Positions 1 to 64,000 of a stretch of DNA of 64,000 nt are shown here, piece by piece (positions within the stretch are counted from its first letter, which is position 1; every line of letters starts with the position of its first letter). This DNA comes from a virus (taxonomy: Duplodnaviria > Caudoviricetes). The translations under genes were made by a program, and so were the position numbers. The notes below the pieces were generated by a model. That model saw nothing but the letters and a program-made list of their open reading frames with translations. It was not told where the DNA came from and did not search any database. Where the stretch lies: the IMG/VR virus record IMGVR_UViG_3300044709_000184, positions 1-64,000 of that record; one strand, written 5' to 3'.

Positions 1-175
1 GGCCCGCCCGGTGCCCCTGACACCCGCCCTCCCGCCGCCCGGGCCCGTCCCTGACGGTCCGGCAGCGGCCGACCCTGTCACCCCGTCAGGGGGCGTCAGG
101 GACGACCACGGCGGCCCGTCAGTGTCACCCGCCGACACCACCGACTGACCCGGCCACGAAGGGACCAGCACCACG

Positions 176-541
176 ATGCCAACGCTCCCCCGTCACCTCA
201 CCGCCCTGCCCGGCCGCCCGGTCGTGGTCGCGGTCTCGGGCGCCCGCCCGCGCCCGCGCCCGGGCGCGCGTGAGCGTACAGGCGCGTGCGCAGGCCCACA
301 ACCGGGTGCCCGCGGGTGCCTGTCCGCGTGGCCCGCGCGGGTGCCGGCACACCGGTCTGGTGGTAGCGGCACGGCTAGCGGGGTAGCGGCACCGCTACCG
401 GCACCGCTACCGGCTGACCAGCACATACGGCCTCGGGTAGCGGGTAGCGCCCCGGCCGCCGCAGGGCGTGGGGGGCCAGTTTCCGGCCTGCGCCGGCCCG
501 CCCAGGCCGCTACCCGCTACCCGATGGGGGGCCGGTCGTGA
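176..541 (+). CDS. Low-complexity Pro/Ala/Arg ORF overlapping DNA repeats
   Basis: AAGGGA upstream; GTGA overlap with next gene; may be only partly coding. Confidence 0.35.
   Translation: MPTLPRHLTALPGRPVVVAVSGARPRPRPGARERTGACAGPQPGARGCLSAWPARVPAHRSGGSGTASGVAAPLPAPLPADQHIRPRVAGSAPAAAGRGGPVSGLRRPAQAATRYPMGGRS
362..521. repeat. Cluster of GGTAGCGG/CCGCTACC 8-mers (candidate TraB recognition/clt locus)
   Basis: Perfect copies at 362, 382, 392, 404, 436, 507, 514; near copies at about 374 and 443; function inferred. Confidence 0.6.
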
Positions 542-2673
542 CCACCCAGCCCATCGACGACGACGACATCGACACCGCGGGCGACGGCGCCCGGGTCTAC
601 CAGCTGCACACGGGGGTGGAGCTGGTCTCCCGCGGCAAGCTGCTGGACACCCACTACGAGTTCGACCTGGACGAGCCGCCCCTGGCCTCGACCGCACCGG
701 TGTACGTCGACGTCACCAGCCACGTCGATGACCTGCGCCCGATCATCCCGGCGGCGTTGCGGGGCCCGAACCTGGTGCCGACCGTCAAACGGGCCGCCGG
801 CCGTACCGGGCACCGCTTCGGCTACCACGCCGTCCGGTCGCCCGCCTATGTGGTGTTGTCGGGCTGGTGGGCGATCGTCGGGGTGTTCCGGCTGACCGGC
901 CGGCAGCTGCGCTGGTGGTGGCTGTCCGAGCAGCACCAGCTCCGGCAGGAGGCCGCCAACGCCAACGACCCGGCGACGTGGCTCAAGTTGCACCGCGAGG
1001 CCCGCAACGTGCGCCGGTGGCGGGGCATCGTGTTGTGCGCCGAGCTGGTCGCGCTCACCGTCGGGGCGGTGCTGATCGAGGTGCTGGCGCCCCACTGGGC
1101 GTGGGGCGTTGTTGCGGCCGTTGCGGTGCCGCTGCTGGCCCGCCTCGGCCGCCCCGACGGCCGACCGATCGTGTCCGCCGCCGTGGTCACCAGCCGGTAC
1201 CGCAAGCTGACCGCCGACATCGTGCTGCGGGCCTACTACGCGGCCGGCCTGGGCCACCCCGACAAGCCGGAACAGCAGATCATGTTCGGGGCGCCCATGG
1301 CCCGCGACGGCGAAGGTTCCCGGGTCACGGTCGACCTGCCGTACGGGAAGGGCTTCACCGACGCCGTCCAGCGCCGCGACCGCATCGCCTCCGGGCTCGA
1401 CGTGGCCCTGGCCCAGGTGTACATCCACCCCGACCCCACCTCTCACCGCCGCCACGTGTTGTGGGTCGCCGACCGTGACCCCCTGGCCATCTCCGCCGGC
1501 CGGACCCCGTTGCTGCGGCTCCGCCCGACCGACATCTGGGAGCCGGCCCCCCTCGGCCTGGACGAGCGGGGCCGGGCCGTGGCGGTGCCGATGCTGTGGC
1601 AGTCGATCCTGGTCGGGGCCGTACCCCGGGCCGGGAAGACGTTCAGCGCCCGACTGCTGGGCCTGTACGCGGCCCTGGACCCGTACGTGAAGCTGACCGT
1701 GTTCGACGGCAAGGGCTCTCCCGACTGGCGGTCGTTCCGGCTGGTCGCCGACCGGTGCGGCTTCGGCCTGGCCCTGTCCCGCGACGGCGACCCGGTCGAG
1801 CTGTTCCTCGAAGCGCTGCGTGAGATCAAGGGCGACGTGGAGCGCCGGTACCGGCTGCTGTCCGAGCTGCCGCCCGAGGTGTGCCCGGAAGGCAAGCTGA
1901 CCCGCGAGATCGCCCACACCCCCCGGTTCGGGATGCCGGTCCGGCTGGTCATCGTCGACGAGGTGCAGGAGTACTTCGACGTGGGCGGCGACCAGGGCAA
2001 GGAGATCGCCGGGCTGCTGGTCTACCTGGTGAAGGTGGCCCCCGGCGCCGGGGTGATCGTGCTCGACGCGACCCAGAAACCGTCCGGGGTCGGCACCGGC
2101 CAGGTCGCCAACGCGTTCACCACGTTCCGCGACCAGCACCAGATCCGGTTTGCGTTGCGGGTCGGGTCGTGGCAGGTGTCCGACGTGATCCTGGGCGCCG
2201 GCGCCTACAGCGAAGGTCTCGACGCCTCAACCCTCATGCCGACCTACAAGGGGGTCGGCATCCTGCGGGGGGCGTCGGACGCCTCGCCCACCGTGCGGAC
2301 CTACCTCGCCGACGGCCAGGACGCCGAACGGATCCTCACCGCGGCCAGGGTGATGCGGCAGCGGGCCGGGACCTTGTCCGGCATGGCCGCCGGTGAAGAC
2401 GTGACCCGCCAGACCCGCGACGTGCTGGCCGATGTGCGGTCGGTGTTCTACGCCGGTGAGGCCTTCGTCAGCTGGCAGCAGCTGGCCAGCCGGCTCGTCG
2501 GGCAGTACCCGGAGTTCTACGAGGCGCTGAGCCCGGAAGCCATCTCAGCCCAGGCCCGGGCCCTGGGCGTCCCGTCAGTCAACGGCAAGGAGAGGGGCGC
2601 CGTGCTCAAGGGCGCGAAGCTCGACGCGGTGGTCGGCGCGATCACCGCCCGCCAGATCGGGGCCGGGTCGTGA
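538..2673 (+). CDS. FtsK/SpoIIIE-family conjugal DNA translocase (TraB-like)
   Basis: N-terminal TM segments, Walker A GAVPRAGKT, Walker B VIVDE, ATQKP motif, C-terminal wHTH-like region. Confidence 0.88.
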   Translation: MTTQPIDDDDIDTAGDGARVYQLHTGVELVSRGKLLDTHYEFDLDEPPLASTAPVYVDVTSHVDDLRPIIPAALRGPNLVPTVKRAAGRTGHRFGYHAVRSPAYVVLSGWWAIVGVFRLTGRQLRWWWLSEQHQLRQEAANANDPATWLKLHREARNVRRWRGIVLCAELVALTVGAVLIEVLAPHWAWGVVAAVAVPLLARLGRPDGRPIVSAAVVTSRYRKLTADIVLRAYYAAGLGHPDKPEQQIMFGAPMARDGEGSRVTVDLPYGKGFTDAVQRRDRIASGLDVALAQVYIHPDPTSHRRHVLWVADRDPLAISAGRTPLLRLRPTDIWEPAPLGLDERGRAVAVPMLWQSILVGAVPRAGKTFSARLLGLYAALDPYVKLTVFDGKGSPDWRSFRLVADRCGFGLALSRDGDPVELFLEALREIKGDVERRYRLLSELPPEVCPEGKLTREIAHTPRFGMPVRLVIVDEVQEYFDVGGDQGKEIAGLLVYLVKVAPGAGVIVLDATQKPSGVGTGQVANAFTTFRDQHQIRFALRVGSWQVSDVILGAGAYSEGLDASTLMPTYKGVGILRGASDASPTVRTYLADGQDAERILTAARVMRQRAGTLSGMAAGEDVTRQTRDVLADVRSVFYAGEAFVSWQQLASRLVGQYPEFYEALSPEAISAQARALGVPSVNGKERGAVLKGAKLDAVVGAITARQIGAGS

Positions 2674-2891
2674 GCGCCGCCCCGGGCCGCCCCCAACGCG
2701 CCGACTACCTGGCGTCGGTCGCCGACACCGACGGCCACGCCGCCACCTGCGGCACCTGCCGGGCCGGTGGGGTGTGCGGCACCGCCGACCTGCTCATGGA
2801 ACGCGAGTACCGCGACCACGAAGACCTACGCACCGTCGACCCCCTGGCGGCCCGTGCCGTCGACCGGGCCACCTGGCCCACGGAAGGATGA
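2670..2891 (+). CDS. Small Cys/His protein
   Basis: HxxxCxxC...C; overlaps both neighbours. Confidence 0.65.
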   Translation: MSAAPGRPQRADYLASVADTDGHAATCGTCRAGGVCGTADLLMEREYRDHEDLRTVDPLAARAVDRATWPTEG

Positions 2892-4165
2892 CCATGCCCA
2901 CGCCCACGACTGTCCGAGGCCACGTCGGCCGTTTGATCCACCTGTACTGGCGGGAGGCCCTTGTCGTCCTCGCCCTGACCGTCACCGCCTGCGTGCCGCT
3001 GGCCATCCCGCAGTCCCGCCGGTACGCCCTGGGCTGGATGCGGTGCGGCCGTACCCGCCGCCTCATCCGGGCCGGCCTGGCCGCCACCAAGATGACCAAC
3101 ACGGCGGGCCAGGTGCCGCGGGTGCGGTCGGTGAAGGCCACCCCGGTCGGGGAGAGGGTGGAGCTGCGCACCCGGGCCGGCCATTCGGCTGAGCTGCTGT
3201 CGCTGCGTATGGAGGAGCTGCGGGCGGCGTTGAAGGCCCGCACGGTGCGCATCGACCGTGACCCCGAAGCCTCCAACAAGATCACGATGGAGGTGGTGCG
3301 GCGTGACCCGCTGGCCGCCGTCGCGATGGTGGCGTGGCTCGACCAGGACAAGCCGACCCTGTCGCTGTGGGACCCGATGCACCTGGGCACCACTGAGCTG
3401 GGCGTCGACCGTCGGCTCAGCCTGGTCGGCCGGGGCATCGTCGCCGGCGGCATCATGGACTCCGGCAAGTCGTCCCTGCTGAACCTGGTTGTAGCGACCG
3501 CGGCCAAGTCGCCTGCCGCGCTGTACCTGATCGACCCGCAGGGTGTGCAGTTCGGGCCGTGGCGGGCGCGGGCCACCATGTACGCCCAGAAGGACCCGGA
3601 CGAGGCTCTGGCGGTGTTGGAGGCCGTACAGGCCGAGATCGACGAGCGGCTGGCCGCGATGGAGGCCCTGCCGGGTGTGGTCCGCAAACTCACCCCCGCC
3701 GTGGCCGACCAGCTGGGCCTGCACCCGTTCGTGTTGGCGATCGACGAGCTGGCCTACCACACCGCCACCGTCGGGTCGGGCGCCCAGCGGGACCGGTTCG
3801 CGTCGACCGCCCGTGACGTGGTCTCACGCGGCCGGGCCGCCGGCCTCATCCCGGTCATGGCCACCCAGCGCCCCACCCAGGACGTCGTACCCCGGGCCCT
3901 CACCGACCTGTTCGGCATCCGGGTCGCGTTCAAAACCGCCAACGACGCCAACAGCGACATCCTCCTCGGCACCGGCCTGGCCGCCCGCGGCTACAACGCC
4001 GCCGACATCGACCTCGAATCCCGGGGCGTGGGGCTGCTGCTGGGCCCCAGCGGAATACCGGAACGCATCAAGGTCGCATGGGTGTCTGACGACGTCATCG
4101 ACGGTCTGGCCAGCACCACCGTCGCCTTCAAGCCCCGCCGCGCCAGCGTTGCCGCGGCGGCCTAA
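2888..4165 (+). CDS. Second FtsK/SpoIIIE-family ATPase (short TraB-like)
   Basis: One TM, Walker A GIMDSGKS, Walker B LAIDE, ATQRP; ends just after the ATPase domain. Confidence 0.85.
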   Translation: MTMPTPTTVRGHVGRLIHLYWREALVVLALTVTACVPLAIPQSRRYALGWMRCGRTRRLIRAGLAATKMTNTAGQVPRVRSVKATPVGERVELRTRAGHSAELLSLRMEELRAALKARTVRIDRDPEASNKITMEVVRRDPLAAVAMVAWLDQDKPTLSLWDPMHLGTTELGVDRRLSLVGRGIVAGGIMDSGKSSLLNLVVATAAKSPAALYLIDPQGVQFGPWRARATMYAQKDPDEALAVLEAVQAEIDERLAAMEALPGVVRKLTPAVADQLGLHPFVLAIDELAYHTATVGSGAQRDRFASTARDVVSRGRAAGLIPVMATQRPTQDVVPRALTDLFGIRVAFKTANDANSDILLGTGLAARGYNAADIDLESRGVGLLLGPSGIPERIKVAWVSDDVIDGLASTTVAFKPRRASVAAAA

Positions 4166-4192
4166 CCCCTGGCCACAGAAAGGAGCCACACC

Positions 4193-4408
4193 ATGACCGA
4201 CGGCCGGCCAGCCAGGGCGACCCGGGCCGTGCAGCTCGCGCTGGACGCGATCGCGTGGCAGGCGTCAGACGACCCGCACCCGCCGGCGTCGATACGGGGA
4301 CTGTCAACCGCCGACCAGGCCGCCCTGGCCAGGGCGGCGCACCGGGCGGTGGCGGCGGCTGACGCCCTCGCCGCCCGGTCGGTCGAAAGAGGAGCCGAAC
4401 AGGAATGA
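4193..4408 (+). CDS. Hypothetical protein
   Basis: AAAGGAG RBS. Confidence 0.65.
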   Translation: MTDGRPARATRAVQLALDAIAWQASDDPHPPASIRGLSTADQAALARAAHRAVAAADALAARSVERGAEQE

Positions 4409-4539
4409 GCAAACCGTCCAGGGCCCAACAGCGGGCCGAACTCGCCGACAACAACGACAACCAGGGCAGTACGGCACTTGACGACAAGTACCGGGCCGCC
4501 GAGCTGGCCCGCCGGGCCGGCACCCCCACCCGCCGGTAA
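4405..4539 (+). CDS. Hypothetical 44-aa protein
   Basis: ATGA overlap; not in ORF track. Confidence 0.45.
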   Translation: MSKPSRAQQRAELADNNDNQGSTALDDKYRAAELARRAGTPTRR

Positions 4540-4754
4540 CCGCCTACCTACCCAAGGCCGGGGCGCTGCCCGACCCTGCATCAGCCAGCGCCCCGGCACC
4601 CACCACCGAACTGGAGGGCACCCCCGATGTTGCACCGCCTCGTGGCCCGGCTGTACGAGCGGGTCACCCACAAGCCGTACTGGACCACGGTGCAGTGGCG
4701 GCCCGTCGCCGCCCAGCCGCCGGCCACCGCCGACGCAACGCAGACGGCCCGCCC

Positions 4755-5099
4755 GTGATCAAGCTGAGCCGTCTCCTGCGGCCCGCACCGCCGCCGGCTG
4801 TGCACCGCCGGCGCCCTCGCCGGCCCACGCATCCGGAGTGGTGTGGCCGGTCGCACGTGTGCACGGCCGAGACGATGACCGGCGGCGAGCACCGCTCCCA
4901 CCCGGTCACCATGGACACCGACCGGGGCCGGGTCGTCCTGACGCGGGTGCAGACCCGCCGGGGCGCCAACCGGATGGAGGTCCGGGCGGTGGTCGACCTG
5001 CCCACCGACCCGGACGAGGCCCGCGCCTACGCCGCCATCGTCACCAGGCAGCTGTGCGAGGCCACCGTCGTCACCGTGCCGGCCGGGGTCGGCCGGTGA
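4755..5099 (+). CDS. Hypothetical protein (HPxWC...C...H motif)
   Basis: GTGA coupling to a short upstream ORF at 4627-4758. Confidence 0.6.
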   Translation: MIKLSRLLRPAPPPAVHRRRPRRPTHPEWCGRSHVCTAETMTGGEHRSHPVTMDTDRGRVVLTRVQTRRGANRMEVRAVVDLPTDPDEARAYAAIVTRQLCEATVVTVPAGVGR

Positions 5100-5362
5100 A
5101 CGGGACCGTTGTCGCCGCCGCCGCGGTCGGGGTCCTCGGCCTGGTCGCGTTCGGCGTCTATTGGGTGGCGTGTCTGCTGTGGCCGTTCGCGGCGTGCCTC
5201 AAATGCGACGGCGACGGCAAGACCCGCTCACCGTCGGGCAAGACGTCGCGGCCCTGCCGGCGGTGCGACGGCACCGGCCGGCGGCTGCGGTTCGGCCGCC
5301 ACGTCATCAACTACTTGCGGGAGTCCCGAGCCGACGAGCGCCGGGCCACCCGGCGCCGCTGA
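5096..5362 (+). CDS. Membrane-anchored DnaJ-type zinc-finger protein
   Basis: TM then CLKCDGDG...CRRCDGTG; type often seen near actinomycete traB genes. Confidence 0.7.
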   Translation: MNGTVVAAAAVGVLGLVAFGVYWVACLLWPFAACLKCDGDGKTRSPSGKTSRPCRRCDGTGRRLRFGRHVINYLRESRADERRATRRR

Positions 5363-5372
5363 GAGGAGCGCC

Positions 5373-5633
5373 ATGAATCGGTACAACAGCCAGGAGGAAC
5401 GGGCCGCAGCGATCGAAAGCGGCGCAGCCACCGTGCGCGGCTCGACCCTGCAAGACGGCCGCAAGCACTACGCGCTGATGCGCTACCGCACCGACGGCAG
5501 CTCGGAGGTCGCCGTCAACTACACCGGCACCGACAACGACAACCTTGACGCGGCCCTGGCCCAGGAACGCCGCTACCACTTCGGCCCACACGCCGAGGGT
5601 GTGGACGGTTACGGCGCGGAGAGGATCTCGTGA
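5373..5633 (+). CDS. Hypothetical protein
   Basis: GAGGAG RBS. Confidence 0.65.
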   Translation: MNRYNSQEERAAAIESGAATVRGSTLQDGRKHYALMRYRTDGSSEVAVNYTGTDNDNLDAALAQERRYHFGPHAEGVDGYGAERIS

Positions 5634-5908
5634 TGGCGGAGAAGCCTCAGCACGGCCCCCGCGGCGGCCCCTACGCCAACGACCCCCGGGTCACCCGCGA
5701 CGAGGGCCGGCCCGGCTACCGGCTGCCCTCCGGCGACGGCGACGACTGGCGGGTGCGGCCCTCCCGCGCGGGCTGGCTCGCCGACAGCGCACACGGCCAG
5801 GTCGCGATGGACCCGACCGACACCCACAACCGGCGCCGGCGCGGCTTCGCCAGCGCCGACGACGCGATCGGCTACGTCATCGGCGACCCGCAGGGGGCTG
5901 AGGGATGA
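5630..5908 (+). CDS. Hypothetical protein, probable paralog of 6764-7045
   Basis: YxxDPRV ... GDP motifs. Confidence 0.65.
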   Translation: MMAEKPQHGPRGGPYANDPRVTRDEGRPGYRLPSGDGDDWRVRPSRAGWLADSAHGQVAMDPTDTHNRRRRGFASADDAIGYVIGDPQGAEG

Positions 5909-6135
5909 GTGACAAGACGACGGCCGAGCTGATCGAGGCGGCCAAGGCGAAGGTATCCGAGGCCATGGCCCGGCTCGACGAAGCCCGCCAAGTCCTCGCC
6001 AGCAAGCCCACCGACGAGCCGACCGACGCCGACAACGCCTACGCCGACCAGTTCAGCGTCGCCACCGGCACGGCCTACCGCGAGCTGTACCGCGTCAGCC
6101 GCCCGGGTCGCCCGACGCGCGGAGGGCAGCAATGA
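5905..6135 (+). CDS. Hypothetical protein
   Basis: ATGA-coupled. Confidence 0.65.
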   Translation: MSDKTTAELIEAAKAKVSEAMARLDEARQVLASKPTDEPTDADNAYADQFSVATGTAYRELYRVSRPGRPTRGGQQ

Positions 6136-6365
6136 GCGGCGACGACCAGAGAGGGGAGAAGCGCCGTGCGGCGCTCCGTGCGGCGGGCCGGCGTGACGGC
6201 TACGCCGTGGGGCGCAGCGGCATCGACCCGGACGGGAACCCGGCCGCGTACGACGAGGCATCCTTCCCGTCCAGCGAGTACCGCCAGGGGCTGCGGGAGG
6301 GCCGCGCACAACGCATCGACGACTACACGGCGGCGAGGGGGGGCCACGATGACGGACTCGGCTGA
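6132..6365 (+). CDS. Hypothetical protein
   Basis: ATGA-coupled. Confidence 0.6.
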   Translation: MSGDDQRGEKRRAALRAAGRRDGYAVGRSGIDPDGNPAAYDEASFPSSEYRQGLREGRAQRIDDYTAARGGHDDGLG

Positions 6366-6567
6366 CAGCGAAGACCTGTACCGGGTCGTGTTGCGCGGTC
6401 GGGCCGGCGGCGTCGTGGCCAGCTCGCCCCGCAGCCGGGACGAGGCAACGAACGGAACGGCATTCGTGCTCGACACGTTCGCGGCCGACCTGGCATCGGG
6501 TGATATGACCATCGAGGTGGTCAGCGACCGGGCCTACCGGGCCGAGCAGGCCGGCGGGGGCGCCTGA
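6349..6567 (+). CDS. Hypothetical protein
   Basis: G-rich RBS, codon bias. Confidence 0.6.
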   Translation: MTDSADSEDLYRVVLRGRAGGVVASSPRSRDEATNGTAFVLDTFAADLASGDMTIEVVSDRAYRAEQAGGGA

Positions 6568-6767
6568 TGGCCGGCGAGCGGTGGACGGCCGAGACGGCCA
6601 GCGATGAGATCGAGGCCCGGCGTGAACGCAACGCCCCGGTGTTCCCGAACGCGACCCGCGACGAGTACGCCTGGAACCTGGTCAACGAGGCCATGGTCCG
6701 CGACGGGGCGACCATCCCGGAGCGGCTCGACGAGGTGCGCGAGGTGCTGCGCGCCGTAGACCGATGA
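6567..6767 (+). CDS. Hypothetical protein
   Basis: TGATG coupling. Confidence 0.6.
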   Translation: MAGERWTAETASDEIEARRERNAPVFPNATRDEYAWNLVNEAMVRDGATIPERLDEVREVLRAVDR

Positions 6768-7045
6768 GCCATGGACCCACCTCCTACGACGACGACCCCC
6801 GCGTCGAGGCGACCGCCACCGGCTGGTCGTTCGAATGGCACGGCGAGGTCTACCGCCTGGGCCCAGCCGACCAGGCCGCGTTTGCGGCGGCCTGGTCGGC
6901 TGGCCTGGTCGACGGGGCAGCTGAGGCCCTGTACGCCTTCGGCCACAACGGGTGGGCGGTCACCAACCCGGCCGGTACGCAGCTGCTCCTGTACACCGAC
7001 CCGGAGCAGGCCTTGCGGTTCTTCCTCGGCGACCCCCGGCCCTGA
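6764..7045 (+). CDS. Hypothetical protein, probable paralog of 5630-5908
   Basis: YDDDPRV ... LGDP. Confidence 0.65.
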   Translation: MSHGPTSYDDDPRVEATATGWSFEWHGEVYRLGPADQAAFAAAWSAGLVDGAAEALYAFGHNGWAVTNPAGTQLLLYTDPEQALRFFLGDPRP

Positions 7046-7245
7046 CCACCAGGTCGACCGGACGACCCGGCCGGGGTCGCACGTCGACCGGCCCGTGTAC
7101 CGGCCGGCACACCCGGCCCGGCCGAACGGACAAACCCGCCCAGCGCACGTAACACCGACAGGGCCCGCCGCCGATGATTCGGGTGCGGGCCCTCAACCTG
7201 GGCCCGGGCCTGGGGGACGCTGCCGAGGCAAAGGGGGCGAAGAGG

Positions 7246-7470
7246 ATGCGTGCTGGTGATCTGATCCTGCTCAGTCGGGCGGCCTCACCGCAGTTCGTGA
7301 AACCGATCGGCTTCCGGGTCATCCGCGAAGAGCCGGCCACCACCGCCGAGGGCGACGGTTGGGTGTGGCTTGACGGCTACGAGGTCGACGAGCAGGGCGA
7401 AGCGGTAGAGCGCAGGCTGGTGTTCGTGCAGCGGACCGGGGTGCGGCCCCTACCGCCGGGCAGGCGGTGA
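7246..7470 (+). CDS. Micromonosporaceae-type conserved small protein
   Basis: RAGD...RAASPQF...FRVIR...GWVWLDGYE...RR.FVQ pattern recalled from Micromonospora hypotheticals. Confidence 0.7.
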   Translation: MRAGDLILLSRAASPQFVKPIGFRVIREEPATTAEGDGWVWLDGYEVDEQGEAVERRLVFVQRTGVRPLPPGRR

Positions 7471-7757
7471 ACGCCGCCGCGGTGGCCGACCCGGACACGG
7501 GGGAGCGGCGCCGCCTCACCGTCGAAGGGCTCGTCGACCAGCTCGTGTGGTGGCTCAAGGGGTCCGGTGCGACACCGCCCCCATCGGTGGCTGCCCTGCC
7601 CGAAGACGAGCAGCGCCGCATCTGGCTGCACATCGAGAGTCTCGCCCGCCGGTCAGGGGCCGCCGCCATCCAGGCTCTGCTCGACGGCCTGGTTTCCCAG
7701 AATCAACCCCACCAAACGACCACGCTCAATGGGCCGGGCGGCCCTGCCGGACCGTAG
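7467..7757 (+). CDS. Hypothetical protein
   Basis: GTGA-coupled. Confidence 0.55.
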   Translation: MNAAAVADPDTGERRRLTVEGLVDQLVWWLKGSGATPPPSVAALPEDEQRRIWLHIESLARRSGAAAIQALLDGLVSQNQPHQTTTLNGPGGPAGP

Positions 7758-7811
7758 CCGCCGGCCGGCACACTGGTGCGCTGGGGTGGTGACCTACGGG
7801 GCGTGCGTGGG

Positions 7812-8336
7812 TTACCGCCCCACATGGATGTCCACGCCGGTGAAGGCGTGGCAGCGGGCGCAGTAGCCGTGGGTGGCGTCGTTCGGGTTGTGCGACACGA
7901 CCAGGCAGCGGGGGCAGGTGAACGACTCGCCGGCGGCGGCCACGTTGACCCGGGCCGCGTAGGCAGCGTTCAGGGCAACCCTCGCCAGGTCGCCGCCCGT
8001 CGCCGCCCCGGGCGGCAGCGAGTCGAGGGCTGCCGCGGCCGCAGCGTAGTCGGCTTCGGTCGGCGGGGCCGGCGGCGGCTGGTCGACGGCCGGGTCCGTC
8101 ATGGCGACCTGGGCGAGGTAGCCGCCGACGCGGGTCACCTGGTCTTGGATGTCGTCCTCGGTAACCCCGCCGATGATGACGATGGGCAGCGGCGCGAACC
8201 CCACGTCGGCGGCGTTGAATGCGATCGGCTTGTCGATGCCCAGCCGGGCCATGTTCTCGGCCGACAGACCGATGAGCAGCACCGGGCCGCCCCCGGTCCG
8301 TGACCGCAACGCTGCTTTGATCATCGAGCGGTGCAA
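7812..8336 (-). CDS. Hypothetical protein with C-terminal zinc ribbon
   Basis: CPRC...CARC; start uncertain. Confidence 0.65.
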   Translation of the reverse strand: MHRSMIKAALRSRTGGGPVLLIGLSAENMARLGIDKPIAFNAADVGFAPLPIVIIGGVTEDDIQDQVTRVGGYLAQVAMTDPAVDQPPPAPPTEADYAAAAAALDSLPPGAATGGDLARVALNAAYAARVNVAAAGESFTCPRCLVVSHNPNDATHGYCARCHAFTGVDIHVGR

Positions 8337-8362
8337 CGAGCCGGTGCAGTGGCCGGAAACGC

Positions 8363-8414
8363 AAAAAGGGCCCCGGCCCGCCCCCGTGTCGGTCGGAGGC
8401 GGGCCGGAGCCCTT
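8363..8414 (-). terminator. Intrinsic terminator of the 14.3 to 8.4 kb operon
   Basis: About 20-bp GC stem followed by TTTTT on the minus strand. Confidence 0.75.
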
Positions 8415-8683
8415 GTGGGTGTGCGGTCGTGCGGGTGCGGTCCAGCGGAACGCACAGGGGCTCTCAGCGGGCCGTGTCAGCCGGCGGAGCCGTCGGGGTA
8501 CAGGTGCGGCTCACTGTCCAGATGTGCCCGCACCCGGGCCTCGACCATCTCATCGATCAGGTTGGCCAGGACGTCGACCACCATCTGGGGCCCGCGCCTC
8601 AGCGCCGGTGCCGTCGGCCGGGTCGAGGGCCTCAGTGAGGTACGTGACCAGCTCGGTGCGCCGCGCTACGTGGTGTTCGCCGC

Positions 8684-8884
8684 TCATGTCGGTAGGTGTC
8701 CTTCGGCCAGCAGTTGTTCCAGGTCGGCGGCGACGGGCTCGGCCATGAGGAGCAGCACCGGCCCGTCCTGCCCGGCGAGGGTGACGATGATGCCGACCTT
8801 GGTCTGCCCGTCGGTTGTGTCTCGCCCGATCATGGCTGTGGTCGTGTCGACCTGAAAGATGCCGGTGATCTCAACGCGGTCCAT
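8684..8884 (-). CDS. Hypothetical protein
   Basis: Starts 1 nt after upstream stop. Confidence 0.6.
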   Translation of the reverse strand: MDRVEITGIFQVDTTTAMIGRDTTDGQTKVGIIVTLAGQDGPVLLLMAEPVAADLEQLLAEGHLPT

Positions 8885-8885
8885 G

Positions 8886-9350
8886 TCAGCACCGCTCACA
8901 GGTGCGCATCCCGGCCCGCCATTCAGAGCCGGCGACCCGATGTCCGCAGGTGCCGACCACGAAGCCCTCAAGCATCTCGGCCGGCAGGTCCGGGTGATGG
9001 AACGGCGTGCCGGGCTCGGCCAGGGTGACGGCCGGGTTGGTGGTCGGGATCGCCACGAGCTTGCCGCCGTCGGGGCCCTTGATGTAGGTGACTCCCTCCT
9101 CAGCGCCGTCGATGTCGATGACCTGATACGCGCCGGCCGGCAGGGCATAGCCGCGGCCGGTGTGGGCGATGCCCGTGATCTGTTCGTTGAGGATTGCCAG
9201 CATGCGAGGTCCTTCCATGGTTTGGGCCGCGGCCCAGGCCGCGCTGAAACTGGCGTCCAGCTCGGCCCGGGTCGGCGGTGGTGTGTCGTCGCGGAACGCC
9301 TCACGCAGCAGGGCGTCCACCTCGCCATCGGTCAGCTCTTCGCCGGCCAT
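8886..9350 (-). CDS. Hypothetical protein with C-terminal Zn motif
   Basis: CGH...CERC. Confidence 0.65.
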   Translation of the reverse strand: MAGEELTDGEVDALLREAFRDDTPPPTRAELDASFSAAWAAAQTMEGPRMLAILNEQITGIAHTGRGYALPAGAYQVIDIDGAEEGVTYIKGPDGGKLVAIPTTNPAVTLAEPGTPFHHPDLPAEMLEGFVVGTCGHRVAGSEWRAGMRTCERC

Positions 9351-9356
9351 CGGGTG

Positions 9357-9593
9357 CTACCAGCCCAGCGCTTCGCGGGCGTCGCCGTTGAGGTAGTCGA
9401 GCTGGCCGCCGTCGGCGACGTAGACGACGTCTTTACGGCCGTCAAGGTCAGCGACGGCGTAAACCTCGGCCGCGACAACTGAGCCGATCGAGTGGGCAAA
9501 CGGGTGGGCGGGCTGAACAGCCAGCTGGATCGGGGTGCCGCGGTCGAACTCTCCGAGCGCGTCGATCAGGTCGCCGACGGTCAGAATGGCCAT
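9357..9593 (-). CDS. Hypothetical phage protein
   Basis: AGGAGGAG RBS. Confidence 0.7.
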   Translation of the reverse strand: MAILTVGDLIDALGEFDRGTPIQLAVQPAHPFAHSIGSVVAAEVYAVADLDGRKDVVYVADGGQLDYLNGDAREALGW

Positions 9594-9623
9594 GGGGGTA
9601 CTCCTCCTGTGTGTTGGGTCGGA

Positions 9624-9902
9624 TCAGTTGTGGCGCCGCGCTGGTGACTTGATCTGCGCGATGGCGTGCTCGGGGGTGTCGGCGGTCAGCCGGTACTGCA
9701 GGGTGCCGTACACCTGGTTCCATGAGCCGTCGTCGAGCGACCGGACGAACAGGCCCTTGCCTTCGCCGTCGGTGCGGAACTCCAGCGGTGTGCCGGGCGG
9801 GTCGTCTGGGTGCTGCACCAGCTGGGTCCATGACCAGCCGCCGTCGCGGTACCGGGCGACATCCGTGATCGTCGTGGTGTAGCCCTCATCATCGGGTTGC
9901 AT
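9624..9902 (-). CDS. Hypothetical protein
   Basis: TAGGAG RBS. Confidence 0.65.
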   Translation of the reverse strand: MQPDDEGYTTTITDVARYRDGGWSWTQLVQHPDDPPGTPLEFRTDGEGKGLFVRSLDDGSWNQVYGTLQYRLTADTPEHAIAQIKSPARRHN

Positions 9903-9914
9903 GCTGCTCCTAGT

Positions 9915-10108
9915 TGGGTGGGCGGGCGAGCCGTGATGCTCCTGCCTGGCACAGACAAACCTCGCTGTGCCGGGTCGGTTGGTCACGGATCGGCTGAGCT
10001 GCAAAGACAGGACTTTGCATGATCGACGACGTGAACGCTCGTCTCCTCCGTTCGGCCGAGGTGCGGGATAGCCGAACGGGGGAGGTGAGCGCGGGGCGCT
10101 ACTCAGTG
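9915..10108 (-). ncRNA. Candidate structured intergenic RNA (about 190 nt)
   Basis: Three hairpins plus enclosing CCGTGA/TCACGG and CTGAG/CTCAG pairings. Confidence 0.45.
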
Positions 10109-10110
10109 CC

Positions 10111-10542
10111 TCAGTGCGCCGTCAGCCGCCGGGCGGCGGCGTGGCTGTGGAACACCTCCATGGCGCAGTGCCAGCACACATACCGGCTATGGGTGCGGTC
10201 GTAGTGCTGGATCGCCGTCCCGCCGCCCAGGTTCGGGCTGTGCACGGCACACCGGGCCCGCATGGTGGGGTCGGCTCGGGGGTGGTCCTCGTGGCTTGCG
10301 CCGCACCCGACCCACCGGTACAGGCACAGCCGCTCCCACTGGTCGTCGATGACCTTGAACGACGTCGAGTCGACCTGGTCGACCAGCGCGACGATGTTGT
10401 CGTCGCCGGCCCGGGCGTGCTCGGCTGCCTCTTCGACCGTCGGGTACAGCGTGACGGTCTGGTGTGCGCTACCGGCGACGGTCAGCCAGTCGGGGCCGGG
10501 GATGAACTTGCCCGACACCCAGCCCCGCGTCTCACCGGTCAC
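10111..10542 (-). CDS. Hypothetical Cys/His-rich protein
   Basis: GTGA-coupled. Confidence 0.6.
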   Translation of the reverse strand: MTGETRGWVSGKFIPGPDWLTVAGSAHQTVTLYPTVEEAAEHARAGDDNIVALVDQVDSTSFKVIDDQWERLCLYRWVGCGASHEDHPRADPTMRARCAVHSPNLGGGTAIQHYDRTHSRYVCWHCAMEVFHSHAAARRLTAH

Positions 10543-10904
10543 CGGTCTGCCCCGTCCAGCTCGGCCAGGCGCAGGTCGGCGAGGATAGCCGCCTGCCGGG
10601 CCCATGACCACTCGCACTGGTCGCCGTCGTCGGTCTGGTGCCCGACCGGGTAGCCCTCGGCCCGCAGGTCGATGCCGCAGCGGGGGCAGTGCTCGGGGCA
10701 TTTGTCGGACAGCTTGAGCAGGCTCTGGCTGATCCACTGGCCGCCCTTGGTGTTGTTCGGGTCGGTGGGCCAGACCCGAACCAGCGGGTCGGTGTCGTCG
10801 TCGCGGATGGGGTCGGTCTCGGTCACCTCGTACGTGCGGCCGGTGACCGGCCGGATCGTGAACACGACCACGTCGCCCGGGGCGAGGTAGCGCTGGTCAG
10901 ACAT
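10539..10904 (-). CDS. Hypothetical protein with CxxC
   Basis: AAGGAG RBS. Confidence 0.7.
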   Translation of the reverse strand: MSDQRYLAPGDVVVFTIRPVTGRTYEVTETDPIRDDDTDPLVRVWPTDPNNTKGGQWISQSLLKLSDKCPEHCPRCGIDLRAEGYPVGHQTDDGDQCEWSWARQAAILADLRLAELDGADR

Positions 10905-11019
10905 TGGTTGCTCCTTCGGGTCGGGTGTCTCCTACCGTAACAGGTACCGGCAGGAGACACAACCGTGTGGCCACCGCACCGCACCGGCCCATCACCCTGG
11001 GCCGGTGCAGCACGGCTAG

Positions 11020-11346
11020 TCAGACGGAGGTGGTGTGGTGGTCGTTCCGGGCCGCGAGCGCTTCGACCACGTGGGAGCAGCACGGCGTGTAGGCCGAGCT
11101 GGCAACCGGTGTGCGCAGCGTCCGCATCAGGTCATGCCCCCGGCCGACCTTGATCCGGTCGGCGGCGGCCACGACTCTCTCCTTCACCACAGCGGGTAGC
11201 TCAGGGCGCGTGGCGTAGGCCAGCACGTCCTCTTCCGCCTGCCGCAGCTGCTCGAGGACGTCGATCCAGTCCTTCCGCGGCGGGTCGTACACGAGCGTCG
11301 GCGGCGTCGGCTTGCGGGTCAGCCACCTCGTGATCGTTTGGAGCAT
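11020..11346 (-). CDS. Hypothetical protein
   Basis: GGGAG RBS. Confidence 0.65.
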   Translation of the reverse strand: MLQTITRWLTRKPTPPTLVYDPPRKDWIDVLEQLRQAEEDVLAYATRPELPAVVKERVVAAADRIKVGRGHDLMRTLRTPVASSAYTPCCSHVVEALAARNDHHTTSV

Positions 11347-11445
11347 GTCGGTTCTCCCATCCGACTGCCCAGATGCCCGTCTGGGTCGGTTCTGGCCTGA
11401 CGGCCACGGCTCCGGCTGGTACGGCGACCAGCCGGGCCGGAGCGG

Positions 11446-11931
11446 TCAGGCGGACTTGCGGGCGACGGGGTTGATGCTGAGGCCCATGACGGCCTCGAGG
11501 TGCGGGTTGGTCTCGCCGGCCATGTACCACGTCTGGAGCCGGTTGAGCCGCTCAGCGGTGACGGCCGGCTGGGCCGAGTCGGCGTACCAGGGGGCGATCG
11601 CGGCGGCGAGCTGGTGCGGCGCTACCACTACGACCCGGCCGGTGGCTTCCTCGACGATCCGGAGCCGGCCGCGGGCGGCCCGCACACGGAACCAGTCGAT
11701 GGCGATGTTGGCCAGCAGTGAGATCGCCCAGGCGCCGCCGCAGGCGTACAGCGTGAACCGGATGTTCTCGGCGGTGGCGCCGAGGAATGCGGCGGCCAGG
11801 GCGGCGCCCACTGACCAGGCCAGGAACATGCCGGCGGCCAGGCTGACCGCGGTGAACAGCCAGACCTTCATCCACCTTTCCGGTGTCCGGTAGCCGGCGG
11901 CCGAGGCGGTGGGCTTGGTGCAGGTGACCAC
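11446..11931 (-). CDS. Membrane protein (2-3 TM)
   Basis: AAGGAGG RBS just 3' of tRNA-like element 1. Confidence 0.7.
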   Translation of the reverse strand: MVTCTKPTASAAGYRTPERWMKVWLFTAVSLAAGMFLAWSVGAALAAAFLGATAENIRFTLYACGGAWAISLLANIAIDWFRVRAARGRLRIVEEATGRVVVVAPHQLAAAIAPWYADSAQPAVTAERLNRLQTWYMAGETNPHLEAVMGLSINPVARKSA

Positions 11932-11967
11932 GATGGGGCCTCCTTCGGTTGGGGGGGTTCGGGGTCG

Positions 11968-12047
11968 CCTCCCTGCCAGGGCTCGAACCTGGACCTGCCG
12001 GGGCCCGTCGGCTGACCGGTCGCGCTACCACGTTGCGCTACAGGGAA
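11968..12047 (-). ncRNA. tRNA-like element 1 with aberrant 14-nt anticodon loop
   Basis: TTCCCTG-TA-GCGC-AACGTGGTA-GCGC-G-ACCGG-TCAGCCGACGGGCC-CCGGC-AGGT-CCAGG-TTCGAGC-CCTGG-CAGGGAG-G; acceptor, D and T arms intact; no encoded CCA. Confidence 0.8.
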
Positions 12048-12085
12048 GATCGGGGCCCGGCCCAGGGGTTCGGGCCGGGCCTTCG

Positions 12086-12367
12086 TCATGGATCTAGTTG
12101 GGGTGACTCGGGGGCGCGGTGACCGCACTCTCTCGCGGGCACGCCGCAGGAGCCGCAGTAGTCGTCCCAGCCGTACCGGTTGCGGCACAGCGACCGCAGT
12201 CCGTCGGGGGTTTCGGCAGTGAGCCGGTTCGGCAGGCGCAGCGCCTCGTCGTGGCTGGCCTCGACCGGTGCCGGGACCGCGTTCCAGCGGGGTCCGGGTG
12301 TGCTGTACCAGACGTGCCAGCCGGGTAGCTGCCCGGCGAGCCGGTCAATCCACGTGCTGGTCTTCAA
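12086..12367 (-). CDS. Hypothetical protein with C-terminal CxxC...CxH
   Basis: TTGA-coupled. Confidence 0.6.
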   Translation of the reverse strand: MKTSTWIDRLAGQLPGWHVWYSTPGPRWNAVPAPVEASHDEALRLPNRLTAETPDGLRSLCRNRYGWDDYCGSCGVPARECGHRAPESPQLDP

Positions 12368-12768
12368 TGGGGGGTGCTCCCTTCTGGCGGGCTGTCGGGC
12401 AGGTAGTACGGCCACGCCTCGGGGCCCCACTCGTCGCCGCAGCCGGGGCATTGGAAGATGTCGGCCGTGCCGGTGTCCAGCTCGGTGCCGCAGCTGATGC
12501 AGTGCGGGTCCAGGACGGCCCGGGCGGCGGCCCGTTTGGCGCCGGCCACGGTGCCGCTGTGACCCTGCTCGTGGATCCGGTAGCCCGGCTCGGGGCCGAA
12601 CTCCGGGCCCCGCAGGGCCCACCGCCAGCCGCCCTTCGCCTTGTCCCGGCTCACGGCCAGATAGACCACTCCCGGCCGGCCCGACTCGCCGACGACATTC
12701 CGGGCCAGGGTCATCGACCAGTACGAAAGCGCCCCGGTCGCCGGGATGCGTTCCCAGACACGGGTCAT
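12364..12768 (-). CDS. Zinc-ribbon protein
   Basis: CISC...CPGC; ATGA-coupled. Confidence 0.65.
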   Translation of the reverse strand: MTRVWERIPATGALSYWSMTLARNVVGESGRPGVVYLAVSRDKAKGGWRWALRGPEFGPEPGYRIHEQGHSGTVAGAKRAAARAVLDPHCISCGTELDTGTADIFQCPGCGDEWGPEAWPYYLPDSPPEGSTPH

Positions 12769-12977
12769 GACGCACCCCCGGCGGGGGTGTCGGCGGCGAG
12801 CAGCTTGTGGAGCCACACCTGCTCACGGATGTACCGCAGCGTGGCACCGCCGGTGCGGGTGACGAACTCGCCGCAGCTGCACTCGACGTCGTAGCCCCAG
12901 GTGCCGCGCATCGACGCCTGACGGCGGATCCGCTCACGACCGGCGTACACGTACCACGTCATTCGATGGGTGACCAC
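12765..12977 (-). CDS. Small Cys/His protein
   Basis: AAGGAGG RBS just 3' of tRNA-like element 2; CSCG...H. Confidence 0.7.
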   Translation of the reverse strand: MVTHRMTWYVYAGRERIRRQASMRGTWGYDVECSCGEFVTRTGGATLRYIREQVWLHKLLAADTPAGGAS

Positions 12978-13001
12978 AGTGGACCTCCTTCCGTTGGGTC
13001 G

Positions 13002-13073
13002 TCTCCCTGCCCGGGGTCGAACCGGGACCTGCCGACCAGGGGGCCGGCTGCGCTGCCGTTGCGCTACAGGAAG
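13002..13073 (-). ncRNA. tRNA-like element 2 with aberrant anticodon arm
   Basis: CTTCCTG-TA-GCGC-AACGGCA-GCGC-A-GCCGG-CCCCCTGG-TCGGC-AGGT-CCCGG-TTCGACC-CCGGG-CAGGGAG-A; 8-nt loop with no U33, can zip to a 7-bp stem with CCCT loop. Confidence 0.82.
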
Positions 13074-13158
13074 GTGGAGGGGCGGGAACCCCGCTAGAGT
13101 TCCCGCCCCTCGTTCACCGCACCGGCTAGCGGGACCGGTCGGTCCGACTAGCCGAGGC

Positions 13159-13716
13159 TCACGGGGTGGCCCCCGTCGCCGCGAGCTGCTTGGCCTGCTC
13201 GGCCCGCACCCGCTTGCGGTACTGCATCGTCAGAGCTGCCTTGCCGGCGGCGTCCTTCTTGTCGTAGCCCTTGGACTTGCGCCAGGCCTTCTCGGCCTCC
13301 GTGACCACCCACGCCTCTTTCGGGGCGGTGGCGACTGGCTTGGGTGCGACGGACTGACGGCCCGCCTTGGTGATGTGGTGCTCCAGCAGCATGAAGACGC
13401 CGACGGTGAGTACGCCGAACCCCTTCTCGCCCAGGTTGTGACCGGCGTACACGTTGGCCGCCAGGCTGAGAAGGCCGCCTGCCATCAGCAGGCGGAAGCC
13501 GGACCGTCGGAAGCCCGGCAGGAAGTCGGTGTGCATCGACAGCTTGCCGACCACGGCAACGAAGTCGATGAGGCCGACCGCGGCGAAGCGGTACCAGCCC
13601 GACAGGCCGAGCATGCCGGCCGTGTCCACGATGTGCGATGCGCTGACGAACCCGGCGAGCACGAGCAGTCCAGAGACGCCCACCGTGATGATCCGCATAC
13701 GCGTGACGCTGTTCAT
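13159..13716 (-). CDS. DUF2637/Spd-like multi-pass membrane protein
   Basis: S.SHI...ID...SLAANV pattern, four TM, basic tail; GAGGAGG RBS. Confidence 0.7.
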   Translation of the reverse strand: MNSVTRMRIITVGVSGLLVLAGFVSASHIVDTAGMLGLSGWYRFAAVGLIDFVAVVGKLSMHTDFLPGFRRSGFRLLMAGGLLSLAANVYAGHNLGEKGFGVLTVGVFMLLEHHITKAGRQSVAPKPVATAPKEAWVVTEAEKAWRKSKGYDKKDAAGKAALTMQYRKRVRAEQAKQLAATGATP

Positions 13717-13729
13717 GGCCCCTCCTCAG

Positions 13730-14308
13730 GGGTCGAAGTTTGGGTGACCGTTTGGCCGCCCCCGCGGCGGCCCCCCGGTCTCGGGGGTTTGGCCCGGGCG
13801 CTGGCGGAGCTTTCGCTCGACGCCGGCTGCCTCACGGGTTCGGGAGTTGTGGTCCTGCCACTTCAGAGGGGCTGAGGGGGGCGGGCCTGCCGTGCCGGCC
13901 GCTGTCTGGGCGAGGGCACCCGATCGCCGCTTGACCACGTTCGGACTTACACCGCCTCGTGGCGGCCGAAGCCGCTCCTATGTCTGCCTAGCTCTTGGCG
14001 CGCTGCCAGCCGTTGGCTGGTCGTTGGCTTCCCTCATCGCCTCAGCCCCTTTGGAGGGGCAGGGGGTTGATCTTTGCGCTCTGTCCGTTCCGCTCGATCT
14101 TCACTTCGCGTTCGGTGGTCCTCGGTCGGCTAGCTCGTCCGGTGGGTCTAGGTTGCAGGCCTTGCAACCGATCTGCGGGCGGGCTCGGGCAGGTTTCCCG
14201 GTGGCCTCTCGTCTCGTACCTAGCGGCTTGGTGCTCGTCGCGGGTGCGGGTGGGGGTCTTGCTTCCCCGGCGCCTCTGTGGAGTTTTCAATCTTCGATTT
14301 CCCCCGTT
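13730..14308 (-). ncRNA. Candidate large structured RNA or 5' leader (about 580-590 nt)
   Basis: No credible ORF; GAAA and cUUCGg tetraloop hairpins on the minus strand; 24-nt long-range helix 13854-13877/14040-14063; directly after a promoter. Confidence 0.6.
14276..14290 (-). promoter_or_regulatory. boxA-like antitermination signal
   Basis: TTGAAAACTCCACAG resembles actinobacterial rrn leader boxA (TTTGAGAACTCAA.AG). Confidence 0.5.
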
Positions 14309-14343
14309 ACGTAAAGTGTAACACATGTCGGGTAGTGATACGA
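14304..14343 (-). promoter_or_regulatory. Promoter (TCGTAT-N17-TACACT) with TTAC-N7-GTAA palindrome
   Basis: 29/38 identical to 21678-21715. Confidence 0.7.
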
Positions 14344-14375
14344 CTGGGGTAGGGGGATCCCTGCCCCTTCCGGGA

Positions 14376-14391
14376 TGTGATCCTGGTCACA
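14376..14391. promoter_or_regulatory. CRP/GlxR-type binding site
   Basis: Perfect TGTGA-N6-TCACA in the divergent intergenic region. Confidence 0.6.
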
Positions 14392-14524
14392 TTTGGGGGT
14401 TTGGCTTGTCGGTTGACGGTCAGCGTGCCCGCGCCCGCCCGCGCTAGGGTCTGCCCCAGACAAGGCAGGCCCCGGGCGGCATCCGCGCCCAGCCCGGGGC
14501 CCCGATCAGGACGGAGCCCTGACC

Positions 14525-15100
14525 ATGTACCCGACCGTAACCCCAACCCCCCGCCGTAGCCGTGTTCCGCTGGTCCTGGGCATCATCGGCGGCGCCCTGT
14601 TCCTGCTGTGCGGCGGCCTGGTCCTCATCGTCGCCCTGGCCGCGAAGAGCGTCCCCAGCACCGCGACCAGCGCCGGCGGCAACGGCGCGGCCGGCCCCGC
14701 CGTGGCAGGTCTGGGCCAGCCGGCCCGTGACGGCAAGTTCGAGTTCACCGTGACAAAGGTCCAATGTGGTGTGCCCCAGGTCGGCACCGACCTGTTCAGC
14801 CGCAAGGCCCAGGGCCAGTACTGCCTCGTGTCCGTCACGGTCGCCAACATCGGCGGCGAGCCCCGCACCCTGGCCGCCGCCAACCAGCACGCCTACAACG
14901 CCGCCGGCGCAACCTACGACGCCGACTCGGCCGCCTCGATCTACCTCAACGACGCCGGGCGGGTCCTGTACGAGCCGATCAATCCCGGCAACCGGGTCAA
15001 CGGCACCCTGGTCTTCGACATCCCGAAAGACGGCAAGCTGGTCCGGCTCGAGCTGCACGACTCGCCGCTGTCGGGCGGAGTCGCGGTCACCCTGGGCTAG
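14525..15100 (+). CDS. DUF4352-type membrane-anchored protein (Mpr-like; possible superinfection exclusion)
   Basis: TM; RDGKFEFTV, KAQGQY, INPGN, LVFDIP, LELHDS motifs. Confidence 0.8.
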   Translation: MYPTVTPTPRRSRVPLVLGIIGGALFLLCGGLVLIVALAAKSVPSTATSAGGNGAAGPAVAGLGQPARDGKFEFTVTKVQCGVPQVGTDLFSRKAQGQYCLVSVTVANIGGEPRTLAAANQHAYNAAGATYDADSAASIYLNDAGRVLYEPINPGNRVNGTLVFDIPKDGKLVRLELHDSPLSGGVAVTLG

Positions 15101-15972
15101 CCCAGGCCGTCCCGGAAGGCGACCAGCTCCGGGTAGCCGTGGAAGTCGGCGACGCCGAGCAGCCACGCCGCCACCCGGGCCTGCCCGATCTCCCGGTCCA
15201 CCTCGTCGCCGTCGACGTTGGCCACGCGGACCAGGTAGCTGTGCCCGGCCGGCCCCGGGTGCAGGTACGTCAACCAGCCCTGCCGGTGGGCGACCATCAG
15301 CCCGGCCACACACCGGTCCGCCAGGGACAGCTCGCCGGGGTCCAGGGGCAGCGGCTCCGGCGACGCCACAGGGGTCAGGTCGGCGCCGACGGTCCTGGGC
15401 CGGGCCGGGGTCGGGAGGCGACGCAGCAGCGCCCACCACCGTTCCCGGGCCGTGTCGGCGGCCGACTGGGCCGCCTGGGTCGGCTGGGCGGCCAGCCGGC
15501 GGGTCGCGGCCTCGGCCTGCACCTCGTCGACGAACAGGTACCGGGCCAGGCCCCGGCTGAGCCGATTGTGGGCGTAGAGCGGGTACATGGCCCGGGCCAG
15601 GTACTCGGCCCCGTAGGTCCCGACCGTCGCGGACGGGTCGGCGACCTTCGGCAGCAGCTGGGCCGCGTCGCGGGGGGTGATGACCCGCGGCCAGGGCCCG
15701 GCGGCCAGGGCCGGGATCAGACCCGTGTACCCGGCCGCGCAGGCCAGCCCGTCACACCAGGCCACTGGCTCGTCCCGGATCAACGTCCGGAACGTGCGGG
15801 GCCGCCCGGCCGGGTTCAGGGCCAGCACCTGCCGGGCCAGGGCCGGCTCACCGGCCACATACCGGGCCAGGCCCAGCTCGTGCACGGCCCGCATCGCGAA
15901 GAGCTCCAGGATGGCCTCATGGACCGCGGTCGCCTCAGGGGGAGGGGTCACGGCGGGCAGACTAGCAGCCAT
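15097..15972 (-). CDS. Hypothetical protein
   Basis: 291 aa ORF, codon bias. Confidence 0.7.
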   Translation of the reverse strand: MAASLPAVTPPPEATAVHEAILELFAMRAVHELGLARYVAGEPALARQVLALNPAGRPRTFRTLIRDEPVAWCDGLACAAGYTGLIPALAAGPWPRVITPRDAAQLLPKVADPSATVGTYGAEYLARAMYPLYAHNRLSRGLARYLFVDEVQAEAATRRLAAQPTQAAQSAADTARERWWALLRRLPTPARPRTVGADLTPVASPEPLPLDPGELSLADRCVAGLMVAHRQGWLTYLHPGPAGHSYLVRVANVDGDEVDREIGQARVAAWLLGVADFHGYPELVAFRDGLG

Positions 15973-16133
15973 ACCGGCTGTGTTCTACGCGGCTTGGACC
16001 CGTGGCGGCACCACCGCTACCATGTCTGGGCGTCGGCCAGGTGGCGGGACAAGGGGTTTGCTGCTTGCTTGTGTTCCCACCGCGACGAGCAGGGCCCCCG
16101 GCCGCAGGTCGGCCGGGGGCCCTGTCTGTCATC

Positions 16134-16427
16134 TCAGACCGGGGTGCGGTCCCGGTAGGGCGGGGGCAGCCCGTTGCGGGCATCATCGGTCAGCGGCGCT
16201 GCCTTGACCGGGAACGCCCCGGGCACGATCTGGCCGTAGGCGAGCCACAGTTGGGCGGCCAGGGCGTAGTCGTCCGGGTCGGTGTGCTGCCGGTCCCAGC
16301 TCGTCGCCGCCCACAGGTACCGGGCGACCGGGTCGACGTCGTCCGGGTTGATCGCGTCGATGACCTCCTGGGTGGCCAGGCGCCGCACCTGCGGCTGCCC
16401 CAGCCACCACCGCAACAGCCTGATCAT
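16134..16427 (-). CDS. Hypothetical protein
   Basis: GGAGG RBS, ATGA overlap. Confidence 0.65.
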   Translation of the reverse strand: MIRLLRWWLGQPQVRRLATQEVIDAINPDDVDPVARYLWAATSWDRQHTDPDDYALAAQLWLAYGQIVPGAFPVKAAPLTDDARNGLPPPYRDRTPV

Positions 16428-17389
16428 GATGCCTCCTCCAGGGCCCGCGCCGCGGTCACCCTGATCGATCCGCTCTTTGTCCACGTTAGACGCCATGACC
16501 CGTAGATGCCGGCCGGTGACCCGGCCAGCACCGACCGCCAGAAGTCCTGTTCGGACGCAGCGTCAGACACGGTGCGGGCCGCGGCCCCGTACGCGCCCAG
16601 GGCCGCCTCGATCGCCGCGTCGGTCCGTACGATCGACGCCTGCGCACCGACCACGCCCGACTTGGCACCGGGCCAGCACCGTGACAGGAACGGGCACTCA
16701 TCGCAGCCCTTCGACTTGCCCGGCCCCTTCATGCGCCACCGCCGACCGCCCGGCATCGCCGCGGTGAGACGGGGGGCGGTGTCCGGGTCGGCGGCGGCGT
16801 CGATGATGTCCCGGACCCGGTTGATGACGGCCAGCAACCCGGCCGGGGTGATCTCCCGCACGAAGATTTCTTCGGCGCCGGTGCCGCGGTCGACGTAGAT
16901 CAGCACCGCCCAGCGGATGAGCCTCCCGGTGCGTTGCGTCTCGCCCAGGGCGTAGGCGAAGACCTGCACCCAGTGGTCGCCGTACGGGCCGTAGCGGCGC
17001 ACCACGTCCAGCCCGTCGACGGTCTTCACGTCGACGATCTCGCCCCCGTCGGCCGACTCGACCACGGCTAGGTCGGTTTGGCCGGTGATGGCCAGCCCGG
17101 CGGCGTGGGCGATGACGTCGGTTTCGTGCTTCCCGCCGACCTGGTCGGCGAGGCGGGGCAGAAACCCGAGGTGGAACCAGGTGCCCAGGTTCGCGGCCCG
17201 AGCCTCGGCGGGTGGGGGAGTGTCGCTGACCGGGGTACCGGCCAGGGCGTAGGCGGCCTGCCGGGTGCAGCCCCCGAGCTTGGACACGGACAGCCGATGC
17301 GGGGGGCGGGCCCGGGATGAGGTCTCAGCAACGTGGGCAGCGGCGACCGCGGCCTGGTACTTGTCCCGCACCGTCGCCGACGTGGTCAC
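16424..17389 (-). CDS. PD-(D/E)XK (Cas4/RecB-like) exonuclease
   Basis: GQTD, VDVKT, QVFAY; N-terminal Cys plus CxxC...C. Confidence 0.8.
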   Translation of the reverse strand: MTTSATVRDKYQAAVAAAHVAETSSRARPPHRLSVSKLGGCTRQAAYALAGTPVSDTPPPAEARAANLGTWFHLGFLPRLADQVGGKHETDVIAHAAGLAITGQTDLAVVESADGGEIVDVKTVDGLDVVRRYGPYGDHWVQVFAYALGETQRTGRLIRWAVLIYVDRGTGAEEIFVREITPAGLLAVINRVRDIIDAAADPDTAPRLTAAMPGGRRWRMKGPGKSKGCDECPFLSRCWPGAKSGVVGAQASIVRTDAAIEAALGAYGAAARTVSDAASEQDFWRSVLAGSPAGIYGSWRLTWTKSGSIRVTAARALEEAS

Positions 17390-17607
17390 GGCTCGTCCCA
17401 GCCGTCAGGGCGACACGACGCCCGCCAGTGCAGCAGCACCGGGGCCAACTCGGCCCCCACCTCGTCCTCAGTGGCGCGCGCCAACGCGCCCTCATCCCAG
17501 CCATCATCGACCAGGGTGAAGTAGGCAACGGCGCACTCGTACTGGCCGGCGAAGCTGTTGTGCACCATCGGCTCACCGCAGCACAGCGGCTCAGCGACGA
17601 CCACCAC
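17386..17607 (-). CDS. Hypothetical protein
   Basis: Overlaps both neighbours. Confidence 0.55.
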   Translation of the reverse strand: MVVVAEPLCCGEPMVHNSFAGQYECAVAYFTLVDDGWDEGALARATEDEVGAELAPVLLHWRASCRPDGWDEP

Positions 17608-18685
17608 GGCGACCCCCCTTGCCCTTGCCCTTGTGGGCCTTCGGCTTGCGGCGGCGGGTGGCGGGCGGTTTCGCTGGCGTGACCGGCCTCCACTGGGCGT
17701 CTTCCCAGATGATGTCGGCCGGTTCGGCCGCGGCCGGGGCGTCGACGTGCCGGGGGCAATCGGGGCGATGGTTGCCGGTCATGACGACCTCTTCGACCGG
17801 GCACAGCCCGCATGAGTCGGTCGACCCGGCCGGGGCACCCGACGTGGGCGGGGCAGGGCGCTGCTTCGGCGCCGGCATGGTCGCGTCGAGCTGGCGGCGC
17901 AGCACCGTCCCCAACGTCAACGCCACCCCACCCGGCCCGTCGGTCGCGTACGCGTTGAGCAGCCCCTGGTCGATCGCGGTCTGCCACCTGGCCCGCACCT
18001 CGGCGTGCCCGGCCGTCTCCAGCCCGTCGAGCAGCGCCGCGACCGGCTCGGTGACGGTCCGGTCGGTGAGGTGGGCGTCCGCGTCGCCCCCGTCGGCGTA
18101 GCCGGACTGCAGCTCCTCCGGCACGTACACGACGCCGCCGGTGGCATCGGCGGCGTGTTGGCGGGCGAGGCGGGCCACGCACCGGGCGAACAGGCAGTCG
18201 GCGGTGTAGTTGGCCCAGATGTCGTTTTCGAGCAGGCCGGCCAGGTTGGCCTCGTCGATGGTCCAGCGCACGGTGCCGCCCGGCTTGCCGTCGCCCCGCT
18301 CGATCTCGATGACCGCCTCGAGCCGGTCGGTGCGGTGGATGATGATGGCGTGCCCGGCGCGGCGCACCAGCATCTGGATCAGGCTGGCCTTCATCGCGAC
18401 CTGGCCTGACCCGTCGTAGTACAGCTCATCGAGGGCCGCCGCGATCGGGATACGCAGCCGGCGGGCCTGCATGATCGCTACGCCGATGTTGGCCGGCTTC
18501 CTGGCGTACTGCTCAGACAGCATCCCGTCCGAGGCGGCCAGCCATTCGGCCAGCTCCTTCATCTCGGCGAGGTTGTCGGGCCCGTCGTACTGGTCCATGG
18601 CGTGCAGCAGCGGCGCCAGCCGGACCGGGCTGGTGGCAGTTTCGGGTGGTGCGGCGCCGTCGACGACGGCGGTCAGGTCAGACAT
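17591..18685 (-). CDS. RecT-like ssDNA annealing protein
   Basis: KPAN, WT..EA..AGL, W..Y...LFAR...AR...D..GGVVY.PEEL; next to exonuclease. Confidence 0.75.
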   Translation of the reverse strand: MSDLTAVVDGAAPPETATSPVRLAPLLHAMDQYDGPDNLAEMKELAEWLAASDGMLSEQYARKPANIGVAIMQARRLRIPIAAALDELYYDGSGQVAMKASLIQMLVRRAGHAIIIHRTDRLEAVIEIERGDGKPGGTVRWTIDEANLAGLLENDIWANYTADCLFARCVARLARQHAADATGGVVYVPEELQSGYADGGDADAHLTDRTVTEPVAALLDGLETAGHAEVRARWQTAIDQGLLNAYATDGPGGVALTLGTVLRRQLDATMPAPKQRPAPPTSGAPAGSTDSCGLCPVEEVVMTGNHRPDCPRHVDAPAAAEPADIIWEDAQWRPVTPAKPPATRRRKPKAHKGKGKGGRRGGRR

Positions 18686-18827
18686 CGGGGGGTGCTCACT
18701 CTCTCGTTGATCCCCACCCCTTGACTCTGTACCGTGAGCCAGAGCGGCAGGTCGGCGAAATGGGTTTCGGGTCCTTCCGTGGGTGTTATGACCTCCCCCG
18801 CGTGTGATGGCGTCGGGGGAGGTCTTC

Positions 18828-19217
18828 CTATGTGGTGCGGGCCTTGCCGCGCCGGCCACGTCGACGCTGCGGGGTGACCCCGTCCGGGGCCAAGGCCCCG
18901 ACCTGGATGGCCGCCTCACGCACCGCCGGCCAGTCGAAGAGCTGTACGTTGCGCCCGTCGACCGGGATCGTGAACACCGGCCCCGGGAACCAGGGGGCCC
19001 GCGTCGACCACAACCGGCGGGCGGTCTGCTCGGCCGGGTCACCGGCCCCGGTGCGGTAGCCGAGCCGGTCAGCGATGCCGAGGTAGCCGATCACCTCGAC
19101 GCCCTGCCACAGGCCGTAGGTGCCGGCCCGCATGGCGTGCAGCGCCTCCCGGCTGGGGGCGGCGCGCAGCCTCAAGGTGCGGCCGCGGCCGGTGTGGATC
19201 AGAACAGTGGTCGTCAT
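18828..19217 (-). CDS. Putative DNA-binding protein
   Basis: IGYLGIADRLG HTH-like segment, basic tail. Confidence 0.55.
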   Translation of the reverse strand: MTTTVLIHTGRGRTLRLRAAPSREALHAMRAGTYGLWQGVEVIGYLGIADRLGYRTGAGDPAEQTARRLWSTRAPWFPGPVFTIPVDGRNVQLFDWPAVREAAIQVGALAPDGVTPQRRRGRRGKARTT

Positions 19218-19266
19218 GCCGCAGGGTTACCTTCCGTCGTCGGGGGGCGGGTCCAGGCCCGTTTAC

Positions 19267-19295
19267 AGGCTATCCGCCATGGCATATGTCGTCAA
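19267..19295 (-). promoter_or_regulatory. SigA-type promoter
   Basis: TTGACG-N17-TAGCCT. Confidence 0.6.
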
Positions 19296-19325
19296 CGCGG
19301 GTCGTGGGGCGTGAGGCGATACGCC

Positions 19326-19826
19326 TTACGCCGCGACCAGCTCATCGTCCGCGTCGACTGCCTCACCGGGCGGGGTCGGGCAGCTGGCGAACAGGCGCTG
19401 CACGGTGCGTTCCGACAGGCGGATCCGGGCGCCGATTCCCTCCGCGGTGAGCCCGGCGTCACGGAGCCGCCCGACGACCGTGCGGACCTCGGCCGGGGTG
19501 AGCCGGGCCGGCAGCGGCTGCCACCGCCACGCCCGCCACAGGGCGGCCTGCACGTCACCTTCGTCGACGTCGAACGGACTACGCGGCTGGGGGCCGTCGT
19601 CGGGGGGTGGTGGCTGGGCGGCCAAACGCTCCGCTTCCCGGGCCTCCCGCCGGACCCGGTAGGCGACCATGTAGGCCATCACGTCAGGGCACCGGCAGTG
19701 GTGCTGGCTGTAGGCCCGGTAGCTGCCGTGCCGGTCACCCGGGCAGGCCGGGTCGAGGGGTTCGGTGCTGATGCCCCGCAACTCCGGCAGCGGGGCCAGG
19801 GCGGCCGCGGTCACGTAGGTGGTCAT
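19326..19826 (-). CDS. HTH DNA-binding protein with HG..Y..CRC motif
   Basis: LTAEGIGARIRLSERTVQR. Confidence 0.7.
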   Translation of the reverse strand: MTTYVTAAALAPLPELRGISTEPLDPACPGDRHGSYRAYSQHHCRCPDVMAYMVAYRVRREAREAERLAAQPPPPDDGPQPRSPFDVDEGDVQAALWRAWRWQPLPARLTPAEVRTVVGRLRDAGLTAEGIGARIRLSERTVQRLFASCPTPPGEAVDADDELVAA

Positions 19827-20422
19827 GATGCCTCCAGATCGAACAGTCCCTGCGGCACCCACCGCCCGTGCTGGTCGAAGAAACCCGGGTCGCGGGGGCG
19901 GGGGGCGGCGAGGGTGGCGGGGCACAGGGTGCGGTGCACGATCGGCCTGGCCAGCTGCCGCCACGGCTGGGCCAGCTTGGCCCGCAGCTTCGCCTCCGCG
20001 TCGTCGATCTCAGACGACCGCAGCGCCTCGTAGTGGGCGGTGGCGCCCATGTCGGGCAGCCCGGCCAGGGCCCACACCCGGTGGTACAGGCCGGCCGCGA
20101 CGGTGTTGAGCGGCACCGCCGTCGACACCTCACACAGGGCCACGCAACACTCGACCGCCGTGGCGGGCCGGGTGTCACCGCCGGCAGCGACCCGCTCGAG
20201 CAGCTCACGGCAGTGGGCTTGGAACACCACCGGCGCCCGGGTCAGCAGGCCCGTCGTGGGCCGTAGCAACAGGAACGCGTGCCAGATCGGGTCGGCCGCG
20301 TCGGGGTGGCGGGCCATGGCCGCCTCGATCTCGGCCTCGGCGTCGAAGGTTTCGAACACCCGCCGGTCGACTACCCGGACCAGCGCGGCCAGGTCGTGGG
20401 GCAGGTCGTCCAGGTCGAACAT
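19823..20422 (-). CDS. Conserved actinomycete plasmid-type protein
   Basis: HCRELLERVAAG.DTRPAT.VE motif. Confidence 0.65.
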   Translation of the reverse strand: MFDLDDLPHDLAALVRVVDRRVFETFDAEAEIEAAMARHPDAADPIWHAFLLLRPTTGLLTRAPVVFQAHCRELLERVAAGGDTRPATAVECCVALCEVSTAVPLNTVAAGLYHRVWALAGLPDMGATAHYEALRSSEIDDAEAKLRAKLAQPWRQLARPIVHRTLCPATLAAPRPRDPGFFDQHGRWVPQGLFDLEAS

Positions 20423-20427
20423 GGGGG

Positions 20428-20805
20428 TCACGCAGCTCTCAGGACGGTGGTGGGTACGCAGTCCAGGCACTCGCCGAACTTGCGGGGGATGTAGTACGGG
20501 CGCACCTGCCCGCAGGTCGAGCAGGTGCGACGAGCGGCCAGGGCCTTCTCCACGGCGACCAGTTGGGCCGGGGTGGCGGTGCGCTTCTTCACCGCACGGG
20601 CCACCTCGTACAGGTACGCGACCCGCTCGCCACCGACCCCGCTCCACAGGATCTGGGCGACGATGTCCTGCCCGCCGGGGGCCAGGCCGGCCTTCCGGAG
20701 CTGGCGGCGGGTCGCCAACCCGGCCGGGGCGCCCTTCCACCAGTACGTCGGCACCGGGTGCCGTTCGGCGTCCGGGTCGTGGTAGGCGCGGCGGATGCGG
20801 CTCAT
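20428..20805 (-). CDS. RRQRL-motif zinc-binding protein
   Basis: AP.GLATRRQLR..GL.PGG; CxxC...CxxC. Confidence 0.8.
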   Translation of the reverse strand: MSRIRRAYHDPDAERHPVPTYWWKGAPAGLATRRQLRKAGLAPGGQDIVAQILWSGVGGERVAYLYEVARAVKKRTATPAQLVAVEKALAARRTCSTCGQVRPYYIPRKFGECLDCVPTTVLRAA

Positions 20806-21287
20806 GACCCGACCTCACACAGGTCGGCCCAGGCAGCGGCGATGTTGACGTTGGTGTGGCGTTGTTCGCCGATGCCGGCGCAGGCCTCGTACACGTCCTG
20901 CACGTACACGTCCAGGGGTCGCAGGGCCTCGTCGAGGCGGGCCAGGTACGCCCGGGGGAGCACCCCGTACACGGGGGCGGGCCAGTCGATACCCCGGGCG
21001 AGGGCCTGCGCGGTGAGGGTCGCCGCGGTGACCGCGCCAGGGTCGTCGATGCTCAGGTCGTACGGGTCGAGGATCTGGTCCGGGTCGACCAGGCCGTGGC
21101 GGGCCGACAGGATCAGCACCCGGGCCGGGCGGCCCTCAGCCCGGTCGATCGCGGCGAGCCGCTCCACGTTGGTGAGGGTGTGGCGGAACATCTGCCCGAC
21201 GTACAGGTCACGGGCCGGGGCCGGCTGGTCGAGCTTGGCGCCGCCGCACGGGACCACGTAGGTGATGCCGTCGTAGGTCGGGGCCAT
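20802..21287 (-). CDS. DUF6884-like protein
   Basis: VPCGGAK...ARDLY.G..F; ILSARHGLV; PYD. Confidence 0.75.
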   Translation of the reverse strand: MAPTYDGITYVVPCGGAKLDQPAPARDLYVGQMFRHTLTNVERLAAIDRAEGRPARVLILSARHGLVDPDQILDPYDLSIDDPGAVTAATLTAQALARGIDWPAPVYGVLPRAYLARLDEALRPLDVYVQDVYEACAGIGEQRHTNVNIAAAWADLCEVGS

Positions 21288-21288
21288 G

Positions 21289-21654
21289 TCAGCACTCCCC
21301 GGCGTGGGTGGCGAAGCAGCGGGGGCAGGCAGCGGCCCGTACCTTGGCCAGGTCGCGGGCGTTGGCCTGGGCCTGGGCCGCGTCCCGTACGGCGGTGTTG
21401 TGGGTCGCCACGGCGGCGTTGTACTCGTCGATCTCGCGGTTGTAGCGGGCCTCGGCGATCTGCTCGGCCTCGGTGCGGGGCCGTAGCAGCGCGTCGCGTA
21501 CGGCCAGGGCGGCCTGCTCGAAGCGGGCGACGCCGCGTCCGGCCAGGGCCAGGGTGAGTGCGCGGTTGGCGGCGTCGATGGCGGCCAGCTCGGCCCGGAG
21601 GTGTGCTGGCGCGGTCGGCGCTACCCGGTTGAACGGGGCAAGGGTGGTGGTCAT
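21289..21654 (-). CDS. Hypothetical protein with terminal CPRCF..H..C
   Basis: GAGGAG RBS behind a promoter. Confidence 0.7.
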   Translation of the reverse strand: MTTTLAPFNRVAPTAPAHLRAELAAIDAANRALTLALAGRGVARFEQAALAVRDALLRPRTEAEQIAEARYNREIDEYNAAVATHNTAVRDAAQAQANARDLAKVRAAACPRCFATHAGEC

Positions 21655-21677
21655 CTGGCGCTCCTCAGTGGACTCTG

Positions 21678-21717
21678 CCGTTACGCATACTGTAATCCAT
21701 GTCGGCAGGCGATACAA
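21678..21717 (-). promoter_or_regulatory. Promoter (TTGTAT-N17-TACAGT) with TTAC-N7-GTAA palindrome
   Basis: Second copy of the 14304-14341 motif. Confidence 0.72.
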
Positions 21718-21723
21718 GACGGG

Positions 21724-22140
21724 TCAGGCGGCAGGCCGGGGACGCTGGGCCACGAGGGCTTTCAGCTCCCGCTCGATGCGCCGCGAGTACAGGTCGGCCG
21801 GGCGCCACACGTCGACGTCGCGGCCGTTGGCCCGCAGACACGCGATCCAGGCCCGCTGCTCCGGGGTGGTCGACTCGGCCTGGCCCTTGCACTCCCGCCA
21901 CAAGATGCCCCCGCCGGCCGGGTCGGCGATGAACAGGTCGAGCCAGCCCTTGCCCTGCCACCGGGCCGGGGTGTACCAGCGCCACCGTTTGGCCCGGTCG
22001 TCCCAGATCCGGACCCGCTGGAAGTGGGCCACCCACAACCCCAACGGCTGGGCGATCGCGTACACGGTCTCGGCGAGGGCCTCACCGGTCAGCCCCAGTT
22101 GCAGGGCAGCCGGTGCGGCACGTCGGGCTTTGGCGGTCAT
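21724..22140 (-). CDS. VRR-NUC-like nuclease
   Basis: GWLDL...RECK...EQ..W...VWRP.D. Confidence 0.75.
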   Translation of the reverse strand: MTAKARRAAPAALQLGLTGEALAETVYAIAQPLGLWVAHFQRVRIWDDRAKRWRWYTPARWQGKGWLDLFIADPAGGGILWRECKGQAESTTPEQRAWIACLRANGRDVDVWRPADLYSRRIERELKALVAQRPRPAA

Positions 22141-22589
22141 GCTGCTGGCCTTTCGTGGAGGTAGTCGACCAGGCCGTCGTCGCCGAGCAGGGCCCGGCGG
22201 CCGCGGTACAGGACGGGTGAGGTGGCCGGGTCGTCGCCCTCGCGGAGCACGAGCCCCATCACGAGCGCGGCGGCGGGGTGGTGGCCGATCCACTGGTGGC
22301 AGGCCCGGCAGGCGTGCATCACGTCGGAGAGCCGGTCATGGTCGGCCTTCGCGGCACCGTGGCGGCCGCCCGTCTTGGTGGTGATGCGGTGCGACGGGTC
22401 GGTGGCCTTGCCCAGACAGCCGGGCAGGGTCAGCTCACACCAGTTGCCCGACCGGACGGTGAGGGCAGCTGACGTGTCGGCCGGTACGGCAGGCTGCCAC
22501 CGGCGGGGTCGGGCCGTGGTGCGACGTGCCGGCGGCCGGCCAGGGGCCAGACCGCCGGTACGCCGCATCTGTTTGCGGCGGGACAGCAT
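22137..22589 (-). CDS. HNH-like endonuclease
   Basis: CE...C...HR...GG...CRACHQWI. Confidence 0.65.
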   Translation of the reverse strand: MLSRRKQMRRTGGLAPGRPPARRTTARPRRWQPAVPADTSAALTVRSGNWCELTLPGCLGKATDPSHRITTKTGGRHGAAKADHDRLSDVMHACRACHQWIGHHPAAALVMGLVLREGDDPATSPVLYRGRRALLGDDGLVDYLHERPAA

Positions 22590-22592
22590 CGG

Positions 22593-23171
22593 TCAGTCGC
22601 CGTAGCCGTGGTGCTGGCCGCAGCAGTCGTCGTGGTCGGCGTCGCACGGGCCGGCGGTGTAGACCCGGCCCCGGGCCTTGCATGCGTGGCCGCACTGGCG
22701 TGGCGCCGGCGCGAGACAGAACCGGTGGTCGTCCCGGTCACACCCGGCCCGACGTACCTCGTCCTGGCACACGTCGACGTGCAGCAGGGCCCGGCCCGGG
22801 CCGTAGGCGAGCCAGCCGCCGCACTCGCAGCGGTACTCGACCTGCTCGACGGCCATACGGGGCAGCAGCTCGCCGAGGCGGAGCAGCGCCGTCCAGGCCG
22901 CGTTGCGGTCCTCATCGACGGCTATCCCGGTGATGGTGTCGGCGGCCTGGGCGACCAGGTCGGCCAGGGCCACACCGGACATCAGCCAGTCATCGGCGCC
23001 GGCCAGGTCGTGGGTGACCTCGAGACCGGTGGCCAGGTGGGTGGCGACGACCACGACCCGGTCGGTGGCGTCGTCGGGGTCGTCGGTCAGTTCGTGGGTG
23101 AGGGACCAGGTTCCGTCGGGCGTGATGCGGTCGCCCGCATCGTGGCCCGGGCGCACCAGGGTCAGGGTCAT
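22593..23171 (-). CDS. Cys/His-rich hypothetical protein
   Basis: Start chosen downstream of the promoter. Confidence 0.65.
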   Translation of the reverse strand: MTLTLVRPGHDAGDRITPDGTWSLTHELTDDPDDATDRVVVVATHLATGLEVTHDLAGADDWLMSGVALADLVAQAADTITGIAVDEDRNAAWTALLRLGELLPRMAVEQVEYRCECGGWLAYGPGRALLHVDVCQDEVRRAGCDRDDHRFCLAPAPRQCGHACKARGRVYTAGPCDADHDDCCGQHHGYGD

Positions 23172-23210
23172 GGGAGGTGCCTCCAGCTTGTGTTCGTACG
23201 GGACAGGGTT

Positions 23211-23307
23211 TGCTGAGTTAGACACTAGTCACCATGCGAAATGTAGTCAACACGGGTCCCACCCCGTGTTGACTACATTTTCTATGGCGACTAGTCTGAC
23301 CTCAGCA
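23211..23307. promoter_or_regulatory. 97-bp imperfect palindrome carrying twin divergent promoters
   Basis: Perfect 18-bp arms 23239-23256/23263-23280; TTGACT-N17-TAGTCT (+) and TTGACT-N17-TAGTGT (-). Confidence 0.85.
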
Positions 23308-23341
23308 GACCCCATGACCGTCCACACAGGAGGTCCCCCCG

Positions 23342-23770
23342 ATGCTCCAGGACCAGCAGTACTACCCAGTCCTTGTGACCTTGACTGACGTGCACGTGCT
23401 GTGGGTCGAGGCCGGCAGCCCCGGCGAAGCCGTGGACTCCGTCCGTGACCATTGCCCCGTCGACGTCGCCCGTGACCACAACCCCACCCGGGCCGACTGC
23501 GACTGGCGGGTCGAAACCCCCACCAACACCTACGAATGGGGTCTGGTCACCGACGTCGGCGGCCACGGCTACGAAGGCACCCCCTACGACGCTCACGTCC
23601 TGACCCACCGCGCCTACCTGGCGGGCCTAGAGCAGGCCGCCCGCCGCGCGGCGTGCACCGCGGCCGGGCATCCCGTCCCAGCCGACGCAACCGGCCCGTT
23701 GACGTGGGCCGACTACTGCGGCAACTGCGGTCCGATCGACCCAGCCGCCCGTACGGCGGTCGCGGCATGA
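23342..23770 (+). CDS. Hypothetical protein
   Basis: AGGAGG RBS. Confidence 0.7.
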   Translation: MLQDQQYYPVLVTLTDVHVLWVEAGSPGEAVDSVRDHCPVDVARDHNPTRADCDWRVETPTNTYEWGLVTDVGGHGYEGTPYDAHVLTHRAYLAGLEQAARRAACTAAGHPVPADATGPLTWADYCGNCGPIDPAARTAVAA

Positions 23771-24141
23771 CCGACCTTGTCGACCTGCTCCGGCGGGCCA
23801 TCAACGACCCGGGCCAGTTCTGCCCCCGCGACCGCCGGCCCGACACCTCCGGCATCGGCGACTGGGAGTACGAGCCGATCGGGGCGTGGGGCGCCCGGGC
23901 TGCCGCGATCGCCCTCGCCGACGCGGGCTGCCTGGCCCCTGCTGGCCAGACACGGGAACAGTTCCGGGTGGTCTACGGCCACCGTCTGGGCCACCCGGTG
24001 ATGTGGTCAGAGAACTGGCCCACCTGGGACGGCGCCGAGTCGTCCCGGCTGGCGGCCGTCGCCGTGGGCTACACCGACGCGACGATCCAGAAGCGCACCG
24101 TCGGCGAGTGGATGCCGGTCGAGGTGCCCGATGGCCAGTGA
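23767..24141 (+). CDS. Hypothetical protein
   Basis: ATGA-coupled. Confidence 0.65.
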   Translation: MTDLVDLLRRAINDPGQFCPRDRRPDTSGIGDWEYEPIGAWGARAAAIALADAGCLAPAGQTREQFRVVYGHRLGHPVMWSENWPTWDGAESSRLAAVAVGYTDATIQKRTVGEWMPVEVPDGQ

Positions 24142-24316
24142 TGAGGTCGTGCTCCGCCTGACCCGGGCTGAGGCCGGCGCCCTGTTCGGCATGGTCGTGG
24201 CCGGCGAGCAGGAATGGCTCGACGTTGTCGACCAGGACCCGGACGCCTCACCCCAGAAGAAGACCGCCACCCACGCCGCCGGCCGCCGGGCCAAGCAGAA
24301 GCTGCGCGACGCATGA
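24131..24316 (+). CDS. Hypothetical protein
   Basis: GAGGTG RBS; coupled to dnaB. Confidence 0.6.
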   Translation: MASDEVVLRLTRAEAGALFGMVVAGEQEWLDVVDQDPDASPQKKTATHAAGRRAKQKLRDA

Positions 24317-25695
24317 CCGCCACCGAGCACGAGCCCCCGCGCGACCCGCCTGCCGATCGGGGGTTTGACCGCACCCCGCCGCAGGACATGCCGGCGGAGC
24401 AGTGCGTGCTGGGCGGCATGATGCTGTCGAAGGACGCCATCGCCGACGTGGTCGAGATCGTCCGGTCGGGCGACTTCTACCGCCCAGCCCACGCCGCCGT
24501 GTTCGACGCGATCCTCGACCTGTACGGCCGGGGCGAGCCGGCCGACATTGTGATGGTCGCCGACGCCCTCACCAAGGCCGGTGACCTCGCCCGGGTCGGC
24601 GGCGGCCCGTACCTGCACACCCTGATCTCAGCCGTACCGACCGCCGCGAACGCGGCCTACTACGCCCGCATCGTGGCGGAGCGGGCGCTGCTGCGACGGC
24701 TGGTCGAGGCCGGCACCCGCATCGTCCAAATGGGCTACGGCGCCGCGTCCGGTGAGGGCCGCGACGTCGACGACGTGGTCGACCTGGCCCAGCAGACCAT
24801 GTACGACCTGACCGAGCACCGCGGCCAGGGCGACGGCTTCGAAACACTGGCCGCCCTGCTCCAGCCGGCCCTCGACGAGATCGAAGCGGTCGGGTCGCGG
24901 GAAGGTCTGATGTCCGGTGTCCCGACCGGGTTCGGTGACCTGGACCGTCTGCTACAAGGTCTGCACCCGGGGCAGCTCATCGTGATTGCCGGCAGGCCTG
25001 GCCTCGGGAAGAGCTGCCTGAGCCTAGATTTTTCCCGCAACGCCGCGATCCGCCACGGGCAGGCCAGTGCGATCTTCTCGCTGGAGATGTCGAAAATTGA
25101 GATCGTCACCCGGCTGTTGGCGGCCGAGGCCCGGGTGGCGTTGCATGTGCTCCGGTCGGGGCAGCTGTCCGACGACGACTGGACCCGGTTGGCCCGCCGC
25201 ATGGGTGAGATCGCCGAGGCCCCACTGTTCGTCGACGACACCCCGAACATGACCCTCATGGAGATCAGGGCCAAGGCCCGGCGGCTGCGTCAACGCCACG
25301 ACCTCAAGCTGGTCGTCGTGGACTACCTGCAGCTGATGACCTCACCGAAGCGGGTCGAGTCCCGGCAGACCGAGGTGGCCGAGATTTCCCGCGGGTTGAA
25401 GCTGCTGGCCAAGGAAATCGAGTGCCCCGTGATCGCCGTGTCGCAGCTCAACCGGGGCCCGGAGCAGCGCACCGACAAACGGCCCCAGCTGTCCGACCTT
25501 CGCGAGTCGGGGGCGATCGAGCAGGACGCCGACGTGGTGATCCTGCTGCACCGCGACGACTACTACGACCGCGAGTCCCCCCGCGCGGGTGAGGCAGACC
25601 TGATCGTGGCCAAGCACCGCAACGGCCCCACCGACACGGTCACCGTCGCGGCGCAGCTGCACTTCTCCCGGTTCGTCGACATGGCCATCAACTGA
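24313..25695 (+). CDS. dnaB: Replicative DNA helicase
   Basis: AEQCVLGG, GRPGLGKS, FSLEMS, VVDYLQLM, SQLNR, DLRESGAIEQDAD, KHRNGP. Confidence 0.96.
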   Translation: MTATEHEPPRDPPADRGFDRTPPQDMPAEQCVLGGMMLSKDAIADVVEIVRSGDFYRPAHAAVFDAILDLYGRGEPADIVMVADALTKAGDLARVGGGPYLHTLISAVPTAANAAYYARIVAERALLRRLVEAGTRIVQMGYGAASGEGRDVDDVVDLAQQTMYDLTEHRGQGDGFETLAALLQPALDEIEAVGSREGLMSGVPTGFGDLDRLLQGLHPGQLIVIAGRPGLGKSCLSLDFSRNAAIRHGQASAIFSLEMSKIEIVTRLLAAEARVALHVLRSGQLSDDDWTRLARRMGEIAEAPLFVDDTPNMTLMEIRAKARRLRQRHDLKLVVVDYLQLMTSPKRVESRQTEVAEISRGLKLLAKEIECPVIAVSQLNRGPEQRTDKRPQLSDLRESGAIEQDADVVILLHRDDYYDRESPRAGEADLIVAKHRNGPTDTVTVAAQLHFSRFVDMAIN

Positions 25696-25709
25696 AAGGA
25701 CCCACCGCG

Positions 25710-26306
25710 GTGACCGCCCTGCACCATCACCTGATGAACGTGACCGCCCTCACCGACAACCCGCCCGACCAGGACCCGACCAGCGGCGTGCAGTACGCGG
25801 TGCTCGACCCGGACGGCCAGCACCACACCTACGGCGACCAGTCGTGGGTCAAGTACGGCGGCCCGATCCAGGACGGGTCACACCCCGGTGGGCGGATCCA
25901 GAGCCGCACCGTCACCGTCACCTACGGCCCGTGGGTCGACCACCACGAGACAGTCAACCCGCCGGTCCTTGCCGGGTTCGCTGAGCACTACGGCGTCCGG
26001 GTGGCCATCATCGGCGACGACGGTGAGACGTTCGTCGCGATGGGCCGGGTCGAGAAGCGGCGAGCCCTGGCCGCGTTTGCCCGCATGTGCCGGGTCGACC
26101 TGGGCTGGCTCATGGGGGCCGAAATCTCACACCGCATCAGCGTCGAGGATCTGCGACACGAACTGTGGACCGTGGCCACGGTCTGCGGCGACTGCGCCGG
26201 TGACCCGGAGTGCGGCGGGTGCGCAGAAGTCCAGGCCGCCGACTGGTGGCTGCGGCCCGCCATCGCCGGTGAGGCCGCGTTCCCGGTGACCGTGCTGGTG
26301 GTGTGA
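25710..26306 (+). CDS. Hypothetical protein (CxxC x2)
   Basis: GAAAGGA RBS. Confidence 0.65.
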   Translation: MTALHHHLMNVTALTDNPPDQDPTSGVQYAVLDPDGQHHTYGDQSWVKYGGPIQDGSHPGGRIQSRTVTVTYGPWVDHHETVNPPVLAGFAEHYGVRVAIIGDDGETFVAMGRVEKRRALAAFARMCRVDLGWLMGAEISHRISVEDLRHELWTVATVCGDCAGDPECGGCAEVQAADWWLRPAIAGEAAFPVTVLVV

Positions 26307-26376
26307 GCGCGGGTCGCGTGGAACACATCAGTGATGCCGACTAGCCTGACCCGGCACTGCGAGGAGGGGGTTTTCT

Positions 26377-27066
26377 GTGAGTCTGTCCCGTCTGGACCTG
26401 GTCGGGGTGCCGGCCATCACCCTGCGCAACCCGTGGGCTTTGGCCGTGGCCAGGTTGGGCAAGACGGTCGAGAACCGCACCTGGGCCCCCCCGACTGGCC
26501 GGCTGCTCATCCACGCCGGGAAGGGCGACGACCCGGCCGGCTACCGCCACCTCGAGCAGCTCGGGCACCGTCGGGCAACGGTCGTCGACCAGGTGGTCCG
26601 GTCGGCGATCGTCGCGGTGACCACAGTGGACACGGTGTGCCACGTGTCGGAGGCGCCAGAGTCAGGCGGCCGGTGCGAATGCCCGACCGACTGGGCGACG
26701 CCGGGGCAGGTCCACTGGTGCCTGACCGGCGCCGTCCCGCTCCCGGAACCGGTGCCATGCCCGGGTCGGCAGGGCATCTGGTACCCGCCCGGGCACGTCC
26801 TGGACGAGGTGGCCGCGTCGCTGGCCCTCACCCAGCAGGCCCCACTGGTGTGCACCGGCCGCCGGGTCGACCGGCAGGGACGGGCACAGGGGGCCCGGTG
26901 CGGCAACCAGTTCCCGCCGGCGCCGGGGGAGACGTACCCGGCGATGGAACTCCGGGCCCGCACCCTGGGTTGGAAGGTCGCCCCGGTCCCAGGCGACGGG
27001 GCGATGCCCCACGCAATGTGCCGGTCCTGCGCCGCCCCGGCCGAGGCGAAGGTCCGACCGTCATGA
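26377..27066 (+). CDS. ASCH-domain protein with C-terminal Zn finger
   Basis: ITLRNPWA...GKTVENRTW...LLIHAG...GRQGIW. Confidence 0.8.
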   Translation: MSLSRLDLVGVPAITLRNPWALAVARLGKTVENRTWAPPTGRLLIHAGKGDDPAGYRHLEQLGHRRATVVDQVVRSAIVAVTTVDTVCHVSEAPESGGRCECPTDWATPGQVHWCLTGAVPLPEPVPCPGRQGIWYPPGHVLDEVAASLALTQQAPLVCTGRRVDRQGRAQGARCGNQFPPAPGETYPAMELRARTLGWKVAPVPGDGAMPHAMCRSCAAPAEAKVRPS

Positions 27067-27539
27067 CCGGCGTCGGCAGCCACTGGACCAGCGACCAGGC
27101 CCGCGCCCTCACCGACCACGTCACCGCCGCCCTGGAAAGGGCTGTGGTCCGGGACGCGGTCGCGGTCGCTGAGGAGTTAGCGACCGTGGTCCGGCGGTAC
27201 GGCACCGTCGGCCTGTACTCGATGTGTCGGGGCTTCGCCCACGCCATCAAACACTGGGCGGCCAAGGCCGGCCCGGACGGTGCCCAGATCGTGGGCATGA
27301 CCATCGAGGTCGAAGGCACCACCCCCGAAGACCTGCCCGCTGAGGCGCGGGCGTCGCTGTGGGCGGCCCGGTTCACGGCCGCGTACGTCAACCACGACCG
27401 GGCGATGACCGAAGCCCTGTTCCTGGCCCCGTACGAGGCCGGCCGTGCCGAAGACGCCAAGGCGAATGTGGCGGCCCTGCTGGCCATGGCCGCCGACCTG
27501 ATCCGGTTCGAGTTTGAGGAGGAGAGCTGCGATGGATGA
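27063..27539 (+). CDS. Hypothetical protein
   Basis: ATGA-coupled. Confidence 0.65.
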   Translation: MTGVGSHWTSDQARALTDHVTAALERAVVRDAVAVAEELATVVRRYGTVGLYSMCRGFAHAIKHWAAKAGPDGAQIVGMTIEVEGTTPEDLPAEARASLWAARFTAAYVNHDRAMTEALFLAPYEAGRAEDAKANVAALLAMAADLIRFEFEEESCDG

Positions 27540-28119
27540 GGCCGGGGTGGCCTGGGCCAAGGCCCGGGTGTTGGCAGTGTCGGCCGCGAACCGGGCCGCA
27601 GCCGCCAGCGGCAGCTACGTGTCCATCCACATGGGAGGGTCACCGGCGGCGCAGGCCTGGGCCGACGCCAACCCCGACGCCGAGTCGGCCTACTGCTGCA
27701 TGGGCGACGCCGACCAGGGCCCGGCCGGGTGCACCTGCTGGCGGCCCGAGTATGAGGTCGACCAGGCCGACCCGGTCCCGCCGACCGGCCCGGACGATCT
27801 GGTCGTGCCGGCCACCAAATGCGCCGACTGCGCCTACCGGCCTGGCAGCCCCGAGCGGGCCGACGAGTACATGGCCGACGAGCTGATCAGCTACGCCTAC
27901 GCCGGTCGGCCGTTCTTCTGCCACACCGGCTGCCGCCGCCCGTTGCGGTGGCGGCACCCCGACGGCCGGGTGATCGACGGCGACCCGTCCGACTACCGGC
28001 CCCTCATCCGCGACGCCATCCCGTACCAGGCCGACGGCCGCCCGGCTCCGATCTGCGCCGGGTGGGCCGCCATCGCCGCCCAGGCCGCCCAGACCAGCAC
28101 CACCAAATCCATCACCTAG
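27532..28119 (+). CDS. Cys-rich protein
   Basis: CADCAYR.GSPE...F.CH...ICAGW. Confidence 0.65.
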   Translation: MDEAGVAWAKARVLAVSAANRAAAASGSYVSIHMGGSPAAQAWADANPDAESAYCCMGDADQGPAGCTCWRPEYEVDQADPVPPTGPDDLVVPATKCADCAYRPGSPERADEYMADELISYAYAGRPFFCHTGCRRPLRWRHPDGRVIDGDPSDYRPLIRDAIPYQADGRPAPICAGWAAIAAQAAQTSTTKSIT

Positions 28120-28135
28120 CAAGGAGGCCAACACC

Positions 28136-28432
28136 ATGGCCCGCACCACCACCCACGCCCTCCAGTACCCGACCACCGCCACCGCCGACAACCCGACCGG
28201 CCGCACCCAATGGGTCATCACCAAACGGTGCGGCTGCCCCCGCGACGTCATCGAAGGCTCCGCGGCCGCCGACCAGGAAGCCGCCTGGAAGCTGGTCGCA
28301 CCGCTGCGCAGCGAACGGAACCGCCTGTACGCCGACGGCTGCACCCTGCACCACGTCACCCACGCCGAGTACCTCAAGCGGTACTCGGCTCTGATGACCC
28401 AGTCGTGCCCCCACTCGCAGGACCCGCGGTGA
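28136..28432 (+). CDS. Hypothetical protein
   Basis: AAGGAGG RBS. Confidence 0.7.
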   Translation: MARTTTHALQYPTTATADNPTGRTQWVITKRCGCPRDVIEGSAAADQEAAWKLVAPLRSERNRLYADGCTLHHVTHAEYLKRYSALMTQSCPHSQDPR

Positions 28433-28962
28433 GCCCCCGCAAGGCGCCGCCGTTGCCGTTGGGCGACGAGGCCCTGGTGGCCCTGTCAACGCTGCGGGGT
28501 GAGGTGGCCGCGGCCCGCGCCCGCATCGCCGAGCTGGAGCCGATCGTCGCGGCGGCCGCGTGCCTGTGGGGCCAGCAGGAGTGCGTCGAGGGCCAGTGCG
28601 ACTGTGCCGAGTACATCGATCCGGAAACGGGCCAGCCGAGGCCGGGCCTGACGCGCTGCCCCAACGTGGAGGAGCGCCACGCCACCGCAACCGACATCGT
28701 CGTGCGGGCCGACCTCGAATACCTCGTGGAGCAGCTGCTGGACATGTTGGGCGCAGACCGCCCCCCCGACTGGGCCGACCTGCGTGACGAGATCGAGACG
28801 GTGGTGCTCCGAGCCGACGAGCACCTTGACGACGACGACCCGCGCCGTGAGAAACCCCGCCCCGACCTGTACCGGCGGGTCCGCGACGCCTACCTGGATG
28901 ACTGCCGGGCCAGTGCCACCGCGACCGGCGTTGAGCCGCCCCGGGCCGGGGGTTCGACGTGA
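28429..28962 (+). CDS. Hypothetical protein
   Basis: GTGA-coupled. Confidence 0.65.
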   Translation: MSPRKAPPLPLGDEALVALSTLRGEVAAARARIAELEPIVAAAACLWGQQECVEGQCDCAEYIDPETGQPRPGLTRCPNVEERHATATDIVVRADLEYLVEQLLDMLGADRPPDWADLRDEIETVVLRADEHLDDDDPRREKPRPDLYRRVRDAYLDDCRASATATGVEPPRAGGST

Positions 28963-29924
28963 GCAACATCGAATGGACCAACCTGGTGTGGAACCCCACC
29001 ACCGGCTGCGACCGGCTCTCACCCGGCTGCGACCACTGCTACGCCCTGACCATGGCGAAACGGCTCAAGGGCATGGGTTCGGCGAAGTACCAGATCGACG
29101 GCGACCCCCGCACGTCGGGCCCCGGGTTCGGGCTGACCATGCACCCGTCGGTGGTGACGCGGCCGCTGTCGTGGCGTGCCCCGCAGCGGGTGTTCGTCAA
29201 CTCGATGTCGGACCTGTTCCACGCTGAGGTGTCCGTCGACTTCACCGCCCGCGTGTTCGCTGTCATGGCCCTCGCCGGCCGGCACACCTTCCAGGTGCTG
29301 ACCAAGCGGGCCAGGCGGATGGAGCTGGTCCTCACCCGCCCCGGCTTCGTGGACCAGGTGGCCCGGCACGTGGAGGACATCCTCGGCCACTCTGGGCGCC
29401 GGCCACGGTGGGCGTTCGACCTGGGCGGGCGGCGGCTCGCGGGCGACTCGGGCCAGCTCGGTGACGGCTGGAGCAGTAGCCCTGAGCGGGCGTGGGTTCC
29501 GCCGTGGCCGCTGCCCAACGTGTGGCTGGGGGTGTCGGTCGAAAGCCAGCAGGAAGCCGACCGGCGCATCCCGCACCTGGTGAGGACACCAGCTGGCGTC
29601 CGGTGGCTGTCGTGCGAACCGCTGCTCAGCCCGGTCGACATCGGGTCATGGCTCGTCGACCACGGTGAGCCCGGCCGGACTTGGGGCATCCCGATCGACT
29701 GGGTCGTGGTCGGTGGCGAGTCCGGCTCGACCAGGCCGATGGACCCGGACTGGGCCCGGTTGCTGCGGGACCAGTGCACCGCGGCCGAGGTGCCGTTCTT
29801 CTTCAAACAAGCCGGCCAGGTGCTCGCCCGTCAGTGGGGCTGCCGCGACCCGAAGGGCCACGACCCGGCCGACTGGCCCGAGCCCTTCCCAAGGGAGTAC
29901 CCCGCCGCGAGGGCAGCCGCGTGA
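28959..29924 (+). CDS. DUF5131 (phage Gp37/Gp68) family protein
   Basis: IEWT..WNP.TGC..SPGCDHCYA; FVNSMSDLFH; LTKR; VVGGESG; FFKQ. Confidence 0.92.
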   Translation: MSNIEWTNLVWNPTTGCDRLSPGCDHCYALTMAKRLKGMGSAKYQIDGDPRTSGPGFGLTMHPSVVTRPLSWRAPQRVFVNSMSDLFHAEVSVDFTARVFAVMALAGRHTFQVLTKRARRMELVLTRPGFVDQVARHVEDILGHSGRRPRWAFDLGGRRLAGDSGQLGDGWSSSPERAWVPPWPLPNVWLGVSVESQQEADRRIPHLVRTPAGVRWLSCEPLLSPVDIGSWLVDHGEPGRTWGIPIDWVVVGGESGSTRPMDPDWARLLRDQCTAAEVPFFFKQAGQVLARQWGCRDPKGHDPADWPEPFPREYPAARAAA

Positions 29925-30229
29925 TCGCCTTCTACAGCCTGTACGGCTCGCCCCAGGTTAGGCGGCTGCACATCCTGCACCCGGGCCGGGAGCGGGCCCG
30001 CCCGAAGTGGCGCTATGACAGGCCGCCGATGAAGGAAGGGTTCTGCGGCACAGCCGGCTGGGACTGCTCCGACGGCGCCGGCCGGCATGTGATCGACCCG
30101 CTGCCCGAGGTGCCGCCCTCGAGGCTGACGTGGTGCCCGACCTGTGTCGGGCGGGCCGCTGAACACCTGGGCATGCTGTCCGGCTTCGCCAGGCTGGTGG
30201 CCCGCAAGGCGATCGGGGTCGCGTCGTGA
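29921..30229 (+). CDS. Hypothetical protein
   Basis: GTGA-coupled. Confidence 0.6.
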   Translation: MIAFYSLYGSPQVRRLHILHPGRERARPKWRYDRPPMKEGFCGTAGWDCSDGAGRHVIDPLPEVPPSRLTWCPTCVGRAAEHLGMLSGFARLVARKAIGVAS

Positions 30230-30281
30230 TGGTGTACGTCGGCGATGCTCGGCTGGCCGCCGGGCTGCAAGGAGGTTGACG

Positions 30282-30647
30282 ATGGGATTCACCATCCACA
30301 GCTGCGTGGTGCCGACCTGTGATGACTGTGGTGATGGCTGGAGTGGCGGCGAGGAGGGGCCATTTCATTTCGGTTCGGCCGAGGAGGCCGAGCTGTTCCT
30401 GACGGACCACCTGGACTGGAAGATCATCGACGGCCGGTTGGTGTGCGATGGGTGCTGGAACAAACGGGAGTGTCTCCGCCTCGACCACGACTGGTACGAC
30501 TGGCACGATGGCGCGACGCCTGATGGCCAGGTTCCCTACCGGGCCCGACACTGCCAGCGGTGTGACGCTTCGCAGTTTGACCCACCGGTGGCGGACCTGG
30601 TCCTACTTAGCAGGGTTGCCCGAATCATCGATCGGGCCGGGAGCTGA
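30282..30647 (+). CDS. Cys-rich hypothetical protein
   Basis: AAGGAGG RBS; three CxxC. Confidence 0.65.
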   Translation: MGFTIHSCVVPTCDDCGDGWSGGEEGPFHFGSAEEAELFLTDHLDWKIIDGRLVCDGCWNKRECLRLDHDWYDWHDGATPDGQVPYRARHCQRCDASQFDPPVADLVLLSRVARIIDRAGS

Positions 30648-30652
30648 CCGCC

Positions 30653-30964
30653 ATGACTGTCTATGTCGACGACTCGCTCATCCCAGCGACGGTGAACCGG
30701 ATCAGGAGCCGCTGGTCGCACCTGTTCGCCGACACCCAGGACGAGCTGCACGCCTTCGCCCAGTCGATCGGGCTGCGCCGGTCATGGTTCCAGCCCGGCA
30801 AACCGTTCGCCGGCCAGCCGAGCCGGCTCTGGCACTACGACGTGACGGAAGGCAAACGACGCCAGGCCATCGCCGCCGGTGCCCGACCGGTGGCGTGGCG
30901 CGACGCTGTCCAGATCATGAAGGACCGGGACGACCGGGCCCAGGAGGAGCAGAGCCATGAGTGA
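30653..30964 (+). CDS. DUF4031 protein
   Basis: VYVDD...WSHL.ADT..ELH.FA..IGLRR.WFQ...HYD. Confidence 0.88.
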   Translation: MTVYVDDSLIPATVNRIRSRWSHLFADTQDELHAFAQSIGLRRSWFQPGKPFAGQPSRLWHYDVTEGKRRQAIAAGARPVAWRDAVQIMKDRDDRAQEEQSHE

Positions 30965-31436
30965 GGTCATCGATATCGTCCTGCACACCGACCTGCACGG
31001 GCAGGTGGCCGGCTACGCCGGCGGTAACAAGGTCATCGCCGTGTGGGGGCCGGCAGTGGAGGGTGACTGGTTCGTGTGGGTCGCCGGGCAGGGCGACCCC
31101 CGCCGGGTGGCGACCCGCGAAGAGGCCATGGCCCTGCTGCCGGCCCGGTGGCCCGTCCCGGACCGTGACCCGACCCGACCCGGCCCGGTTGAGGACCAGG
31201 ACGCCACACACCAGGAGGGGGGGCCGATGCCGGTGTTCCCGATCCTGGCCAAGGACGCCCTGGCCCCGGGCATCATCGCCGCCTACCGCGACCTGTGCCT
31301 GGCCACGGGGGCCACCGCCCAGGCCGGGCAGGTCCAGCTGGCCCTCGACGAGGTGGTGGCCTGGCAGGCCACCAACCCGGGCCAGGTCGCCATGCCCGAC
31401 CACCGGCATATCCCGGCCGCCGGGGGTGGACGGTGA
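30957..31436 (+). CDS. Hypothetical protein
   Basis: GGAGGAG RBS. Confidence 0.65.
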   Translation: MSEVIDIVLHTDLHGQVAGYAGGNKVIAVWGPAVEGDWFVWVAGQGDPRRVATREEAMALLPARWPVPDRDPTRPGPVEDQDATHQEGGPMPVFPILAKDALAPGIIAAYRDLCLATGATAQAGQVQLALDEVVAWQATNPGQVAMPDHRHIPAAGGGR

Positions 31437-32092
31437 CCGACCTGGACAAGTGGCCGCGGCTGCTCGTGGTCGGCAAGCCCGTCACGCCGGAGCAGGCCAA
31501 CGACATCCTGATCCGCACCGACAGCTGGATCCTGTGTCTGAACGACCGGGCATGGGCCAAGGCCGCCTACCGGGTCGCCGGGGTCGTGTTGGCCCATTAC
31601 GGCATGCCAGGGCTGGAGGAGCTGCGGGAGTTCCGGGCCCGGATGGGTGTGCTGGACCTCGCCTATATGGCCAACGTCCGGATCGGGTCGAGCTGGATCG
31701 GCGGCCCCCACGGCTGGTGTGACTGGGACGGACAGATCGGCTGCGCCGCCTACAACGTCGGCACGTGGCCCTCCCACGAGCAAGTCACCGACGACTGGCG
31801 ACAGATCGCCGCCGCGTGGCCATTCCTTGACCTGGTGGCGCAGCTGGTCACCGACGACGGTGAGGGCGACCTGGCCGGACAGTGGACGGTACGCGGCGGC
31901 CAGGTCCAGTTCGACCCGGCCCCGGCCGAGCTGATCCGCCCGGCCGAGGAGGTCGCCCTCAGCGCGATAGCGATGCTGGCGTTCCGGTCCGAGGTCACGG
32001 GCCGGGAACAGGGCGTGCCGATGCGGCGGCTGGTCGCAGCCCTCGACCAGGTCCGCCAGTCCCAGTCCCAGCCCGCCAGGGCCGACCGGTGA
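31433..32092 (+). CDS. Conserved phage protein
   Basis: KWP...SSWIGGPHGWC.WDG...WPS motif. Confidence 0.7.
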   Translation: MTDLDKWPRLLVVGKPVTPEQANDILIRTDSWILCLNDRAWAKAAYRVAGVVLAHYGMPGLEELREFRARMGVLDLAYMANVRIGSSWIGGPHGWCDWDGQIGCAAYNVGTWPSHEQVTDDWRQIAAAWPFLDLVAQLVTDDGEGDLAGQWTVRGGQVQFDPAPAELIRPAEEVALSAIAMLAFRSEVTGREQGVPMRRLVAALDQVRQSQSQPARADR

Positions 32093-32289
32093 AGGCTGAG
32101 CTGGCGGCGGCCGCGGCGCAGCTGGCCGAGCAGGACCTGCTGGCCGCGTTGCAGGTCGCCGACGTCGACGCGGTACGGGACGCCCTGTACCGCCTGGCGC
32201 TGGTGGCCCCGAAACGCACCTGGTTCTACCTGCGGGTCATCAACGACATCCTCGAGCAGCAGCCCCCCGACCTGACCCCAGCGGGCTAG
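32089..32289 (+). CDS. Hypothetical protein
   Basis: GTGA-coupled. Confidence 0.55.
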   Translation: MKAELAAAAAQLAEQDLLAALQVADVDAVRDALYRLALVAPKRTWFYLRVINDILEQQPPDLTPAG

Positions 32290-32807
32290 GCGGCGGCCCG
32301 GCACGTTTCCGACGGCGGCGGCGGCAGCGGGTTGGTGCGGCGCTGCTCCTCAGCCGCCTGGCGGCGGGCGTCGACGTCACGAAGCGTCGTCTCGTAGTCG
32401 GCGAAGGCCTGCCTGATCTGGCCCCGCGGGTCTGGGCCGGTGGCGGTGAACACAGCCAGGATGAGCCGCTTCGTGGCGGCTGACTCTTCCCGGTCGGCGG
32501 CCCGGTCGGTGTCTGAGGCCTCAGACCGGGCCCGGGTCGCGAGGGCGTTGGCCTCGTTGACTGAGGCCTGACAGTCGATGTAGGTCCGCAGCCGGCCCGC
32601 GTCGCCCTGGCGTTGCACCCCCACCACCGACGCGAGGATCATCCCGCCGAACGACACGGCGAGCAGGACCAGCTGAACCCGGCGGCTCAGCGGGCCTGTC
32701 CCCGGCGCCGCTGTCGCCGCCGCACCACCCACGGCCGTGCGACGACCTCGCCCAATATGGCTCCAGCGAGTCCACCAATGACCAGCCACCGAGCTACCTC
32801 CATCCAA
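32286..32807 (-). CDS. Single-TM coiled-coil membrane protein (possible lysis accessory)
   Basis: End of tail operon; TM plus two Cys. Confidence 0.65.
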   Translation of the reverse strand: MDGGSSVAGHWWTRWSHIGRGRRTAVGGAAATAAPGTGPLSRRVQLVLLAVSFGGMILASVVGVQRQGDAGRLRTYIDCQASVNEANALATRARSEASDTDRAADREESAATKRLILAVFTATGPDPRGQIRQAFADYETTLRDVDARRQAAEEQRRTNPLPPPPSETCRAAA

Positions 32808-32819
32808 TAGGTCACGGGG

Positions 32820-33071
32820 TCAACCCTGTTCTTCTCGGTGGGGTGGTGGAGGTCTGCGGTGCTCGGTGCCGTCGCCGGCCCGAAAGGCTACGAGGATCGC
32901 CGAGATGCCGAGGGGCAGCGCCATCCACAGTTCGCTGGGCGGCACGTGGCTGGCGGTGGAGGCCGTGACGAACCCCATCGCGACCAGCCAGCCGAGGCCG
33001 TGGATGACGAGGAGCACGTTCTGTACGGGGGGCCACCGGAACCGGCCGCCCAGCCCGGCCGGCCGGGCCAT
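32820..33071 (-). CDS. Two-TM protein (holin-like)
   Basis: TGATG-coupled to tail gene. Confidence 0.6.
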   Translation of the reverse strand: MARPAGLGGRFRWPPVQNVLLVIHGLGWLVAMGFVTASTASHVPPSELWMALPLGISAILVAFRAGDGTEHRRPPPPHREEQG

Positions 33072-33604
33072 CAGTACGCCTGCACCATGATGTAGCGGTC
33101 CTGGAAGGTCCCCGTAGCAGCACCGTTGACCTTGTACTTGGCGGTGAACGTGTTCGACCCGGGCGTGAGGCCGGTCATCAGGAACACCCGGCTGGCGCAG
33201 ATCAGGTTGACGTTCGCGATGGCAGCGGCCCGGCCCGCGTCGACCGCGGCTGATGTGGTGGCACCCGACACCGCCCACGACATGAAGGCGGTAATCGTCG
33301 AGGCCGAGCATTGGATCTGCCCGCCGACCGTCACCAGCGCCGTGGCGCCGGTCGTCAAGGTGACCGCCGGCCCGACCGTGGCCAGGTCGGTGTAGCTGGT
33401 GGAGGTGGTGGTCTGGCTGGTCGCCACCAACGCCTGCTGCGGGATGCGGGTCGTGTTGACCGTCGTCTCGAGGGTCGACACCCGGGCGGCCAGGGCGACC
33501 ACGGTGGCCTCGATGGCCAGGGCCAGATCTTCGCCCAGGTTCGGCCCGTCAGGCCGGTCGGACAGCGTCTGGTACGGCCAGCCGTAGGTGGGTGTGGTTG
33601 CCAC
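33071..33604 (-). CDS. Minor tail/receptor-binding protein
   Basis: TTP.YGWPY N-terminus, coil, beta-rich head (TTSTSYTDL). Confidence 0.75.
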   Translation of the reverse strand: MATTPTYGWPYQTLSDRPDGPNLGEDLALAIEATVVALAARVSTLETTVNTTRIPQQALVATSQTTTSTSYTDLATVGPAVTLTTGATALVTVGGQIQCSASTITAFMSWAVSGATTSAAVDAGRAAAIANVNLICASRVFLMTGLTPGSNTFTAKYKVNGAATGTFQDRYIMVQAY

Positions 33605-33663
33605 GGGTCTGACGGTGCCGCAGGCCCCGGCCCGCGCGGGCCGGAACGGCTCCGGCCCCGGTC

Positions 33664-33682
33664 GTCATTTCGCTGTCATGAC
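33664..33682. promoter_or_regulatory. GTCAT-N9-ATGAC site
   Basis: Begins 60 nt upstream of the start at 33604. Confidence 0.65.
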
Positions 33683-33702
33683 AGCGGGGGGGTCTTCTCC
33701 GC

Positions 33703-34437
33703 TCACAGGGTGATGACGGTCAGCGTGCGGCGCCCGAAGTCGGTGTTCTCGCTGGAGTTGGCCTTGTACTTCATAGTGAACGTGGTCAATCCGGAGTTGA
33801 GGCCTTCCAGCACCACGCTCTGGGTGTAGGTGCCCTGCAGGGTGTCGGATGTGATCGTGTTCGCGCCGAACGTCATGGTGGCCCGGATCGTGGTTTCGGC
33901 CGCCGCGGCGGTGAGCGTGTTGGCGCCGGTGAGGGCGACCGTGACGGCGCCGCCGCCGTTGTCGAGGGGGTCGGTGTCGATGAACTGGATCTGCGATGAG
34001 AACAGCAACAACACCCGGCCGGTCTGGCGGACGTTGACCGTGACCGCCGGGCCGGGGGTGGTGAGGTCGACGTAGGTCGCCGAGTTGGTTGTTTCCTGGG
34101 TGGTGATGGAGCTGGTCGCGACCCACGCCGACAGCAGGCTGATCGCGTTGAAGGCGTCGGCGGTGTTGGGGATGACCATGCGCCCGATGATGGCCCAGGT
34201 GGCCACGCCCCGTTCGGACAGGACCGAGATCACGCCGACCACGGCGCCGGGGGCGAGCAGGGTGGACTCACCGACCCCCAGGATGGGCAGGTCGGTGAAC
34301 TGCGACCCGCCGACCTGGACCGTGTTCTGCAGGGTGATCTGGTTGAAGGCGAGGATGACGCCCTGCCTGTATCGCATGTCCTGCGAGGGGCTCGCCAGCG
34401 GCGGCGCGAACAGCTGCTCCAGGTCGTCGGCCATCAC
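33703..34437 (-). CDS. Minor tail protein (OB-like N-terminus plus beta-sandwich)
   Basis: C-terminus similar to 33071-33604 (TTNSATYVDL...GL..G..TFT.KYK). Confidence 0.75.
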   Translation of the reverse strand: MMADDLEQLFAPPLASPSQDMRYRQGVILAFNQITLQNTVQVGGSQFTDLPILGVGESTLLAPGAVVGVISVLSERGVATWAIIGRMVIPNTADAFNAISLLSAWVATSSITTQETTNSATYVDLTTPGPAVTVNVRQTGRVLLLFSSQIQFIDTDPLDNGGGAVTVALTGANTLTAAAAETTIRATMTFGANTITSDTLQGTYTQSVVLEGLNSGLTTFTMKYKANSSENTDFGRRTLTVITL

Positions 34438-35558
34438 AAGTGTCCAATCAGTACGGTGGTCTGCTCGCGGGTGGTGACGGTCAACGGTTCCCGCTCGGTC
34501 AGGGGGATCGTGATGCGGTCACACACGTGGATCTCAGTGCCGGTCGAGGTCGCGAACCGGATCTGCACCGGGTCGTACGGTTCGAGGGCCGGGTTGGGGC
34601 TGGACTTGAACTCGACGTTGTAGGGCAGGCCCAGGTTCTGCTGCAGCAGCGACTGGGCGGCTGACAGGGCCTGCGCGTCGGTCGTCAGGAACGGCGACGT
34701 GTAGTACCGGGGCACCGGCCCGAACCGGCCGTAGTAGTAGGTCGGCGAGGCGGGGTTGTTGTCGATCGCGACGGCCCGGGCCGGGGTGGCCGTGTCGGTG
34801 GCCTCACCGGAGGCGACGACCGCGTTGAACACGCCCTCCCGTGAAAGCTTCCGGCTCGACGACACCAACACCCCGTCCTGGCCGGCGTTCACTTCCCACA
34901 CCGGGGTGGTCGTTGACGGCGGGGCTGTGATGACCAGGATGCCCCGGTGGTCCCAGTACCAGATCTTCCCCACCGAGGCGATGAGGTCATCGAGGAACTC
35001 GAACCGGGTTTCTTCGGCGATCAGGGCCCGACCGACGGCGGTGGCGTCGGTCGCGTCGTCCCACTGGATCGTCGCCGACGGGTACACGGCCGTGATCAGC
35101 TGGGACACGACGGTGCCGTAGGTGGTGGCGGCGGTGAACTGGATGGGGGCGATGAGCCGGCCATCGATGATGGCCTGCATCCGGTCCATGCCGGTGATGC
35201 GGATGGGCCCGTCGACCGGGGCGTCCTGCTCGGGGGTTTCGATCCGGAAGTAGCCGAGCGAGCACCACTCGATGGTGCCGTTGCCGTACTCGATGCCGCG
35301 GCGGATGAAGATTTCGTTGCCGTACGGGGCGAACAGGTCGCTGGCCTGGTCGGGCCACAGGCCTGTCCCGTCGGTGATCAAGTCCAATGTGGACCGCACG
35401 TCGGCGGCCCCGTCGAGCACCACTGACCCGTCGATGATGTCGACCTCGGTGCCGGTGGGGTCCGTGCCGGTTTGGAACGTGGACAGCACCTTCGCCTGGG
35501 CGGTCATGGTGTGGCTGCCGCGCAGGGTTTCCAGGAACGCAGCCGATACGGGCCTCAC
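34434..35558 (-). CDS. Minor tail/baseplate hub protein (DUF5047-like)
   Basis: MRPVS..F...LRGSH; PYGNEI; NAVVASGE; PNPALEP.D. Confidence 0.8.
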   Translation of the reverse strand: MRPVSAAFLETLRGSHTMTAQAKVLSTFQTGTDPTGTEVDIIDGSVVLDGAADVRSTLDLITDGTGLWPDQASDLFAPYGNEIFIRRGIEYGNGTIEWCSLGYFRIETPEQDAPVDGPIRITGMDRMQAIIDGRLIAPIQFTAATTYGTVVSQLITAVYPSATIQWDDATDATAVGRALIAEETRFEFLDDLIASVGKIWYWDHRGILVITAPPSTTTPVWEVNAGQDGVLVSSSRKLSREGVFNAVVASGEATDTATPARAVAIDNNPASPTYYYGRFGPVPRYYTSPFLTTDAQALSAAQSLLQQNLGLPYNVEFKSSPNPALEPYDPVQIRFATSTGTEIHVCDRITIPLTEREPLTVTTREQTTVLIGHL

Positions 35559-37609
35559 GACACGATCACTTCGGACGGGTCACCGATCAGGGTGAGCAGG
35601 TCGGCCCAGGTGAGATTGGCGGCGAGCACGTCGGCCCAGGTGGCGTAGGCGTTGAGGACCGACTGCCACGTCGAGGTGGCACCCACCACGTCGGGGCCGG
35701 GCGGGGCAACCTCGGTCATGGGCAGGGCAAAGGTCTTTTTGAGCGGCCGCAGGGGGTGACTGGTGACGGTGGTGTCGCCGACCGACACGTACCCGGTTTC
35801 GGTGTCACACGCGGCGGGGGCCTGGATGAGGAGCACGTCTCCGGAGGCCAGGGCCAGGTCGAGGTTCTCAGCAGCGACGGCGGTGGTGGTGCGCAGGAAC
35901 ATCGTCCACCGCCGTGAGGCCCGCACGGTCGACACCGCGATCGGCAGGGTCCGCCCGACCACGTCGAAGATCCCGGCCCGGGCCGGGCGCACCACGGGCC
36001 GGTCGTCCCGGTACACCTGGGTGACCTTCTGGTTGAGGAAGGGCCGGGCGATCGACTTGACCCAAACGCTGTCGAGGGTGGGGGTGATCGACGCGGTCTG
36101 CGAGTTGAGGTAGTCGGCGTGTTCGAACACGGCCATGAGGGCCCGGCTGATCGCGGCCACCGCACCGGTCAACACCCAGGCACCGGAGGCCAGGTTGGTG
36201 GCCGTCGTTTCGATCAGGTAGTCGAGGGTGACGTGGACGTCGTCGCCGGCGGTGACCGCGACGTCCTGCAGCTCGGTGAAGCTCGCGATCGGGGCGACCG
36301 AGGTGCAGTCGTCCTGCCGCCACCCGGCCGCCACCAGCACGCACCCGTTCTGGGTGACCGTGACCGCCGGGTAGGCGATGTCGGTGGTTGAGCCGTTGAG
36401 CTGGGCGGCGGTAGTCAGCGGTGACAGGGCCGCCGACCGGAACGCGATGCTCTTCGCGGTGATGGTGGCGTTAGCGACCCCACCGGTGAACGACACGGTC
36501 GGGGCGGCGTCGCCGGTCACGTACAGCCGCCCGAACAGGGAACAGTTCCCAGACTGGAGCAGCGACGTCCACCCGGTGGGGGTGGCGACAGCGCCGGCGC
36601 CGGAGTTGCGGATGTTGGCCGACAACAGCATCAGGTCACCGGTCACCAACCCGGCGGCCAGGGCAGGGGCGAGGGTCGAGGTGCCGGCGGCGTTGGCGTC
36701 GTTCACCGTGGCCCCGGACCCGATGAACGTGATGGGCGAAGCCTCAACGCCCCGCACCCGGTAGTAGTTGACGACGTCGGGGTCGAACTCGTAGTCGGAC
36801 AGGTGGGCCTCGAACTGGGTCGACACGACCAGGTTGTCCCAGGCCTGGTTGACGGGCAGGGTGTTGGTGTTGCCGGCCACCAGCAGCCCACCCAGGCCGA
36901 TGTGGGTGCCGGAGGAGAAGCTGGCCGCCGTGTCGGAGGCGGTCAGGTGCCAGGTGGTCGGTTCGACCGCATTGGACAGCCACACCCGGATGCGGAACAT
37001 GGCACCGCGCATCTGGACCCGTACCCGCAGCGGCACCGTCGTCGACGCGGTGAGGGCGGCCACGGTGACGGTGGCGCCGCCCGATACGTCGTTCTCTGAC
37101 CCGGCCAGGTTCTTGCGAAGGTTGACCGTCACCGCCGATGCGGTGGTGATGTCGATGCGGGCGACGTAGTAGTTCGAGTTGTCGGTGCGCCGTAGAAAGA
37201 TCAGGTTCCGGATCGATGAGGTGGCCGGTACGACCGGGATGAGCACGTCGGCGAGCAGGTCGACGTCGACGTGGCTGTAGGGCAGCATCGCGGCCCGGGT
37301 CGCGTTGACGGCCTCAATCGCGATGATGCCCTGGGTGCCGTTGACGGACAGCTGCCCGGCCCCGCCGAACATCACGGACCAGATTTGGCCGGTGGTGGCG
37401 GTACCCCACGACCCGGCGGCGACGGTGCGGCCGTAGTCGTCGGTGGCCTGGGCGTAGGAGGTGACCGGGACGGCGTCGCCGCCCCGCACCGTGGTCCACA
37501 GGACCTGATCGGTGGACCGCTCGATGAGAGCCGTGTCCGCGGCGGCCAGGGCGTCGGCGACGATGTTGACCCGGGACAGGGTGTCGTCGTAGATCAAGGT
37601 GACGGTCAC
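35555..37609 (-). CDS. Distal tail protein with two inserted beta-rich modules
   Basis: Position after TMP; DYEF...YRV and W.KS..RPFLN...VVGR..P segments. Confidence 0.7.
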   Translation of the reverse strand: MTVTLIYDDTLSRVNIVADALAAADTALIERSTDQVLWTTVRGGDAVPVTSYAQATDDYGRTVAAGSWGTATTGQIWSVMFGGAGQLSVNGTQGIIAIEAVNATRAAMLPYSHVDVDLLADVLIPVVPATSSIRNLIFLRRTDNSNYYVARIDITTASAVTVNLRKNLAGSENDVSGGATVTVAALTASTTVPLRVRVQMRGAMFRIRVWLSNAVEPTTWHLTASDTAASFSSGTHIGLGGLLVAGNTNTLPVNQAWDNLVVSTQFEAHLSDYEFDPDVVNYYRVRGVEASPITFIGSGATVNDANAAGTSTLAPALAAGLVTGDLMLLSANIRNSGAGAVATPTGWTSLLQSGNCSLFGRLYVTGDAAPTVSFTGGVANATITAKSIAFRSAALSPLTTAAQLNGSTTDIAYPAVTVTQNGCVLVAAGWRQDDCTSVAPIASFTELQDVAVTAGDDVHVTLDYLIETTATNLASGAWVLTGAVAAISRALMAVFEHADYLNSQTASITPTLDSVWVKSIARPFLNQKVTQVYRDDRPVVRPARAGIFDVVGRTLPIAVSTVRASRRWTMFLRTTTAVAAENLDLALASGDVLLIQAPAACDTETGYVSVGDTTVTSHPLRPLKKTFALPMTEVAPPGPDVVGATSTWQSVLNAYATWADVLAANLTWADLLTLIGDPSEVIVS

Positions 37610-37914
37610 ACCGGCTCCCCGTGGGTGAAGTGGGCGGTGGCCCAGCCGGGGTGGTCGGACTGCTCATCGACGACCAGCCCGTAGCCCCACCGCATGCCGA
37701 TGAGGTCAAGCTGGCCGGCCAGCTCAACCCGGATCGTGGCGGTCAGCGCCGACACCTGCGCCGCCGCGGCCAGGCGCAGCACCTGGTCCAGCTGGGCGGT
37801 GGCGTAGCCGGCCACGAACGCCTGGTCGTCGTAGGGGCCGCCGTGGCTTTCGGTAGCCACAAACGGCATCACCAGCTCGTAGCCCTCACCGTCGTCGGGC
37901 TGCTCGTCGCTCAT
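37606..37914 (-). CDS. Hypothetical protein between TMP and Dit
   Basis: Coupled on both sides. Confidence 0.7.
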   Translation of the reverse strand: MSDEQPDDGEGYELVMPFVATESHGGPYDDQAFVAGYATAQLDQVLRLAAAAQVSALTATIRVELAGQLDLIGMRWGYGLVVDEQSDHPGWATAHFTHGEPV

Positions 37915-40598
37915 CGGCGTCCTGTTCCGGCCAGCACCCGGGCCTTGGTCGTGCGGTTCCGTTCGGTGATCTGGGTGTCGACGAGCTGGGTCAGCTCGGT
38001 TTGGCCGATGAAGACCCGCACGTCGAAGGCGGGGGTGCCGGCGCCGACCGGGGTGCCGGCGGTGTTGGCCGACCCGGTCGTGGCGACCGACATGGCCCGG
38101 GCGAGCAGGTCGATGGCCCGCCGGTCTTCCAGCGGCAGGACCAGCTCGCCGGGGTGCAGGTTGGCCACACCGCCGCGGGTGGTCAACCCGCCCGTGTCGA
38201 GCGACGGCAGGCGGGGCAGGGAGATGCCGGGCAGGGCGTCGTCGACCTGGGCGATGCCGGAGTTGATACCGGAGATGACCTTGTTGAGTAGGCCCTTGAT
38301 CGCGGCGACGATGCGGGAGGCCAGGTCACCGACGAACCCGCCCGCCTGACCCAGGCCGCTGAACAGGCCCTTGATCATGGCGAGGCCGGCATCGAACATG
38401 GCCCCGGCCAGGTTCGCGATCCGGCTCGGCACCGACAACGCGAACGTGACGATCGCGGACAGGGCGGCGATGGCGTTGTCCCGGGCCCGGGCCAGGGCGG
38501 TCGACACCCCGGTCGTGATCGCGTTCCAGGCGATGGACAGGGTTTCGGGGATCCGCTGCACGAACGTGGTCACGGTCGACACGAGGAGGCTCAGGCCCGC
38601 GGCGGCCGCGGCGACGACCGCGTCGAAGACGAAGCCGACGGTCTCCGGTATCCGGCCGATGGCCTGCCCGATGAGCTGGGGCAGGGCCAGCAGCTCACCC
38701 AGGATCAGCCCGATGCCGAAGCCGATCGCGTGGAGGGCGGCGTCGGCGGCGGCCTTGAACGCGCCCCCCACGATGCCGGGCAGCGAGGCCAGGAACGCCC
38801 CGACCTTCCCCGGGATGGCGGCCAGGAACGAGCCAATGCCGGCGAAGAACCCACCGACGGCTGAGGCGGCCTTCTTGATCGAGGGCACGACCTTGTCCAG
38901 GTCGGTCTTGAAGATCCGGGGCCAGTTGCGGATGTCCAGCAGCACCGTCGACGCCTTGTCGACGACACGGAACAGGGACGCCATCGCGTCGGCGACGGCA
39001 CGCAACGCCGGGCCGATCGCCTTGTTCGCGGCCAGCGAGGTGAGCAGGGCCAGCAGCTGGATGCCGGGGCGCTGCATGCGCAGCCACAGGGTGAGCAGTT
39101 CCGCGATGACCGGCAGCAGGGGGATCAGCGATTTGACCAGGTCCACCGTGGCCGGGACCATGTCGATGATCAGCTGGACCAGCTCATCCAGGGCACCCGA
39201 CCGGACCAGCTCCGTGACGGCCTGGGCCAGGGCGTCACCGATGGCCTCGGCCAGGGGCTGCAGCCCCACCACGAGCCGCTCGACGATCGGGGCCAGGGCC
39301 TGCATGGACCGTGAGATCGGGGCGAGCAGGGTGGTCGCCAGCCGGACGAACACCCCCAGGATCGGGGACAGGGCTTTGACAGCCTCGGCGATCAGGGGCA
39401 GCACCCCGGCCAGGAAGTCGCCCAGGGCGGGGGCCAGCACCTTGACCGCGTCGCCGATGATCGGCGTCACCGCCGTCAACGTGTCTTTGATCTTGGGGAT
39501 GACCGGGGTGAACGCGTCGGTCAACGCGATGCCGATGGTGTCCTTGAAAGTGGACCAGACCCCGTTGAGGGTTTTGGCCTGGGCGACCATCGCCCCGGCG
39601 GCGCCGGGGAACTTGGCCATCCCGGTCAGCAGGGCGTTGATGCCGGTGCGGGCGTCAACCCCACCGGCGGTGATCTTCGCCAGGGTGTCGGCGACCGACA
39701 GGCCCAGGGCGCTGGCGATGGCGGCGTTGGAGTTGAACCCGGGCAGGGCCTCGCTGAGCTGGAGGATCTCCTCCTGGCTGACCTTGCCCTTGGAGGCCAT
39801 CTGACCCAGGGCCCTGATGACCGACTGGATGTTCTCGCTGGTGCCGCCCAGCACACCGACCAGGTCACCGATGGTGGTCAGGGTCGGGATGACCTTGTCT
39901 CGGGTGATGCCGACCGCGTTGCCGAACGCCAGGATCCGCCGGCTCGCGTCGGCGACGTCGGCGAACTGGAACGGGGTCGCCGCGGCGAACTGCTGCAGCT
40001 GGGCGCTGAACGCCTTGGCCGCAGCGGCCGACCCGAGCAGCGACGTGAGCCCGATCTGGGTCTGTTCCAGGGCCGCGGCGCTCTTCAACCCGAACGCGGT
40101 CAGGGCGCTCAACCCGGCCACGGCGGCGGTGCCGGCGGCCAGGGCGGCGCCCTTGATGACCGACCAGGCCGCAACCCACCGGGTGGAGGTGCTCGCGGCG
40201 GCGGCGCCGGCCTTATTGGCGATCTGCTGGAACTCGCGGGCCGAGGTGCGGTCCAGCTCGGACAGGGCCCGCTCGGACACCTCACCGCCGAGTTGGAAGG
40301 AGGCGCCGATCTTCCCGGCGGCCGCGGCCCCCGACGCGGCCGTGTGGGCGAAGGCCTCCGTGGCTTCCCGGCTGATCTTGCCCATGGCCCGGTCGACGTC
40401 TGAGGCCAGACCGTCCAGGGCCCGCCCGGACTGGTCGGCCCCGGCCCGGGCCCCGGCCGAGATCTTCGTGGCCAGGGCAGCGGTGTCGACGTGCACGCCG
40501 CGCAGGGCCTTGTTCAGCTCCCGCTCGACGTCACCGGCGAAGGTTTTCGCAACCTCACCGGTGACCTGCACGGTCGCCTTGCCCAACGGACGGGTCAC
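37911..40598 (-). CDS. Tape measure protein
   Basis: FAAATPF...ALGQMASKGKV..EEI.QL domain; Ala/Gly-rich helical repeats. Confidence 0.92.
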   Translation of the reverse strand: MTRPLGKATVQVTGEVAKTFAGDVERELNKALRGVHVDTAALATKISAGARAGADQSGRALDGLASDVDRAMGKISREATEAFAHTAASGAAAAGKIGASFQLGGEVSERALSELDRTSAREFQQIANKAGAAAASTSTRWVAAWSVIKGAALAAGTAAVAGLSALTAFGLKSAAALEQTQIGLTSLLGSAAAAKAFSAQLQQFAAATPFQFADVADASRRILAFGNAVGITRDKVIPTLTTIGDLVGVLGGTSENIQSVIRALGQMASKGKVSQEEILQLSEALPGFNSNAAIASALGLSVADTLAKITAGGVDARTGINALLTGMAKFPGAAGAMVAQAKTLNGVWSTFKDTIGIALTDAFTPVIPKIKDTLTAVTPIIGDAVKVLAPALGDFLAGVLPLIAEAVKALSPILGVFVRLATTLLAPISRSMQALAPIVERLVVGLQPLAEAIGDALAQAVTELVRSGALDELVQLIIDMVPATVDLVKSLIPLLPVIAELLTLWLRMQRPGIQLLALLTSLAANKAIGPALRAVADAMASLFRVVDKASTVLLDIRNWPRIFKTDLDKVVPSIKKAASAVGGFFAGIGSFLAAIPGKVGAFLASLPGIVGGAFKAAADAALHAIGFGIGLILGELLALPQLIGQAIGRIPETVGFVFDAVVAAAAAGLSLLVSTVTTFVQRIPETLSIAWNAITTGVSTALARARDNAIAALSAIVTFALSVPSRIANLAGAMFDAGLAMIKGLFSGLGQAGGFVGDLASRIVAAIKGLLNKVISGINSGIAQVDDALPGISLPRLPSLDTGGLTTRGGVANLHPGELVLPLEDRRAIDLLARAMSVATTGSANTAGTPVGAGTPAFDVRVFIGQTELTQLVDTQITERNRTTKARVLAGTGRR

Positions 40599-40657
40599 GC
40601 ACCCGATCGTCAGCCGGCAACCGGACCTAACCGCACGAAAGGGGCGAAGCGGGTACA

Positions 40658-40676
40658 GTCATTTGGTGGCCATGAC
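40658..40676. promoter_or_regulatory. GTCAT-N9-ATGAC site
   Basis: 60 nt upstream of TMP start; overlaps the start of the divergent HTH gene. Confidence 0.65.
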
Positions 40677-41187
40677 GACCCGGGCCAGACCCGTCGTGCC
40701 CCGCCCGTTGGACATCGACCAGGCCCGCATCTCACCCGCCGGGGGCGGCTCCGTCCTGTTCGACGACCCGGCCTCACCGTGGCTGGTGCGGGTGTGGGTC
40801 GGGGTCGACCGCCGCGGCCGCCGCTACATCACCCGGCTACGTGTCGATGCCCGCCCGGCCGCGTCGCCGATCTCAGCGGCCCGCCTGGCCCGCCTGCCCA
40901 CAACCCAGCTGCTCCACGTCGCGGCCGCCCAGCTCGCCGCAGCCGCCCCCGACACCCACCCCAATGAGGCCTGGTACCGGATGCTGGCCACACCCAAACC
41001 GCGGGGCAGCCGGTCATGGCCGCCCGAACACTGGGACCGGGTCCTGATCGTTCACCAGTGGGCGGTCGCCACAGCCCGCCCCGGCGGCGGCGCCCAGGCC
41101 GTCGCGGACCTGTGGGGTGTCTCGATCAACCCGACTGTCTACCGGTGGCTGGCCCAGGCCCGCAGCCTCCAAGGAGCCGACACGTGA
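40672..41187 (+). CDS. Putative transcription regulator with C-terminal HTH (DUF6214-like)
   Basis: AQAVADLWGVSINPTVYRWLAQAR; may start at GTG 40666. Confidence 0.65.
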   Translation: MTTRARPVVPRPLDIDQARISPAGGGSVLFDDPASPWLVRVWVGVDRRGRRYITRLRVDARPAASPISAARLARLPTTQLLHVAAAQLAAAAPDTHPNEAWYRMLATPKPRGSRSWPPEHWDRVLIVHQWAVATARPGGGAQAVADLWGVSINPTVYRWLAQARSLQGADT

Positions 41188-41786
41188 CGTTGCCGCCGAC
41201 CGCCGGCCTGGAAGTGTGCCCACCCGGCGAGGACGTGCTCGCCGCGATCGCGTTACGGGCCGAAGCCGTGGCCGAGGAGGCCGGCTGGGGCGGCGAACGG
41301 GACGCACCCAACCAGTGGTGGTGGCTGCACGACAACGGCCACCTGGCCGGCGCCAGCCCCAGCCTGAGCAGCATCGCCATGGTCAAAAGCAAGCTGGGCC
41401 CGGACCTGGAGCTCTTACACCCGGTCGAGCTGGTCAACGTTTTCGAGGAGCACCTACACGAGGTCGCCCAGACGTTGATGGGGTTCGTGCTGGTCGCTGA
41501 GGCGTGGATGCTGAGCTACCAGCCCGACGACCGGGCCGGCCGGGAACGGGTCTTCGACGTGGCCAACCGGCGGGAGGTGTGGCGCCAACCCGACCGGATG
41601 GAGATACGCGCGGTACGGCTGCAGATGCTCACCGGCCAGGACCGCTGCGTCCTGCGGATCAGGGGACAGGACCCGATGCTGGTCGGCGACGTTCCCCCAT
41701 CGCGTGACGTCATGATCGAGGTCCCGGCCGCTTTGGCCCGGCTGGCCACGGTCCTGCGCCGCCGCAAGTACGGCCGGCGCGGCTGA
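41184..41786 (+). CDS. Hypothetical protein
   Basis: AAGGAG RBS; GTGA-coupled. Confidence 0.7.
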   Translation: MTLPPTAGLEVCPPGEDVLAAIALRAEAVAEEAGWGGERDAPNQWWWLHDNGHLAGASPSLSSIAMVKSKLGPDLELLHPVELVNVFEEHLHEVAQTLMGFVLVAEAWMLSYQPDDRAGRERVFDVANRREVWRQPDRMEIRAVRLQMLTGQDRCVLRIRGQDPMLVGDVPPSRDVMIEVPAALARLATVLRRRKYGRRG

Positions 41787-41967
41787 CCCCCCCGACCACA
41801 AGGTGCCGCCCCCCGGAGGCAATACAGGGGGCGGCACCCGATGGCGAACCGAAACCGAACCGAACTGACAGGACCTGCACGGAGACGTGACGCCCCGGGC
41901 ATTACGGCCCACAGTAAAGGCCCGGCCTGGGCCCGGGTCGGCAACCTTGCCGCACCGGGCGGTGAGG

Positions 41968-42450
41968 TTACGTCTGCCGAAGGTCGGGGCGGCCCGCGGC
42001 GTCCCACGCCTCAGCGAGCTGGCGTGAAATCTGCCCGCTGCGCCCGGGCGGGCGGGGCAGGTCAAGGACCCGGAAGTGTCGCACCCCGTAGACCCGGCAG
42101 GCGTCCCGCTCATCGGCGGTGAAGCTAGTACGCAGCTCATCAGCCGGTGCGGTCGCGGCCTTCTTGGCGGCCTTCTTCTTGGTCGCGGCGGCCTTGCGGG
42201 GCCGCGGCACCCGTTTCGCCGGCACCGCGACCGCGGCCACCGGCGGGTCGTCGACCACGACCGGGGCCACCTCGCCGCGGTCGGCGACGCCGTCGGTCAG
42301 TGCCCTGATCGCCGCGTCGATGGCCTCTTCGACGAGCTTCCGCCCGCCCGGCCCGAGATCCAGATTCCATGTCCGGTCGCCCACCGCGACGGCGACGTCT
42401 TCGACGTCGCCTGCCAGGTGGGTCACATCACACACCCTGTGCCATGCCAC
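41968..42450 (-). CDS. Divergent Lsr2-like nucleoid protein
   Basis: N-terminal V...G..W.LDL oligomerisation-like segment; C-terminal R...GRSGQIS...EAW. Confidence 0.65.
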   Translation of the reverse strand: MAWHRVCDVTHLAGDVEDVAVAVGDRTWNLDLGPGGRKLVEEAIDAAIRALTDGVADRGEVAPVVVDDPPVAAVAVPAKRVPRPRKAAATKKKAAKKAATAPADELRTSFTADERDACRVYGVRHFRVLDLPRPPGRSGQISRQLAEAWDAAGRPDLRQT

Positions 42451-42608
42451 GTGTTCTGCCCTGCCTTTCCGATCCAGTTCAATAGGTGATTACCCCGTGA
42501 CGTTGAGTATCGATGCCACGGGTCGGAATCCCAGACCCTACTCGCCTGCCGATCACCTACCTACGGGCGACGCCGCGGCATTAGGGCCCATCTGTCCGGT
42601 CCGGGCGG

Positions 42609-42863
42609 GTGACACTGGGTTTAGCCGGTGAAGGGAGGCAGGCCGTGGCGCGACTGCGGTTGCGGATCGGATTCCCCGAAACGACGCCACCCGAGCAGGC
42701 CCTCAGCGAGGCCCTCGCCGACTGGCATGAGGTCGTCACCCGGGCCGGGTCCACCCCGGTCGGTGACCCGTCGATGCGGGTGATCACCGACGATGCGGAG
42801 CGGGCCGCCCTGGGTGAGTACGTGGTTGAGGTCGTGGGGGAGCGGGCCGGTGGCGACGTCTAA
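42609..42863 (+). CDS. Hypothetical protein
   Basis: Start uncertain; GGGAGG RBS suggests about 42645. Confidence 0.55.
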   Translation: MTLGLAGEGRQAVARLRLRIGFPETTPPEQALSEALADWHEVVTRAGSTPVGDPSMRVITDDAERAALGEYVVEVVGERAGGDV

Positions 42864-43713
42864 CGACCACCCAGGGCTCCCGTTCGTCCAGGCGCAGGGC
42901 TACACCCGGGGCCGACCCGACGGGCCTCCACTGTGGATCGTGTGGCACTCGATGGAGGCCTCCGAACACTCGGCCCGGGCCGAGTCGACCGCCATGTACT
43001 TCGCCAACCCCAGCGACGGCCGGGCCGTGTCGGCCCACCACTGCGGCGACGACAACTCAGTCGTCCAGTGTGTCGACGAGGACGACTCGGCCTGGACCGT
43101 CGGTAACCGGCCCGGCAACTACCGGGGCGTGAACATCGAGCTGGCCGGGTTCGCCCGCCAGTCCCGCACCGACTGGCTCGACCCGTTCGGCCGGGCCATG
43201 TTCGCCCGCCTGGCCCCGATCGTCGCGGCGTCGATGACCCGCTGGCACATCCCGAACCGGTGGTGCACGGTGGTCGACCTGAAAGCCCACCGGCCCGGGC
43301 ACACCACCCACAACGACCTGCGCGTGGCGTTCGGCGGCACCACCCACACCGACCCGGGCGCAGGCTTCCCGCGCGACCACATCCTGGACGTGATCGCCCG
43401 GGCGCTCGGCCACACCACGGAGGACGACGACATGCCCATGTACCTGATCGAGACGGGACTGGCGAAGACCGAGGCAAACCCCAACGGTGAGCGCGTCATC
43501 TGCTCGACCGGCACCCACTACTGGTGGGTGGCCGACTTCAAACCGCTGGCCGACCGGGGCATCCCGTTCCCGGAGCAGCGGGTACCGACGGCCCAGGTAC
43601 GCAACGCGTTCGGGGTGGAGGTCTTCCCCGGCTCGCCCGACCTGGCGGCCCACGTCCATGAGGTCCCGGCGGCGGTGAGCGGCCCAGCCCAGCCCGTACC
43701 GTCCACCGGCTAA
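42850..43713 (+). CDS. Endolysin, N-acetylmuramoyl-L-alanine amidase
   Basis: IVWHSME, SAH, AWTVG, NIEL, HTDPG Amidase_2 motifs. Confidence 0.9.
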   Translation: MATSNDHPGLPFVQAQGYTRGRPDGPPLWIVWHSMEASEHSARAESTAMYFANPSDGRAVSAHHCGDDNSVVQCVDEDDSAWTVGNRPGNYRGVNIELAGFARQSRTDWLDPFGRAMFARLAPIVAASMTRWHIPNRWCTVVDLKAHRPGHTTHNDLRVAFGGTTHTDPGAGFPRDHILDVIARALGHTTEDDDMPMYLIETGLAKTEANPNGERVICSTGTHYWWVADFKPLADRGIPFPEQRVPTAQVRNAFGVEVFPGSPDLAAHVHEVPAAVSGPAQPVPSTG

Positions 43714-43755
43714 TTTGGGCGCAACTAGCAGCAAACTAGCCGTAGGAGGTCCGCC

Positions 43756-43902
43756 ATGCCCGCAGTCGTCCTCGCGATCGTCGCCGCGGTCAGCTTCGGC
43801 GCCGGCCTGTTCAACATCCACCTGGGCACGATCAGCTGGCTGTACCTGGGGTTGCTGCTGATGGCGGTCGCGGCCGCGTACCGGTGGTGGCTGCGGCCCT
43901 GA
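43756..43902 (+). CDS. 48-aa two-TM holin-like protein
   Basis: AGGAGG RBS after lysin; not in ORF track. Confidence 0.6.
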   Translation: MPAVVLAIVAAVSFGAGLFNIHLGTISWLYLGLLLMAVAAAYRWWLRP

Positions 43903-43967
43903 CCGGCCCGGCCCTGCCTACGCGCCGGTCAAGTGAACGCGCAGACAGGGCCGAGGTAGCGGGGACT

Positions 43968-44483
43968 CTACGGTGCTACGGCCATCACACTCAGGGCCCA
44001 GTCGTCGTATCGGGCGGTCACGCCAGCGCCGACCTGGGCCACCTGCACGGTGATGGTGTGGGTCAGGGTGCTCCCCACGATCCGGGTGCGTTGCATCGAG
44101 TGTGACTCCCACGAGCTGAACGTTTCGGTTCCGCCGTCGGTGGAGTCGAACGCGAAGTCCGTCCCCACCACCGGGGCGGCCTCAGCCCCGTCGACGAGGA
44201 TGCGGACGTTGCACCAGCCGGACCCGCCGTAGCAGGCGACCTCGGCCGAGAACGTGGCCAGCAGCACCGACCCGGCACCGGCGTAGATGGTCAGCGAGCC
44301 GAGGTTGGCGTATGTGCCGCCGGTCCAGACGGTTGCCGCGTCCTCGGTCAGGACCCGTACCCGGGACACTGACGTGCCGCCGCTGGTGGTGGTGGTGGCG
44401 ACGGCGATGCCGGCACCGGCCAGGATCATCGCCACCGCAACGGCGACCACTGTTGCTGTTCGTCGAGCCTTCAAAAAGCGCAT
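43968..44483 (-). CDS. Secreted beta-sandwich protein
   Basis: Sec signal (MRFLKARR-h-AVA); GAGGAG RBS. Confidence 0.75.
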   Translation of the reverse strand: MRFLKARRTATVVAVAVAMILAGAGIAVATTTTSGGTSVSRVRVLTEDAATVWTGGTYANLGSLTIYAGAGSVLLATFSAEVACYGGSGWCNVRILVDGAEAAPVVGTDFAFDSTDGGTETFSSWESHSMQRTRIVGSTLTHTITVQVAQVGAGVTARYDDWALSVMAVAP

Positions 44484-44511
44484 AGCGGGTACTCCTCAAA
44501 AGGAAGCGGGA

Positions 44512-45873
44512 TCAATTGGTGTGAGGGGCGTCCGGCGAGAGCCGGAGCTGAATTTTGTGGCGGGTGCCCCAGCCGGTACGCCAGCACGTCGCCACCGCAT
44601 ACCAGCGGACACTGCGCAGCACGACGGCGGCCCACAGGGCGGCGGCCGGGGCGAGCAGCCAGGTACATACCCGCCAGCGTGTGCTCCGGTCCGACCGGGC
44701 CACGGTGAGGTAGCGCAGGGTTTGGCAGTACGCCAACCCGACCGTCACCCCAGCCAGCCAGGGGACCGTACGCAGGTCGGCGCGGGCGACCGGCCACACC
44801 AGCACCACGCCGGCGAAGACAACGGCGGCGAGCAGTGCCTGGGTCCAGCGGTAGACGTGAATCCAGTACGCGGGCGATGACAGCGGCAGGTACTTCGCCC
44901 GCCACCACGACCGGATGAACGACCCCCGCATCCACCGCACGTATTGGCGCAGGTGGTGCCCGAGCGTCTCCGGCATCAGCGCGAACGCGAACGCCGTGGG
45001 CTGCTGGACGGTGCGGCCCCGTTTCATCGCGTAGAGGGTCAGCATCGAGTCGTCTGAGAACGCCACCTGCTCGTCGAAGAACGTCTCAGCGAGGTAGCCG
45101 TCCAGGTTGTCGCGCACCACCGGCGCCCGATAGACGGCGACCGGGCCGGAGTTGACCCACACCGACCCGAGCGTCGACAGGGCCGACCTGTCGACGAGCT
45201 GGGCGGTGACAAACCACAGGTCCGTGATGCGGGCCAGGGCGGTGCGGTCGTTGTTGAGGCCCAGCACGATGCCGGCCACCGACTGGACCCGTGGGTCGGC
45301 GAGGGGCTGCAGCAGCTCGGCCAGGGCGCGCCGGTCGGAGATGCTGTCCGAGTCGGTGGTCCAGTACACGTCGGCTTGCGGGGTCGCCCGGATGCCGGCG
45401 GCCTGGGCATGGCGTTTGCCCTGGTTGTCTTGCCGGGTCCAGATCAGGTCGACGCCGACCGCCTGGGCCGCGGTCTCGGCCTCGGCCCGGACGTCGCTGT
45501 AGTCGATCGGTGAGCCGTCGTCGGTGACGCAGATGGTCTGCGGCCGGCGGGTCTGGTCGAGCATGGACCGGATGCCTGCGAGCAGGGCGGCCGGGTCTTC
45601 GTTGTAGGCCGGCACCAGCGCGGCCACGTGGAGTTCGTCGAGCCCGCGACTCTGGGCGGGGGTGGCCCGCTGGGGGCGCTCCAGGAAGCACAGCACCATC
45701 TGCAGGGCGAAGGTAGCGAACCCGGCCGCGTAGATGACCGTCAACGCGCCGCCGCCGCGGCCCTGCCACACCCCCAGCAAGGCGAGGGCGTGGTGGCCGC
45801 ACCACCACGCCACAGCGATAGCCGCTACCGCCCCGGCCGCTGTCGCCCACGACGGTGACCGCCAGGCGGTCAG
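44512..45873 (-). CDS. Processive GT2 polysaccharide synthase (hyaluronan/chitin-oligomer synthase-like)
   Basis: P.YNED, DDGS, NQGKR.A, DSDS, SGP..YR, DD..LT, QYVRW; flanking TMs; start uncertain. Confidence 0.85.
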   Translation of the reverse strand: MTAWRSPSWATAAGAVAAIAVAWWCGHHALALLGVWQGRGGGALTVIYAAGFATFALQMVLCFLERPQRATPAQSRGLDELHVAALVPAYNEDPAALLAGIRSMLDQTRRPQTICVTDDGSPIDYSDVRAEAETAAQAVGVDLIWTRQDNQGKRHAQAAGIRATPQADVYWTTDSDSISDRRALAELLQPLADPRVQSVAGIVLGLNNDRTALARITDLWFVTAQLVDRSALSTLGSVWVNSGPVAVYRAPVVRDNLDGYLAETFFDEQVAFSDDSMLTLYAMKRGRTVQQPTAFAFALMPETLGHHLRQYVRWMRGSFIRSWWRAKYLPLSSPAYWIHVYRWTQALLAAVVFAGVVLVWPVARADLRTVPWLAGVTVGLAYCQTLRYLTVARSDRSTRWRVCTWLLAPAAALWAAVVLRSVRWYAVATCWRTGWGTRHKIQLRLSPDAPHTN

Positions 45874-46055
45874 GGCTGGTTGTAGTTCCGGCCCCGCCGC
45901 CACCGCCACCGCAGCGACACCAGCATCAGCAGGGCGCCGACCACGACGATGCCTACCCCGATCCAGGCCAACCCGGCCATGCTCAGCTTGATCCCCGCCA
46001 CGGTCAGCACTCCTGCGCCAGTGACGGGAAGCGTCCCTCCAGAACCGCCGTTCAC
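45870..46055 (-). CDS. 61-aa membrane microprotein with LPVTG motif
   Basis: GAGGAG RBS; LPVTG, hydrophobic stretch, basic tail. Confidence 0.65.
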   Translation of the reverse strand: MNGGSGGTLPVTGAGVLTVAGIKLSMAGLAWIGVGIVVVGALLMLVSLRWRWRRGRNYNQP

Positions 46056-46146
46056 CCACTGCCCCTCTCCTCGAGGTCGTCCCGATACGGGTGGAATTGT
46101 TCCATTCGTATGGGTGATGGGTGGTGACGCCATGCGTCGGGCGGTT

Positions 46147-46572
46147 TTAGACGATCGGCATGTACCGCCCGTCCAGCTCACGCCGATGGGTCGGGTCCGC
46201 CAGGGGCTCCTCTCCGGGCAGTGTGGGCCCGCACCCCATGGTGTGCATCAGCACGTTGAGATAACCCGGCACCGGCGTCCAGAACCCGCCCGGAATGCAG
46301 TTGTAGCCGCACAGGGCACAGGGCGCCGGCCGGAGCCGGTCCGGGGCGACCTGGCGCTGTTCGTCGACCCATCGCGGCGGCGGGTAGGTGGGCAGCGTCC
46401 TGACCATCAACACCAGAACGACCGCCGCAACGATCAGGCCGACCATGACCGCGGTGACACCGCCGACAGCGCCGATGAGCCACCCCACCCCACCCGAGCC
46501 GACCAGCAGGCCGGCCATCATGGCCAGCCGATGTTGCCAGCCCCGCTCAGACCAGATCAGCAGCCGCCGCAT
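46147..46572 (-). CDS. Membrane protein
   Basis: GAGGAG RBS; two TM; CxxC. Confidence 0.65.
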   Translation of the reverse strand: MRRLLIWSERGWQHRLAMMAGLLVGSGGVGWLIGAVGGVTAVMVGLIVAAVVLVLMVRTLPTYPPPRWVDEQRQVAPDRLRPAPCALCGYNCIPGGFWTPVPGYLNVLMHTMGCGPTLPGEEPLADPTHRRELDGRYMPIV

Positions 46573-46625
46573 GCGGTCTCCTCGTTGCTCAGGTAGTTGA
46601 TCGCGCGCAGAGGGGGGTTTGGACG

Positions 46626-46985
46626 ATGGTACGCAAGACGTTGGCCGTGTTGGCCGTGGTGGGCGGTCTGGTCCTGGTGGTCGCGTTTGCCGGGTTCACG
46701 TTGGTGGCAGGCGTCGGCACCGGCACCCGGTCATTTGCCGGTGGGCCACCTACTACGCCGCACAGCCCGCAGCTGCTCACGCCCACACCGGCGCCGTCGC
46801 CCACCCCCGAGGTCACCCCGACCCCAGCGCCGACAACACCGGTGGTGGTCACGTCAACGTCGGCTATGCGGACCTTGCCCGTGACGGGACCCGGCCAGGC
46901 CTGGCCGCTGTTCTGGGCCGCCCTGGCCCTCGTGGCCGTCGGCTCCGCCATGCTGGTCGTCACCCGCCGCCGCCCAGAGTCATGA
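46626..46985 (+). CDS. Small LPxTG cell-wall-anchored protein
   Basis: Signal peptide, Pro/Thr linker, LPVTG-TM-RRR. Confidence 0.75.
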   Translation: MVRKTLAVLAVVGGLVLVVAFAGFTLVAGVGTGTRSFAGGPPTTPHSPQLLTPTPAPSPTPEVTPTPAPTTPVVVTSTSAMRTLPVTGPGQAWPLFWAALALVAVGSAMLVVTRRRPES

Positions 46986-47726
46986 CACCTCCGGGTCGAC
47001 CGCCAGCCACACGTCGGGGAAGGCCGGCTGAGGCCCCATCCGCACCGAGGTGACCACACCGGCCGGGAACACGCACAGCAGCTGGCCGTCGGCGCCGGGT
47101 TCGAACGACATGGGCCACCCGGCCAGCATGTGGCTCGGGTCGTGAGGCCCGTCGTGATGGCGGGGCGTTATCGCCATCTCCGGTTTGAGCCCGGCGAGGC
47201 GGGCCCCGACCATGACCAGCCCCGCCGCCATGAGAGATCCGTCGGCCAGCCAGACCCGCTGCACCACCCCGATCAGCTCCTCCTTGGTGGGGCTGCGCCG
47301 TCCGGGTTCGACCGTGAACAGCGGCGCCCCACCGCGCTCCGGCACCTGCCAGTCGCCAGCCAGTAACATCCGCCCGTCATCGGACGGCCTGTCGACCGGG
47401 CCGAGGAGTGCTGTGAAGGGCACCAGCTGCCGGGCCGCAAGGTTGCGGCGCATCAGCATGAACCGGGTCGCCACGGTGGCGACCAGCCCCAGCAACGCCA
47501 GAGCATTGAGCCAGCCCACCACGATCAGCACATTCCACACGGTGGGCTGCCGCATCGCCGGGATCGCGAACAGGGCCGTGCCGGCGACCGCCCAGGTGAC
47601 CCCCAGCCCGTACACGACCGGGATGGCCCAGCTGGTCGGGTAGCGGCGGGCGACCCACCGGCCGGCCTCAAACAGGGCGACGATGCCCAGGAAGGCGCCG
47701 GCCAGGGCAAACCGGTCGAAGATCAT
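46980..47726 (-). CDS. Three-TM protein fused to a prohead-protease-like domain
   Basis: DGR...PL...IG.V..VW...G...PAF pattern; homology is inference. Confidence 0.55.
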   Translation of the reverse strand: MIFDRFALAGAFLGIVALFEAGRWVARRYPTSWAIPVVYGLGVTWAVAGTALFAIPAMRQPTVWNVLIVVGWLNALALLGLVATVATRFMLMRRNLAARQLVPFTALLGPVDRPSDDGRMLLAGDWQVPERGGAPLFTVEPGRRSPTKEELIGVVQRVWLADGSLMAAGLVMVGARLAGLKPEMAITPRHHDGPHDPSHMLAGWPMSFEPGADGQLLCVFPAGVVTSVRMGPQPAFPDVWLAVDPEVS

Positions 47727-47905
47727 GGCAGGGCCTTTCTCGGAACGGTGGGCAGGTCGGCCCGCGCTACTTCACCGGCGCGGCTCTGTCCGGCCTGGGC
47801 GGCGTCGATGAGGGCCAGGAACTCGGCGTACCGGCGGCCCAGCTCGTCGCCGTCGCCGCTCACGTACTGGGCGTCGACGGTGGGCTCCTCGCCGGCGGCG
47901 CTCAC
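47723..47905 (-). CDS. Hypothetical protein
   Basis: Coupled. Confidence 0.55.
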   Translation of the reverse strand: MSAAGEEPTVDAQYVSGDGDELGRRYAEFLALIDAAQAGQSRAGEVARADLPTVPRKALP

Positions 47906-48120
47906 GACGGCCGCCATGCCTGGGCCAGGCGGGGCACCGTACGGACGATCCGTTCGGCCATCTCATGCAACCCTTCGGTGAGCACGTCGACCGGCTCGGG
48001 GCCGCTGCCGCCACCGAAGATGACCACCGCGGCGGCGACCAGGGCGTCTTCCAGCTCGGCGATGTAGGCCGCGTCAGACGGGCAGCGGGCCGGGCCGCTG
48101 ATGGTCCACCCGGCGGCCAT
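47902..48120 (-). CDS. Hypothetical protein
   Basis: Coupled. Confidence 0.55.
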   Translation of the reverse strand: MAAGWTISGPARCPSDAAYIAELEDALVAAAVVIFGGGSGPEPVDVLTEGLHEMAERIVRTVPRLAQAWRPS

Positions 48121-48311
48121 CACAGCCACCTGCACAGCAGGCTGCCCACGAACAGCCCCACCAGCAGGGCCAGGGCCGCGTAGCTGTGCGGGTTGGCCCG
48201 CGGCCACCAGTAGCTGCGCCGGGGCTGGCACACCGTCCGGTGGTCGGGTGCGGTCTGTTCGGTCAGGGCGGTGCCGCACAAAATGCAGCTGATCAGTGTT
48301 CGGCCGGTCAT
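48120..48311 (-). CDS. Small Zn-binding TM protein
   Basis: CxxC...H..C plus TM. Confidence 0.55.
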   Translation of the reverse strand: MTGRTLISCILCGTALTEQTAPDHRTVCQPRRSYWWPRANPHSYAALALLVGLFVGSLLCRWL

Positions 48312-49303
48312 GAGGCTTCTCCTTCGGCTTCGATGCGGGCGGTGTGCCACCGCTTCTCCAGCTGCCATGAGGGGCTGCGTTCGGGCGAGTTGGGTGACCG
48401 GTCGTACATGTCGGTCGTGACGATCGAGGCGTGCCCGGCGGCGCGGCGCACATCACCCATGGGCATACCGCCGTCGAGGGCCGTCGTGATGTGGGTGGCC
48501 CGGGTCGAGTGGGGGGTGAGCTGGTCGATGAGCCGCTCCGGCAGACCCGCCTCGGCGGCTAGGCGGCGCAGCAGCAGCCGCACCGCGGTCCGGTGGATGC
48601 GCCGGCCGGTCCTGGTGGCGACCAGCGGCCGGTCCCCGGCGGCGACCTGACCTGGCAGGGCCGGCAGCCGGTCCAGGTCGGTTCGGTCGGCCAGGTAGGC
48701 CTCAATCCGGGCCAGGGTGCCGGGGGCGATGGTGACCAGCCGGGTCCGGCCGCCCTTGCCCCGCACGTACAGCACCGTCATGCCCCGGTCCAGGCCAATG
48801 TCGCCGACGTTCGCGGCGACCAGCTCCCCGACCCGGATGCCGGTGGTCAACAGCAGCCACACGATCGCCGCGGCCCGGGGTGTGTCGGCCAGGGCCGCGG
48901 CGAGGAGCTTCTCCACCTGCCCGTCCGACAGGGCCGGGGCCCGCCTCGGTGCCGGTTTGGGCCGCTCGGCCCGGTCGAGCAGGGCCGGGTTGCGGTCGGT
49001 GGCCTCCTCCCGGATGAGCCACCCGTACCACGACGACACCGCCGCCAGCCGCCGCGCCCGGGTCGACCCGGACTCGTGGGTCAGCGATCCCAGCCACAAC
49101 GACACGTGCCGGTGCCGGGCATCGGTCGGGTAGACCCCGTTGGTCCGGCACCACTTCAACCACGACGCGAGGTCACGCCGGTAGGCGTCCTTGGTGTGCT
49201 CGGAGAGCCGGGCGACCAGCCAGTCGTTGGTCAGCTCGTTAAGCCGTTCGTTGCTGGTCGGATCACCGGCCGGGACGAGGTCGTTACCTGCCACGGCGGC
49301 CAT
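48308..49303 (-). CDS. Tyrosine recombinase (XerC/D-like)
   Basis: SAM-like N-domain; GIRVGE, GKGG, HSTR, GH, DMYD. Confidence 0.92.
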   Translation of the reverse strand: MAAVAGNDLVPAGDPTSNERLNELTNDWLVARLSEHTKDAYRRDLASWLKWCRTNGVYPTDARHRHVSLWLGSLTHESGSTRARRLAAVSSWYGWLIREEATDRNPALLDRAERPKPAPRRAPALSDGQVEKLLAAALADTPRAAAIVWLLLTTGIRVGELVAANVGDIGLDRGMTVLYVRGKGGRTRLVTIAPGTLARIEAYLADRTDLDRLPALPGQVAAGDRPLVATRTGRRIHRTAVRLLLRRLAAEAGLPERLIDQLTPHSTRATHITTALDGGMPMGDVRRAAGHASIVTTDMYDRSPNSPERSPSWQLEKRWHTARIEAEGEAS

Positions 49304-49784
49304 CCCGCTTGCCCACGTTGCCGAGCAGGTCATCCACGATTCTGGCTGCGCGGCGCAGCCCACCCGGGTAGGTCACGTGTTGGCGGGCCGGAGCGGCTCT
49401 CTCCCCCCTGCTGGCTTCGGCCATGATCGCCTTGTGTGCGCCCGCCAGAGCGACCCGCATTGACTGGTCGACCAGTTCGTCCCGGGCGTCCAGCACAGCC
49501 GCTGCGCTCTCACCAGCATCGGCGGCGAGACAGTTGCGGTGCCACAACTGCTCAACCAGATGGGTGTATGGGGCGACGGCGCAGTCGCACGTGTCGAACA
49601 CGTACGCCAGGTCGATGATGCCGACCCGCAACAGGTCGGCACCGCAGCGCGGGCAGGCGCTGAGCCGCTGGTCTGGGTGGTCACGACGCGAGTGCAACTC
49701 CAACGTTTGCCCGGTCGGCTCAGCCATGGCCACCAACTCCCGGCAGCAGTGCCGGCATGTTGCCGTTGCCGTAGGCCTGCTCAA
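49284..49784 (-). CDS. Zn-ribbon hypothetical protein
   Basis: Start uncertain (possibly 49727). Confidence 0.55.
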   Translation of the reverse strand: MSRPTATATCRHCCRELVAMAEPTGQTLELHSRRDHPDQRLSACPRCGADLLRVGIIDLAYVFDTCDCAVAPYTHLVEQLWHRNCLAADAGESAAAVLDARDELVDQSMRVALAGAHKAIMAEASRGERAAPARQHVTYPGGLRRAARIVDDLLGNVGKRDGRRGR

Positions 49785-50190
49785 GTTGGGGTGCGGCCCA
49801 GTCCCCCACGGTGCGCCCGTCCGGCAGTGTCACGTCCGCAAGGAACTCGCGTTCCACTGTGGTGATACCCGACTCGACGGCCTCCAGCTTGGCCTTGACG
49901 ATCAGGACCAGGGCCCGCCACCGCTGGCGCACCGCCTGGTCATACGCCTCGGCACGGGAGGCCTGGGACCGAGGCCGGTTCTGTGCTGTGAACCGGAACT
50001 GGTGAGCGTTCGGATCGGGTAGCGGCAGGCGCATGGTGACGCGCCGGCCGGCGATCTCAAACAGCACGGCAGCGCCGTCCTCGTTCCACATGTGGCCGAA
50101 GGCGGTTGCACCGTAGCGACGCAGAACCGCCTCGATCTCCAGCTTGCTCCTGTCGACCGTCACGGTGGTCTTGCTGGCGTACTGGGCCAT
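49720..50190 (-). CDS. Conserved phage protein
   Basis: YA..T.V...S..EI...L.RYGA; WRAL.L.VKAKLEAVE.GI...EFL. Confidence 0.8.
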   Translation of the reverse strand: MAQYASKTTVTVDRSKLEIEAVLRRYGATAFGHMWNEDGAAVLFEIAGRRVTMRLPLPDPNAHQFRFTAQNRPRSQASRAEAYDQAVRQRWRALVLIVKAKLEAVESGITTVEREFLADVTLPDGRTVGDWAAPQLEQAYGNGNMPALLPGVGGHG

Positions 50191-50834
50191 CACAGCCGCC
50201 CCGTGTCGAGCGTTTCGGCGGTCGACATGAGGTACCCGTAGACCTGGGCGGCGCCGTTCTGCGACCAGCGGGTGCCGGGCTGAAGGTGCCGATCGGCGAC
50301 CTTGTCCCAGCCGCCGGCCTTGTCGGCGAACCGGCCGAAAATGTAGGCCAAGGTTTCGGCGACCTCCGTGTACCGCTCGGGGTCGGTGACCCACCGTTCG
50401 ATCACGTCGACCAGGCGCAGCGACGTCATCTGGTGGAACCGGGACGGCTTCTCAGCGATCTGCGAGCCGACCTCCCACGCGAGCCCTGGCAGGCCGGCCG
50501 ACTCCCACGACCCTTCCCGCCCGGCCAGCAGCCGACAGCTCCTGGCTGTCGGGTTGGCCTTGGCGTCGGCGCGGAACAGTGAGTACAGGGCGACCATGAC
50601 CGACCCGGCGGCCTTCTGCCCGGACTCGACCAGCGCGTCGACGATCAGCTTCTCGTCTGCGTCGGTGACCGGTTCGACCGGCCGCCACGGTCCCCGCTCG
50701 GCGGTCAGCTTGTCCAGGGTCAACGGCTCCAGCCCTCGCATGTTGCCGTAGTCGGCGTGGTACAGGCCGTCGCCGGTCAGGTGCCAGCCCTGATGATGTG
50801 CGTCGACGACGCGGTGCGGGGCGGCTGTGGTCAT
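50190..50834 (-). CDS. Hypothetical protein
   Basis: AGREGSWES motif; coupled. Confidence 0.7.
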   Translation of the reverse strand: MTTAAPHRVVDAHHQGWHLTGDGLYHADYGNMRGLEPLTLDKLTAERGPWRPVEPVTDADEKLIVDALVESGQKAAGSVMVALYSLFRADAKANPTARSCRLLAGREGSWESAGLPGLAWEVGSQIAEKPSRFHQMTSLRLVDVIERWVTDPERYTEVAETLAYIFGRFADKAGGWDKVADRHLQPGTRWSQNGAAQVYGYLMSTAETLDTGRL

Positions 50835-51043
50835 GGCGACACCTTCTCGACGATCGTGGGCGGCGGGGCTTCGGTGAGCGGCCCGCGTGCGGTGAGCAGC
50901 GCCAGCGCGTTCGGGTGGGGCCACCAGGTCGGATGGTCGGGTGCCGACCAGCGGCCGTTGCCGGGGTCCTCAATCCAGCGGACCCCTTCCCGGTCGGTCA
51001 CCGCGCAGTCGGTCGGCACCTCCGGGACCGGCCAGACTCTCAC
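50831..51043 (-). CDS. Hypothetical protein
   Basis: GTGA-coupled. Confidence 0.55.
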   Translation of the reverse strand: MRVWPVPEVPTDCAVTDREGVRWIEDPGNGRWSAPDHPTWWPHPNALALLTARGPLTEAPPPTIVEKVSP

Positions 51044-51420
51044 GACGACATCACCACCGGCAGCCCCTCGGCCGGCCTGCTCAGGTCGCCGTAGTCGTCG
51101 GTGAACGTGCCCTGGTCGCCGTAGTCGGTGGGATCCCACCGTACGCAGCAGCCGCCGCAGACGAAGCTGTCCCCGTCGTGGCTGACCTCGTCGTAGCAGC
51201 GCGGGCACAGCGGGTTGCGGTAGAGCAGTTCCCCGGGTGGTTCGGTGTGACCGGCGGCGATCCGACGTCGTTTCGAGCAGTGGCACAACATGCTCCGGGA
51301 GTGCCATTCGCAGTCGGCGTCGTGTTTGCCCTGCTTCACCTCAGCCAGATGGTGGTCCCGGGCACGTTGCCAGAATGCGGCCATCCGGTCGGTGGGTGCG
51401 GCGATGTCGGCGGTGGTCAT
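51040..51420 (-). CDS. Zn-ribbon protein
   Basis: CPRC...CGGC. Confidence 0.65.
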   Translation of the reverse strand: MTTADIAAPTDRMAAFWQRARDHHLAEVKQGKHDADCEWHSRSMLCHCSKRRRIAAGHTEPPGELLYRNPLCPRCYDEVSHDGDSFVCGGCCVRWDPTDYGDQGTFTDDYGDLSRPAEGLPVVMSS

Positions 51421-51599
51421 GACATCACCGCCGACAGCCCCTCGGCCTGGCAGGCCTGGCGGACCGGTGCGGTCGAGGCCCACCAGTCGTTCACGGCAGC
51501 CTGAATGCGGCGAGCTTCGGCCTCGTCCAGGTCCATCTGCGGGTCGTCGATTATCACTAGGCCTTCGTCCGGCCCGGGGTTAGCTAGGTCGTTGACCAT
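51417..51599 (-). CDS. Hypothetical protein
   Basis: GAAGGA RBS; first gene of operon. Confidence 0.6.
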   Translation of the reverse strand: MVNDLANPGPDEGLVIIDDPQMDLDEAEARRIQAAVNDWWASTAPVRQACQAEGLSAVMS

Positions 51600-51634
51600 G
51601 GTGGGTCGGGTCCTTCCAGGGGTGGGTTTGGGTC

Positions 51635-51697
51635 GTCATCACACTACCATGACACGACATCATAATGAACCTTATGGAGTCATGGCGGGGGTACGGT
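51635..51697. promoter_or_regulatory. Divergent promoter region with GTCAT-N9-ATGAC over the leftward -10
   Basis: TG.TAGTGT (-) and TACGGT (+); palindrome 51635-51653. Confidence 0.6.
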
Positions 51698-51703
51698 GGC
51701 GGA

Positions 51704-52198
51704 ATGGACGAATCGGACATGACCGTGACGTACGACCACGACGACGGCGGCTGGGTGGCCCGGCGGGCCGGTGAGACGCTGGGCACCAACCACATCATCG
51801 GCCCGGGCGAGGCCTTCGCCGCGGTGCAGTGGGCGGCCTGGCTGACCGGTGAGCCGGTGCCGTGGAACCCGGCCCTCCGGGCCGCCGTCGACGAGATGCC
51901 GGACCTGCCCACGACGATGGGTCCGGACTTGAAAACGGTGATGGAGCGCCACCACCAGAACGCCCCCGGTCACCGCACCGACGAGTTCAGCATGCGTGAG
52001 CTGAACATCGGCCAGGCGCAGGCCTGCACGTCCCTGTCCGATGAGGCAGCCCTCGAGCGGGCCCGGTCGGTGCCGTCCGGCACGTCAGGCGGCTGGGTAC
52101 GCAGCGAGCACCCGGCGGTGACATGCGACTACCGGCCGGCCACCCACCGGCACCTCAAGTTCGTGGCGGCGGTGGACTGGGCGGCGGGGGTGGAATGA
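51704..52198 (+). CDS. Hypothetical protein
   Basis: Probably leaderless (TACGGT 6 nt upstream). Confidence 0.65.
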   Translation: MDESDMTVTYDHDDGGWVARRAGETLGTNHIIGPGEAFAAVQWAAWLTGEPVPWNPALRAAVDEMPDLPTTMGPDLKTVMERHHQNAPGHRTDEFSMRELNIGQAQACTSLSDEAALERARSVPSGTSGGWVRSEHPAVTCDYRPATHRHLKFVAAVDWAAGVE

Positions 52199-52426
52199 CC
52201 GGGGCCGGCACCCCGCAACAGGTGCCGACCCCGGGTCTGTACTCCGCGTGAGGAGGCAGGAGAGAGATCACTGTAGACAGCCGCGGCGGGGCGTCGTGGC
52301 CTGCCACGCCGGGCCCGCCCCTACGCTGGTGGGCGTGGCCGGGGCCGTCCCGCGCTGGCACCGTTGGGGCCGGCCCCGACACACCTGTAGCCCCCTCACC
52401 CCTGACCCGATGAGGTGAGCGTGGCG

Positions 52427-52906
52427 ATGCGTGGCAGGCGCCTTCTGACAGCCGCCCTCGCGGCGCTGGTGTTGACCCTGGCCGGTTGCCGGACGTTGAC
52501 AGGACCCGGACAGCATCTGACAACCCCACCCGCCCCGGCCCCAGCGCCGGCGCCTGGCCTGGCCGCGTCAAGGATCGTCGGGGTGTGGCGACTCACCGTC
52601 AACGGCACCGGCGGGGCCCTGGCCGCGTTCTGGCCCGGCGGCCTGGTCGAAACCACCGACCCGGCCATGGGGGTGTGGCGGGCCCGCACCAGCGGCCCGG
52701 GCGACATCGAAGGCACCTGGGACATCCCGCTGGTCGACCTGTCTGTCACCTACGTGATCGCCGTCGACCGTGACTCGTTCACCGGCACCGGCGTGGCCTT
52801 CGACACCCGGCCCGGGGCGAAGCTCAACCCGATCACCCTGGCCGGCACCCGGGTCGCGATCGACCCGGCCGTTCTGGCCCGGGTCACCCCGCCCCGCACG
52901 TCATGA
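52427..52906 (+). CDS. Lipoprotein
   Basis: Signal peptide with LAGC lipobox. Confidence 0.75.
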   Translation: MRGRRLLTAALAALVLTLAGCRTLTGPGQHLTTPPAPAPAPAPGLAASRIVGVWRLTVNGTGGALAAFWPGGLVETTDPAMGVWRARTSGPGDIEGTWDIPLVDLSVTYVIAVDRDSFTGTGVAFDTRPGAKLNPITLAGTRVAIDPAVLARVTPPRTS

Positions 52907-52955
52907 CCGCGCGGCGCACGGGGGTCCGTCGTGTGTCTCCGTCTAACATCGAGAC

Positions 52956-53156
52956 ATGCCTTCTCTTCGCCGCGCTGATCGTCTCACCGTCCTGACCCTC
53001 CTCGTGGTCGCCGGCGTCGCCGCGGCCGCCAACGGTTTCATCGGCCTGCGGGCCGGGACCGGCGTTGTCCGGCCCGTGCTCATCACGTTTGCCCTTCCGG
53101 TACTGCTGTTCGTGGCGTTGACGTGGCGTCCCCGTATCGGGCTGCGGCGCCGCTGA
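52956..53156 (+). CDS. Two-TM protein
   Basis: Leaderless TAACAT-N6-ATG. Confidence 0.6.
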   Translation: MPSLRRADRLTVLTLLVVAGVAAAANGFIGLRAGTGVVRPVLITFALPVLLFVALTWRPRIGLRRR

Positions 53157-53177
53157 CCCCCCCTCCTCACGACGGTT

Positions 53178-53211
53178 GAGGGCCCCCTGCCCAGCTGGGC
53201 AGGGGGCCCTC
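53178..53211. terminator. Perfect 34-bp palindrome between convergent operons
   Basis: GAGGGCCCCCTGCCCAG/CTGGGCAGGGGGCCCTC. Confidence 0.6.
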
Positions 53212-53394
53212 TGGCTACCGGGGCGGCGCAGCTGCTTCTAATCCGTGCCGCCCGGGCCCGTTGCTTCAAATAGGAGCGGCAATGTTAGGTGTCCGTAGCG
53301 CCGAGAGGCGACGGTCAGGGTCCCCTTCCGGTTCGCCGACGCTGTCACCGCGCGGATAAGTCGACCCGCTTGCGCGCCCTGCCGTCAGATCACC

Positions 53395-53943
53395 CTAGCG
53401 GTCCGCGCCGGCGCCCATGGCGGCGTAGAAGTTGTCGGCGGCGGCGTCCTCGTCCCACCACTCGTCGGCCGGCACACCGACCGGGGGGCGTTGCAAATCC
53501 AAGTCGAACCGGGCCCGCTGCATCTGGTCCATGCCGTCGACGACGGTGGCGTAGGCGGCGGTGAGGTAGCCGCCCAGCGACACGACCGTGGGGTCCAGGC
53601 CGCGGGCCAGGAGCCGGCCGGTGAGCTGGGGGACCTGCAGTATCCCGCCGGCCAGGGCCCGGGCAGTCCACCAGCGGGTGCCGGCCGCCTCAGCGAGGGC
53701 GGCCTGGGCGGCGTGGCGCAGCTCGGCCGGGTCGATGGCCGCCGCGGCGATGAGGTCGTCGAGGGCTTCGGCGTCGGCGGCGGGTAACAGACCGGGCACG
53801 ATGTCACCCCAGGCGCCGGTCACGATGGGCACCAGCCACTCAGCGGCGGGCAGGGCCGGGATCGTGTAGACGGTGCCGTCGACGTCGACGTCGATGCGCC
53901 AGCAACGCAGCGCGGCCACCGGGTCGAGCAGGGTGGCGGCCAT
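53395..53943 (-). CDS. Tail assembly chaperone-like protein
   Basis: Position; G..YTIPA..A..W; G..WW.A..L pattern. Confidence 0.6.
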   Translation of the reverse strand: MAATLLDPVAALRCWRIDVDVDGTVYTIPALPAAEWLVPIVTGAWGDIVPGLLPAADAEALDDLIAAAAIDPAELRHAAQAALAEAAGTRWWTARALAGGILQVPQLTGRLLARGLDPTVVSLGGYLTAAYATVVDGMDQMQRARFDLDLQRPPVGVPADEWWDEDAAADNFYAAMGAGADR

Positions 53944-53945
53944 GG

Positions 53946-54698
53946 CTACTTGCGGCGGCGGGCCTTGGGGGCCGGGCCGGTGCGGGGCGCGGCCTGCCGG
54001 CGTGAGGCGATCAGCGCCGACACGGTCAGGGTGAGAATCTCAGATGCGTCGACCAGGTCGATGGCCCCGCCGACCAGCTCATCCTCAAGCCAGTCCTTGT
54101 CGGCCTCATCGACCAGCACCGACGTGATGATGTTCATGGTCTGGTTGAAAAGACGCAGCGCGGTGCGGGTGTTGGCGTCGCCAGTGCCGGCGCAGGCCTG
54201 GCAGGTCTCCTCGGCCAGGGCGCCAGTGCCCTGACAGTCCGGGCACGGTTTCGGGGTTTGGCTCTCACGCTGGAAGGTCTGCGCCCGGGTCGCGATGCGT
54301 TGCCACAGGGCCATCTGGTCCTCGCTGGGGCGGGTCACGGCCATCACCCGGCCGCGGAAGGTGATCGTGCCCGGGTCGGCCCCTCCACCGTCCCCGCCAC
54401 TTTCACCTCCCGCGGCCTGCTGGGTGGAGGCGGTCGCCGGCGGGGTCTCATCGGCACGGACTGTTCCCAGGTCGTCGTTCCAGCCGTCGCCGTCCCAGTA
54501 GCGCAGCACCTGCGGGTCGGCCGGGTCGGCGTACCAGCCCTTAGGCGGTGACGGGGCCAGGCGCGGTGTTGCGGTCATCTTGGCGGGGGCCTTCGTCGCC
54601 TTCGTGGAGGCGGGGGCCTTCTTCGCAGCCGCTGGGGCCTTCTTGGCGGGGGTCCGCTTCCGGGCGGCTGGTGTCTTCGCCGTCGTGTCATTCGCCAT
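53946..54698 (-). CDS. Tail chaperone-position protein with PAKK repeats, DUF2510 and Zn finger
   Basis: GWYADP...LRYWDG..W; CPDCQGTG/CQACAGTG. Confidence 0.7.
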   Translation of the reverse strand: MANDTTAKTPAARKRTPAKKAPAAAKKAPASTKATKAPAKMTATPRLAPSPPKGWYADPADPQVLRYWDGDGWNDDLGTVRADETPPATASTQQAAGGESGGDGGGADPGTITFRGRVMAVTRPSEDQMALWQRIATRAQTFQRESQTPKPCPDCQGTGALAEETCQACAGTGDANTRTALRLFNQTMNIITSVLVDEADKDWLEDELVGGAIDLVDASEILTLTVSALIASRRQAAPRTGPAPKARRRK

Positions 54699-54726
54699 GA
54701 ACGACACAGTAAAGGCTGACCTGCAC

Positions 54727-54933
54727 CTACCTGTCCGGTATGCCCATTTCGCGTTGGGCGGTTGCCCAGGCAGCGTCGACGACGGACCGAAGCCACCGCG
54801 TCTCGGCGACCAGCTGGGTGACCTCCTCGACCGCCAGCTCATACGCCCGGGTCGAGCGCCGATGCCGCACCGGGACTGCCACCTGCACGTAGGCGCGGGC
54901 CGCCGCCCAGTACGCCGCGTCGCTCGCGGTCAC
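54727..54933 (-). CDS. Hypothetical protein
   Basis: GTGA-coupled. Confidence 0.5.
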   Translation of the reverse strand: MTASDAAYWAAARAYVQVAVPVRHRRSTRAYELAVEEVTQLVAETRWLRSVVDAAWATAQREMGIPDR

Positions 54934-55127
54934 GGCGTCACCATCCGGACCTCGGTCGCCTCGCTGACGTGGTGGCCGGTGGCCGTCGCATGGTCCCGCA
55001 GCCACGTATCGCGGTCGTCGGCCATGGTGAACGGTTGCGCCACCTTCGGCCCGCCGCACTCTGCGCAGACCGCGAGATGGAACACCGTGACGTGGGCATA
55101 GCACTGCAGGTAGAGCGTCTGTTTCAC
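54930..55127 (-). CDS. Small Cys/His protein
   Basis: CxxC...H...GH. Confidence 0.55.
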   Translation of the reverse strand: MKQTLYLQCYAHVTVFHLAVCAECGGPKVAQPFTMADDRDTWLRDHATATGHHVSEATEVRMVTP

Positions 55128-55137
55128 CGGCGAGAGC

Positions 55138-55557
55138 CTAGGCCGTCTTCGACAACGTGAACCCGGCCGGGCCGGCGACCTCCTGCAGGGCCCGCAGCAG
55201 CCAGGGCCGGCCCCGGCGGGCAGGGTGCCGGGCCGACTTCGCGAACACGACGTCGCCGCCCTTGCTGACCCACCGCAGGGCCTTGCGGCGCTTCGGCCGG
55301 ATCGTGTAGGCCTTGTTGCCGTTGTGGACGGCCCGCGCGTAGTCGGTGTCGTTGAACACCTCACCGGTCACCCTGGTGGCGGTGCGCAGGACCCGCATGT
55401 TGTTGTGGGCCCGCAGGTTGCCGGTGTCGACAGGGGTGAGCACGTTGGCCCGGTTGAACACCCGCCGGGTCGTGTCGGTGACCAGCCTGACCGCCGCGTC
55501 GAGGGCCACCGCCCGCAGGGCTGGCTGGTTGAGGGTGAGGCTGAAACCGACCGGCAC
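55138..55557 (-). CDS. HK97 gp10-like tail completion protein
   Basis: PVDTGNLR...YA..VH.G...HP....PWL..AL. Confidence 0.85.
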   Translation of the reverse strand: MPVGFSLTLNQPALRAVALDAAVRLVTDTTRRVFNRANVLTPVDTGNLRAHNNMRVLRTATRVTGEVFNDTDYARAVHNGNKAYTIRPKRRKALRWVSKGGDVVFAKSARHPARRGRPWLLRALQEVAGPAGFTLSKTA

Positions 55558-55620
55558 GCCATCAAGTGTGGGCGGCCCCAGCCGGTGACCTGTCCACGAT
55601 CGGGGCCGGCCGTGGAGGGT

Positions 55621-56076
55621 TCACCCGCCGGGGCGGGGCGGCCACGATGCCGGGTCGATGGCGTTGAGCTTGATCGGCGGGGCGTCGCAGCCGGGGCTCC
55701 ACCGGGACCCTTCCAATATCCACAGGCACTGGGGGGCGTCGTGGAGCAGCGACGGGTCGGACCCGTCGAGCATGGTGGCCGACTCGCCCGGCGCCCAGGC
55801 CCCGTCGGCGGATAGGGCGACCAGGCCGCCGCATTTGCATTTGGCCCCGGTGAGCAGCCGCTTCGCCAGGGCGGTCGCTGCCGCCGCCGGGTTCGGGTGG
55901 CCCCGTACCCCGATCTCGGCCTGGCCGCCGTACTCGGCGACCGCGAACCAGGTGACCGGTGTGGTTGAGGTGTAGCCGATGCGGAAGCCTTTCGCCCCGG
56001 CCCGCTCGGCCAGGTCAGCGGCGGCCATCATCGCGGCCTCTTCCTCGGGGCCCAGCGGCGGGGCAGTGGTGTGCAT
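55621..56076 (-). CDS. Hypothetical protein inserted in neck module
   Basis: ORF with Cys motifs. Confidence 0.6.
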   Translation of the reverse strand: MHTTAPPLGPEEEAAMMAAADLAERAGAKGFRIGYTSTTPVTWFAVAEYGGQAEIGVRGHPNPAAAATALAKRLLTGAKCKCGGLVALSADGAWAPGESATMLDGSDPSLLHDAPQCLWILEGSRWSPGCDAPPIKLNAIDPASWPPRPGG

Positions 56077-56090
56077 GTCGGGGCTAACGA

Positions 56091-56615
56091 TCAGTCGGGG
56101 CAGTCGCACGCGTCGAGGGCCACGGTGACCTGCATGTAGCCGCCCAGGCAGCCCCCGTCGACGGGCAGGGGCTGCCACAGGCCGGCCACGTACATCCGGT
56201 CGGGCTGTAGGTCGGTGAAGCAGCACAGGGCCCTTCGCATGGCCGCGGCGTCGTTGAGGATGGCCTCGGCCAGGGCGTTCCAGTCGTCGCTTGACGGGAT
56301 CTCATCGGCTTCGGGGGTGGGGGCGCACCGGGCCACGCCCAGCTCCAGGATCGCCGCCCACTGCAGCGGCCAGCACGCCACGAACGTCAGGTCAGGCTCA
56401 GGGAACCGGGCCGACGGGTAGATCGACACGACCCGCACCCAGCCGACCCCCTCGCAGCACTCGTCGCGTGTCTCGGACAGCAGCAGCTCGATCTGGGTGC
56501 CGACCCGCAGCGACACATGCTCGGGCGGGTCGGCCACGTCGGCGAGGGTGGTCTCGAAACATTCGAGCAGGCTCGTCGCGACCGGCAACACAGCCGGGTC
56601 GGTGATGGTCGGCAC
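56091..56615 (-). CDS. Tail terminator-like protein
   Basis: C..G.GWVRV...LELGV.RC...D...M..A..C...GGC.G. Confidence 0.75.
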   Translation of the reverse strand: MPTITDPAVLPVATSLLECFETTLADVADPPEHVSLRVGTQIELLLSETRDECCEGVGWVRVVSIYPSARFPEPDLTFVACWPLQWAAILELGVARCAPTPEADEIPSSDDWNALAEAILNDAAAMRRALCCFTDLQPDRMYVAGLWQPLPVDGGCLGGYMQVTVALDACDCPD

Positions 56616-56674
56616 GGTTCCGATCGTGGCCGCAACCGGTCGCCGTACAGGCCGAACGGACCGGTTGTGTGGCC

Positions 56675-56693
56675 GTCATTTCGGCGCGATGAC
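56675..56693. promoter_or_regulatory. GTCAT-N9-ATGAC site
   Basis: 60 nt upstream of the start at 56615. Confidence 0.65.
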
Positions 56694-56706
56694 GTATCGT
56701 CGGCGC

Positions 56707-56864
56707 GGCCCCACCGTGTGCTGGCCGTCGGGTCTGGCCGGCTGAGCAACCGGTGCACGGTGGGGGCCACCAGACGTGGCCCCACCCTCGGTGTCAATGG
56801 TCCCCCGGGGGTGGGGCCACACCATGTCGGCCCCACCCGGTTCCCTGCATCGCCGGGTGGGGCC
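56707..56864. repeat. Six alternating GGCCCCACC/GGTGGGGCC 9-mers (three inverted pairs)
   Basis: Copies at 56707, 56759 (one extra G), 56778, 56810, 56829, 56856. Confidence 0.75.
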
Positions 56865-56869
56865 GCCCG

Positions 56870-57673
56870 TCAGGACCCGCCGCGCCACGTCACGACCCGC
56901 GGGGTGGGCAGGTCGGGTGAGAACACGGTGGGCCGCTCCGTGATGTTGAACGGGTTATCGGCGTCGATGGCGTCGTCGACCAGGCGCAGCCCCGTGCGGA
57001 TGCGGCCCTTGCCGTCCTTGGGGATGTCGGCGATGGTGACCTCGACGCCCTGCCGGGTCAGGCGGGTCATTCGGGACGGCAGGCCGCAGGGCCGCCCGAC
57101 GCAGGCCTTCGCGTACTCGCAGCCCAGCACGTTGAGGGCGTGTTGGATGTGGTCCGGGATCGGGTCGCCCCGCAGGTAGGTGACCTCAAACCCGGGGATT
57201 TCCTGCCCGAAGACCTGGCAGGTGGGCCAGCAGTCGCCGTCGGTGCGGACCAGCAGGAACCGGTCGTGGACCTCGTAGGCGGTCGCCGGGACCGACACCC
57301 CGTCGATGAGGACGTCGACCACGTCGGCGACGGGCCCGTCGAGGGCCACCTCACAGTCGGCCTTGCAGGAGCAGCGCCCGCCGCAGGTCAGGTTGTGCCA
57401 GTCCCCGCCGGCCAGCACCGGCGTCATGGACACGCCGCCGCCCAGGCCCAACGGGTCGTAGCTGGACACCGGGAACGTCTGGTACAGCGGGTCGACCGGG
57501 GCCGGGTTGCAGGGCAGGACGGTGATCTCACACAGCCCGTACCGGCGGCCGGTCGCGGCCCACAACACGGTCGCGGCGAGCGCTTCGGCAGCTGCCTGAG
57601 CGGGGGCGGGGAAGTCCGTCCAGGTGCCGCCGCATTCGCAGCCGTCGACGACCCACCCACACGGCACACCCAT
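56870..57673 (-). CDS. Head-to-tail adaptor
   Basis: LWA.TGRRYG.C..TV.PC; DG.CWP.CQ; C.LP.R...TRQGV; TG...VD. Confidence 0.8.
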   Translation of the reverse strand: MGVPCGWVVDGCECGGTWTDFPAPAQAAAEALAATVLWAATGRRYGLCEITVLPCNPAPVDPLYQTFPVSSYDPLGLGGGVSMTPVLAGGDWHNLTCGGRCSCKADCEVALDGPVADVVDVLIDGVSVPATAYEVHDRFLLVRTDGDCWPTCQVFGQEIPGFEVTYLRGDPIPDHIQHALNVLGCEYAKACVGRPCGLPSRMTRLTRQGVEVTIADIPKDGKGRIRTGLRLVDDAIDADNPFNITERPTVFSPDLPTPRVVTWRGGS

Positions 57674-57693
57674 GTTGCCCCCCTACGGGTCGG

Positions 57694-57834
57694 TCATGAC
57701 AGGCCGCACCAGTGCCGGGCCTGCCACCGCCAGCGGCGCCGGTCGGCGAGCTGGTCGTACGGGCGGACCCAGTAGCCGACCGTGCGACCCGCCCAGGCCA
57801 GGTGGGCGTACACGAGCCGAACCGCCAGCCACAC
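57694..57834 (-). CDS. Possible 46-aa Trp/Arg-rich protein
   Basis: Fills the gap after the major tail gene; not in ORF track. Confidence 0.3.
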   Translation of the reverse strand: MWLAVRLVYAHLAWAGRTVGYWVRPYDQLADRRRWRWQARHWCGLS

Positions 57835-57837
57835 CGG

Positions 57838-58539
57838 TCAGCTCGCGATCACCAGCTCCTGGCAGCCGCAGACCGAGTCAGGGGGCGCCAGGTCGGTGAA
57901 CTGCATATGCCGGTGCCGGGTGGAGGGCAGGGCCTCGAACAGCGGCGACGAGGCCCCGAACCGGTCGAGCTGAATGTCGTACGGGCCAACACCCCAGTCG
58001 TTGCCGTCGGCGGTGATCGTGTTGATCGTCCACTCGGCCGGGGCGTTCTCGATGGTGGTGTCCGACATGGTGCCCTCAAGCAACCACGGCAGCAGCAGGT
58101 ACCCGTAGCGGGTGGTGCCGCCCGAGCAGGTCGACTGGCCGCGGCGGCGGCCCAGGTTGGTCCACAGTTCCAGCGCGACCGACGCGGTGGCGTAGGTGTC
58201 GGAGTCGGTCCCGAAGCCGATCGCGTTGGGGACGACCGCGTCGTCGTAGACCAGCCGCGACCCGCTCAAAAAGTTGATCAGCTCGGGCATGACCTCGCAC
58301 AGCACGATCGCGACTTCGATCCAGTTCAGCTCCGGCTCAGACCGCTGGTTCAAACAGAACTGGCCGCCCGCGTTTTTCTTCTTGAACTCGTCGGGCGTCT
58401 CGATGTTGTCGGTCATCGCGACGGACACAAACCCGTCGGTGACGATCTGGGAGCAGGCCCCGCCGACCGGGGCGCCGCAGTCGTCGATGAGGGTGGCCCG
58501 TAGCCGGGTGCCCTGGATGAGAGTCCGACACTCGCTCAT
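57838..58539 (-). CDS. Major tail protein
   Basis: G.R.R.T..D.CG.P...GF.SV...KNA.G..C; ALELW; WG.GPY. Confidence 0.85.
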   Translation of the reverse strand: MSECRTLIQGTRLRATLIDDCGAPVGGACSQIVTDGFVSVAMTDNIETPDEFKKKNAGGQFCLNQRSEPELNWIEVAIVLCEVMPELINFLSGSRLVYDDAVVPNAIGFGTDSDTYATASVALELWTNLGRRRGQSTCSGGTTRYGYLLLPWLLEGTMSDTTIENAPAEWTINTITADGNDWGVGPYDIQLDRFGASSPLFEALPSTRHRHMQFTDLAPPDSVCGCQELVIAS

Positions 58540-58886
58540 GACGTGGCTGCTCCTTGCTGGGCTGTGGTGCGCCGCGGCCGGCGGGCCGCGGTACGGGTAC
58601 GGGGCGGCGGGTCAGGGGCGGGGGCGTCGGGGCGGGGCTCGAGCAGCCCGGCGTGACCTTCGGCGGTGCGCACCACCCGGGCCAGCTCCGCCGACGGGGG
58701 GTGGAGCTCCAAGACGGCGGGGGCCGGCTGGTCGCCGGTCAGGTAGGCCAGGGCCAGGGCGTCGGGCACGACCAGGCCGCCGTTGCCGGAGCGGACCTGC
58801 CCCGGGTCGGCGGCCAGGGTCCGTACCCGGCGGACCATCACGGACCGGTCGGCTGGGTCGGCGGGCAGGTGCAGCGTGACGGTCAT
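58536..58886 (-). CDS. Hypothetical virion-module protein
   Basis: Coupled between pentamer and tail genes. Confidence 0.65.
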   Translation of the reverse strand: MTVTLHLPADPADRSVMVRRVRTLAADPGQVRSGNGGLVVPDALALAYLTGDQPAPAVLELHPPSAELARVVRTAEGHAGLLEPRPDAPAPDPPPRTRTAARRPRRTTAQQGAATS

Positions 58887-59671
58887 GACGCGCCCGGCTC
58901 AGGTTCGAAGGTCGCCGACGCGGCGGCGCAGTCGTAGGCGACCGCGTACTCCCGCTCGGCGAGCAGCTCGAAGACGTTGGTGGCCTGGTTCCAGGTGTCC
59001 TGGGCCGGGGGGACGTTGACGTCGGCGGCCCGCCACACCGTGACGTTGCCGGAGATGTAGATGGTGCCGTCGTCGGGGTAGCCGCCGCCGAACACGACCA
59101 CCGTCCCGGCGTGGGTGGTCCACAGTGGACCCTTCGCGACCAGTAGGCCGTTGGCGCCCAGGTAGTTCGCGAACCGCATCGGGGTGTGCAGGAAGCCGAC
59201 GTAGCCGTAGGCGGCGCCGTCGTCGCCGTACAGCCACTGCTCCAGCTCGCCCAGCACCGACCGGATGCTGGTCTCGTCGGGGGCGGCCAGGGGCACTGCG
59301 CCGGCGGCGAGTGAGGCGGCCATCAGCCGTTCGGCGCCGGACTGTTCGCCGGTGGCCAGGCGCTCCCGTACCCGGGCCTCCATCTCGGCCGGGGTGGTCC
59401 CGACCCGGGAGCATTCGAGGGTGGCGTAGATGGCGGAGCTGTCGGCCTCGATGTAGGCGTCTTCCGGGTCGAACGTCTTGTCGGCCGGGTCGTCGGTCGG
59501 GCAGGTGATCGGGTACACGTGGGCGCTGCCGCAGCCGATCGGCCGGAACCGCACCCCCGACGCCAGGGCGTGGGGGGGCAGTTCCAGCGGACCAGCCGCG
59601 GCGGTGAGCAGCCCGTAGCGGAGCCCACGGGGTTGTGCTGCGTCGACAATCGGCGCGGGCATCATCGGCAC
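58883..59671 (-). CDS. Major capsid pentamer-like protein
   Basis: YGL..A; L..GEQ..E; GT.VV.GGGY; N....AER.Y.V..DC. Confidence 0.75.
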   Translation of the reverse strand: MPMMPAPIVDAAQPRGLRYGLLTAAAGPLELPPHALASGVRFRPIGCGSAHVYPITCPTDDPADKTFDPEDAYIEADSSAIYATLECSRVGTTPAEMEARVRERLATGEQSGAERLMAASLAAGAVPLAAPDETSIRSVLGELEQWLYGDDGAAYGYVGFLHTPMRFANYLGANGLLVAKGPLWTTHAGTVVVFGGGYPDDGTIYISGNVTVWRAADVNVPPAQDTWNQATNVFELLAEREYAVAYDCAAASATFEPEPGAS

Positions 59672-59725
59672 GGGCCGCTCACCACCTTCCGGCTACTGGG
59701 GTCGGGTCAGACGTGTGGAGGTGCG

Positions 59726-61609
59726 TCAGGACCCGACCGTGTCGCAGCAGCCGGTCACCCCGCCTGGGTCGACGTTGACCCGGTAGAGGCGGCTGATCGG
59801 GCCCATCTGCATCACGGCCCATCCGTCCTCGACAAAGACGGCGGTGTATTGGTTGGTGGACAGCAGGGTCGAGTCGTAGATGGTGTCCAGGGACACGACG
59901 TCCTGTACTGGCTTGACCCAGGTGCCGGCCGGGTAGACAAGGAAGTCCGCGGTCAGCGGAAGCCGGGTCAGTGGGGTCGGCCCGCCGGGCCCGATCGCCA
60001 AACCCGCCCCGTAGTCCTGCCAGTCGTAGACGAAGCGGGGCACGGCGTTGCGGTCGGCGAACCAGGACAGCACCTCGGCGTTGGTGACCTGCCAGCCCTC
60101 CACGCCGCGGCGGCGGCCCAGGGCGGCCCGGATCTGCACCAGCACCCACCACGGCAGGACGACCTCCATGGTGGTGGCGAAGCCCATGCGGTTGCGGTAC
60201 TTCGCATCGACGATGGCCAGGTCGACCGCGGCGAGCAGGGCCGAGGCGGCGTCGTCGCCGTTGGGGTCCTGCGGGATGATGTTGGCCGCGCCGGAGCCGG
60301 ACACGATGGCCGCGATCACCCCGAAATTGATCTTGTGTGCGAGGGCGACGGTAGCGCCCCGGGTGAACCGGGCAACGACCTCGGGGTAGCCGCGACGCTG
60401 CAGCAGACCACCGGTCAGACACATGTAGTCGACGCCCAGCCTGATGTCCTCAAACGGGGGGCAGGGGATCTCGGTGCAGACCTTGGTCGTGTCGTCCATC
60501 ACCTCGGCCTCGGTGAGGTGGGTGTCGCCGGCGTTGCCGATCGAGTTGTAGATCGTCGCGAAGTCGGGGCCGCCGTCAATCGGGATCTGCCAGCCACCGC
60601 GGGTGGTCTGGATCTCCGGGACGTCGAGCATGCCGTCGAGCGACTCGAGTTCCATCAGGTCGTAGATCACGTCGGATGGGGCGCACCATCCAGCGGCGGC
60701 GGTCAGGGACCGGCCGTTGCGGACCGACTGGGCCACCGACTGGATCAGGCCACCACCGGGCAGGCGCCGCTCGTTGGCGGCGTACTCGGCGACCGCGTAG
60801 CCGTTGCCGAGCTGCTCATCCACGCGCAGCTCAGTCGGGAACTCCCGGCGCAGTTCGGCGATGTTGTGCCGCACGAACGAGCGCATGTCGAACCGGCGGC
60901 CCGGGTCGTCGCGGTCATACACCGTGACGGGGCGGGTCTTGCCAGCGAACCGCTTCGACCCGCGGGCCCGGCCGGCGGTCAGCGACTGGTACCGCTCCAG
61001 CTGGGTCGACAGGGCCCGGGCGGCGTCGCTGAACGATTCGAGCTGCTGACCGGCGGAGTAGCCGCCGATCGACGCGACCGCGTTGAGGCTGGCGTAGGCG
61101 CCCCGGGCGGGGGACCCGTTGGTCAGTGGTGTCGCGGCCCGCGAGTGTTGGGCAACCTGCCGTACCCGGGGCGCTGCTGCGGCGGGCCGGCGGGCAGCGG
61201 TCACGGACGCGGGGGCCAGGTCGACTGGGGCCGGGTCGGTGTCGGCGGGTGCGTCCCCGCCGTCGGGTGGTTCGGTGTCGGTGTCGACGTCGGCCGGGTC
61301 GGTGTCGGGCAGGGCCAGGTCGTCGATCTCGGCGGCCAGGTCGCCGATCTCACCGGCACGGTCGCGGCGGCCGACGATGACGGCGGCGATGTCGCGGGCC
61401 AGGTCGCGGCAGGCCCGCAGGGCGGCCAGCGTGTCGTCGGTAGTTTCGGCCGGGCTGAGGCCGGTGAACCCGGTGGCGTGGCCGCGGACCTGCTCGTGCA
61501 GGGCACGCAGGTCATCGTCGGTGGCGGTGGCGAGGTCGGCGGGGACCTCGAACGGGAAGGTGTACTCCGCTGCGGCGGCGGGAGCGTCGACGATCGGCTC
61601 GTCAGGCAT
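59726..61609 (-). CDS. Major capsid (hexamer) protein with N-terminal scaffold-like region
   Basis: LTAAAGWCAPS..YD; DG.L..PEI...RGG; K.C.EIPCP.F; RGYPE; as in cluster-B-like actinophage capsids. Confidence 0.9.
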   Translation of the reverse strand: MPDEPIVDAPAAAAEYTFPFEVPADLATATDDDLRALHEQVRGHATGFTGLSPAETTDDTLAALRACRDLARDIAAVIVGRRDRAGEIGDLAAEIDDLALPDTDPADVDTDTEPPDGGDAPADTDPAPVDLAPASVTAARRPAAAAPRVRQVAQHSRAATPLTNGSPARGAYASLNAVASIGGYSAGQQLESFSDAARALSTQLERYQSLTAGRARGSKRFAGKTRPVTVYDRDDPGRRFDMRSFVRHNIAELRREFPTELRVDEQLGNGYAVAEYAANERRLPGGGLIQSVAQSVRNGRSLTAAAGWCAPSDVIYDLMELESLDGMLDVPEIQTTRGGWQIPIDGGPDFATIYNSIGNAGDTHLTEAEVMDDTTKVCTEIPCPPFEDIRLGVDYMCLTGGLLQRRGYPEVVARFTRGATVALAHKINFGVIAAIVSGSGAANIIPQDPNGDDAASALLAAVDLAIVDAKYRNRMGFATTMEVVLPWWVLVQIRAALGRRRGVEGWQVTNAEVLSWFADRNAVPRFVYDWQDYGAGLAIGPGGPTPLTRLPLTADFLVYPAGTWVKPVQDVVSLDTIYDSTLLSTNQYTAVFVEDGWAVMQMGPISRLYRVNVDPGGVTGCCDTVGS

Positions 61610-61830
61610 GGAAGACCCCAATGATCTGGTCTCACACCTGGCCTGACCGCAGCAGCCGCCAGTATGCGTAAGCGTCGGCGGGGGCCGGCCACACCGTCAC
61701 GCCCCGTCCCGCTTGTCAATCGGGACCGTAGTCGACAGGGGCAGGGCTGGGGGACAGATCAGCGGATCCATCCCCCAGCCGTGGCGCGCGCCGCATCAAC
61801 CCCTCGAGATGGGCGCAGCGCCGGTCCCAG

Positions 61831-62295
61831 CTAGACGGTCGGCTCTGGGGGCGGTTCCGGCGTCGGTTCCGGGGTCGGCTCCGGCTCCGGGGTCGGCGGT
61901 GGCGGAGGCGGGGGCGGCGGGTCGCCGTCGGCGTTCTGGTCGCCGACCTGGACGGACAGGTTGGACACGGCGGCGCCCAGGGCGTTGAGGGTGGCCAGTG
62001 TGGCGTCGGCCTTGGCCCTCTCCTCGGGGGTGAAGACGCCGGTGGCGCGGCTCAGCAGCACCCCTACGTCGGCGGCGGTGGTCGCCAGCACTCGGCTGAT
62101 CTCGGTGAGTGTGGTCTGCTCAGCGTTGAGCAGGTCATCAAGGTCGGTCATCTTCTGCTCCATACGGGTCAGGCGGTGATTGATCTGGCGGGCCAGGGTG
62201 ACCAGGGTGAGCAGTACGGCCTCGAAGTTGGGGGCCAGCTCGAGCACGACCCTCAGCCTGTTGCCGGCCTCGCCTTGCCGGTGGTGATCCGCCAC
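61831..62295 (-). CDS. Coiled-coil protein with Pro/Glu/Thr-rich tail
   Basis: Poly-Pro and PEPT repeats. Confidence 0.6.
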   Translation of the reverse strand: MADHHRQGEAGNRLRVVLELAPNFEAVLLTLVTLARQINHRLTRMEQKMTDLDDLLNAEQTTLTEISRVLATTAADVGVLLSRATGVFTPEERAKADATLATLNALGAAVSNLSVQVGDQNADGDPPPPPPPPPTPEPEPTPEPTPEPPPEPTV

Positions 62296-62498
62296 GGCCG
62301 GACTGTCGCATACGTCCTGGTCGGCGGGGGAGGTTCGGTCAGAACTCGCCCAGCAGGGTGATCATCTGCTGGGGGGTGGTGGCGTCGCGGTAGCGGCGGT
62401 ACAGGTCCCGACCCGCGATGACAACCATGGTTGTCGGATGAAGCGTGTCGTAGTTGCGGGCGTCGAATCTTCACCCCCGCTCAGTAGGGTTCCTAGCC

Positions 62499-62771
62499 AT
62501 GCGAATGCTGCCTTCTCAAAGATCATCTCAGCCCGCCGCCCTCGACGCCGCACACCGGCGGATCATCGAGGTTCACGCCCGCAAGGTAGGGGCGGCCCTG
62601 CGCAAGCTGGAGCCGAAGGTGCGCGAGCTGGAGGAAGTGGTCCGGGATGCGGCCCGCACCGCCCCCGCCGGCGACATTTTGGCCGAGATCGAGGCGACCG
62701 GCTGGACGCTGGAAGACCTACCGCCGGCGATGGCCGCCTGGCTTGGCCTGGACTCGCTCGCGACGTCTTAA
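62499..62771 (+). CDS. Hypothetical protein
   Basis: TAGGGT -10 just upstream. Confidence 0.55.
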   Translation: MRMLPSQRSSQPAALDAAHRRIIEVHARKVGAALRKLEPKVRELEEVVRDAARTAPAGDILAEIEATGWTLEDLPPAMAAWLGLDSLATS

Positions 62772-63472
62772 GGCAACCGGATAACCGGCCAAGGCCAGTT
62801 AGCCCCCTTGCGGGTGTTGCACGGCGTGCAGGCCGGCCGCAGGTTGCACAGCATGTGGGCGCCGCCTCTGCTCAGGGGCTTCACGTGGTCGATGCAGTCG
62901 GCGGTGGCACCGCACATCCAGCAGCGGCCACCGTAGTAAGCCAGCCGCTGCAAGAGCTGGGCCGGGGTGAACGCGGCAACCGTGAGGCGTTGCTTACGCG
63001 CCTTGCGGGCCCGTACGTAGGACCGGTTGACCTCTGGGAACCGCCTCTTCCGTTCGCGTCGATACCCGCGCCGGGTCTCCGGGTTGCTGGCTTCCCACGC
63101 GTGACGGGCGGCAGCCATCAGCGCCGGGTTAGCGAGACGCCACTTTCGCCTCGCAAGACGACGGCGCTCCCGCGCCTCCTCTGTGAGATTCGCCGCGCGG
63201 CCTGCTGCTGCGACGTGCGCAGCATGGCAGGTCGGGCAGCGTTGAGGGAGATGACCTAGCGGCGTCCACCGCTGGTAGGACCAGCTGGCACCGCAGGCCG
63301 AGCACACCATCGCATAGACGCAGAGTTGGAAGGGCAGCGTCAACTGGATGGGATACCGGGTCCTCTTCCAGTGCCAGTAGTGGCGTTTGCACAGGCCGAG
63401 CGCTTCGTGCGGGTGCGGACACCGCTTCACCGAGCAGCCATGCTCTCGACGCACGCCCAACGTATGATTCAC
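62768..63472 (-). CDS. HNH endonuclease
   Basis: CWMCG...DHVKPLSRGGAH...N...AC..CN..K; start uncertain. Confidence 0.88.
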   Translation of the reverse strand: MNHTLGVRREHGCSVKRCPHPHEALGLCKRHYWHWKRTRYPIQLTLPFQLCVYAMVCSACGASWSYQRWTPLGHLPQRCPTCHAAHVAAAGRAANLTEEARERRRLARRKWRLANPALMAAARHAWEASNPETRRGYRRERKRRFPEVNRSYVRARKARKQRLTVAAFTPAQLLQRLAYYGGRCWMCGATADCIDHVKPLSRGGAHMLCNLRPACTPCNTRKGANWPWPVIRLP

Positions 63473-63554
63473 GCTTGCCCTGCCGTCCGCTGTAGTCGGA
63501 TCGATGGGGTTCTAGGGGCCGTCTGGCGGTTGCACGCCGGGCGGCCTCGCGTCG

Positions 63555-64000
63555 TCAGCCTAGCCCTGTGGTATGACCAAACTCGCCTAGCAGGGTGAGC
63601 ACCTGATCGGGTGTTCGCGCGGCCCGGTAACGCCGGTATAGGGCGAGGCCGTCATGGCTTCCGATGGCGCGGGTCAGCCGCTGCTGCGGCTGGTGCCACA
63701 GGTGCCACAGCGGATTGGACTCCCGCCATGGCGGGCCGGCGATCACAGTGAGGGCCTGTCCCCAGCTGGTGTCTTCCTGCCCGTAGCCGACAAAGCGGGG
63801 GTCGAGGGGTACCTGCCGGTACAGGTCGGCGGGCAGGATGACACAGCCGCCGCCCATCTCGCCGTGGTGGGTTTCGGCGATCAGCCTGATCGGTGACGGT
63901 GTGCTGCCGCGGGCCGGGTCACCCCGCGACGGCGGCGGCGGCGTTCCGGTGGCGATGAGCCGATCGGTACCGGCCTCAGTGAGCCGGTACACCCGTTTGT
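63555..64000 (-). CDS. Glycosyltransferase, C-terminal part (GT2/GT7C-like), truncated by window edge
   Basis: GGG.V...DPRFVGYGQED..W...LWHLWH. Confidence 0.8.
   Translation of the reverse strand, partial: KRVYRLTEAGTDRLIATGTPPPPSRGDPARGSTPSPIRLIAETHHGEMGGGCVILPADLYRQVPLDPRFVGYGQEDTSWGQALTVIAGPPWRESNPLWHLWHQPQQRLTRAIGSHDGLALYRRYRAARTPDQVLTLLGEFGHTTGLG

Follow-up and report, generated by a model that had tools for sequence, protein, structure and literature searches.

The DNA analysed here is a 64-kb window of a ~102-kb viral record (101.9-kb genome) from an uncultured soil actinobacterial phage, for which the phage collection gave no match to a cultured relative. The region of interest is one long minus-strand operon, and between its genes lie two tRNA-shaped folds without an anticodon, E2 and E1, each just past a hairpin. 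A single long transcript would run from a promoter near 14310 to the operon's sole U-tract terminator at 8413-8367. Its parts, in the order of transcription, are as follows.

14376..14391, no strand: perfect palindrome TGTGA-N6-TCACA in the divergent intergenic region.
14306..14322, minus: candidate -10 TACACT (14320-14315) inside a GTTAC...GTAAC palindrome, read from the sequence.
14279..14294, minus: 16-nt motif AAGATTGAAAACTCCA near the transcript 5' end, common to otherwise unrelated leaders.
13717..14305, minus: long non-coding leader, ~590 nt and U-poor (7-8% U), from homologue comparison and composition.
13854..14064, minus: 211-nt conserved leader core, with a long interrupted helix predicted to close it.
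13719..13732, minus: small hairpin CCCCU-GAGG-AGGGG holding the Shine-Dalgarno (SD) of gene A, kept in four homologues.
13159..13716, minus: gene A, a 185-aa membrane-type protein (GC3 0.91).
13079..13158, minus: two hairpins after gene A, neither with a U-tract (MFE -61.1 kcal/mol, z = -6.1).
13002..13073, minus: E2 (ARAGORN 13073-13001), from ARAGORN, the MFE cloverleaf, model R1 (84.3 bits) and pair counts.
12978-13001, minus: shorter version of the E1 trailer, following E2, from regular-expression matches.
12086..12977, minus: cassette genes B70 (12977-12765), C134 (12768-12364) and D93 (12367-12086), from ORF calls.
12053..12081, minus: GC-rich hairpin that lacks a U-tract and stops 5 nt short of E1 (MFE -26.7 kcal/mol, z = -4.0).
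11968..12047, minus: E1 (ARAGORN 12047-11967), from ARAGORN, model R1 (75.1 bits) and folds.
11932..11967, minus: E1 trailer, consisting of CGACCC, a C-rich tract and GAAGGAGG, followed by a GTG start at 11931-11929.
8684..11931, minus: genes E161, F108, G121, H143, I92, J78, K154 and L66, from ORF calls, with hairpin spacers between them that show conservation and repetition.
8367..8413, minus: intrinsic terminator, a 20-bp stem with a T-run (MFE -49.2 kcal/mol, z = -7.2).

Much of this layout had been proposed in an earlier note on the same DNA. Both of its tRNA-like cloverleaves with non-canonical 'anticodon' loops were recovered by ARAGORN and by minimum-free-energy folding, as were the GC-rich hairpins directly upstream of each, the three ORFs between them and the closing intrinsic terminator. 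The ~590-nt leader is indeed non-coding, since it differs from its homologues by indels whose lengths are not multiples of 3. All of the spacers that the note had called folded do fold strongly (z = -3.3 for 11445-11350, -6.4 for 11018-10908, -3.6 for 10108-10020 and -2.2 for 10019-9905). The contrast it drew with a tightly packed rest of the element was overstated; a crude gene call leaves 80 nt or more between same-strand genes at many other places. Canonical terminator structure is confined to the last hairpin: U-tracts are missing from the internal ones, and no terminator was detected between the presumed promoter and 8413-8367.

The signals at the head of the operon, and its first gene, fared less well. 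The supposed CRP-type site is a perfect palindrome and the single match to TGTGA-N6-TCACA in the 64-kb window, yet chance alone would give the window about one site with no more than one mismatch. It is not kept in the related genome G001, which has other palindromes in the same place, and it may represent a CRP/GlxR-type site or a phage operator. A consensus scan of 8300-14600 gave no promoter-like site of the sigma-70 type, so the claimed promoter is reduced to the candidate -10 TACACT, and 14306..14322 is presumed to hold promoter and operator. The 16-nt motif at 14294-14279, a putative boxA, occurs once in the genome and is partly present in G001; it is also the sole stretch shared with the otherwise unrelated leader of contig L045 (93.75% over 16 nt). 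The gene A protein had been called DUF2637-like. DUF2637 (PF10935) gave no Pfam match above the curated cut-off, with none in the window's protein at E <= 1 and a weak one (E = 0.0044) in one of four gene A alleles; the contig of a homologue is flagged 'weak'.

The leader found no match in Rfam release 15, either at gathering scores or at E <= 10, among all families including riboswitches, T-box, RNase P RNA, ROOL, GOLLD and the known antitermination RNAs. Its 211-nt core is 88-98% conserved in three relatives (G001, L023 and L046); in G001 it is ~92% identical, compared with 41-44% identity for the downstream protein. The alignment fold of the core has 62 predicted pairs and no compensatory changes, and covariation in the leader is too sparse for proof of a fold. 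The SD hairpin at 13719..13732 shows one compensatory change, C-G to U-A, in L023. Because L045 joins the same tRNA mimic to an unrelated leader, the leader and the mimics are separable, and the leader is probably a separate cis-acting structured RNA. Two leading guesses for its role are regulation of the SD hairpin and read-through of the internal hairpins.

Both elements are built on the tRNA plan. E2 has a 7-bp acceptor stem, a GCGC D stem and a 5-bp T stem with a TTCGA loop, and where a tRNA has its anticodon arm there is a 7-bp hairpin with a 4-nt loop. E1 shares these acceptor, D and T arms, and in it a longer two-part hairpin replaces the anticodon and variable arms. ARAGORN assigns two-base 'anticodons' to the window elements. 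A search with model R1 found that G000 and G001 have just two copies each, and together with copies from other related phages and soil contigs they make up a family of 10 distinct copies, 67-81 nt long. The two window elements are full-size cloverleaves that retain the D arm and the elbow. The 7-bp plus 5-bp acceptor/T-arm stack with its TTCGA T-loop is kept across the family, as is the D-loop GG, in what amounts to a non-decoding mimic. At position 1, where tRNAs usually have G, the copies have C or U, and CCA is not encoded. The whole 101.9-kb genome has no ordinary tRNA genes, and thus no tRNA cluster of which the elements could be remnants. ARAGORN found no tmRNA, in which a tRNA-like domain is joined to a tag reading frame.

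The cloverleaf without a canonical anticodon loop is present in all 10 distinct members. In the acceptor, D and T stems all 160 of 160 pair cells are standard pairs, against 38-53% paired cells in slid controls, and three stem pairs have changes on both sides. The 'anticodon' hairpin varies freely in sequence and length while the stems stay fully paired. The covariation score was 0.165 versus 0.080 in shuffles, with 0 of 500 shuffles reaching 0.165, a comparison in which kin sequences can beat column shuffles without structural constraint. The copies are closely related (effective number 2.17), and because the family is small and related its covariation rests on three pairs. Structural conservation in homologous loci, the absence of which the earlier note had taken as grounds for abandoning its proposal, is thus present, in mimics with compensatory changes and in several conserved hairpins.

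In 8 of 8 distinct contexts the element lies between a stop-codon-proximal hairpin and the next SD. This hairpin is GC-rich, lacks a U-tract and stops 2-8 nt short of the element; the hairpin sequences differ. The hairpins after gene A are kept in G001, L023 and L046, with one compensatory pair, and counterparts of the hairpin before E1 (12053..12081), different in sequence, precede the element in L019, L023, G001 and L045. A trailer, an SD and a start codon are conserved after every family copy. This order of hairpin without U-tract, 2-8 nt, mimic, C-rich trailer, SD and start codon fits an endonucleolytic punctuation of the transcript.

The mimics also sit at the joints of a variable gene cassette, which the earlier note had missed. 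L024 and the P0002 contig have the three genes bracketed by E2 and E1 (12086..12977); in each of G001 and L023 a single unrelated ORF stands in their place, and L020, L028, L029, L035 and L046 lack them. Several relatives have one mimic, not two, and single 'hybrid' elements combine an E2 body with an E1 trailer. The gene after the element is E161, G121 or F108, depending on the relative. Some mosaic breakpoints fall inside genes and not at elements.

E2 and E1 are best read as tRNA-derived structural mimics. The features by which tRNA end-processing enzymes know their substrates, namely the acceptor/T-arm stack and the D/T-loop elbow, would be retained, and the part used in decoding would have been lost. 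For RNase P it is the shape of a tRNA that counts and not its anticodon, and the enzyme also cleaves phage RNAs and mRNAs that fold like tRNAs (PMC11143913). The host is assumed to supply the set of processing enzymes. Host RNase P would cut on the 5' side of C1 (13073 in E2; 12047 or 12048 in E1), and the upstream message would then end in a stable hairpin plus 2-8 nt, which may protect it from 3' exonucleases. The non-G position 1 and the missing CCA may lower the efficiency of RNase P. A 3' activity may cut after the discriminator (13002; 11968), and RNase Z is the probable one because the trailer is CGA, not CCA. Such a cut would release a tRNA-like RNA of 72-80 nt, and the message downstream would then begin with the C-rich trailer and SD; otherwise the mimic would remain attached to that message as a structured cap at its 5' end. 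Since conservation covers hairpin, mimic, trailer, SD and first codons but not the neighbours of this module, the module may double as a homology patch for the gain, loss and swap of cassettes. Taken as a whole, this reading of processing punctuation combined with a homology patch is favoured with modest confidence, on sequence comparison.

The modules might instead be chiefly DNA-level recombination linkers that spread with the cassettes, with a tRNA shape inherited from an ancestral tRNA gene and little function in RNA. In favour of this, relatives differ in the cassette exactly between the elements, where it is present, absent or replaced, and hybrids occur and downstream genes differ. Another boundary module, spacer S2, has no tRNA shape and recurs around additional cassettes in L028, and the PeSL cassettes of T4-type phages provide a precedent (PMC2839356, PMC4122927). 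However, a pure homology patch needs no pairing, yet the stems are fully paired through compensatory changes while the 'anticodon' hairpin is free, and the E2 of G001 keeps the fold despite differing widely in sequence from the window's E2. An explanation by linkers alone is considered unlikely.

A trans-acting product is likewise improbable. Here the released tRNA-like RNAs, perhaps CCA-tailed, would be what the phage makes. They could, for example, act as regulators, or bind as decoys or sponges to host factors or defence toxins that recognise the tRNA acceptor end or elbow. The full elbow is kept, D-loop GG and T-loop included, beyond the minimal need of RNase P, and the paralogous types E1 and E2 lie side by side in several genomes; bacterial Y RNAs show that tRNA-like domains can work in trans (PMC4201824). 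Against this, many relatives have one element only, the arm attacked by anticodon nucleases is missing, no partner gene is co-conserved, and the tight placement between hairpin and SD would be needless for an RNA acting in trans.

That the whole region is one integrated system, in which a leader-borne antitermination signal is needed to read through the punctuated operon, is less probable still. The leader adjoins the presumed promoter and has a conserved core, the many strong internal hairpins would need read-through, and the 16-nt 5' motif is common to unrelated leaders. But L045 carries the same mimic behind an unrelated leader, hairpins without U-tracts may need no antitermination, and the leader has neither an Rfam match to known antitermination RNAs nor covariation support for its fold. 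Judged from these comparisons, the parts are not one obligate system, because the leader of L045 is unrelated and several relatives have a single mimic. The interpretation in the earlier note is thereby partly supported: the structural conservation stands and the layout fits endonucleolytic punctuation, while the union of the parts into one obligate system does not hold.

It is very improbable that the elements are decaying or unusual tRNA genes, whether pseudogenes or odd decoding tRNAs: their D and T arms are tRNA-typical and ARAGORN calls the G001 E1 copy a tRNA-Gly(CCC) with a 7-nt loop, but that loop has C at position 33 instead of U33 (read from the sequence), MFE folding gives each of the other nine copies a two-part hairpin or a loop of 3-6 nt, the Rfam tRNA model (RF00005) has no match in the window at its gathering score, the best tRNA-clan match at E <= 10 is mascRNA for E1 and none for E2, and not every stem would have survived neutral decay in 10 variants.

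Among known families, a decoding tRNA (RF00005) was rejected as an identity, the acceptor/D/T cloverleaf being present and the 5-bp stem with a 7-nt loop, U33 and readable anticodon, as well as a score at the gathering level, being absent. The match of E1 to mascRNA-menRNA (RF01684), its best tRNA-clan match, is weak (17.6 bits, E = 8.8) and far below the 42.5-bit gathering score, and this identity was rejected too. At the 3' end of MALAT1 and MEN-beta a tRNA-like fold follows a stabilising structure, and an RNase P cut yields a protected 3' end and a small tRNA-like RNA, mascRNA. The phage fold also comes directly after a stabilising structure, but MALAT1 is protected by a triple helix, not a hairpin, and is part of a nuclear system in eukaryotes.

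In plant mitochondria, t-elements and tRNA punctuation place non-decoding tRNA-like folds at the borders of polycistronic mRNAs, where RNase P and RNase Z make mRNA ends (Forner et al. 2007, PMC1920247). The phage elements are likewise non-decoding tRNA-like folds at cistron borders inside a polycistronic unit; they differ in the phage operon setting, in being full cloverleaves with a D arm, in the upstream protective hairpin and downstream SD module, and in that processing is here predicted. Host RNase P also processes non-tRNA phage RNAs and polycistronic mRNAs through tRNA-like structure, as in the P1/P7 C4 antisense RNA precursor and the mRNAs of his and other operons (PMC11143913), although these are neither cloverleaf tRNA copies nor repeated modules at gene-cassette joints. 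The PeSLs of T4-type phages, a conserved intergenic promoter and terminator stem-loop flanking small variable early genes, serve as homology patches for shuffling (PMC2839356, PMC4122927). In the present phages, too, an intergenic module is conserved and repeated where variable genes join. PeSLs differ in having no tRNA mimic, and the present modules have no evident promoter: the scan of 8300-14600 showed no early promoter in them, and only 2-8 nt separate hairpin and element. No paper describing anticodon-less tRNA mimics in phages was found in the literature.

For these phages, the mimics probably show host tRNA-trimming enzymes where to cut and mark the sites at which cassettes are swapped. 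The effect of such cuts would be that the stability and translation of neighbouring gene blocks are uncoupled.

The operon lies in an IMG/VR viral record of 101.9 kb (estimated completeness ~94%), the first 64 kb of which make up the window. The window has a G+C content of ~71% and encodes a tape-measure protein, a DUF5047 tail protein, a DnaB helicase, a PD-(D/E)XK nuclease, a DUF5131 protein, an amidase, a tyrosine recombinase and an FtsK/SpoIIIE-like protein; this gene content points to an uncultured phage or phage-plasmid of the actinobacterial type. The FtsK/SpoIIIE-like gene occurs on one record with tape-measure and tail genes (2774-4165 with 37911-40598). None of the cultured phages in the collection was similar to the region, either in a DNA search or in a protein search with two of its proteins, and locus scans of viral contigs with single proteins found no relatives. 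Relatives came from pattern scans and one protein search: G001, a related near-complete phage of 103.5 kb, and about a dozen related soil and rhizosphere contigs (L and P numbers below). The operon is on the minus strand, divergent from a plus-strand DUF4352 gene (14525-15100; DUF4352 match with E = 1.7e-26). A minus-strand ORF upstream of the operon (14444-15439) encloses the DUF4352 ORF and is probably spurious.

Layout of the operon, in minus-strand order
14376-14391: perfect palindrome TGTGA-N6-TCACA, read from the sequence
14322-14306, minus strand: candidate -10 hexamer within a small palindrome, read from the sequence
Between the candidate -10 and gene A, minus strand: gap of ~590 nt with no credible ORF (sequence and ORF list)
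13716-13159, minus strand: gene A (ORF list)
13073-13002, minus strand: tRNA-like element E2, preceded by two hairpins
Between E2 and E1, minus strand: three overlapping ORFs of 70, 134 and 93 codons (B70, C134, D93)
12047-11968, minus strand: tRNA-like element E1, preceded by one hairpin
After E1, minus strand: eight further small genes (E161, F108, G121, H143, I92, J78, K154, L66) and three long spacers
8413-8367, minus strand: textbook terminator

The earlier note had read several signals from this layout, and they fared unevenly. The spacers between the downstream genes are folded as claimed, far above shuffled controls (z from -2.2 to -6.4), and the intrinsic terminator is in place at the operon end; a U-tract is found only behind the last hairpin of the operon and behind none of the internal ones. 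The proposed CRP-type site is a perfect palindrome that occurs once in the window, where chance alone would give about one site with <=1 mismatch, and it is absent from G001. The promoter claimed upstream of the leader was not recovered: a promoter scan of the operon region gave no match, and the candidate -10 hexamer is the only trace. Nor is the first gene recognizably DUF2637-like, gene A being without a Pfam match and one of its four alleles touching DUF2637 at E = 0.004. The RNA-rich layout was said to be an exception in this genome, in which a crude gene call shows sizeable same-strand gaps elsewhere too.

Several operon proteins are small, rich in paired cysteines and zinc-ribbon-like (12364-12768, 10111-10904 and 8886-9350, minus strand). 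C134 weakly matches zinc fingers of the HVO_2753 and prokaryotic RING types; G121 has a match to phrog_19044, a family of unknown function. B70, D93 and I92 have in common a short motif, roughly RLTA(D/E)TP (12781-12812, 12204-12235 and 9670-9701), which first surfaced as a family of DNA direct repeats; the three may be paralogous small domains. Directly before the terminator, two short ORFs (45 and 35 codons; 8477-8687, minus strand) differ in frame and may be two tiny genes or a single gene with a frameshift; this stretch is 95% conserved in contig L029.

Both anticodon-less tRNA-like elements were borne out. ARAGORN labels both as "tRNA-???" and assigns them two-base anticodons, and RNAfold folds each into a full-size cloverleaf, whose anticodon arm has 7 bp and a 4-nt loop in E2 and is a longer two-part hairpin in E1. 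In an alignment of ten distinct family sequences from the window, G001 and the soil and rhizosphere contigs, the acceptor, D and T stems have standard pairs in 160/160 pair cells; when the 3' partners were slid as a control, pairing fell to 38-53%. Covariation across relatives, the check that had been suggested, is seen in the elements but not in the leader core, whose four copies hold no compensatory change. In the elements both-sided changes occur at three pairs (U-A to C-G in the acceptor stem, A-U to C-G and G-C to C-G in the T stem), and the covariation score of 0.165, versus 0.080 in shuffles, was reached by none of 500 shuffles. The family keeps the elbow, with GG in the D-loop and TTCGA in the T-loop; the "anticodon" hairpin is free in length and sequence and has a 3-, 4-, 5- or 6-nt loop or is two-part. 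The E1 of G001 is called tRNA-Gly(CCC) by ARAGORN and has C in place of U33 in the loop.

A covariance model of the family scores its members at 69-86 bits versus 29-56 bits for ordinary tRNAs, and finds exactly two copies in the whole record and exactly two in G001. No ordinary tRNA gene was found in the whole genome; the "tRNA-Glu(CTC)" that ARAGORN places beyond the window (82446-82537 of the record, 92 nt) has mismatched stems, lies in apparent coding sequence and was discarded as a false positive. Since the stems are kept and ordinary tRNA genes are lacking, the elements are selected structural mimics, not decaying tRNA genes. In three further contigs, seen as gene layouts only, intergenic gaps recur where E2 and E1 would lie. 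Rfam, at the gathering score and at E <= 10, gave nothing meaningful for elements, spacers or leader, and a T-arm/acceptor pattern had no match in a scan of the genome collection. A trailer pattern hit 51 stretches of viral contigs, among them the known relative L003; the covariance model matched none of the other 50. An attP role was rejected: both elements are complete cloverleaves, not a whole-plus-partial pair, and lie ~35 kb from the integrase gene.

The hairpins described ahead of both elements were confirmed by folding against shuffled controls (z = -6.1 before E2, -4.0 before E1) and by their recurrence: in 8/8 distinct contexts a GC-rich hairpin, differing in sequence, ends 2-8 nt upstream of element position 1. 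Behind gene A the pairing of the hairpins is kept in G001 and L023, with one compensatory change. In every copy the discriminator base is followed by CGACCC, then by a C-rich tract, an SD and a start codon, and in the window the genes behind E2 and E1 have their first three codons (GTGGTCACC) in common. The trailer reads CGA, not CCA, which is compatible with an RNase Z cut behind the discriminator.

The structures and their conservation are solid, and the function that we infer from them takes the form of a testable mechanism: it is moderately probable that the elements direct cutting of the operon message by host RNase P and RNase Z. Signals of tRNA shape that guide processing are textbook matter for mitochondria and for MALAT1/mascRNA, and the element family would belong with this known kind. 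RNase P reads the acceptor/T-arm stack and the elbow of tRNA-shaped RNAs, not the anticodon, and cuts phage RNAs and operon mRNAs with tRNA-like folds (reviewed in PMC11143913). With recognition resting on shape, a cut on the 5' side of E2 and E1 would be very likely in any bacterium, provided that the RNAs fold as predicted. Such a cut would leave the upstream message with a 3' end protected by the hairpin that lies 2-8 nt ahead of the element, the same logic as in plant-mitochondrial t-elements (PMC1920247) and in MALAT1/mascRNA. A role as a tRNA look-alike acting in trans is unlikely.

The elements mark joints of gene cassettes, and what lies between them differs among relatives.

Content between E2 and E1
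Window, L024, P0002 contig: three ORFs
G001: one unrelated ORF
L023: a different single ORF
L020, L028, L029, L035, L046: nothing; a single "hybrid" element with E2 body and E1 trailer

The gene behind the last element is E161 in most relatives, a G121 homologue in L023 and an F108 homologue in L045, and identical elements adjoin gene A alleles with only ~40% protein identity. In L028, two extra small-gene cassettes between the F108 and G121 homologues (L028:1735-2515) have around them repeats of another boundary module, which is not tRNA-like: the first hairpin of spacer 11018-10908. The stop-codon-proximal hairpin module of the spacer recurs behind the first of these cassettes. Not every mosaic breakpoint is at an element. 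The element modules probably double as homology patches for cassette exchange, as do the PeSL modules of T4-type phages (PMC2839356, PMC4122927). That they are mainly a DNA-level linker is likewise unlikely.

The ~590-nt leader (14305-13717) had been described as non-coding and structured. The former holds: its indels are not multiples of 3 (single-base) and the candidate ATG is lost in G001, and a protein-coding leader was rejected. Its 3' 350 nt are ~92% identical between the window and G001, versus only 41-44% for the adjoining encoded proteins; the 5' 220 nt do not align. A core of 211 nt (14064-13854) is present also in L023 and L046; in its predicted fold a long interrupted helix closes the domain (z = -1.8 for a 357-nt stretch). 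The absence of compensatory change in the core is due to the four copies being too alike, and its predicted fold is therefore unproven; compensatory changes occur in two hairpins downstream of the core, one of which holds the gene A SD. The leader has 7-8% U versus 13-16% elsewhere. A ~200-nt insertion between the core and the 3' hairpins in L046 (L046:3137-3339), U-poor too, looks like a variable peripheral domain. An iteron or origin region was rejected, no direct repeats being found in the leader, as were a cobalamin riboswitch and RNase P RNA, which short motifs such as GGTGYARGTCC had suggested for the core and Rfam did not support. Matches to a leader-loop pattern lay only in coding regions of unrelated bacteria and were judged chance.

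Contig L045 combines the same tRNA mimic with an unrelated leader of ~600 nt, also U-poor (L045:8560-9179), whose sole similarity to that of the window is a motif of 16 nt close to the 5' end; leader and mimics are thus separable modules. The L045 leader precedes a longer gene A allele and holds a T-loop-like hairpin, GCCG-TTCGAAT-CGGC. A single integrated antitermination system, as first proposed, is quite improbable. For elements with fully kept stems, tRNA pseudogenes or odd tRNAs are the least credible reading and highly improbable.

Full-text literature searches found no paper on tRNA-like elements as gene punctuation in bacteriophage operons. A broader proposal is possible but doubtful: i) hairpin, anticodon-less tRNA and SD would form a dedicated, portable phage device that recruits host RNase P and RNase Z to cut early polycistronic RNA into separately stable messages and releases CCA-tailed tRNA look-alikes acting on host tRNA-binding factors; ii) as a second, coupled function, the device would be a joint for cassette exchange between phages; and iii) the transcript would be under the control of the U-poor 211-nt leader core, a large structured regulatory RNA of a new class. 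As a candidate new structured RNA, the core is open to direct testing. For annotation, "tRNA-???" or "tRNA-Gly" calls by tRNA finders can falsely suggest codon-usage adaptation. If RNase P and RNase Z cut here, the most conserved RNA-processing enzymes of the host would set the stability of single early messages, and the modules would also explain the shuffling of small early genes between phages.

Follow-up and report, generated by a model that had tools for sequence, protein, structure and literature searches.

Plant mitochondrial t-elements, among the closest described counterparts of the locus analysed here, are proposed to direct the RNase P and RNase Z cuts that make mRNA 5' and 3' ends (Forner et al. 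2007, PMC1920247), and belong to the wider idea of tRNA punctuation in mitochondria. Like the two phage elements presented below, they are tRNA-shaped, non-decoding, and situated at the cistron borders of polycistronic RNA; in the phage, the tRNA-like fold falls exactly at the border, within a predicted polycistronic unit. The phage elements differ in being actinophage-encoded and in having a complete cloverleaf, D-arm and anticodon stem included, with a hairpin upstream and a Shine-Dalgarno (SD) sequence downstream. A further resemblance is found in eukaryotes, where RNase P and RNase Z release mascRNA and menRNA (RF01684), a non-decoding tRNA-like fold, from a longer transcript, as proposed here for the phage. 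However, the phage elements are not members of this family (17.6 bits, E = 2.1, versus a gathering score of 42.5).

In bacteria, tRNAs and mRNAs are co-transcribed in the tufB and secG-leuU operons, and Li and Altman reportedly described, in 2003, RNase P cleavage inside operon mRNAs. There also, the tRNA-processing enzymes take out an embedded tRNA fold, which changes how stable the flanking mRNA is, but what is embedded is a working tRNA, or else an unrelated RNase P site, whereas the phage elements have lost the decoding loop and kept the rest. Substitutions in the anticodon loop that let phage tRNAs escape anticodon nucleases have been described (van den Berg 2023, PMC10264068); these tRNAs are, like our elements, actinophage-encoded, and both have anticodon loops off the host consensus. 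Those tRNAs however keep a 7-nt loop and decode, whereas among orthologues of the phage elements the loop measures 3-14 nt and lacks U33. Finally, the tRNA-Other pseudo-tRNA of Bacillus cereus is a tRNA-like gene that takes no part in translation and reportedly has a biological effect (PMC3399842); this gene is chromosomal and adjoins a genomic island, whereas the phage elements form a repeated intercistronic module. In the literature, tRNA-based mRNA punctuation is described for organelles and a few bacterial operons, and we found no phage paper on it. We propose, with a probability of roughly one half, that the phage elements are exapted tRNAs serving as an RNase P/RNase Z cutting mark in an operon message, and not codon readers.

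The window (the whole stretch of 64,000 nucleotides that was analysed) is part of a 102-kb, 71% GC IMG/VR record of an uncultured soil actinophage, a siphovirus, hereafter G000; the nearest named phage to this record is Actinoplanes phage phiAsp2. In the window, ARAGORN made two tRNA-??? calls on the minus strand, 12047..11967 and 13073..13001, as anticipated by the original prediction, which expected pseudo or undetermined tRNAs. We name these tRNA-like elements TLE1 and TLE2, respectively. The Rfam tRNA model (RF00005) matched neither copy in the window, at the gathering score (29 bits) or at E<=10, and the Rfam scan of the whole window at the same two thresholds gave no meaningful match. 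The covariance model R1 scores the window copies at 80-88 bits (80.3 for TLE1, 88 for TLE2, E about 1e-14). TLE1 and TLE2 are 86% identical, column by column, and each has a conserved orthologue in a relative. Two tRNA-shaped elements are present on the minus strand of the window, beyond chance. No tmRNA was found by aragorn -m in G000, in G001 or in G002, a 103-kb relative. A Y RNA or YrlA module was rejected, there being no Rfam match and the element ends forming a normal acceptor stem.

TLE1 (11965..12047, minus strand, 83 nt including N73-CGA) is supported by ARAGORN, R1, the MFE cloverleaf and the G002 orthologue, and TLE2 (12999..13073, minus strand, 75 nt including N73-CGA) by the first three together with a 7-nt-loop allele in other contigs. 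Both have a 7-bp acceptor stem (TTCCCTG/CAGGGAG and CTTCCTG/CAGGGAG) with a U.G wobble whose place, pair 1:72 or pair 3:70, differs between the copies, then T8-A9, a GCGC/GCGC D-stem, GG in the D-loop and an AGGT variable loop. The T-arms, CCAGG-TTCGAGC-CCTGG versus CCCGG-TTCGACC-CCGGG, differ by a compensatory change, and the discriminator is followed by CGA, not CCA, in both copies. All the structural details listed in the original prediction, from the acceptor stem, U8-A9, D-stem, AGGT, TTCGA and CGA to the hairpins and ribosome binding sites (RBS), were found, each on the minus strand, as were the compensatory T-stem change and the shifted acceptor wobble. As in canonical tRNAs, a 7-bp acceptor stem, a D-arm with G18G19 and a T-arm with T54-Psi55-C56-R57-A58 are present, but the window copies have no 7-nt anticodon loop with U33 and unpaired 32/38. 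The anticodon arm had been described as destroyed, which is not the case: its stem is intact and covaries, and the loop alone is non-canonical. In TLE1 this arm is extended, with a 5-bp stem and 14 nt folding as a 3-bp helix with a tetraloop; in TLE2, the stem GCCGG/TCGGC bears the 8-nt loop CCCCCTGG, which the MFE fold converts into a 7-bp stem and a 4-nt loop. The cloverleaf is the MFE fold in 8 of 8 copies tested, the MFE z-scores of individual copies being mostly weak against the G+C-rich background.

Ten distinct homologues were found, all in one small clade made of G002 and rhizosphere metagenome contigs. Cultured phages gave no match by megablast and blastn, and the exact 3'-half patterns matched only G002 in IMG/VR; in GTDB genome contigs, the 3'-half pattern hit nothing related, the matches being to Bacteroidales tRNA-Lys and coding DNA, among others. 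With the 5'-half pattern, 100 IMG/VR stretches were obtained. Examination of 80 loci gave chance matches or ordinary tRNAs, with at most 63.5 bits on R1 versus 66-90 for the family and tRNA-??? in none. R1 had no match in phiAsp2 and five more distant capsid relatives, and BLAST with TLE2 on 301 Actinomycetota genomes (including the unpublished G091 and G235) returned short chance matches only. Of the real tRNAs, a phage Gln obtains 63.5 bits on R1, and Arg(UCU/CCU) and Asn(GUU) obtain 52-55 bits; these are the highest scores. No single ancestor tRNA is assigned, because TLE2 matches the tRNA-Asn of actinobacteria in the flanks of the anticodon stem, and tRNA-Arg(CCU) in A73 and the CCU core of the loop.

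Pairing and covariation statistics were computed on 9 aligned distinct copies. In the acceptor, D and T stems, 144 out of 144 cells are paired, with compensatory double changes at three pairs and wobble changes at two. None of 500 shuffles attains such pairing or such covariation, and pairing in slid controls is only 37-53%; counting against the processing reading, the covariation events are few, the clade is shallow (flanks 80-99% identical), and related sequences can beat shuffles without structure. The T-loop TTCGA is invariant, with five forms at positions 59-60, G18G19 and U8 are each kept in 8 of 9 copies, and indels are confined to loops. The anticodon stem covaries as well (ACCGG/CCGGT, GCCGG/TCGGC, CCGGC/GCCGG, TCGGC/GCCGG), and nearly every copy has 5 G+C-rich base pairs there, pair 27:43 being an A.C or A.G mismatch in two TLE1-type copies. 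The alignment supports the prediction of paralogous tRNA-shaped RNAs under structural selection, and the proposed check on homologues, elbow conserved and anticodon arm variable, had the expected outcome. Two copies, G002-TLE2 and L020b, are strongly diverged, with compensatory acceptor and T-stem changes and loops of 6 nt and 3 nt, which argues that the structure was maintained after decoding was lost.

These data bear on the possibility that the elements are pseudogenes, functionless and decaying relics of phage tRNAs, whose conservation would reflect the shallow divergence of the clade. That the clade is shallow, that loop lengths shift by homopolymer slips and insertions as decay predicts, and that the window copies fail the Rfam tRNA model are all in line with it. 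However, decay does not account for stem substitutions that all keep pairing, the three double changes included, nor for indels in loops only, nor for an invariant TTCGA beside saturated positions 59-60. Furthermore, G002-TLE2, with about 20 differences from its orthologue, has the best fold of all copies (z = -3.25). Simple decay appears improbable, and the comparison supports a selection that would keep the tRNA body and let the anticodon loop vary.

Across the family, the anticodon loop varies freely in length (3, 5, 6, 7, 8 or 14 nt), U33 occurs in none, and folding shrinks most loops to 3-6 nt. The two anticodon loops of the window, of 14 nt and 8 nt, had been described as unrelated to each other; family-wide, the loops are partly alike (CCCC(C)TGG, CCCCCAG, CCCAG, YCAG...), with a common C-run or CAG. 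The 8-nt loop of TLE2 equals a 7-nt allele plus one C in the C-run. This allele is present in L021, a contig 99.35% identical, and altogether in 6 contigs (L021, L024, L025, L031, L043, L118) versus 1 for the 8-nt form. Three copies with 7-nt loops, L021 and L118 (CCCCTGG) and G002-TLE1 (CCCCCAG), reach 46.7-55.3 bits on the Rfam tRNA model (gathering score 29), and ARAGORN names G002-TLE1 tRNA-Gly(CCC). The boundary with odd tRNAs is therefore less sharp than the original prediction had it.

Could some copies be working, if odd, tRNAs? In this view, CCU (Arg) or CCC (Gly) is what the 7-nt alleles would read, their altered loops escaping anticodon nucleases, and the 8-nt form would be a four-base decoder. 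The Rfam scores, the ARAGORN reading and the greater frequency of the 7-nt TLE2 allele all speak for it. However, C33 replaces U33 in all copies, with G38 in addition, CCCCTGG is able to close by C32-G38 and C33-G37, and orthologues at the same loci carry loops of 3, 5, 6 or 14 nt. Identity elements include A20 for ArgRS, and U73 or G1-C72 for GlyRS; these are absent from the elements. In addition, AGG represents just 5.6% of Arg codons. A decoding function is quite improbable, and the expectation that the elements are unlikely to decode is very probably true. A frameshift-suppressor tRNA was rejected on similar grounds: position 33 of the loop CCCCCTGG is C, the prevailing allele is the 7-nt one, and the loops of the orthologues measure 6 and 3 nt.

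The surroundings of the elements also follow a fixed pattern. Hairpin 1 (12054..12081, minus strand), G+C-rich with a 10-bp stem, ends 6 nt before TLE1, and hairpin 2 (13077..13111, minus strand), also G+C-rich and of about 13-16 bp, ends 3 nt before TLE2; close by lies another, small hairpin (13145-13132, minus strand). Hairpin 2 is conserved in G002 and L020, and an equivalent stands upstream of every family member; these element-preceding hairpins have no U tract. Downstream, the leader is C/A-rich on both sides, extending over 11932..11964 (minus strand) after TLE1, with GAAGGAGG at 11946-11939 and a GTG start at 11931, and over a shorter interval, 12978..12998 (minus strand), after TLE2, with GAAGGAGG at 12991-12984 and a GTG start at 12977. 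Counted from CGA, GAAGGAGG lies 18 nt (TLE1) or 7 nt (TLE2) away and AAGGAGG 19 or 8 nt, the GTGGTCACC start coming next; only 3 occurrences of GAAGGAGG exist in the whole 102-kb genome, 2 of them after these elements. The order is fixed in every copy, hairpin, 2-8 nt, element, N73-CGACCC, C/A-rich leader and strong RBS (AAGGAG), and is constant across at least 7 different gene contexts, the CGACCC after the discriminator being invariant in all copies. Actinomycete host-type tRNA genes without CCA likewise read N73-C-(not C), so that the trailer of the elements looks like an ordinary RNase Z substrate. Among the roles suggested by the original prediction (processing signal, decoy or ligand), this invariant layout favours the processing signal.

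Both elements are intergenic and on the same strand as the genes, as in all related contexts. Upstream of TLE2 lies the gene for a 185-aa predicted membrane protein (13159..13716, minus strand; no Pfam match), whose transcript is predicted to enter hairpin 2 and TLE2; at the same position, a related contig encodes a product with a weak DUF2637 match. Downstream of TLE1, a 161-aa predicted membrane protein (11446..11931, minus strand) is translated from the RBS following the element. It has six homologues, none with a Pfam domain, and a related-locus search with it returned no loci. The two proteins downstream of the elements are not paralogues of each other, and Pfam and PHROG gave no informative match for the element-flanking proteins. 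No sigma-70-like promoter was found in 10400-14600, and since the 3-6 nt between hairpin and element are too short for a promoter, the elements are probably co-transcribed with the operon. Only two junctions of this operon have an element, and the other junctions show plain hairpins, so that punctuation is not general.

For recognition, RNase P, RNase Z and the CCA-adding enzyme rely on the acceptor/T minihelix and the elbow, not on the anticodon. In the processing reading, TLE1 and TLE2 would descend from a phage tRNA gene exapted into a cis-acting RNA signal, and would be transcribed together with small accessory genes in one polycistronic operon on the minus strand. The RNA would adopt the full tRNA L-shape, with acceptor/T minihelix, D/T elbow and closed anticodon stem. 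Host RNase P would cut at the 5' end of the element, leaving the upstream mRNA with a protective terminal hairpin, and RNase Z, then the CCA-adding enzyme, would follow the route of CCA-less tRNA genes, with a cut after the discriminator. The released downstream mRNA would begin with a C/A-rich leader free of structure, followed by an SD close to perfect, the message being punctuated into units separately stable and translatable, and the excised 70-80-nt RNA would be incapable of decoding. We infer transcription, cleavage and the effect on expression; the structure with its conservation and covariation, the constant layout and the freely varying anticodon loop are what the sequences show. The hairpins could be true terminators, the elements then being made only by read-through, and a tight hairpin 2-6 nt upstream may hinder RNase P leader binding. 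If host tRNA-processing enzymes do cut here, the phage has made RNA punctuation out of a tRNA gene, and tRNA-??? annotations in phages, instead of being mistakes or dead genes, may denote regulatory parts. The module of hairpin, tRNA body and leader would then be a compact portable insulator for expression design in actinomycetes, and selection on the RNase P/Z recognition surface alone would provide a natural map of what these enzymes require.

Another cis role can be considered, a translational switch in which the pyrimidine-rich 5' acceptor strand (CUCCCUG/CUUCCUG) mimics an anti-SD and has two alternative partners, the acceptor 3' strand and the downstream SD, so that folding of the element would gate translation. 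In L042, the MFE fold of the 149-nt context indeed pairs UUCUCCUUC with GAAGGAGAA (9 bp) and the acceptor stem is not formed, and CCUUCC/GGAAGG pairing is possible at TLE2. Nevertheless, the window TLE2 context favours the cloverleaf with an open SD (z = -3.41), complementarity is weak at TLE1 and G002-TLE2, and the D and T tertiary residues are left without explanation. We consider such a switch very improbable.

Alternatively, the excised element could itself be the product, a stable non-decoding tRNA look-alike acting in trans, for which the operon would be a site of expression only. It might titrate, as a decoy or sponge, host proteins that bind tRNA or defence nucleases that attack it, or be a ligand of tRNA-modifying or -sensing enzymes. 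The same structural conservation speaks for it, and the whole L-shape is kept, anticodon stem included, though a minihelix suffices for processing. Counter-defence is a known use of tRNAs by phages (PMC10264068; reportedly also PMC11464382). However, the anticodon loop, hypervariable here, is what the known tRNA-targeting defences mostly read, and a role in trans does not explain the invariant CGACCC trailer, the hairpin and the RBS spacing. Pfam and PHROG identified no tRNA-related enzyme, defence gene or recombinase among the neighbours. Action in trans is possible, and on balance unlikely.

The interval between TLE2 and TLE1 is an exchangeable slot. In G000 it holds a variable cassette (12086..12977, minus strand) of three genes, with frames read from GC3, at 12977-12765 (70 aa), 12768-12364 (134 aa, with CxxC pairs) and 12367-12086 (93 aa). 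One unrelated gene takes their place in G002, another gene in L020, and genes of 73 aa and 227 aa in one Logan contig. The slot is empty in L024, L025, L031 and L043, where the TLE2 body is fused to the TLE1 trailer within CGACCC, and the flanks of L024 and L025 are up to 98-99% identical to G000. Four gene sets or none in the slot of near-identical phages indicate that recombination at the repeats is real. The elements might then function mainly at the DNA level, as direct repeats bounding a gene slot and used for cassette swap or loss by homologous or site-specific recombination. Slot contents and the junctions inside CGACCC agree with this. However, recombination requires identity, not compensatory pairs, tertiary residues or one-strand G.U pairs, deletion between repeats is an expected by-product of any duplicated sequence, and no recombinase gene was identified next to the elements. 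Genes also vary downstream of TLE1, where there is no second repeat. A main role at the DNA level is improbable.

An integron attC-like site would have a dedicated recombinase beside the array and a fixed crossover point; no recombinase was recognised among the neighbours, and one deletion junction, the one event known, lies within CGACCC. A double role of the slot can be conceived, in which the RNA would provide a processing-made mRNA start for a promoter-less moron, and the DNA repeat a cassette joint between phages, as a tRNA-derived counterpart of attC; we hold it to be a speculation of low probability. An attP core was rejected, the entire cloverleaf being present rather than its 3' part alone. 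A T-arm like GACCCGGA, recalling a TraB clt site, occurs in one copy only and was taken as a coincidence.

In the window ARAGORN makes two calls, at 12047..11967 (TLE1) and 13073..13001 (TLE2) of the minus strand, and labels each 'tRNA-???', in line with the pseudo or undetermined call that the original prediction had expected. The Rfam tRNA model reported neither window copy, even at E<=10. In both of these paralogous tRNA-like elements the acceptor stem has 7 bp, U8-A9 is present, the D-stem is GCGC/GCGC and its loop contains GG, the 5-bp anticodon stem is rich in G+C (TLE1 has one A.C mismatch in it), the variable loop is AGGT, and a T-stem of 5 bp carries a TTCGA T-loop. The discriminator is G or A, and CGACCC, not CCA, comes after it. 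The differences claimed between the copies were found again, namely an A-U versus C-G pair in the T-stem, a wobble at 1:72 of the acceptor in one copy and at 3:70 in the other, and nominal anticodon loops of 14 nt (TLE1) and 8 nt (TLE2). Minimum-free-energy (MFE) folding gave a cloverleaf for both, with the anticodon loops closed further. A 92-nt 'tRNA-Glu(ctc)' called by ARAGORN beyond the window, at 82446-82537 (-) of the full record (G000), seems, from its length and sequence, to be a spurious call in G+C-rich DNA.

The window copies are very unlikely to decode, as had been proposed. A TLE2 allele one C shorter, with the loop CCCCTGG, occurs in six contigs, one of which (L021) matches the window at 99.35% identity; the 8-nt loop of the window may therefore reflect an uncommon allele or an error in the homopolymer run. 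This allele and the TLE1 of the relative G002 (CCCCCAG) exceed the Rfam tRNA threshold (46.7-55.3 bits), and ARAGORN calls the latter tRNA-Gly(CCC). That at least some copies are working, odd tRNAs is an unlikely alternative. Both 7-nt loops have C33 and G38, and CCCCTGG can be closed by two Watson-Crick pairs; the element bodies also lack ArgRS and GlyRS identity elements, and same-locus orthologues have loops unable to decode. Among real tRNAs, R1 (the covariance model of the family) gives its highest scores to a phage Gln (63.5 bits) and to Arg(UCU/CCU) and Asn(GUU) of actinomycetes (52-55 bits); these single out no ancestor that could be named.

G002, a 103.5-kb IMG/VR relative whose capsid is 79% identical to that of G000, carries orthologues of both elements in syntenic place. 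Further members were recovered by a 3'-half pattern in a metagenome collection, by R1, and from one Logan contig. The family comprises 10 distinct full copies, plus several identical ones, all in a single clade of rhizosphere phages, and this tiny clade limits its significance. No comparable elements were found in other IMG/VR contigs, cultured phages, GTDB representative genomes or 301 sampled Actinomycetota genomes, and the elements are members of no Rfam family tested. tRNA-like structures in phages are mentioned in general terms (PMC10690425), and phage tRNAs with altered anticodon loops have been described (PMC10264068); our literature searches turned up no account of a tRNA body, conserved but non-decoding, that is used between phage genes.

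Genuine tRNAs coexist with the elements in this phage group, since the close relative G001 (IMGVR_UViG_3300025936_000031; capsid 98% identical) has a fully canonical tRNA-Gly(UCC) at 45928-46001 (-) (locus L068 1501-1574), with encoded CCA and the loop CTTCCAG, directly after a G+C-rich stretch able to form a hairpin. This region has no counterpart in G000. Bacteroidales-type tRNA-Lys(CUU) genes, with C1-G72 in the acceptor (CTCTCCG/CGGGGAG) and lacking an encoded CCA, were also met at metagenome and GTDB loci (L032, L034-L036, L045, L046, L058, L060, L062-L065); their 3'-half copies beside terminators in L022, L029, L038 and L044 are probably att-site duplicates of integrated elements.

Pairing and covariation were tested on A4, a model-based alignment of nine copies, with 500 shuffles and slid-partner controls. 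In the acceptor, D and T helices every stem cell (144 of 144) forms a standard pair; three pairs changed on both sides (6:67 U-A to C-G, 51:63 A-U to C-G, 52:62 G-C to C-G) and two others show wobble changes. None of the 500 shuffles matched the observed pairing or covariation score, and slid partners paired in only 37-53%, figures to be read with the shallowness of the clade in mind (flanks 80-99% identical), because independent events are few and sequences that share ancestry may outscore shuffles even where there is no structure. The T-loop TTCGA is invariant and the next two positions take five forms (GC, GT, CC, GG, TT), the same contrast of fixed core and variable following positions as in real tRNAs. 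The D-loop GG is retained in 8 of 9 copies. Nearly all copies have an anticodon stem, of diverse sequence (ACCGG/CCGGT, ACCGG/CTGGT, GCCGG/TCGGC, GCCGG/CCGGC, CCGGC/GCCGG, TCGGC/GCCGG), and indels are confined to loops. The anticodon loops read ACC (3 nt), CCCAG (5), ACACAC (6), CCCCTGG or CCCCCAG (7) and CCCCCTGG (8), the longest being a 14-nt insert with its own small hairpin; U33 is absent from every one. The most weighty lineages are G002-TLE2 (6-nt loop) and L020b (3-nt loop), both with compensatory stem changes, so that the tRNA body was maintained after decoding was lost. They display the conserved elbow and variable anticodon arm for which a homologue search had been proposed, a pattern that argues against plain decay.

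Strong hairpins without a U tract precede TLE1 (12081-12054, minus strand) and TLE2 (13111-13077, minus strand) by 3-6 nt, and an AAGGAGG follows each element after a C/A-rich leader of 8-19 nt. The next genes begin with identical GTGGTCACC, and their proteins are mutually unrelated; GAAGGAGG occurs three times in the whole genome, twice at these elements. In every context, despite differing flank genes, the order is constant: hairpin, 2-8 nt, element, N73-CGACCC, C/A-rich leader, AAGGAG. Five kinds of gene directly follow an element in the recovered contigs: the 161-aa gene (after TLE1), the 70-aa gene (after TLE2), a 96-aa gene (G002), and homologues of the window's 108-aa gene (L042) and 121-aa gene (L020). 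No sigma-70-like promoter was found in 10400-14600 and the hairpin-element gap is too short for one, so that the elements must, on this reading of the DNA, share a transcript with the gene before them. The long stretch 13717-14520, upstream of the 185-aa gene that precedes TLE2, lacks any ORF whose GC3 bias is convincing.

What RNase P, RNase Z and the CCA-adding enzyme recognise is the acceptor/T minihelix and the elbow, the very parts that the elements conserve. In large actinomycete genomes, tRNA genes without CCA likewise read N73-C-(not C), so the trailer of the elements resembles a normal substrate of the RNase Z and CCA-addition route. Together with the fixed layout and the presumed co-transcription, this leads us to prefer, at roughly even odds (about 0.5), that the elements are punctuation marks similar to the t-elements of plant mitochondria (Forner 2007, PMC1920247). 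After an RNase P cut, the mRNA upstream of the element would have a hairpin at its 3' end, and processing on the 3' side would release a short, unstructured leader bearing a strong SD. The proposed way of working is likened to that of t-elements, of mascRNA and of tRNAs embedded in bacterial operons. Alternatively, the elements could be trans-acting decoys. An SD/anti-SD switch is hinted at by L042 10063-10167, where, in longer context, the MFE fold has 9 bp between UUCUCCUUC (leader and 5' strand of the acceptor) and the RBS GAAGGAGAA, in place of the acceptor stem; this predicted fold is possibly SD-sequestering.

The slot between TLE2 and TLE1 is hypervariable. G000 and L021 have three genes there, G002 a single unrelated one, L020 a further unrelated one, and a Logan contig genes of 73 aa and 227 aa; in L024, L025, L031 and L043 the slot is empty, the TLE2 body being fused to the TLE1 trailer within the shared CGACCC, with flanks up to 98-99% identical to the window in L024 and L025. 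Recombination at the repeats thus takes place. We take it to be a side effect or an additional function, not the reason for conservation of the elements, because it leaves unexplained the compensatory pairs, the tRNA tertiary residues and the strand-specific G.U pairs. The 134-aa cassette protein (12364-12768, minus strand) has paired CxxC motifs and weak, sub-threshold Pfam matches to the small zinc-finger families HVO_2753_ZBP and Prok-RING_1. The start context GGAGAACCGAC(C)ATG stands before different genes in different phages (L020 1716-1735; window 11357-11344, minus strand; L042 10160-10176), and in L020 it runs directly, as ATGATG, into the homologue of the 121-aa gene. The pattern looks like precise deletion of whole genes, from one start codon to another.

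The full IMG/VR record is 101,924 bp long (the window being its first 64 kb), with an estimated completeness of 94% and a G+C content of 71%. Among its products are a DnaB-like helicase, a RecT-like protein, tail proteins with a tape measure, and a phrog_777 major head protein. Its capsid is closest, among cultured phages, to that of Actinoplanes phage phiAsp2 (54% identity), which points to a high-G+C actinomycete as the probable host. Two FtsK/SpoIIIE-like (TraB-like) proteins are encoded by adjoining genes at 538-4165 (+), and the genome also has a full siphovirus virion module, a combination unusual in a phage.

Follow-up and report, generated by a model that had tools for sequence, protein, structure and literature searches.

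Organization of the leader region

The window analysed here comprises 64,000 nucleotides and is the first part of an IMG/VR virus record of 101,924 bp, which is 94% complete and has a GC content of approximately 71%. The phage genome encodes a major head protein and two tyrosine recombinases. Both recombinase genes lie in one phage, at window positions 48308-49363 and genome positions 93217-94386; the window also carries an FtsK-like gene (538-2673) and a Cas4-like nuclease gene (16424-17389). On the minus strand, the region 13730-14308 lies directly ahead of a gene for a DUF2637-like membrane protein. We refer to this region as the leader and to that gene as the first gene. From the upstream to the downstream end, the features are as follows:

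14376-14391: CRP-type palindrome without mismatches, TGTGA-N6-TCACA; its centre lies about 75 nt ahead of the predicted start
14315-14323, minus strand: extended -10 promoter-like element (TG-n-TACACT), read from the sequence, with a predicted start at about 14308
14276-14290, minus strand: boxA of the actinobacterial rRNA/tRNA-array type, TTGAAAACTCCACAG, assigned by placement in host genomes
14068-14275, minus strand: block A, a U-poor, purine-rich and weakly structured 5' module that includes the hairpin at 14151-14169
13853-14064, minus strand: domain B1, about 210 nt, closed by a 24-bp helix (14040-14063 with 13854-13877); a candidate RNase III-excised small RNA
14006-14020, minus strand: 6-bp hairpin in B1, with one C-G to U-G change and 100% of cells paired
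13962-13975, minus strand: UUCG hairpin in B1, belonging to one of two alternative interior folds
13942-13954, minus strand: T-loop hairpin inside B1, with a stem of 3-4 bp and a 7-nt loop
13797-13831, minus strand: B2 bulged hairpin with a CG-UY-GAGC...GCUC-CG core, a putative cis element tied to the first gene
13746-13780, minus strand: B2 two-stem hairpin with a G-rich loop, also present in L008, L062 and L084
13719-13732, minus strand: short hairpin over the first-gene Shine-Dalgarno sequence; a predicted fold, invariant in L008, L011, L062 and L084
13159-13716, minus strand: first gene, encoding a DUF2637-like membrane protein of 185 aa whose C-terminal tail is basic; 34 homologues
13001-13073, minus strand: anticodon-less tRNA mimic (ARAGORN), directly before a ribosome-binding site in the same operon
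11967-12047, minus strand: second anticodon-less tRNA mimic, before a ribosome-binding site

The stretch of about 590 nt is non-coding, as the first-pass annotation had proposed. Its GC content is 0.68, 0.68 and 0.69 by frame, compared to 0.65, 0.47 and 0.91 by codon position in the next gene, and several 1-nt indels separate the homologues. A protein-coding gene within the leader was rejected, as neither codon-position GC bias nor a conserved frame is present. All five helices that the annotation had named on the minus strand of 13730-14308 were recovered at their exact positions: a hairpin with a GAAA loop (13807-13818), a UUCG hairpin (13962-13975), two further hairpins (14006-14020 and 14151-14169), and a long-range helix pairing 13854-13877 with 14040-14063, in which 21 of 24 positions are complementary (three mismatches) and 162 nt lie between the arms. 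The two tetraloops vary among relatives, UUCG being replaced by CCCG in L062 and the GAAA loop differing in L008, L011, L084 and L158.

As a whole, the region folds moderately better than shuffled sequences (z -2.05). By part, z amounts to -2.5 for B1, -0.43 for block A and -1.35 for B2. The leader is the most U-poor 560-nt segment of the genome, with 7.3% U versus 14%; the runner-up is a region of small genes near 4200 with 7.9% U. Rfam returned no match over the region at the gathering threshold or at E<=10, in line with the first-pass annotation, which could assign no known family, and hence none to a known riboswitch or ribozyme. By-eye comparison with RNase P, the hairpin and HDV ribozymes, group I and II intron cores and cobalamin riboswitch motifs failed on the core sequences, and these candidates were rejected. 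The description as a structured non-coding leader outside known families thus stands, with covariation in B1 and a promoter-like site followed by boxA, whereas its description as one large ornate RNA does not.

Related leaders were reached via the flanking proteins of the locus. The leader DNA was absent from the 401 Micromonosporaceae genomes searched; blastn of the leader against 50,697 cultured phages gave chance or boxA-level matches only, and the first protein had no tblastn match among the same phages. DNA-pattern scans of IMG/VR for B1 and for B2 likewise returned only the L062 phage or chance matches. The host probably lies in or near the Micromonosporaceae, since the DUF2637-like family of the first gene occurs in 22 of 301 genomes of this group. 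In two related phages, DpdA (7-deazaguanine DNA modification) is fused to DUF6884 (L062 1714-2991 and L063 795-2075).

Predicted promoter region and boxA

The extended -10 element has a similar counterpart in L063; a strict sigma70 scan found nothing. The perfect CRP-type palindrome occurs as a single copy in the genome, and L025 also carries a CRP-type site upstream of its boxA. Control by cAMP/CRP through the palindrome at 14376-14391 is possible.

The boxA 15-mer sits 18 nt after the predicted (unmapped) start, ahead of the long untranslated RNA, and most related phage leaders begin with it at the same position. BoxA elements are known from rRNA leaders (PMC10218544; PMC5725501) and from CRISPR leaders (bioRxiv 10.64898/2026.07.09.737519). 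We read the leader 15-mer as boxA because its copies in Micromonosporaceae precede 16S rRNA, tRNA arrays and a CRISPR array; its identity is taken from this placement in host genomes, and binding of Nus factors is predicted only. In Micromonosporaceae genomes, 16S rRNA is preceded at a distance of 143 nt by a close variant, and the phage 15-mer is identical to the commonest host motif at this position in 13 of 15 bases. The phage-type variant gave 201 matches in 135 of 301 Micromonosporaceae genomes, compared to one match for the reversed control. The exact 15-mer is found at the head of tRNA arrays in L108-L110, a one-base variant sits in a Micromonosporaceae CRISPR array, and, among the loci read, a variant also heads operons of integrative elements. 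A boxA-complementary trailer was not found in the phage genome. A literature search, mostly of open-access journals, found no paper on boxA in actinobacteriophages.

Several further loci carry boxA-type sequences. In many Micromonosporaceae genomes, large tRNA arrays are headed by the boxA variant, often after the first tRNA; examples are L094, L107-L110, L117, L120-L125 and L127-L130. In L105, L106, L111-L115 and L126 a variant, often preceded by a palindrome, follows directly on a long ORF and precedes small excisionase-like genes that belong to integrative elements. L116 and L118 are two host loci (~1515-1800) in which boxA is followed by about 300 nt of similar non-coding sequence, which has no Rfam match and is a candidate new RNA. 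Furthermore, Mycobacterium phage Bryler and six related records (L165 1501-1525) contain a boxA-like 15-mer that follows a consensus-like promoter and precedes the start of gene 91; occurring in cultured mycobacteriophages, this element would permit a bench test.

The leader is a mosaic of exchangeable modules

Comparison of the relatives shows that the 5' and 3' halves of the leader assort independently. Positions 14307-14072 are 95% identical to L082, which lacks block B and continues after block A with a different hairpin and then a 111-aa ORF. Block B (14066-13717) is common to L008/L009 and L062 at 85-92% identity, where it follows other 5' blocks. L010/L011 and L084 share just the final 120-135 nt of the leader, that is, B2 without B1. 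L064 has the same flanking DUF4352 gene and wholly different leader modules. In phages encoding the 95%-identical protein P0001, the corresponding gap is 164 nt shorter. An all-against-all comparison of about 30 leaders revealed a network of common modules, nearly all of them U-poor. Among the relatives found, none keeps the whole 590 nt, and no conserved pairing between block A and block B was detected. The leader is thus a mosaic of exchangeable modules.

The flanking DUF4352 protein gene (window 14525-15100, plus strand) is divergent from the leader. It is present in the L064, L082 and P0001 contigs and absent in L008 and L062, and we regard it as a moron. A GNRA-capped hairpin belongs to a module of about 90-100 nt that six leaders (L015, L023, L025, L027, L064 and L137) share just after boxA; the sequences of these leaders are enough for a covariance model. 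L064 further contains, at the same leader position (~3410-3580, minus strand), a tRNA-like unit of acceptor stem and T arm with a large inserted helical domain, a layout resembling that of tmRNA or Y RNA.

Domain B1 and its closing helix

Within the 101,924-bp genome, the repeat that frames B1 is the only long-range one of its kind, defined by 24-nt arms that lie 50-400 nt apart and form at least 21 Watson-Crick pairs; five dinucleotide-resampled genomes contained none. RNase III substrates are helices of at least two turns, and the 24-bp helix has the length of about two turns or more that this enzyme needs.

The domain was found in three lineages at 83-91% identity. Pairing is retained in 97.6-98.7% of cells, with two pairs changed on both sides and 5-7 wobble-type changes, in an alignment of four related rows with shuffle counts of 7-21 in 500. 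In the closing helix, one pair changes from G-C to A-U, two wobble changes occur, and the three mismatches are kept in register. In the stem of the T-loop hairpin, the middle pair flips from G-C to C-G in L008/L009, and a flanking position is A-U in L062. Covariation across these four related rows from three lineages supports the closing helix and the T-loop, as support and not as proof.

For the interior of B1, two folds are candidates. A three-way junction containing the UUCG hairpin has 97.6% of cells paired; in a rod-like alternative, bases 13962-13975 pair with ~13911-13922 and 98.7% of cells are paired. The CCCG of L062, which amounts to two U-G to C-G changes in the rod, tips the balance slightly toward that fold. 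Relative to L008, conservation amounts to 0.83 in B1 and 0.91 in B2, compared to 0.78 at four-fold sites of the next gene. The high identity of B1 to L062 may derive from recent recombination instead of selection.

A covariance model of B1 found nothing further in 536 kb of related loci, and in 150 Micromonosporaceae genomes it gave two weak matches only, at least one of them inside a coding region. No antisense target was found; 14-mer matches elsewhere in the genome look like chance. The Pleft RNA of phage L5 (L166) shows a 16/17 antisense match to a conserved B1 loop at window positions ~13990-14006 (E 0.05), which is probably chance.

Helix-framed domains in related leaders

Comparable architectures were observed elsewhere. 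In L084, the B1 slot holds an unrelated 215-nt domain (25-238) with a closing helix of about 29 bp and a z of -3.35; this domain also contains a T-loop hairpin and has no Rfam match. Just before B1, L008 carries an extra domain (4450-4643) with a perfect closing helix of 27 bp; the leader of L144 contains a domain whose closing helix measures about 26-28 bp. These domains measure 165-220 nt each, with closing helices of 26-29 bp. The B1 model recognises none of the three, and we therefore treat them as analogues, with homology not shown.

B2, the first gene and the downstream operon

The B2 bulged hairpin, named for its 2-nt bulge, gave 16 matches in the loci and the genome searched, one per locus, and more in a further search. 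It always lies shortly upstream of a DUF2637-like gene and is present as a single copy in the 102-kb genome; for this reason, we mark it as a cis element of that gene. The two-stem hairpin of B2 retains both stems in L010/L011, where the internal loop alone is altered. One of the 34 homologues of the first gene carries PF10935, and the Atlas matches are DUF2637.

The operon downstream contains two tRNA mimics, 0.65 and 1.7 kb away, which are the "tRNA-like neighbours" of the first-pass annotation. They do not form a tRNA island, as both sit in gene spacers and lack an anticodon. Each mimic has full acceptor, D and T arms, with a variable hairpin in place of the anticodon arm. Compensatory changes occur across eight copies, and the acceptor and T stems covary. 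Such mimics are also present in L009, L011, L022, L062, L064, L083 and L084. A literature search, mostly of open-access journals, found no paper on phage tRNA-mimic decoys or covarying actinophage motifs. Very stable long hairpins lie in nearly every spacer of the leftward operon (10905-11019, 11347-11460, 10005-10110, 8337-8450 and 13075-13155), and the one at 11384-11450 recurs in L082 ahead of a different gene.

Proposed mechanism

We propose, at a probability of roughly 0.5, that the locus encodes a boxA-antiterminated early leader in which the long helix serves as an RNase III-type stem releasing an exchangeable small RNA. The locus would then be the 5' untranslated leader of a leftward early operon in a soil actinophage, arranged like a stable-RNA operon. 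Host RNA polymerase would start near 14308, presumably early in infection. BoxA is an element that recruits NusB/NusE and shields untranslated RNA from Rho. The phage element may recruit these host factors and so let the polymerase escape Rho termination along the roughly 570 nt of untranslated RNA.

The 24-bp helix, which is backed by covariation, would fold B1 as a self-contained unit and most likely acts as an RNase III-type processing stem. Cleavage is expected to yield a small RNA of about 165-190 nt with the T-loop and to leave the first mRNA with a new, hairpin-protected 5' end. B2, whose conservation is observed, may act in cis on the stability or translation of the DUF2637-like gene. 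Units shaped like tRNA are substrates of RNase P and RNase Z, and the downstream tRNA mimics could serve as punctuation marks for these enzymes.

The weakest step is the job of the freed RNA. On the analogy with the toxic L5/D29 Pleft RNAs, it might be abundant early on and act as a decoy, titrating away an RNA-binding protein or a defence protein of the host, a proposal that we regard as doubtful. Our broader reading is doubtful as well. It postulates that an exchangeable slot for non-coding cargo, or RNA morons, heads a boxA-protected early transcript resembling an rRNA operon, with the helix-framed RNAs and the tRNA mimics acting as trans decoys. Unrelated RNAs of 165-220 nt, each with its own RNase III stem, would then be swapped like accessory genes for host takeover or counter-defence. 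If helix-framed domains do act in trans, phages carry accessory RNAs in the way they carry accessory genes.

Alternative explanations

The strongest competitor is a purely cis-acting leader of the lambda pL nutL-stem-N type, in which boxA and the folded modules would adjust antitermination, the stability of the mRNA and the translation of the first genes; the helix may also be cut here, yet the released piece would have no function of its own. We hold this to be possible, though the less probable account. It agrees with the position of boxA directly after the start, the ties of B2 and of the Shine-Dalgarno-covering hairpin to the first gene, the basic tail of the first protein and the lambda precedent (PMC5725501). 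However, a processing stem alone needs no conserved 160-nt interior with a covarying T-loop hairpin, and close relatives that share the first gene lack B1 or have it replaced, which suits cargo better than core machinery.

B1 could also be a ligand-sensing, riboswitch-like switch that acts on the first gene via two alternative folds. T-loop hairpins of the kind seen in B1 occur in cobalamin and FMN riboswitches, the two mutually exclusive interior folds have similar support, and a hairpin covers the Shine-Dalgarno sequence downstream. We nevertheless consider this reading improbable: Rfam gave no riboswitch match, the downstream gene is not metabolic, and B1 is sealed by its 24-bp helix, with no free strand toward an expression platform 120 nt away.

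There is similarly little chance that the sequence is non-functional or acts at the DNA level, as a decayed gene, a set of recombination scars or inverted repeats serving as DNA sites. The modest folding z-scores and the few homologues leave room for such a view, and recombination can yield mosaicism. Yet the U-G wobble-type changes fit a minus-strand RNA, boxA is strand-specific, U depletion is extreme, no coding signature is present, and the modules recur across many phages.

A GOLLD/ROOL-class RNA had been suggested from the size and the tRNA-like neighbours, and we now judge a single continuous 590-nt RNA of this type, folding and oligomerising as a unit, very improbable. Its phage location, its neighbours and the whole-region z of -2.05 speak for this class, as does its size near that of ROOL, which is about 580 nt. 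However, no covariance-model match was obtained from Rfam at E<=10, block A folds no better than shuffled sequences and shows no conserved pairing with block B, and the halves assort independently. Conservation does not extend to the 590 nt as a whole, which speaks against the GOLLD/ROOL class, and the mosaicism largely refutes it.

Least probable of all is a retron ncRNA or a Y-RNA-like partner of a phage protein: B1 has a suitable size, and its closing inverted repeat resembles a retron a1/a2 stem or a Y RNA stem, but the 94%-complete genome encodes neither a reverse transcriptase nor a TROVE/Ro60 protein, and Rfam gave no match.

Comparison with known systems

The boxA-antiterminated leader that we favour bears on abundant early non-coding RNAs of actinophages, which are known from L5/D29 (Pleft) and Rhodococcus phage WC1 and are toxic in one case. 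The present locus offers a testable layout: it combines an actinobacterial boxA with processing-type stems and with modules that differ among close relatives, and each part can thus be deleted or swapped. It also adds RNA motifs missing from Rfam, namely B1, the B2 bulged hairpin, other leader modules and the anticodon-less tRNA mimics. In Micromonosporaceae, moreover, a single 15-mer is common to rRNA leaders, tRNA arrays, a CRISPR leader and the operons of mobile elements and thereby helps to locate non-coding transcripts.

In its working, the leader is closest to L5/D29 Pleft, an ORF-free early leader of about 500 nt from the main early actinophage promoter. In L5, this 500-nt non-coding early transcript is processed to species of 100-400 nt and is toxic to the host (PMC5712189), and Rhodococcus phage WC1 produces similar abundant RNAs (PMC10986025). 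Our own reading of the L5 sequence finds a T-loop hairpin as in B1 and, at the end, a hairpin resembling a tRNA T arm. In contrast to the leader described here, L5 Pleft is not U-poor (19%) and contains no boxA-like motif that we could find, and the two share no sequence homology. In addition, L5 transcripts mostly (about 90%) end with the leader, whereas boxA here points to read-through.

RNase III sites are a feature of both the T7 early region and the lambda pL leader. In these systems, as here, a host promoter is followed by boxA, a structured untranslated spacer and the first early gene: the T7 early region has boxA behind the host early promoters A1-A3 (PMC3709561), and lambda nutL precedes N by about 200 nt, the spacer between them being structured (PMC5725501). 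The present leader differs in its actinobacterial boxA, in having no boxB/N pair shown, in its greater length, in its exchangeable modules, and in a helix that encloses a conserved 160-nt domain. As judged by sequence comparison, it is not homologous to the T7, lambda pL, L5/D29 Pleft or WC1 counterparts.

Leaders of actinobacterial rRNA operons and tRNA arrays (CL2/boxA; PMC10218544) resemble it in that the same 15-mer heads a long non-coding transcript with long processing-type stems and tRNA-shaped units downstream. Here, however, the cargo is neither rRNA nor true tRNA, a boxA-complementary trailer is lacking, and protein genes are interleaved. GOLLD and ROOL (PMC12286853) are likewise phage-encoded, large and located near tRNA-like elements; the leader differs from them in having no covariance-model match, no conservation as a unit and no pseudoknot-rich core shown. 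The test of the actinobacterial boxA, the exchange of modules and the helix-framed slot are new in the present system.
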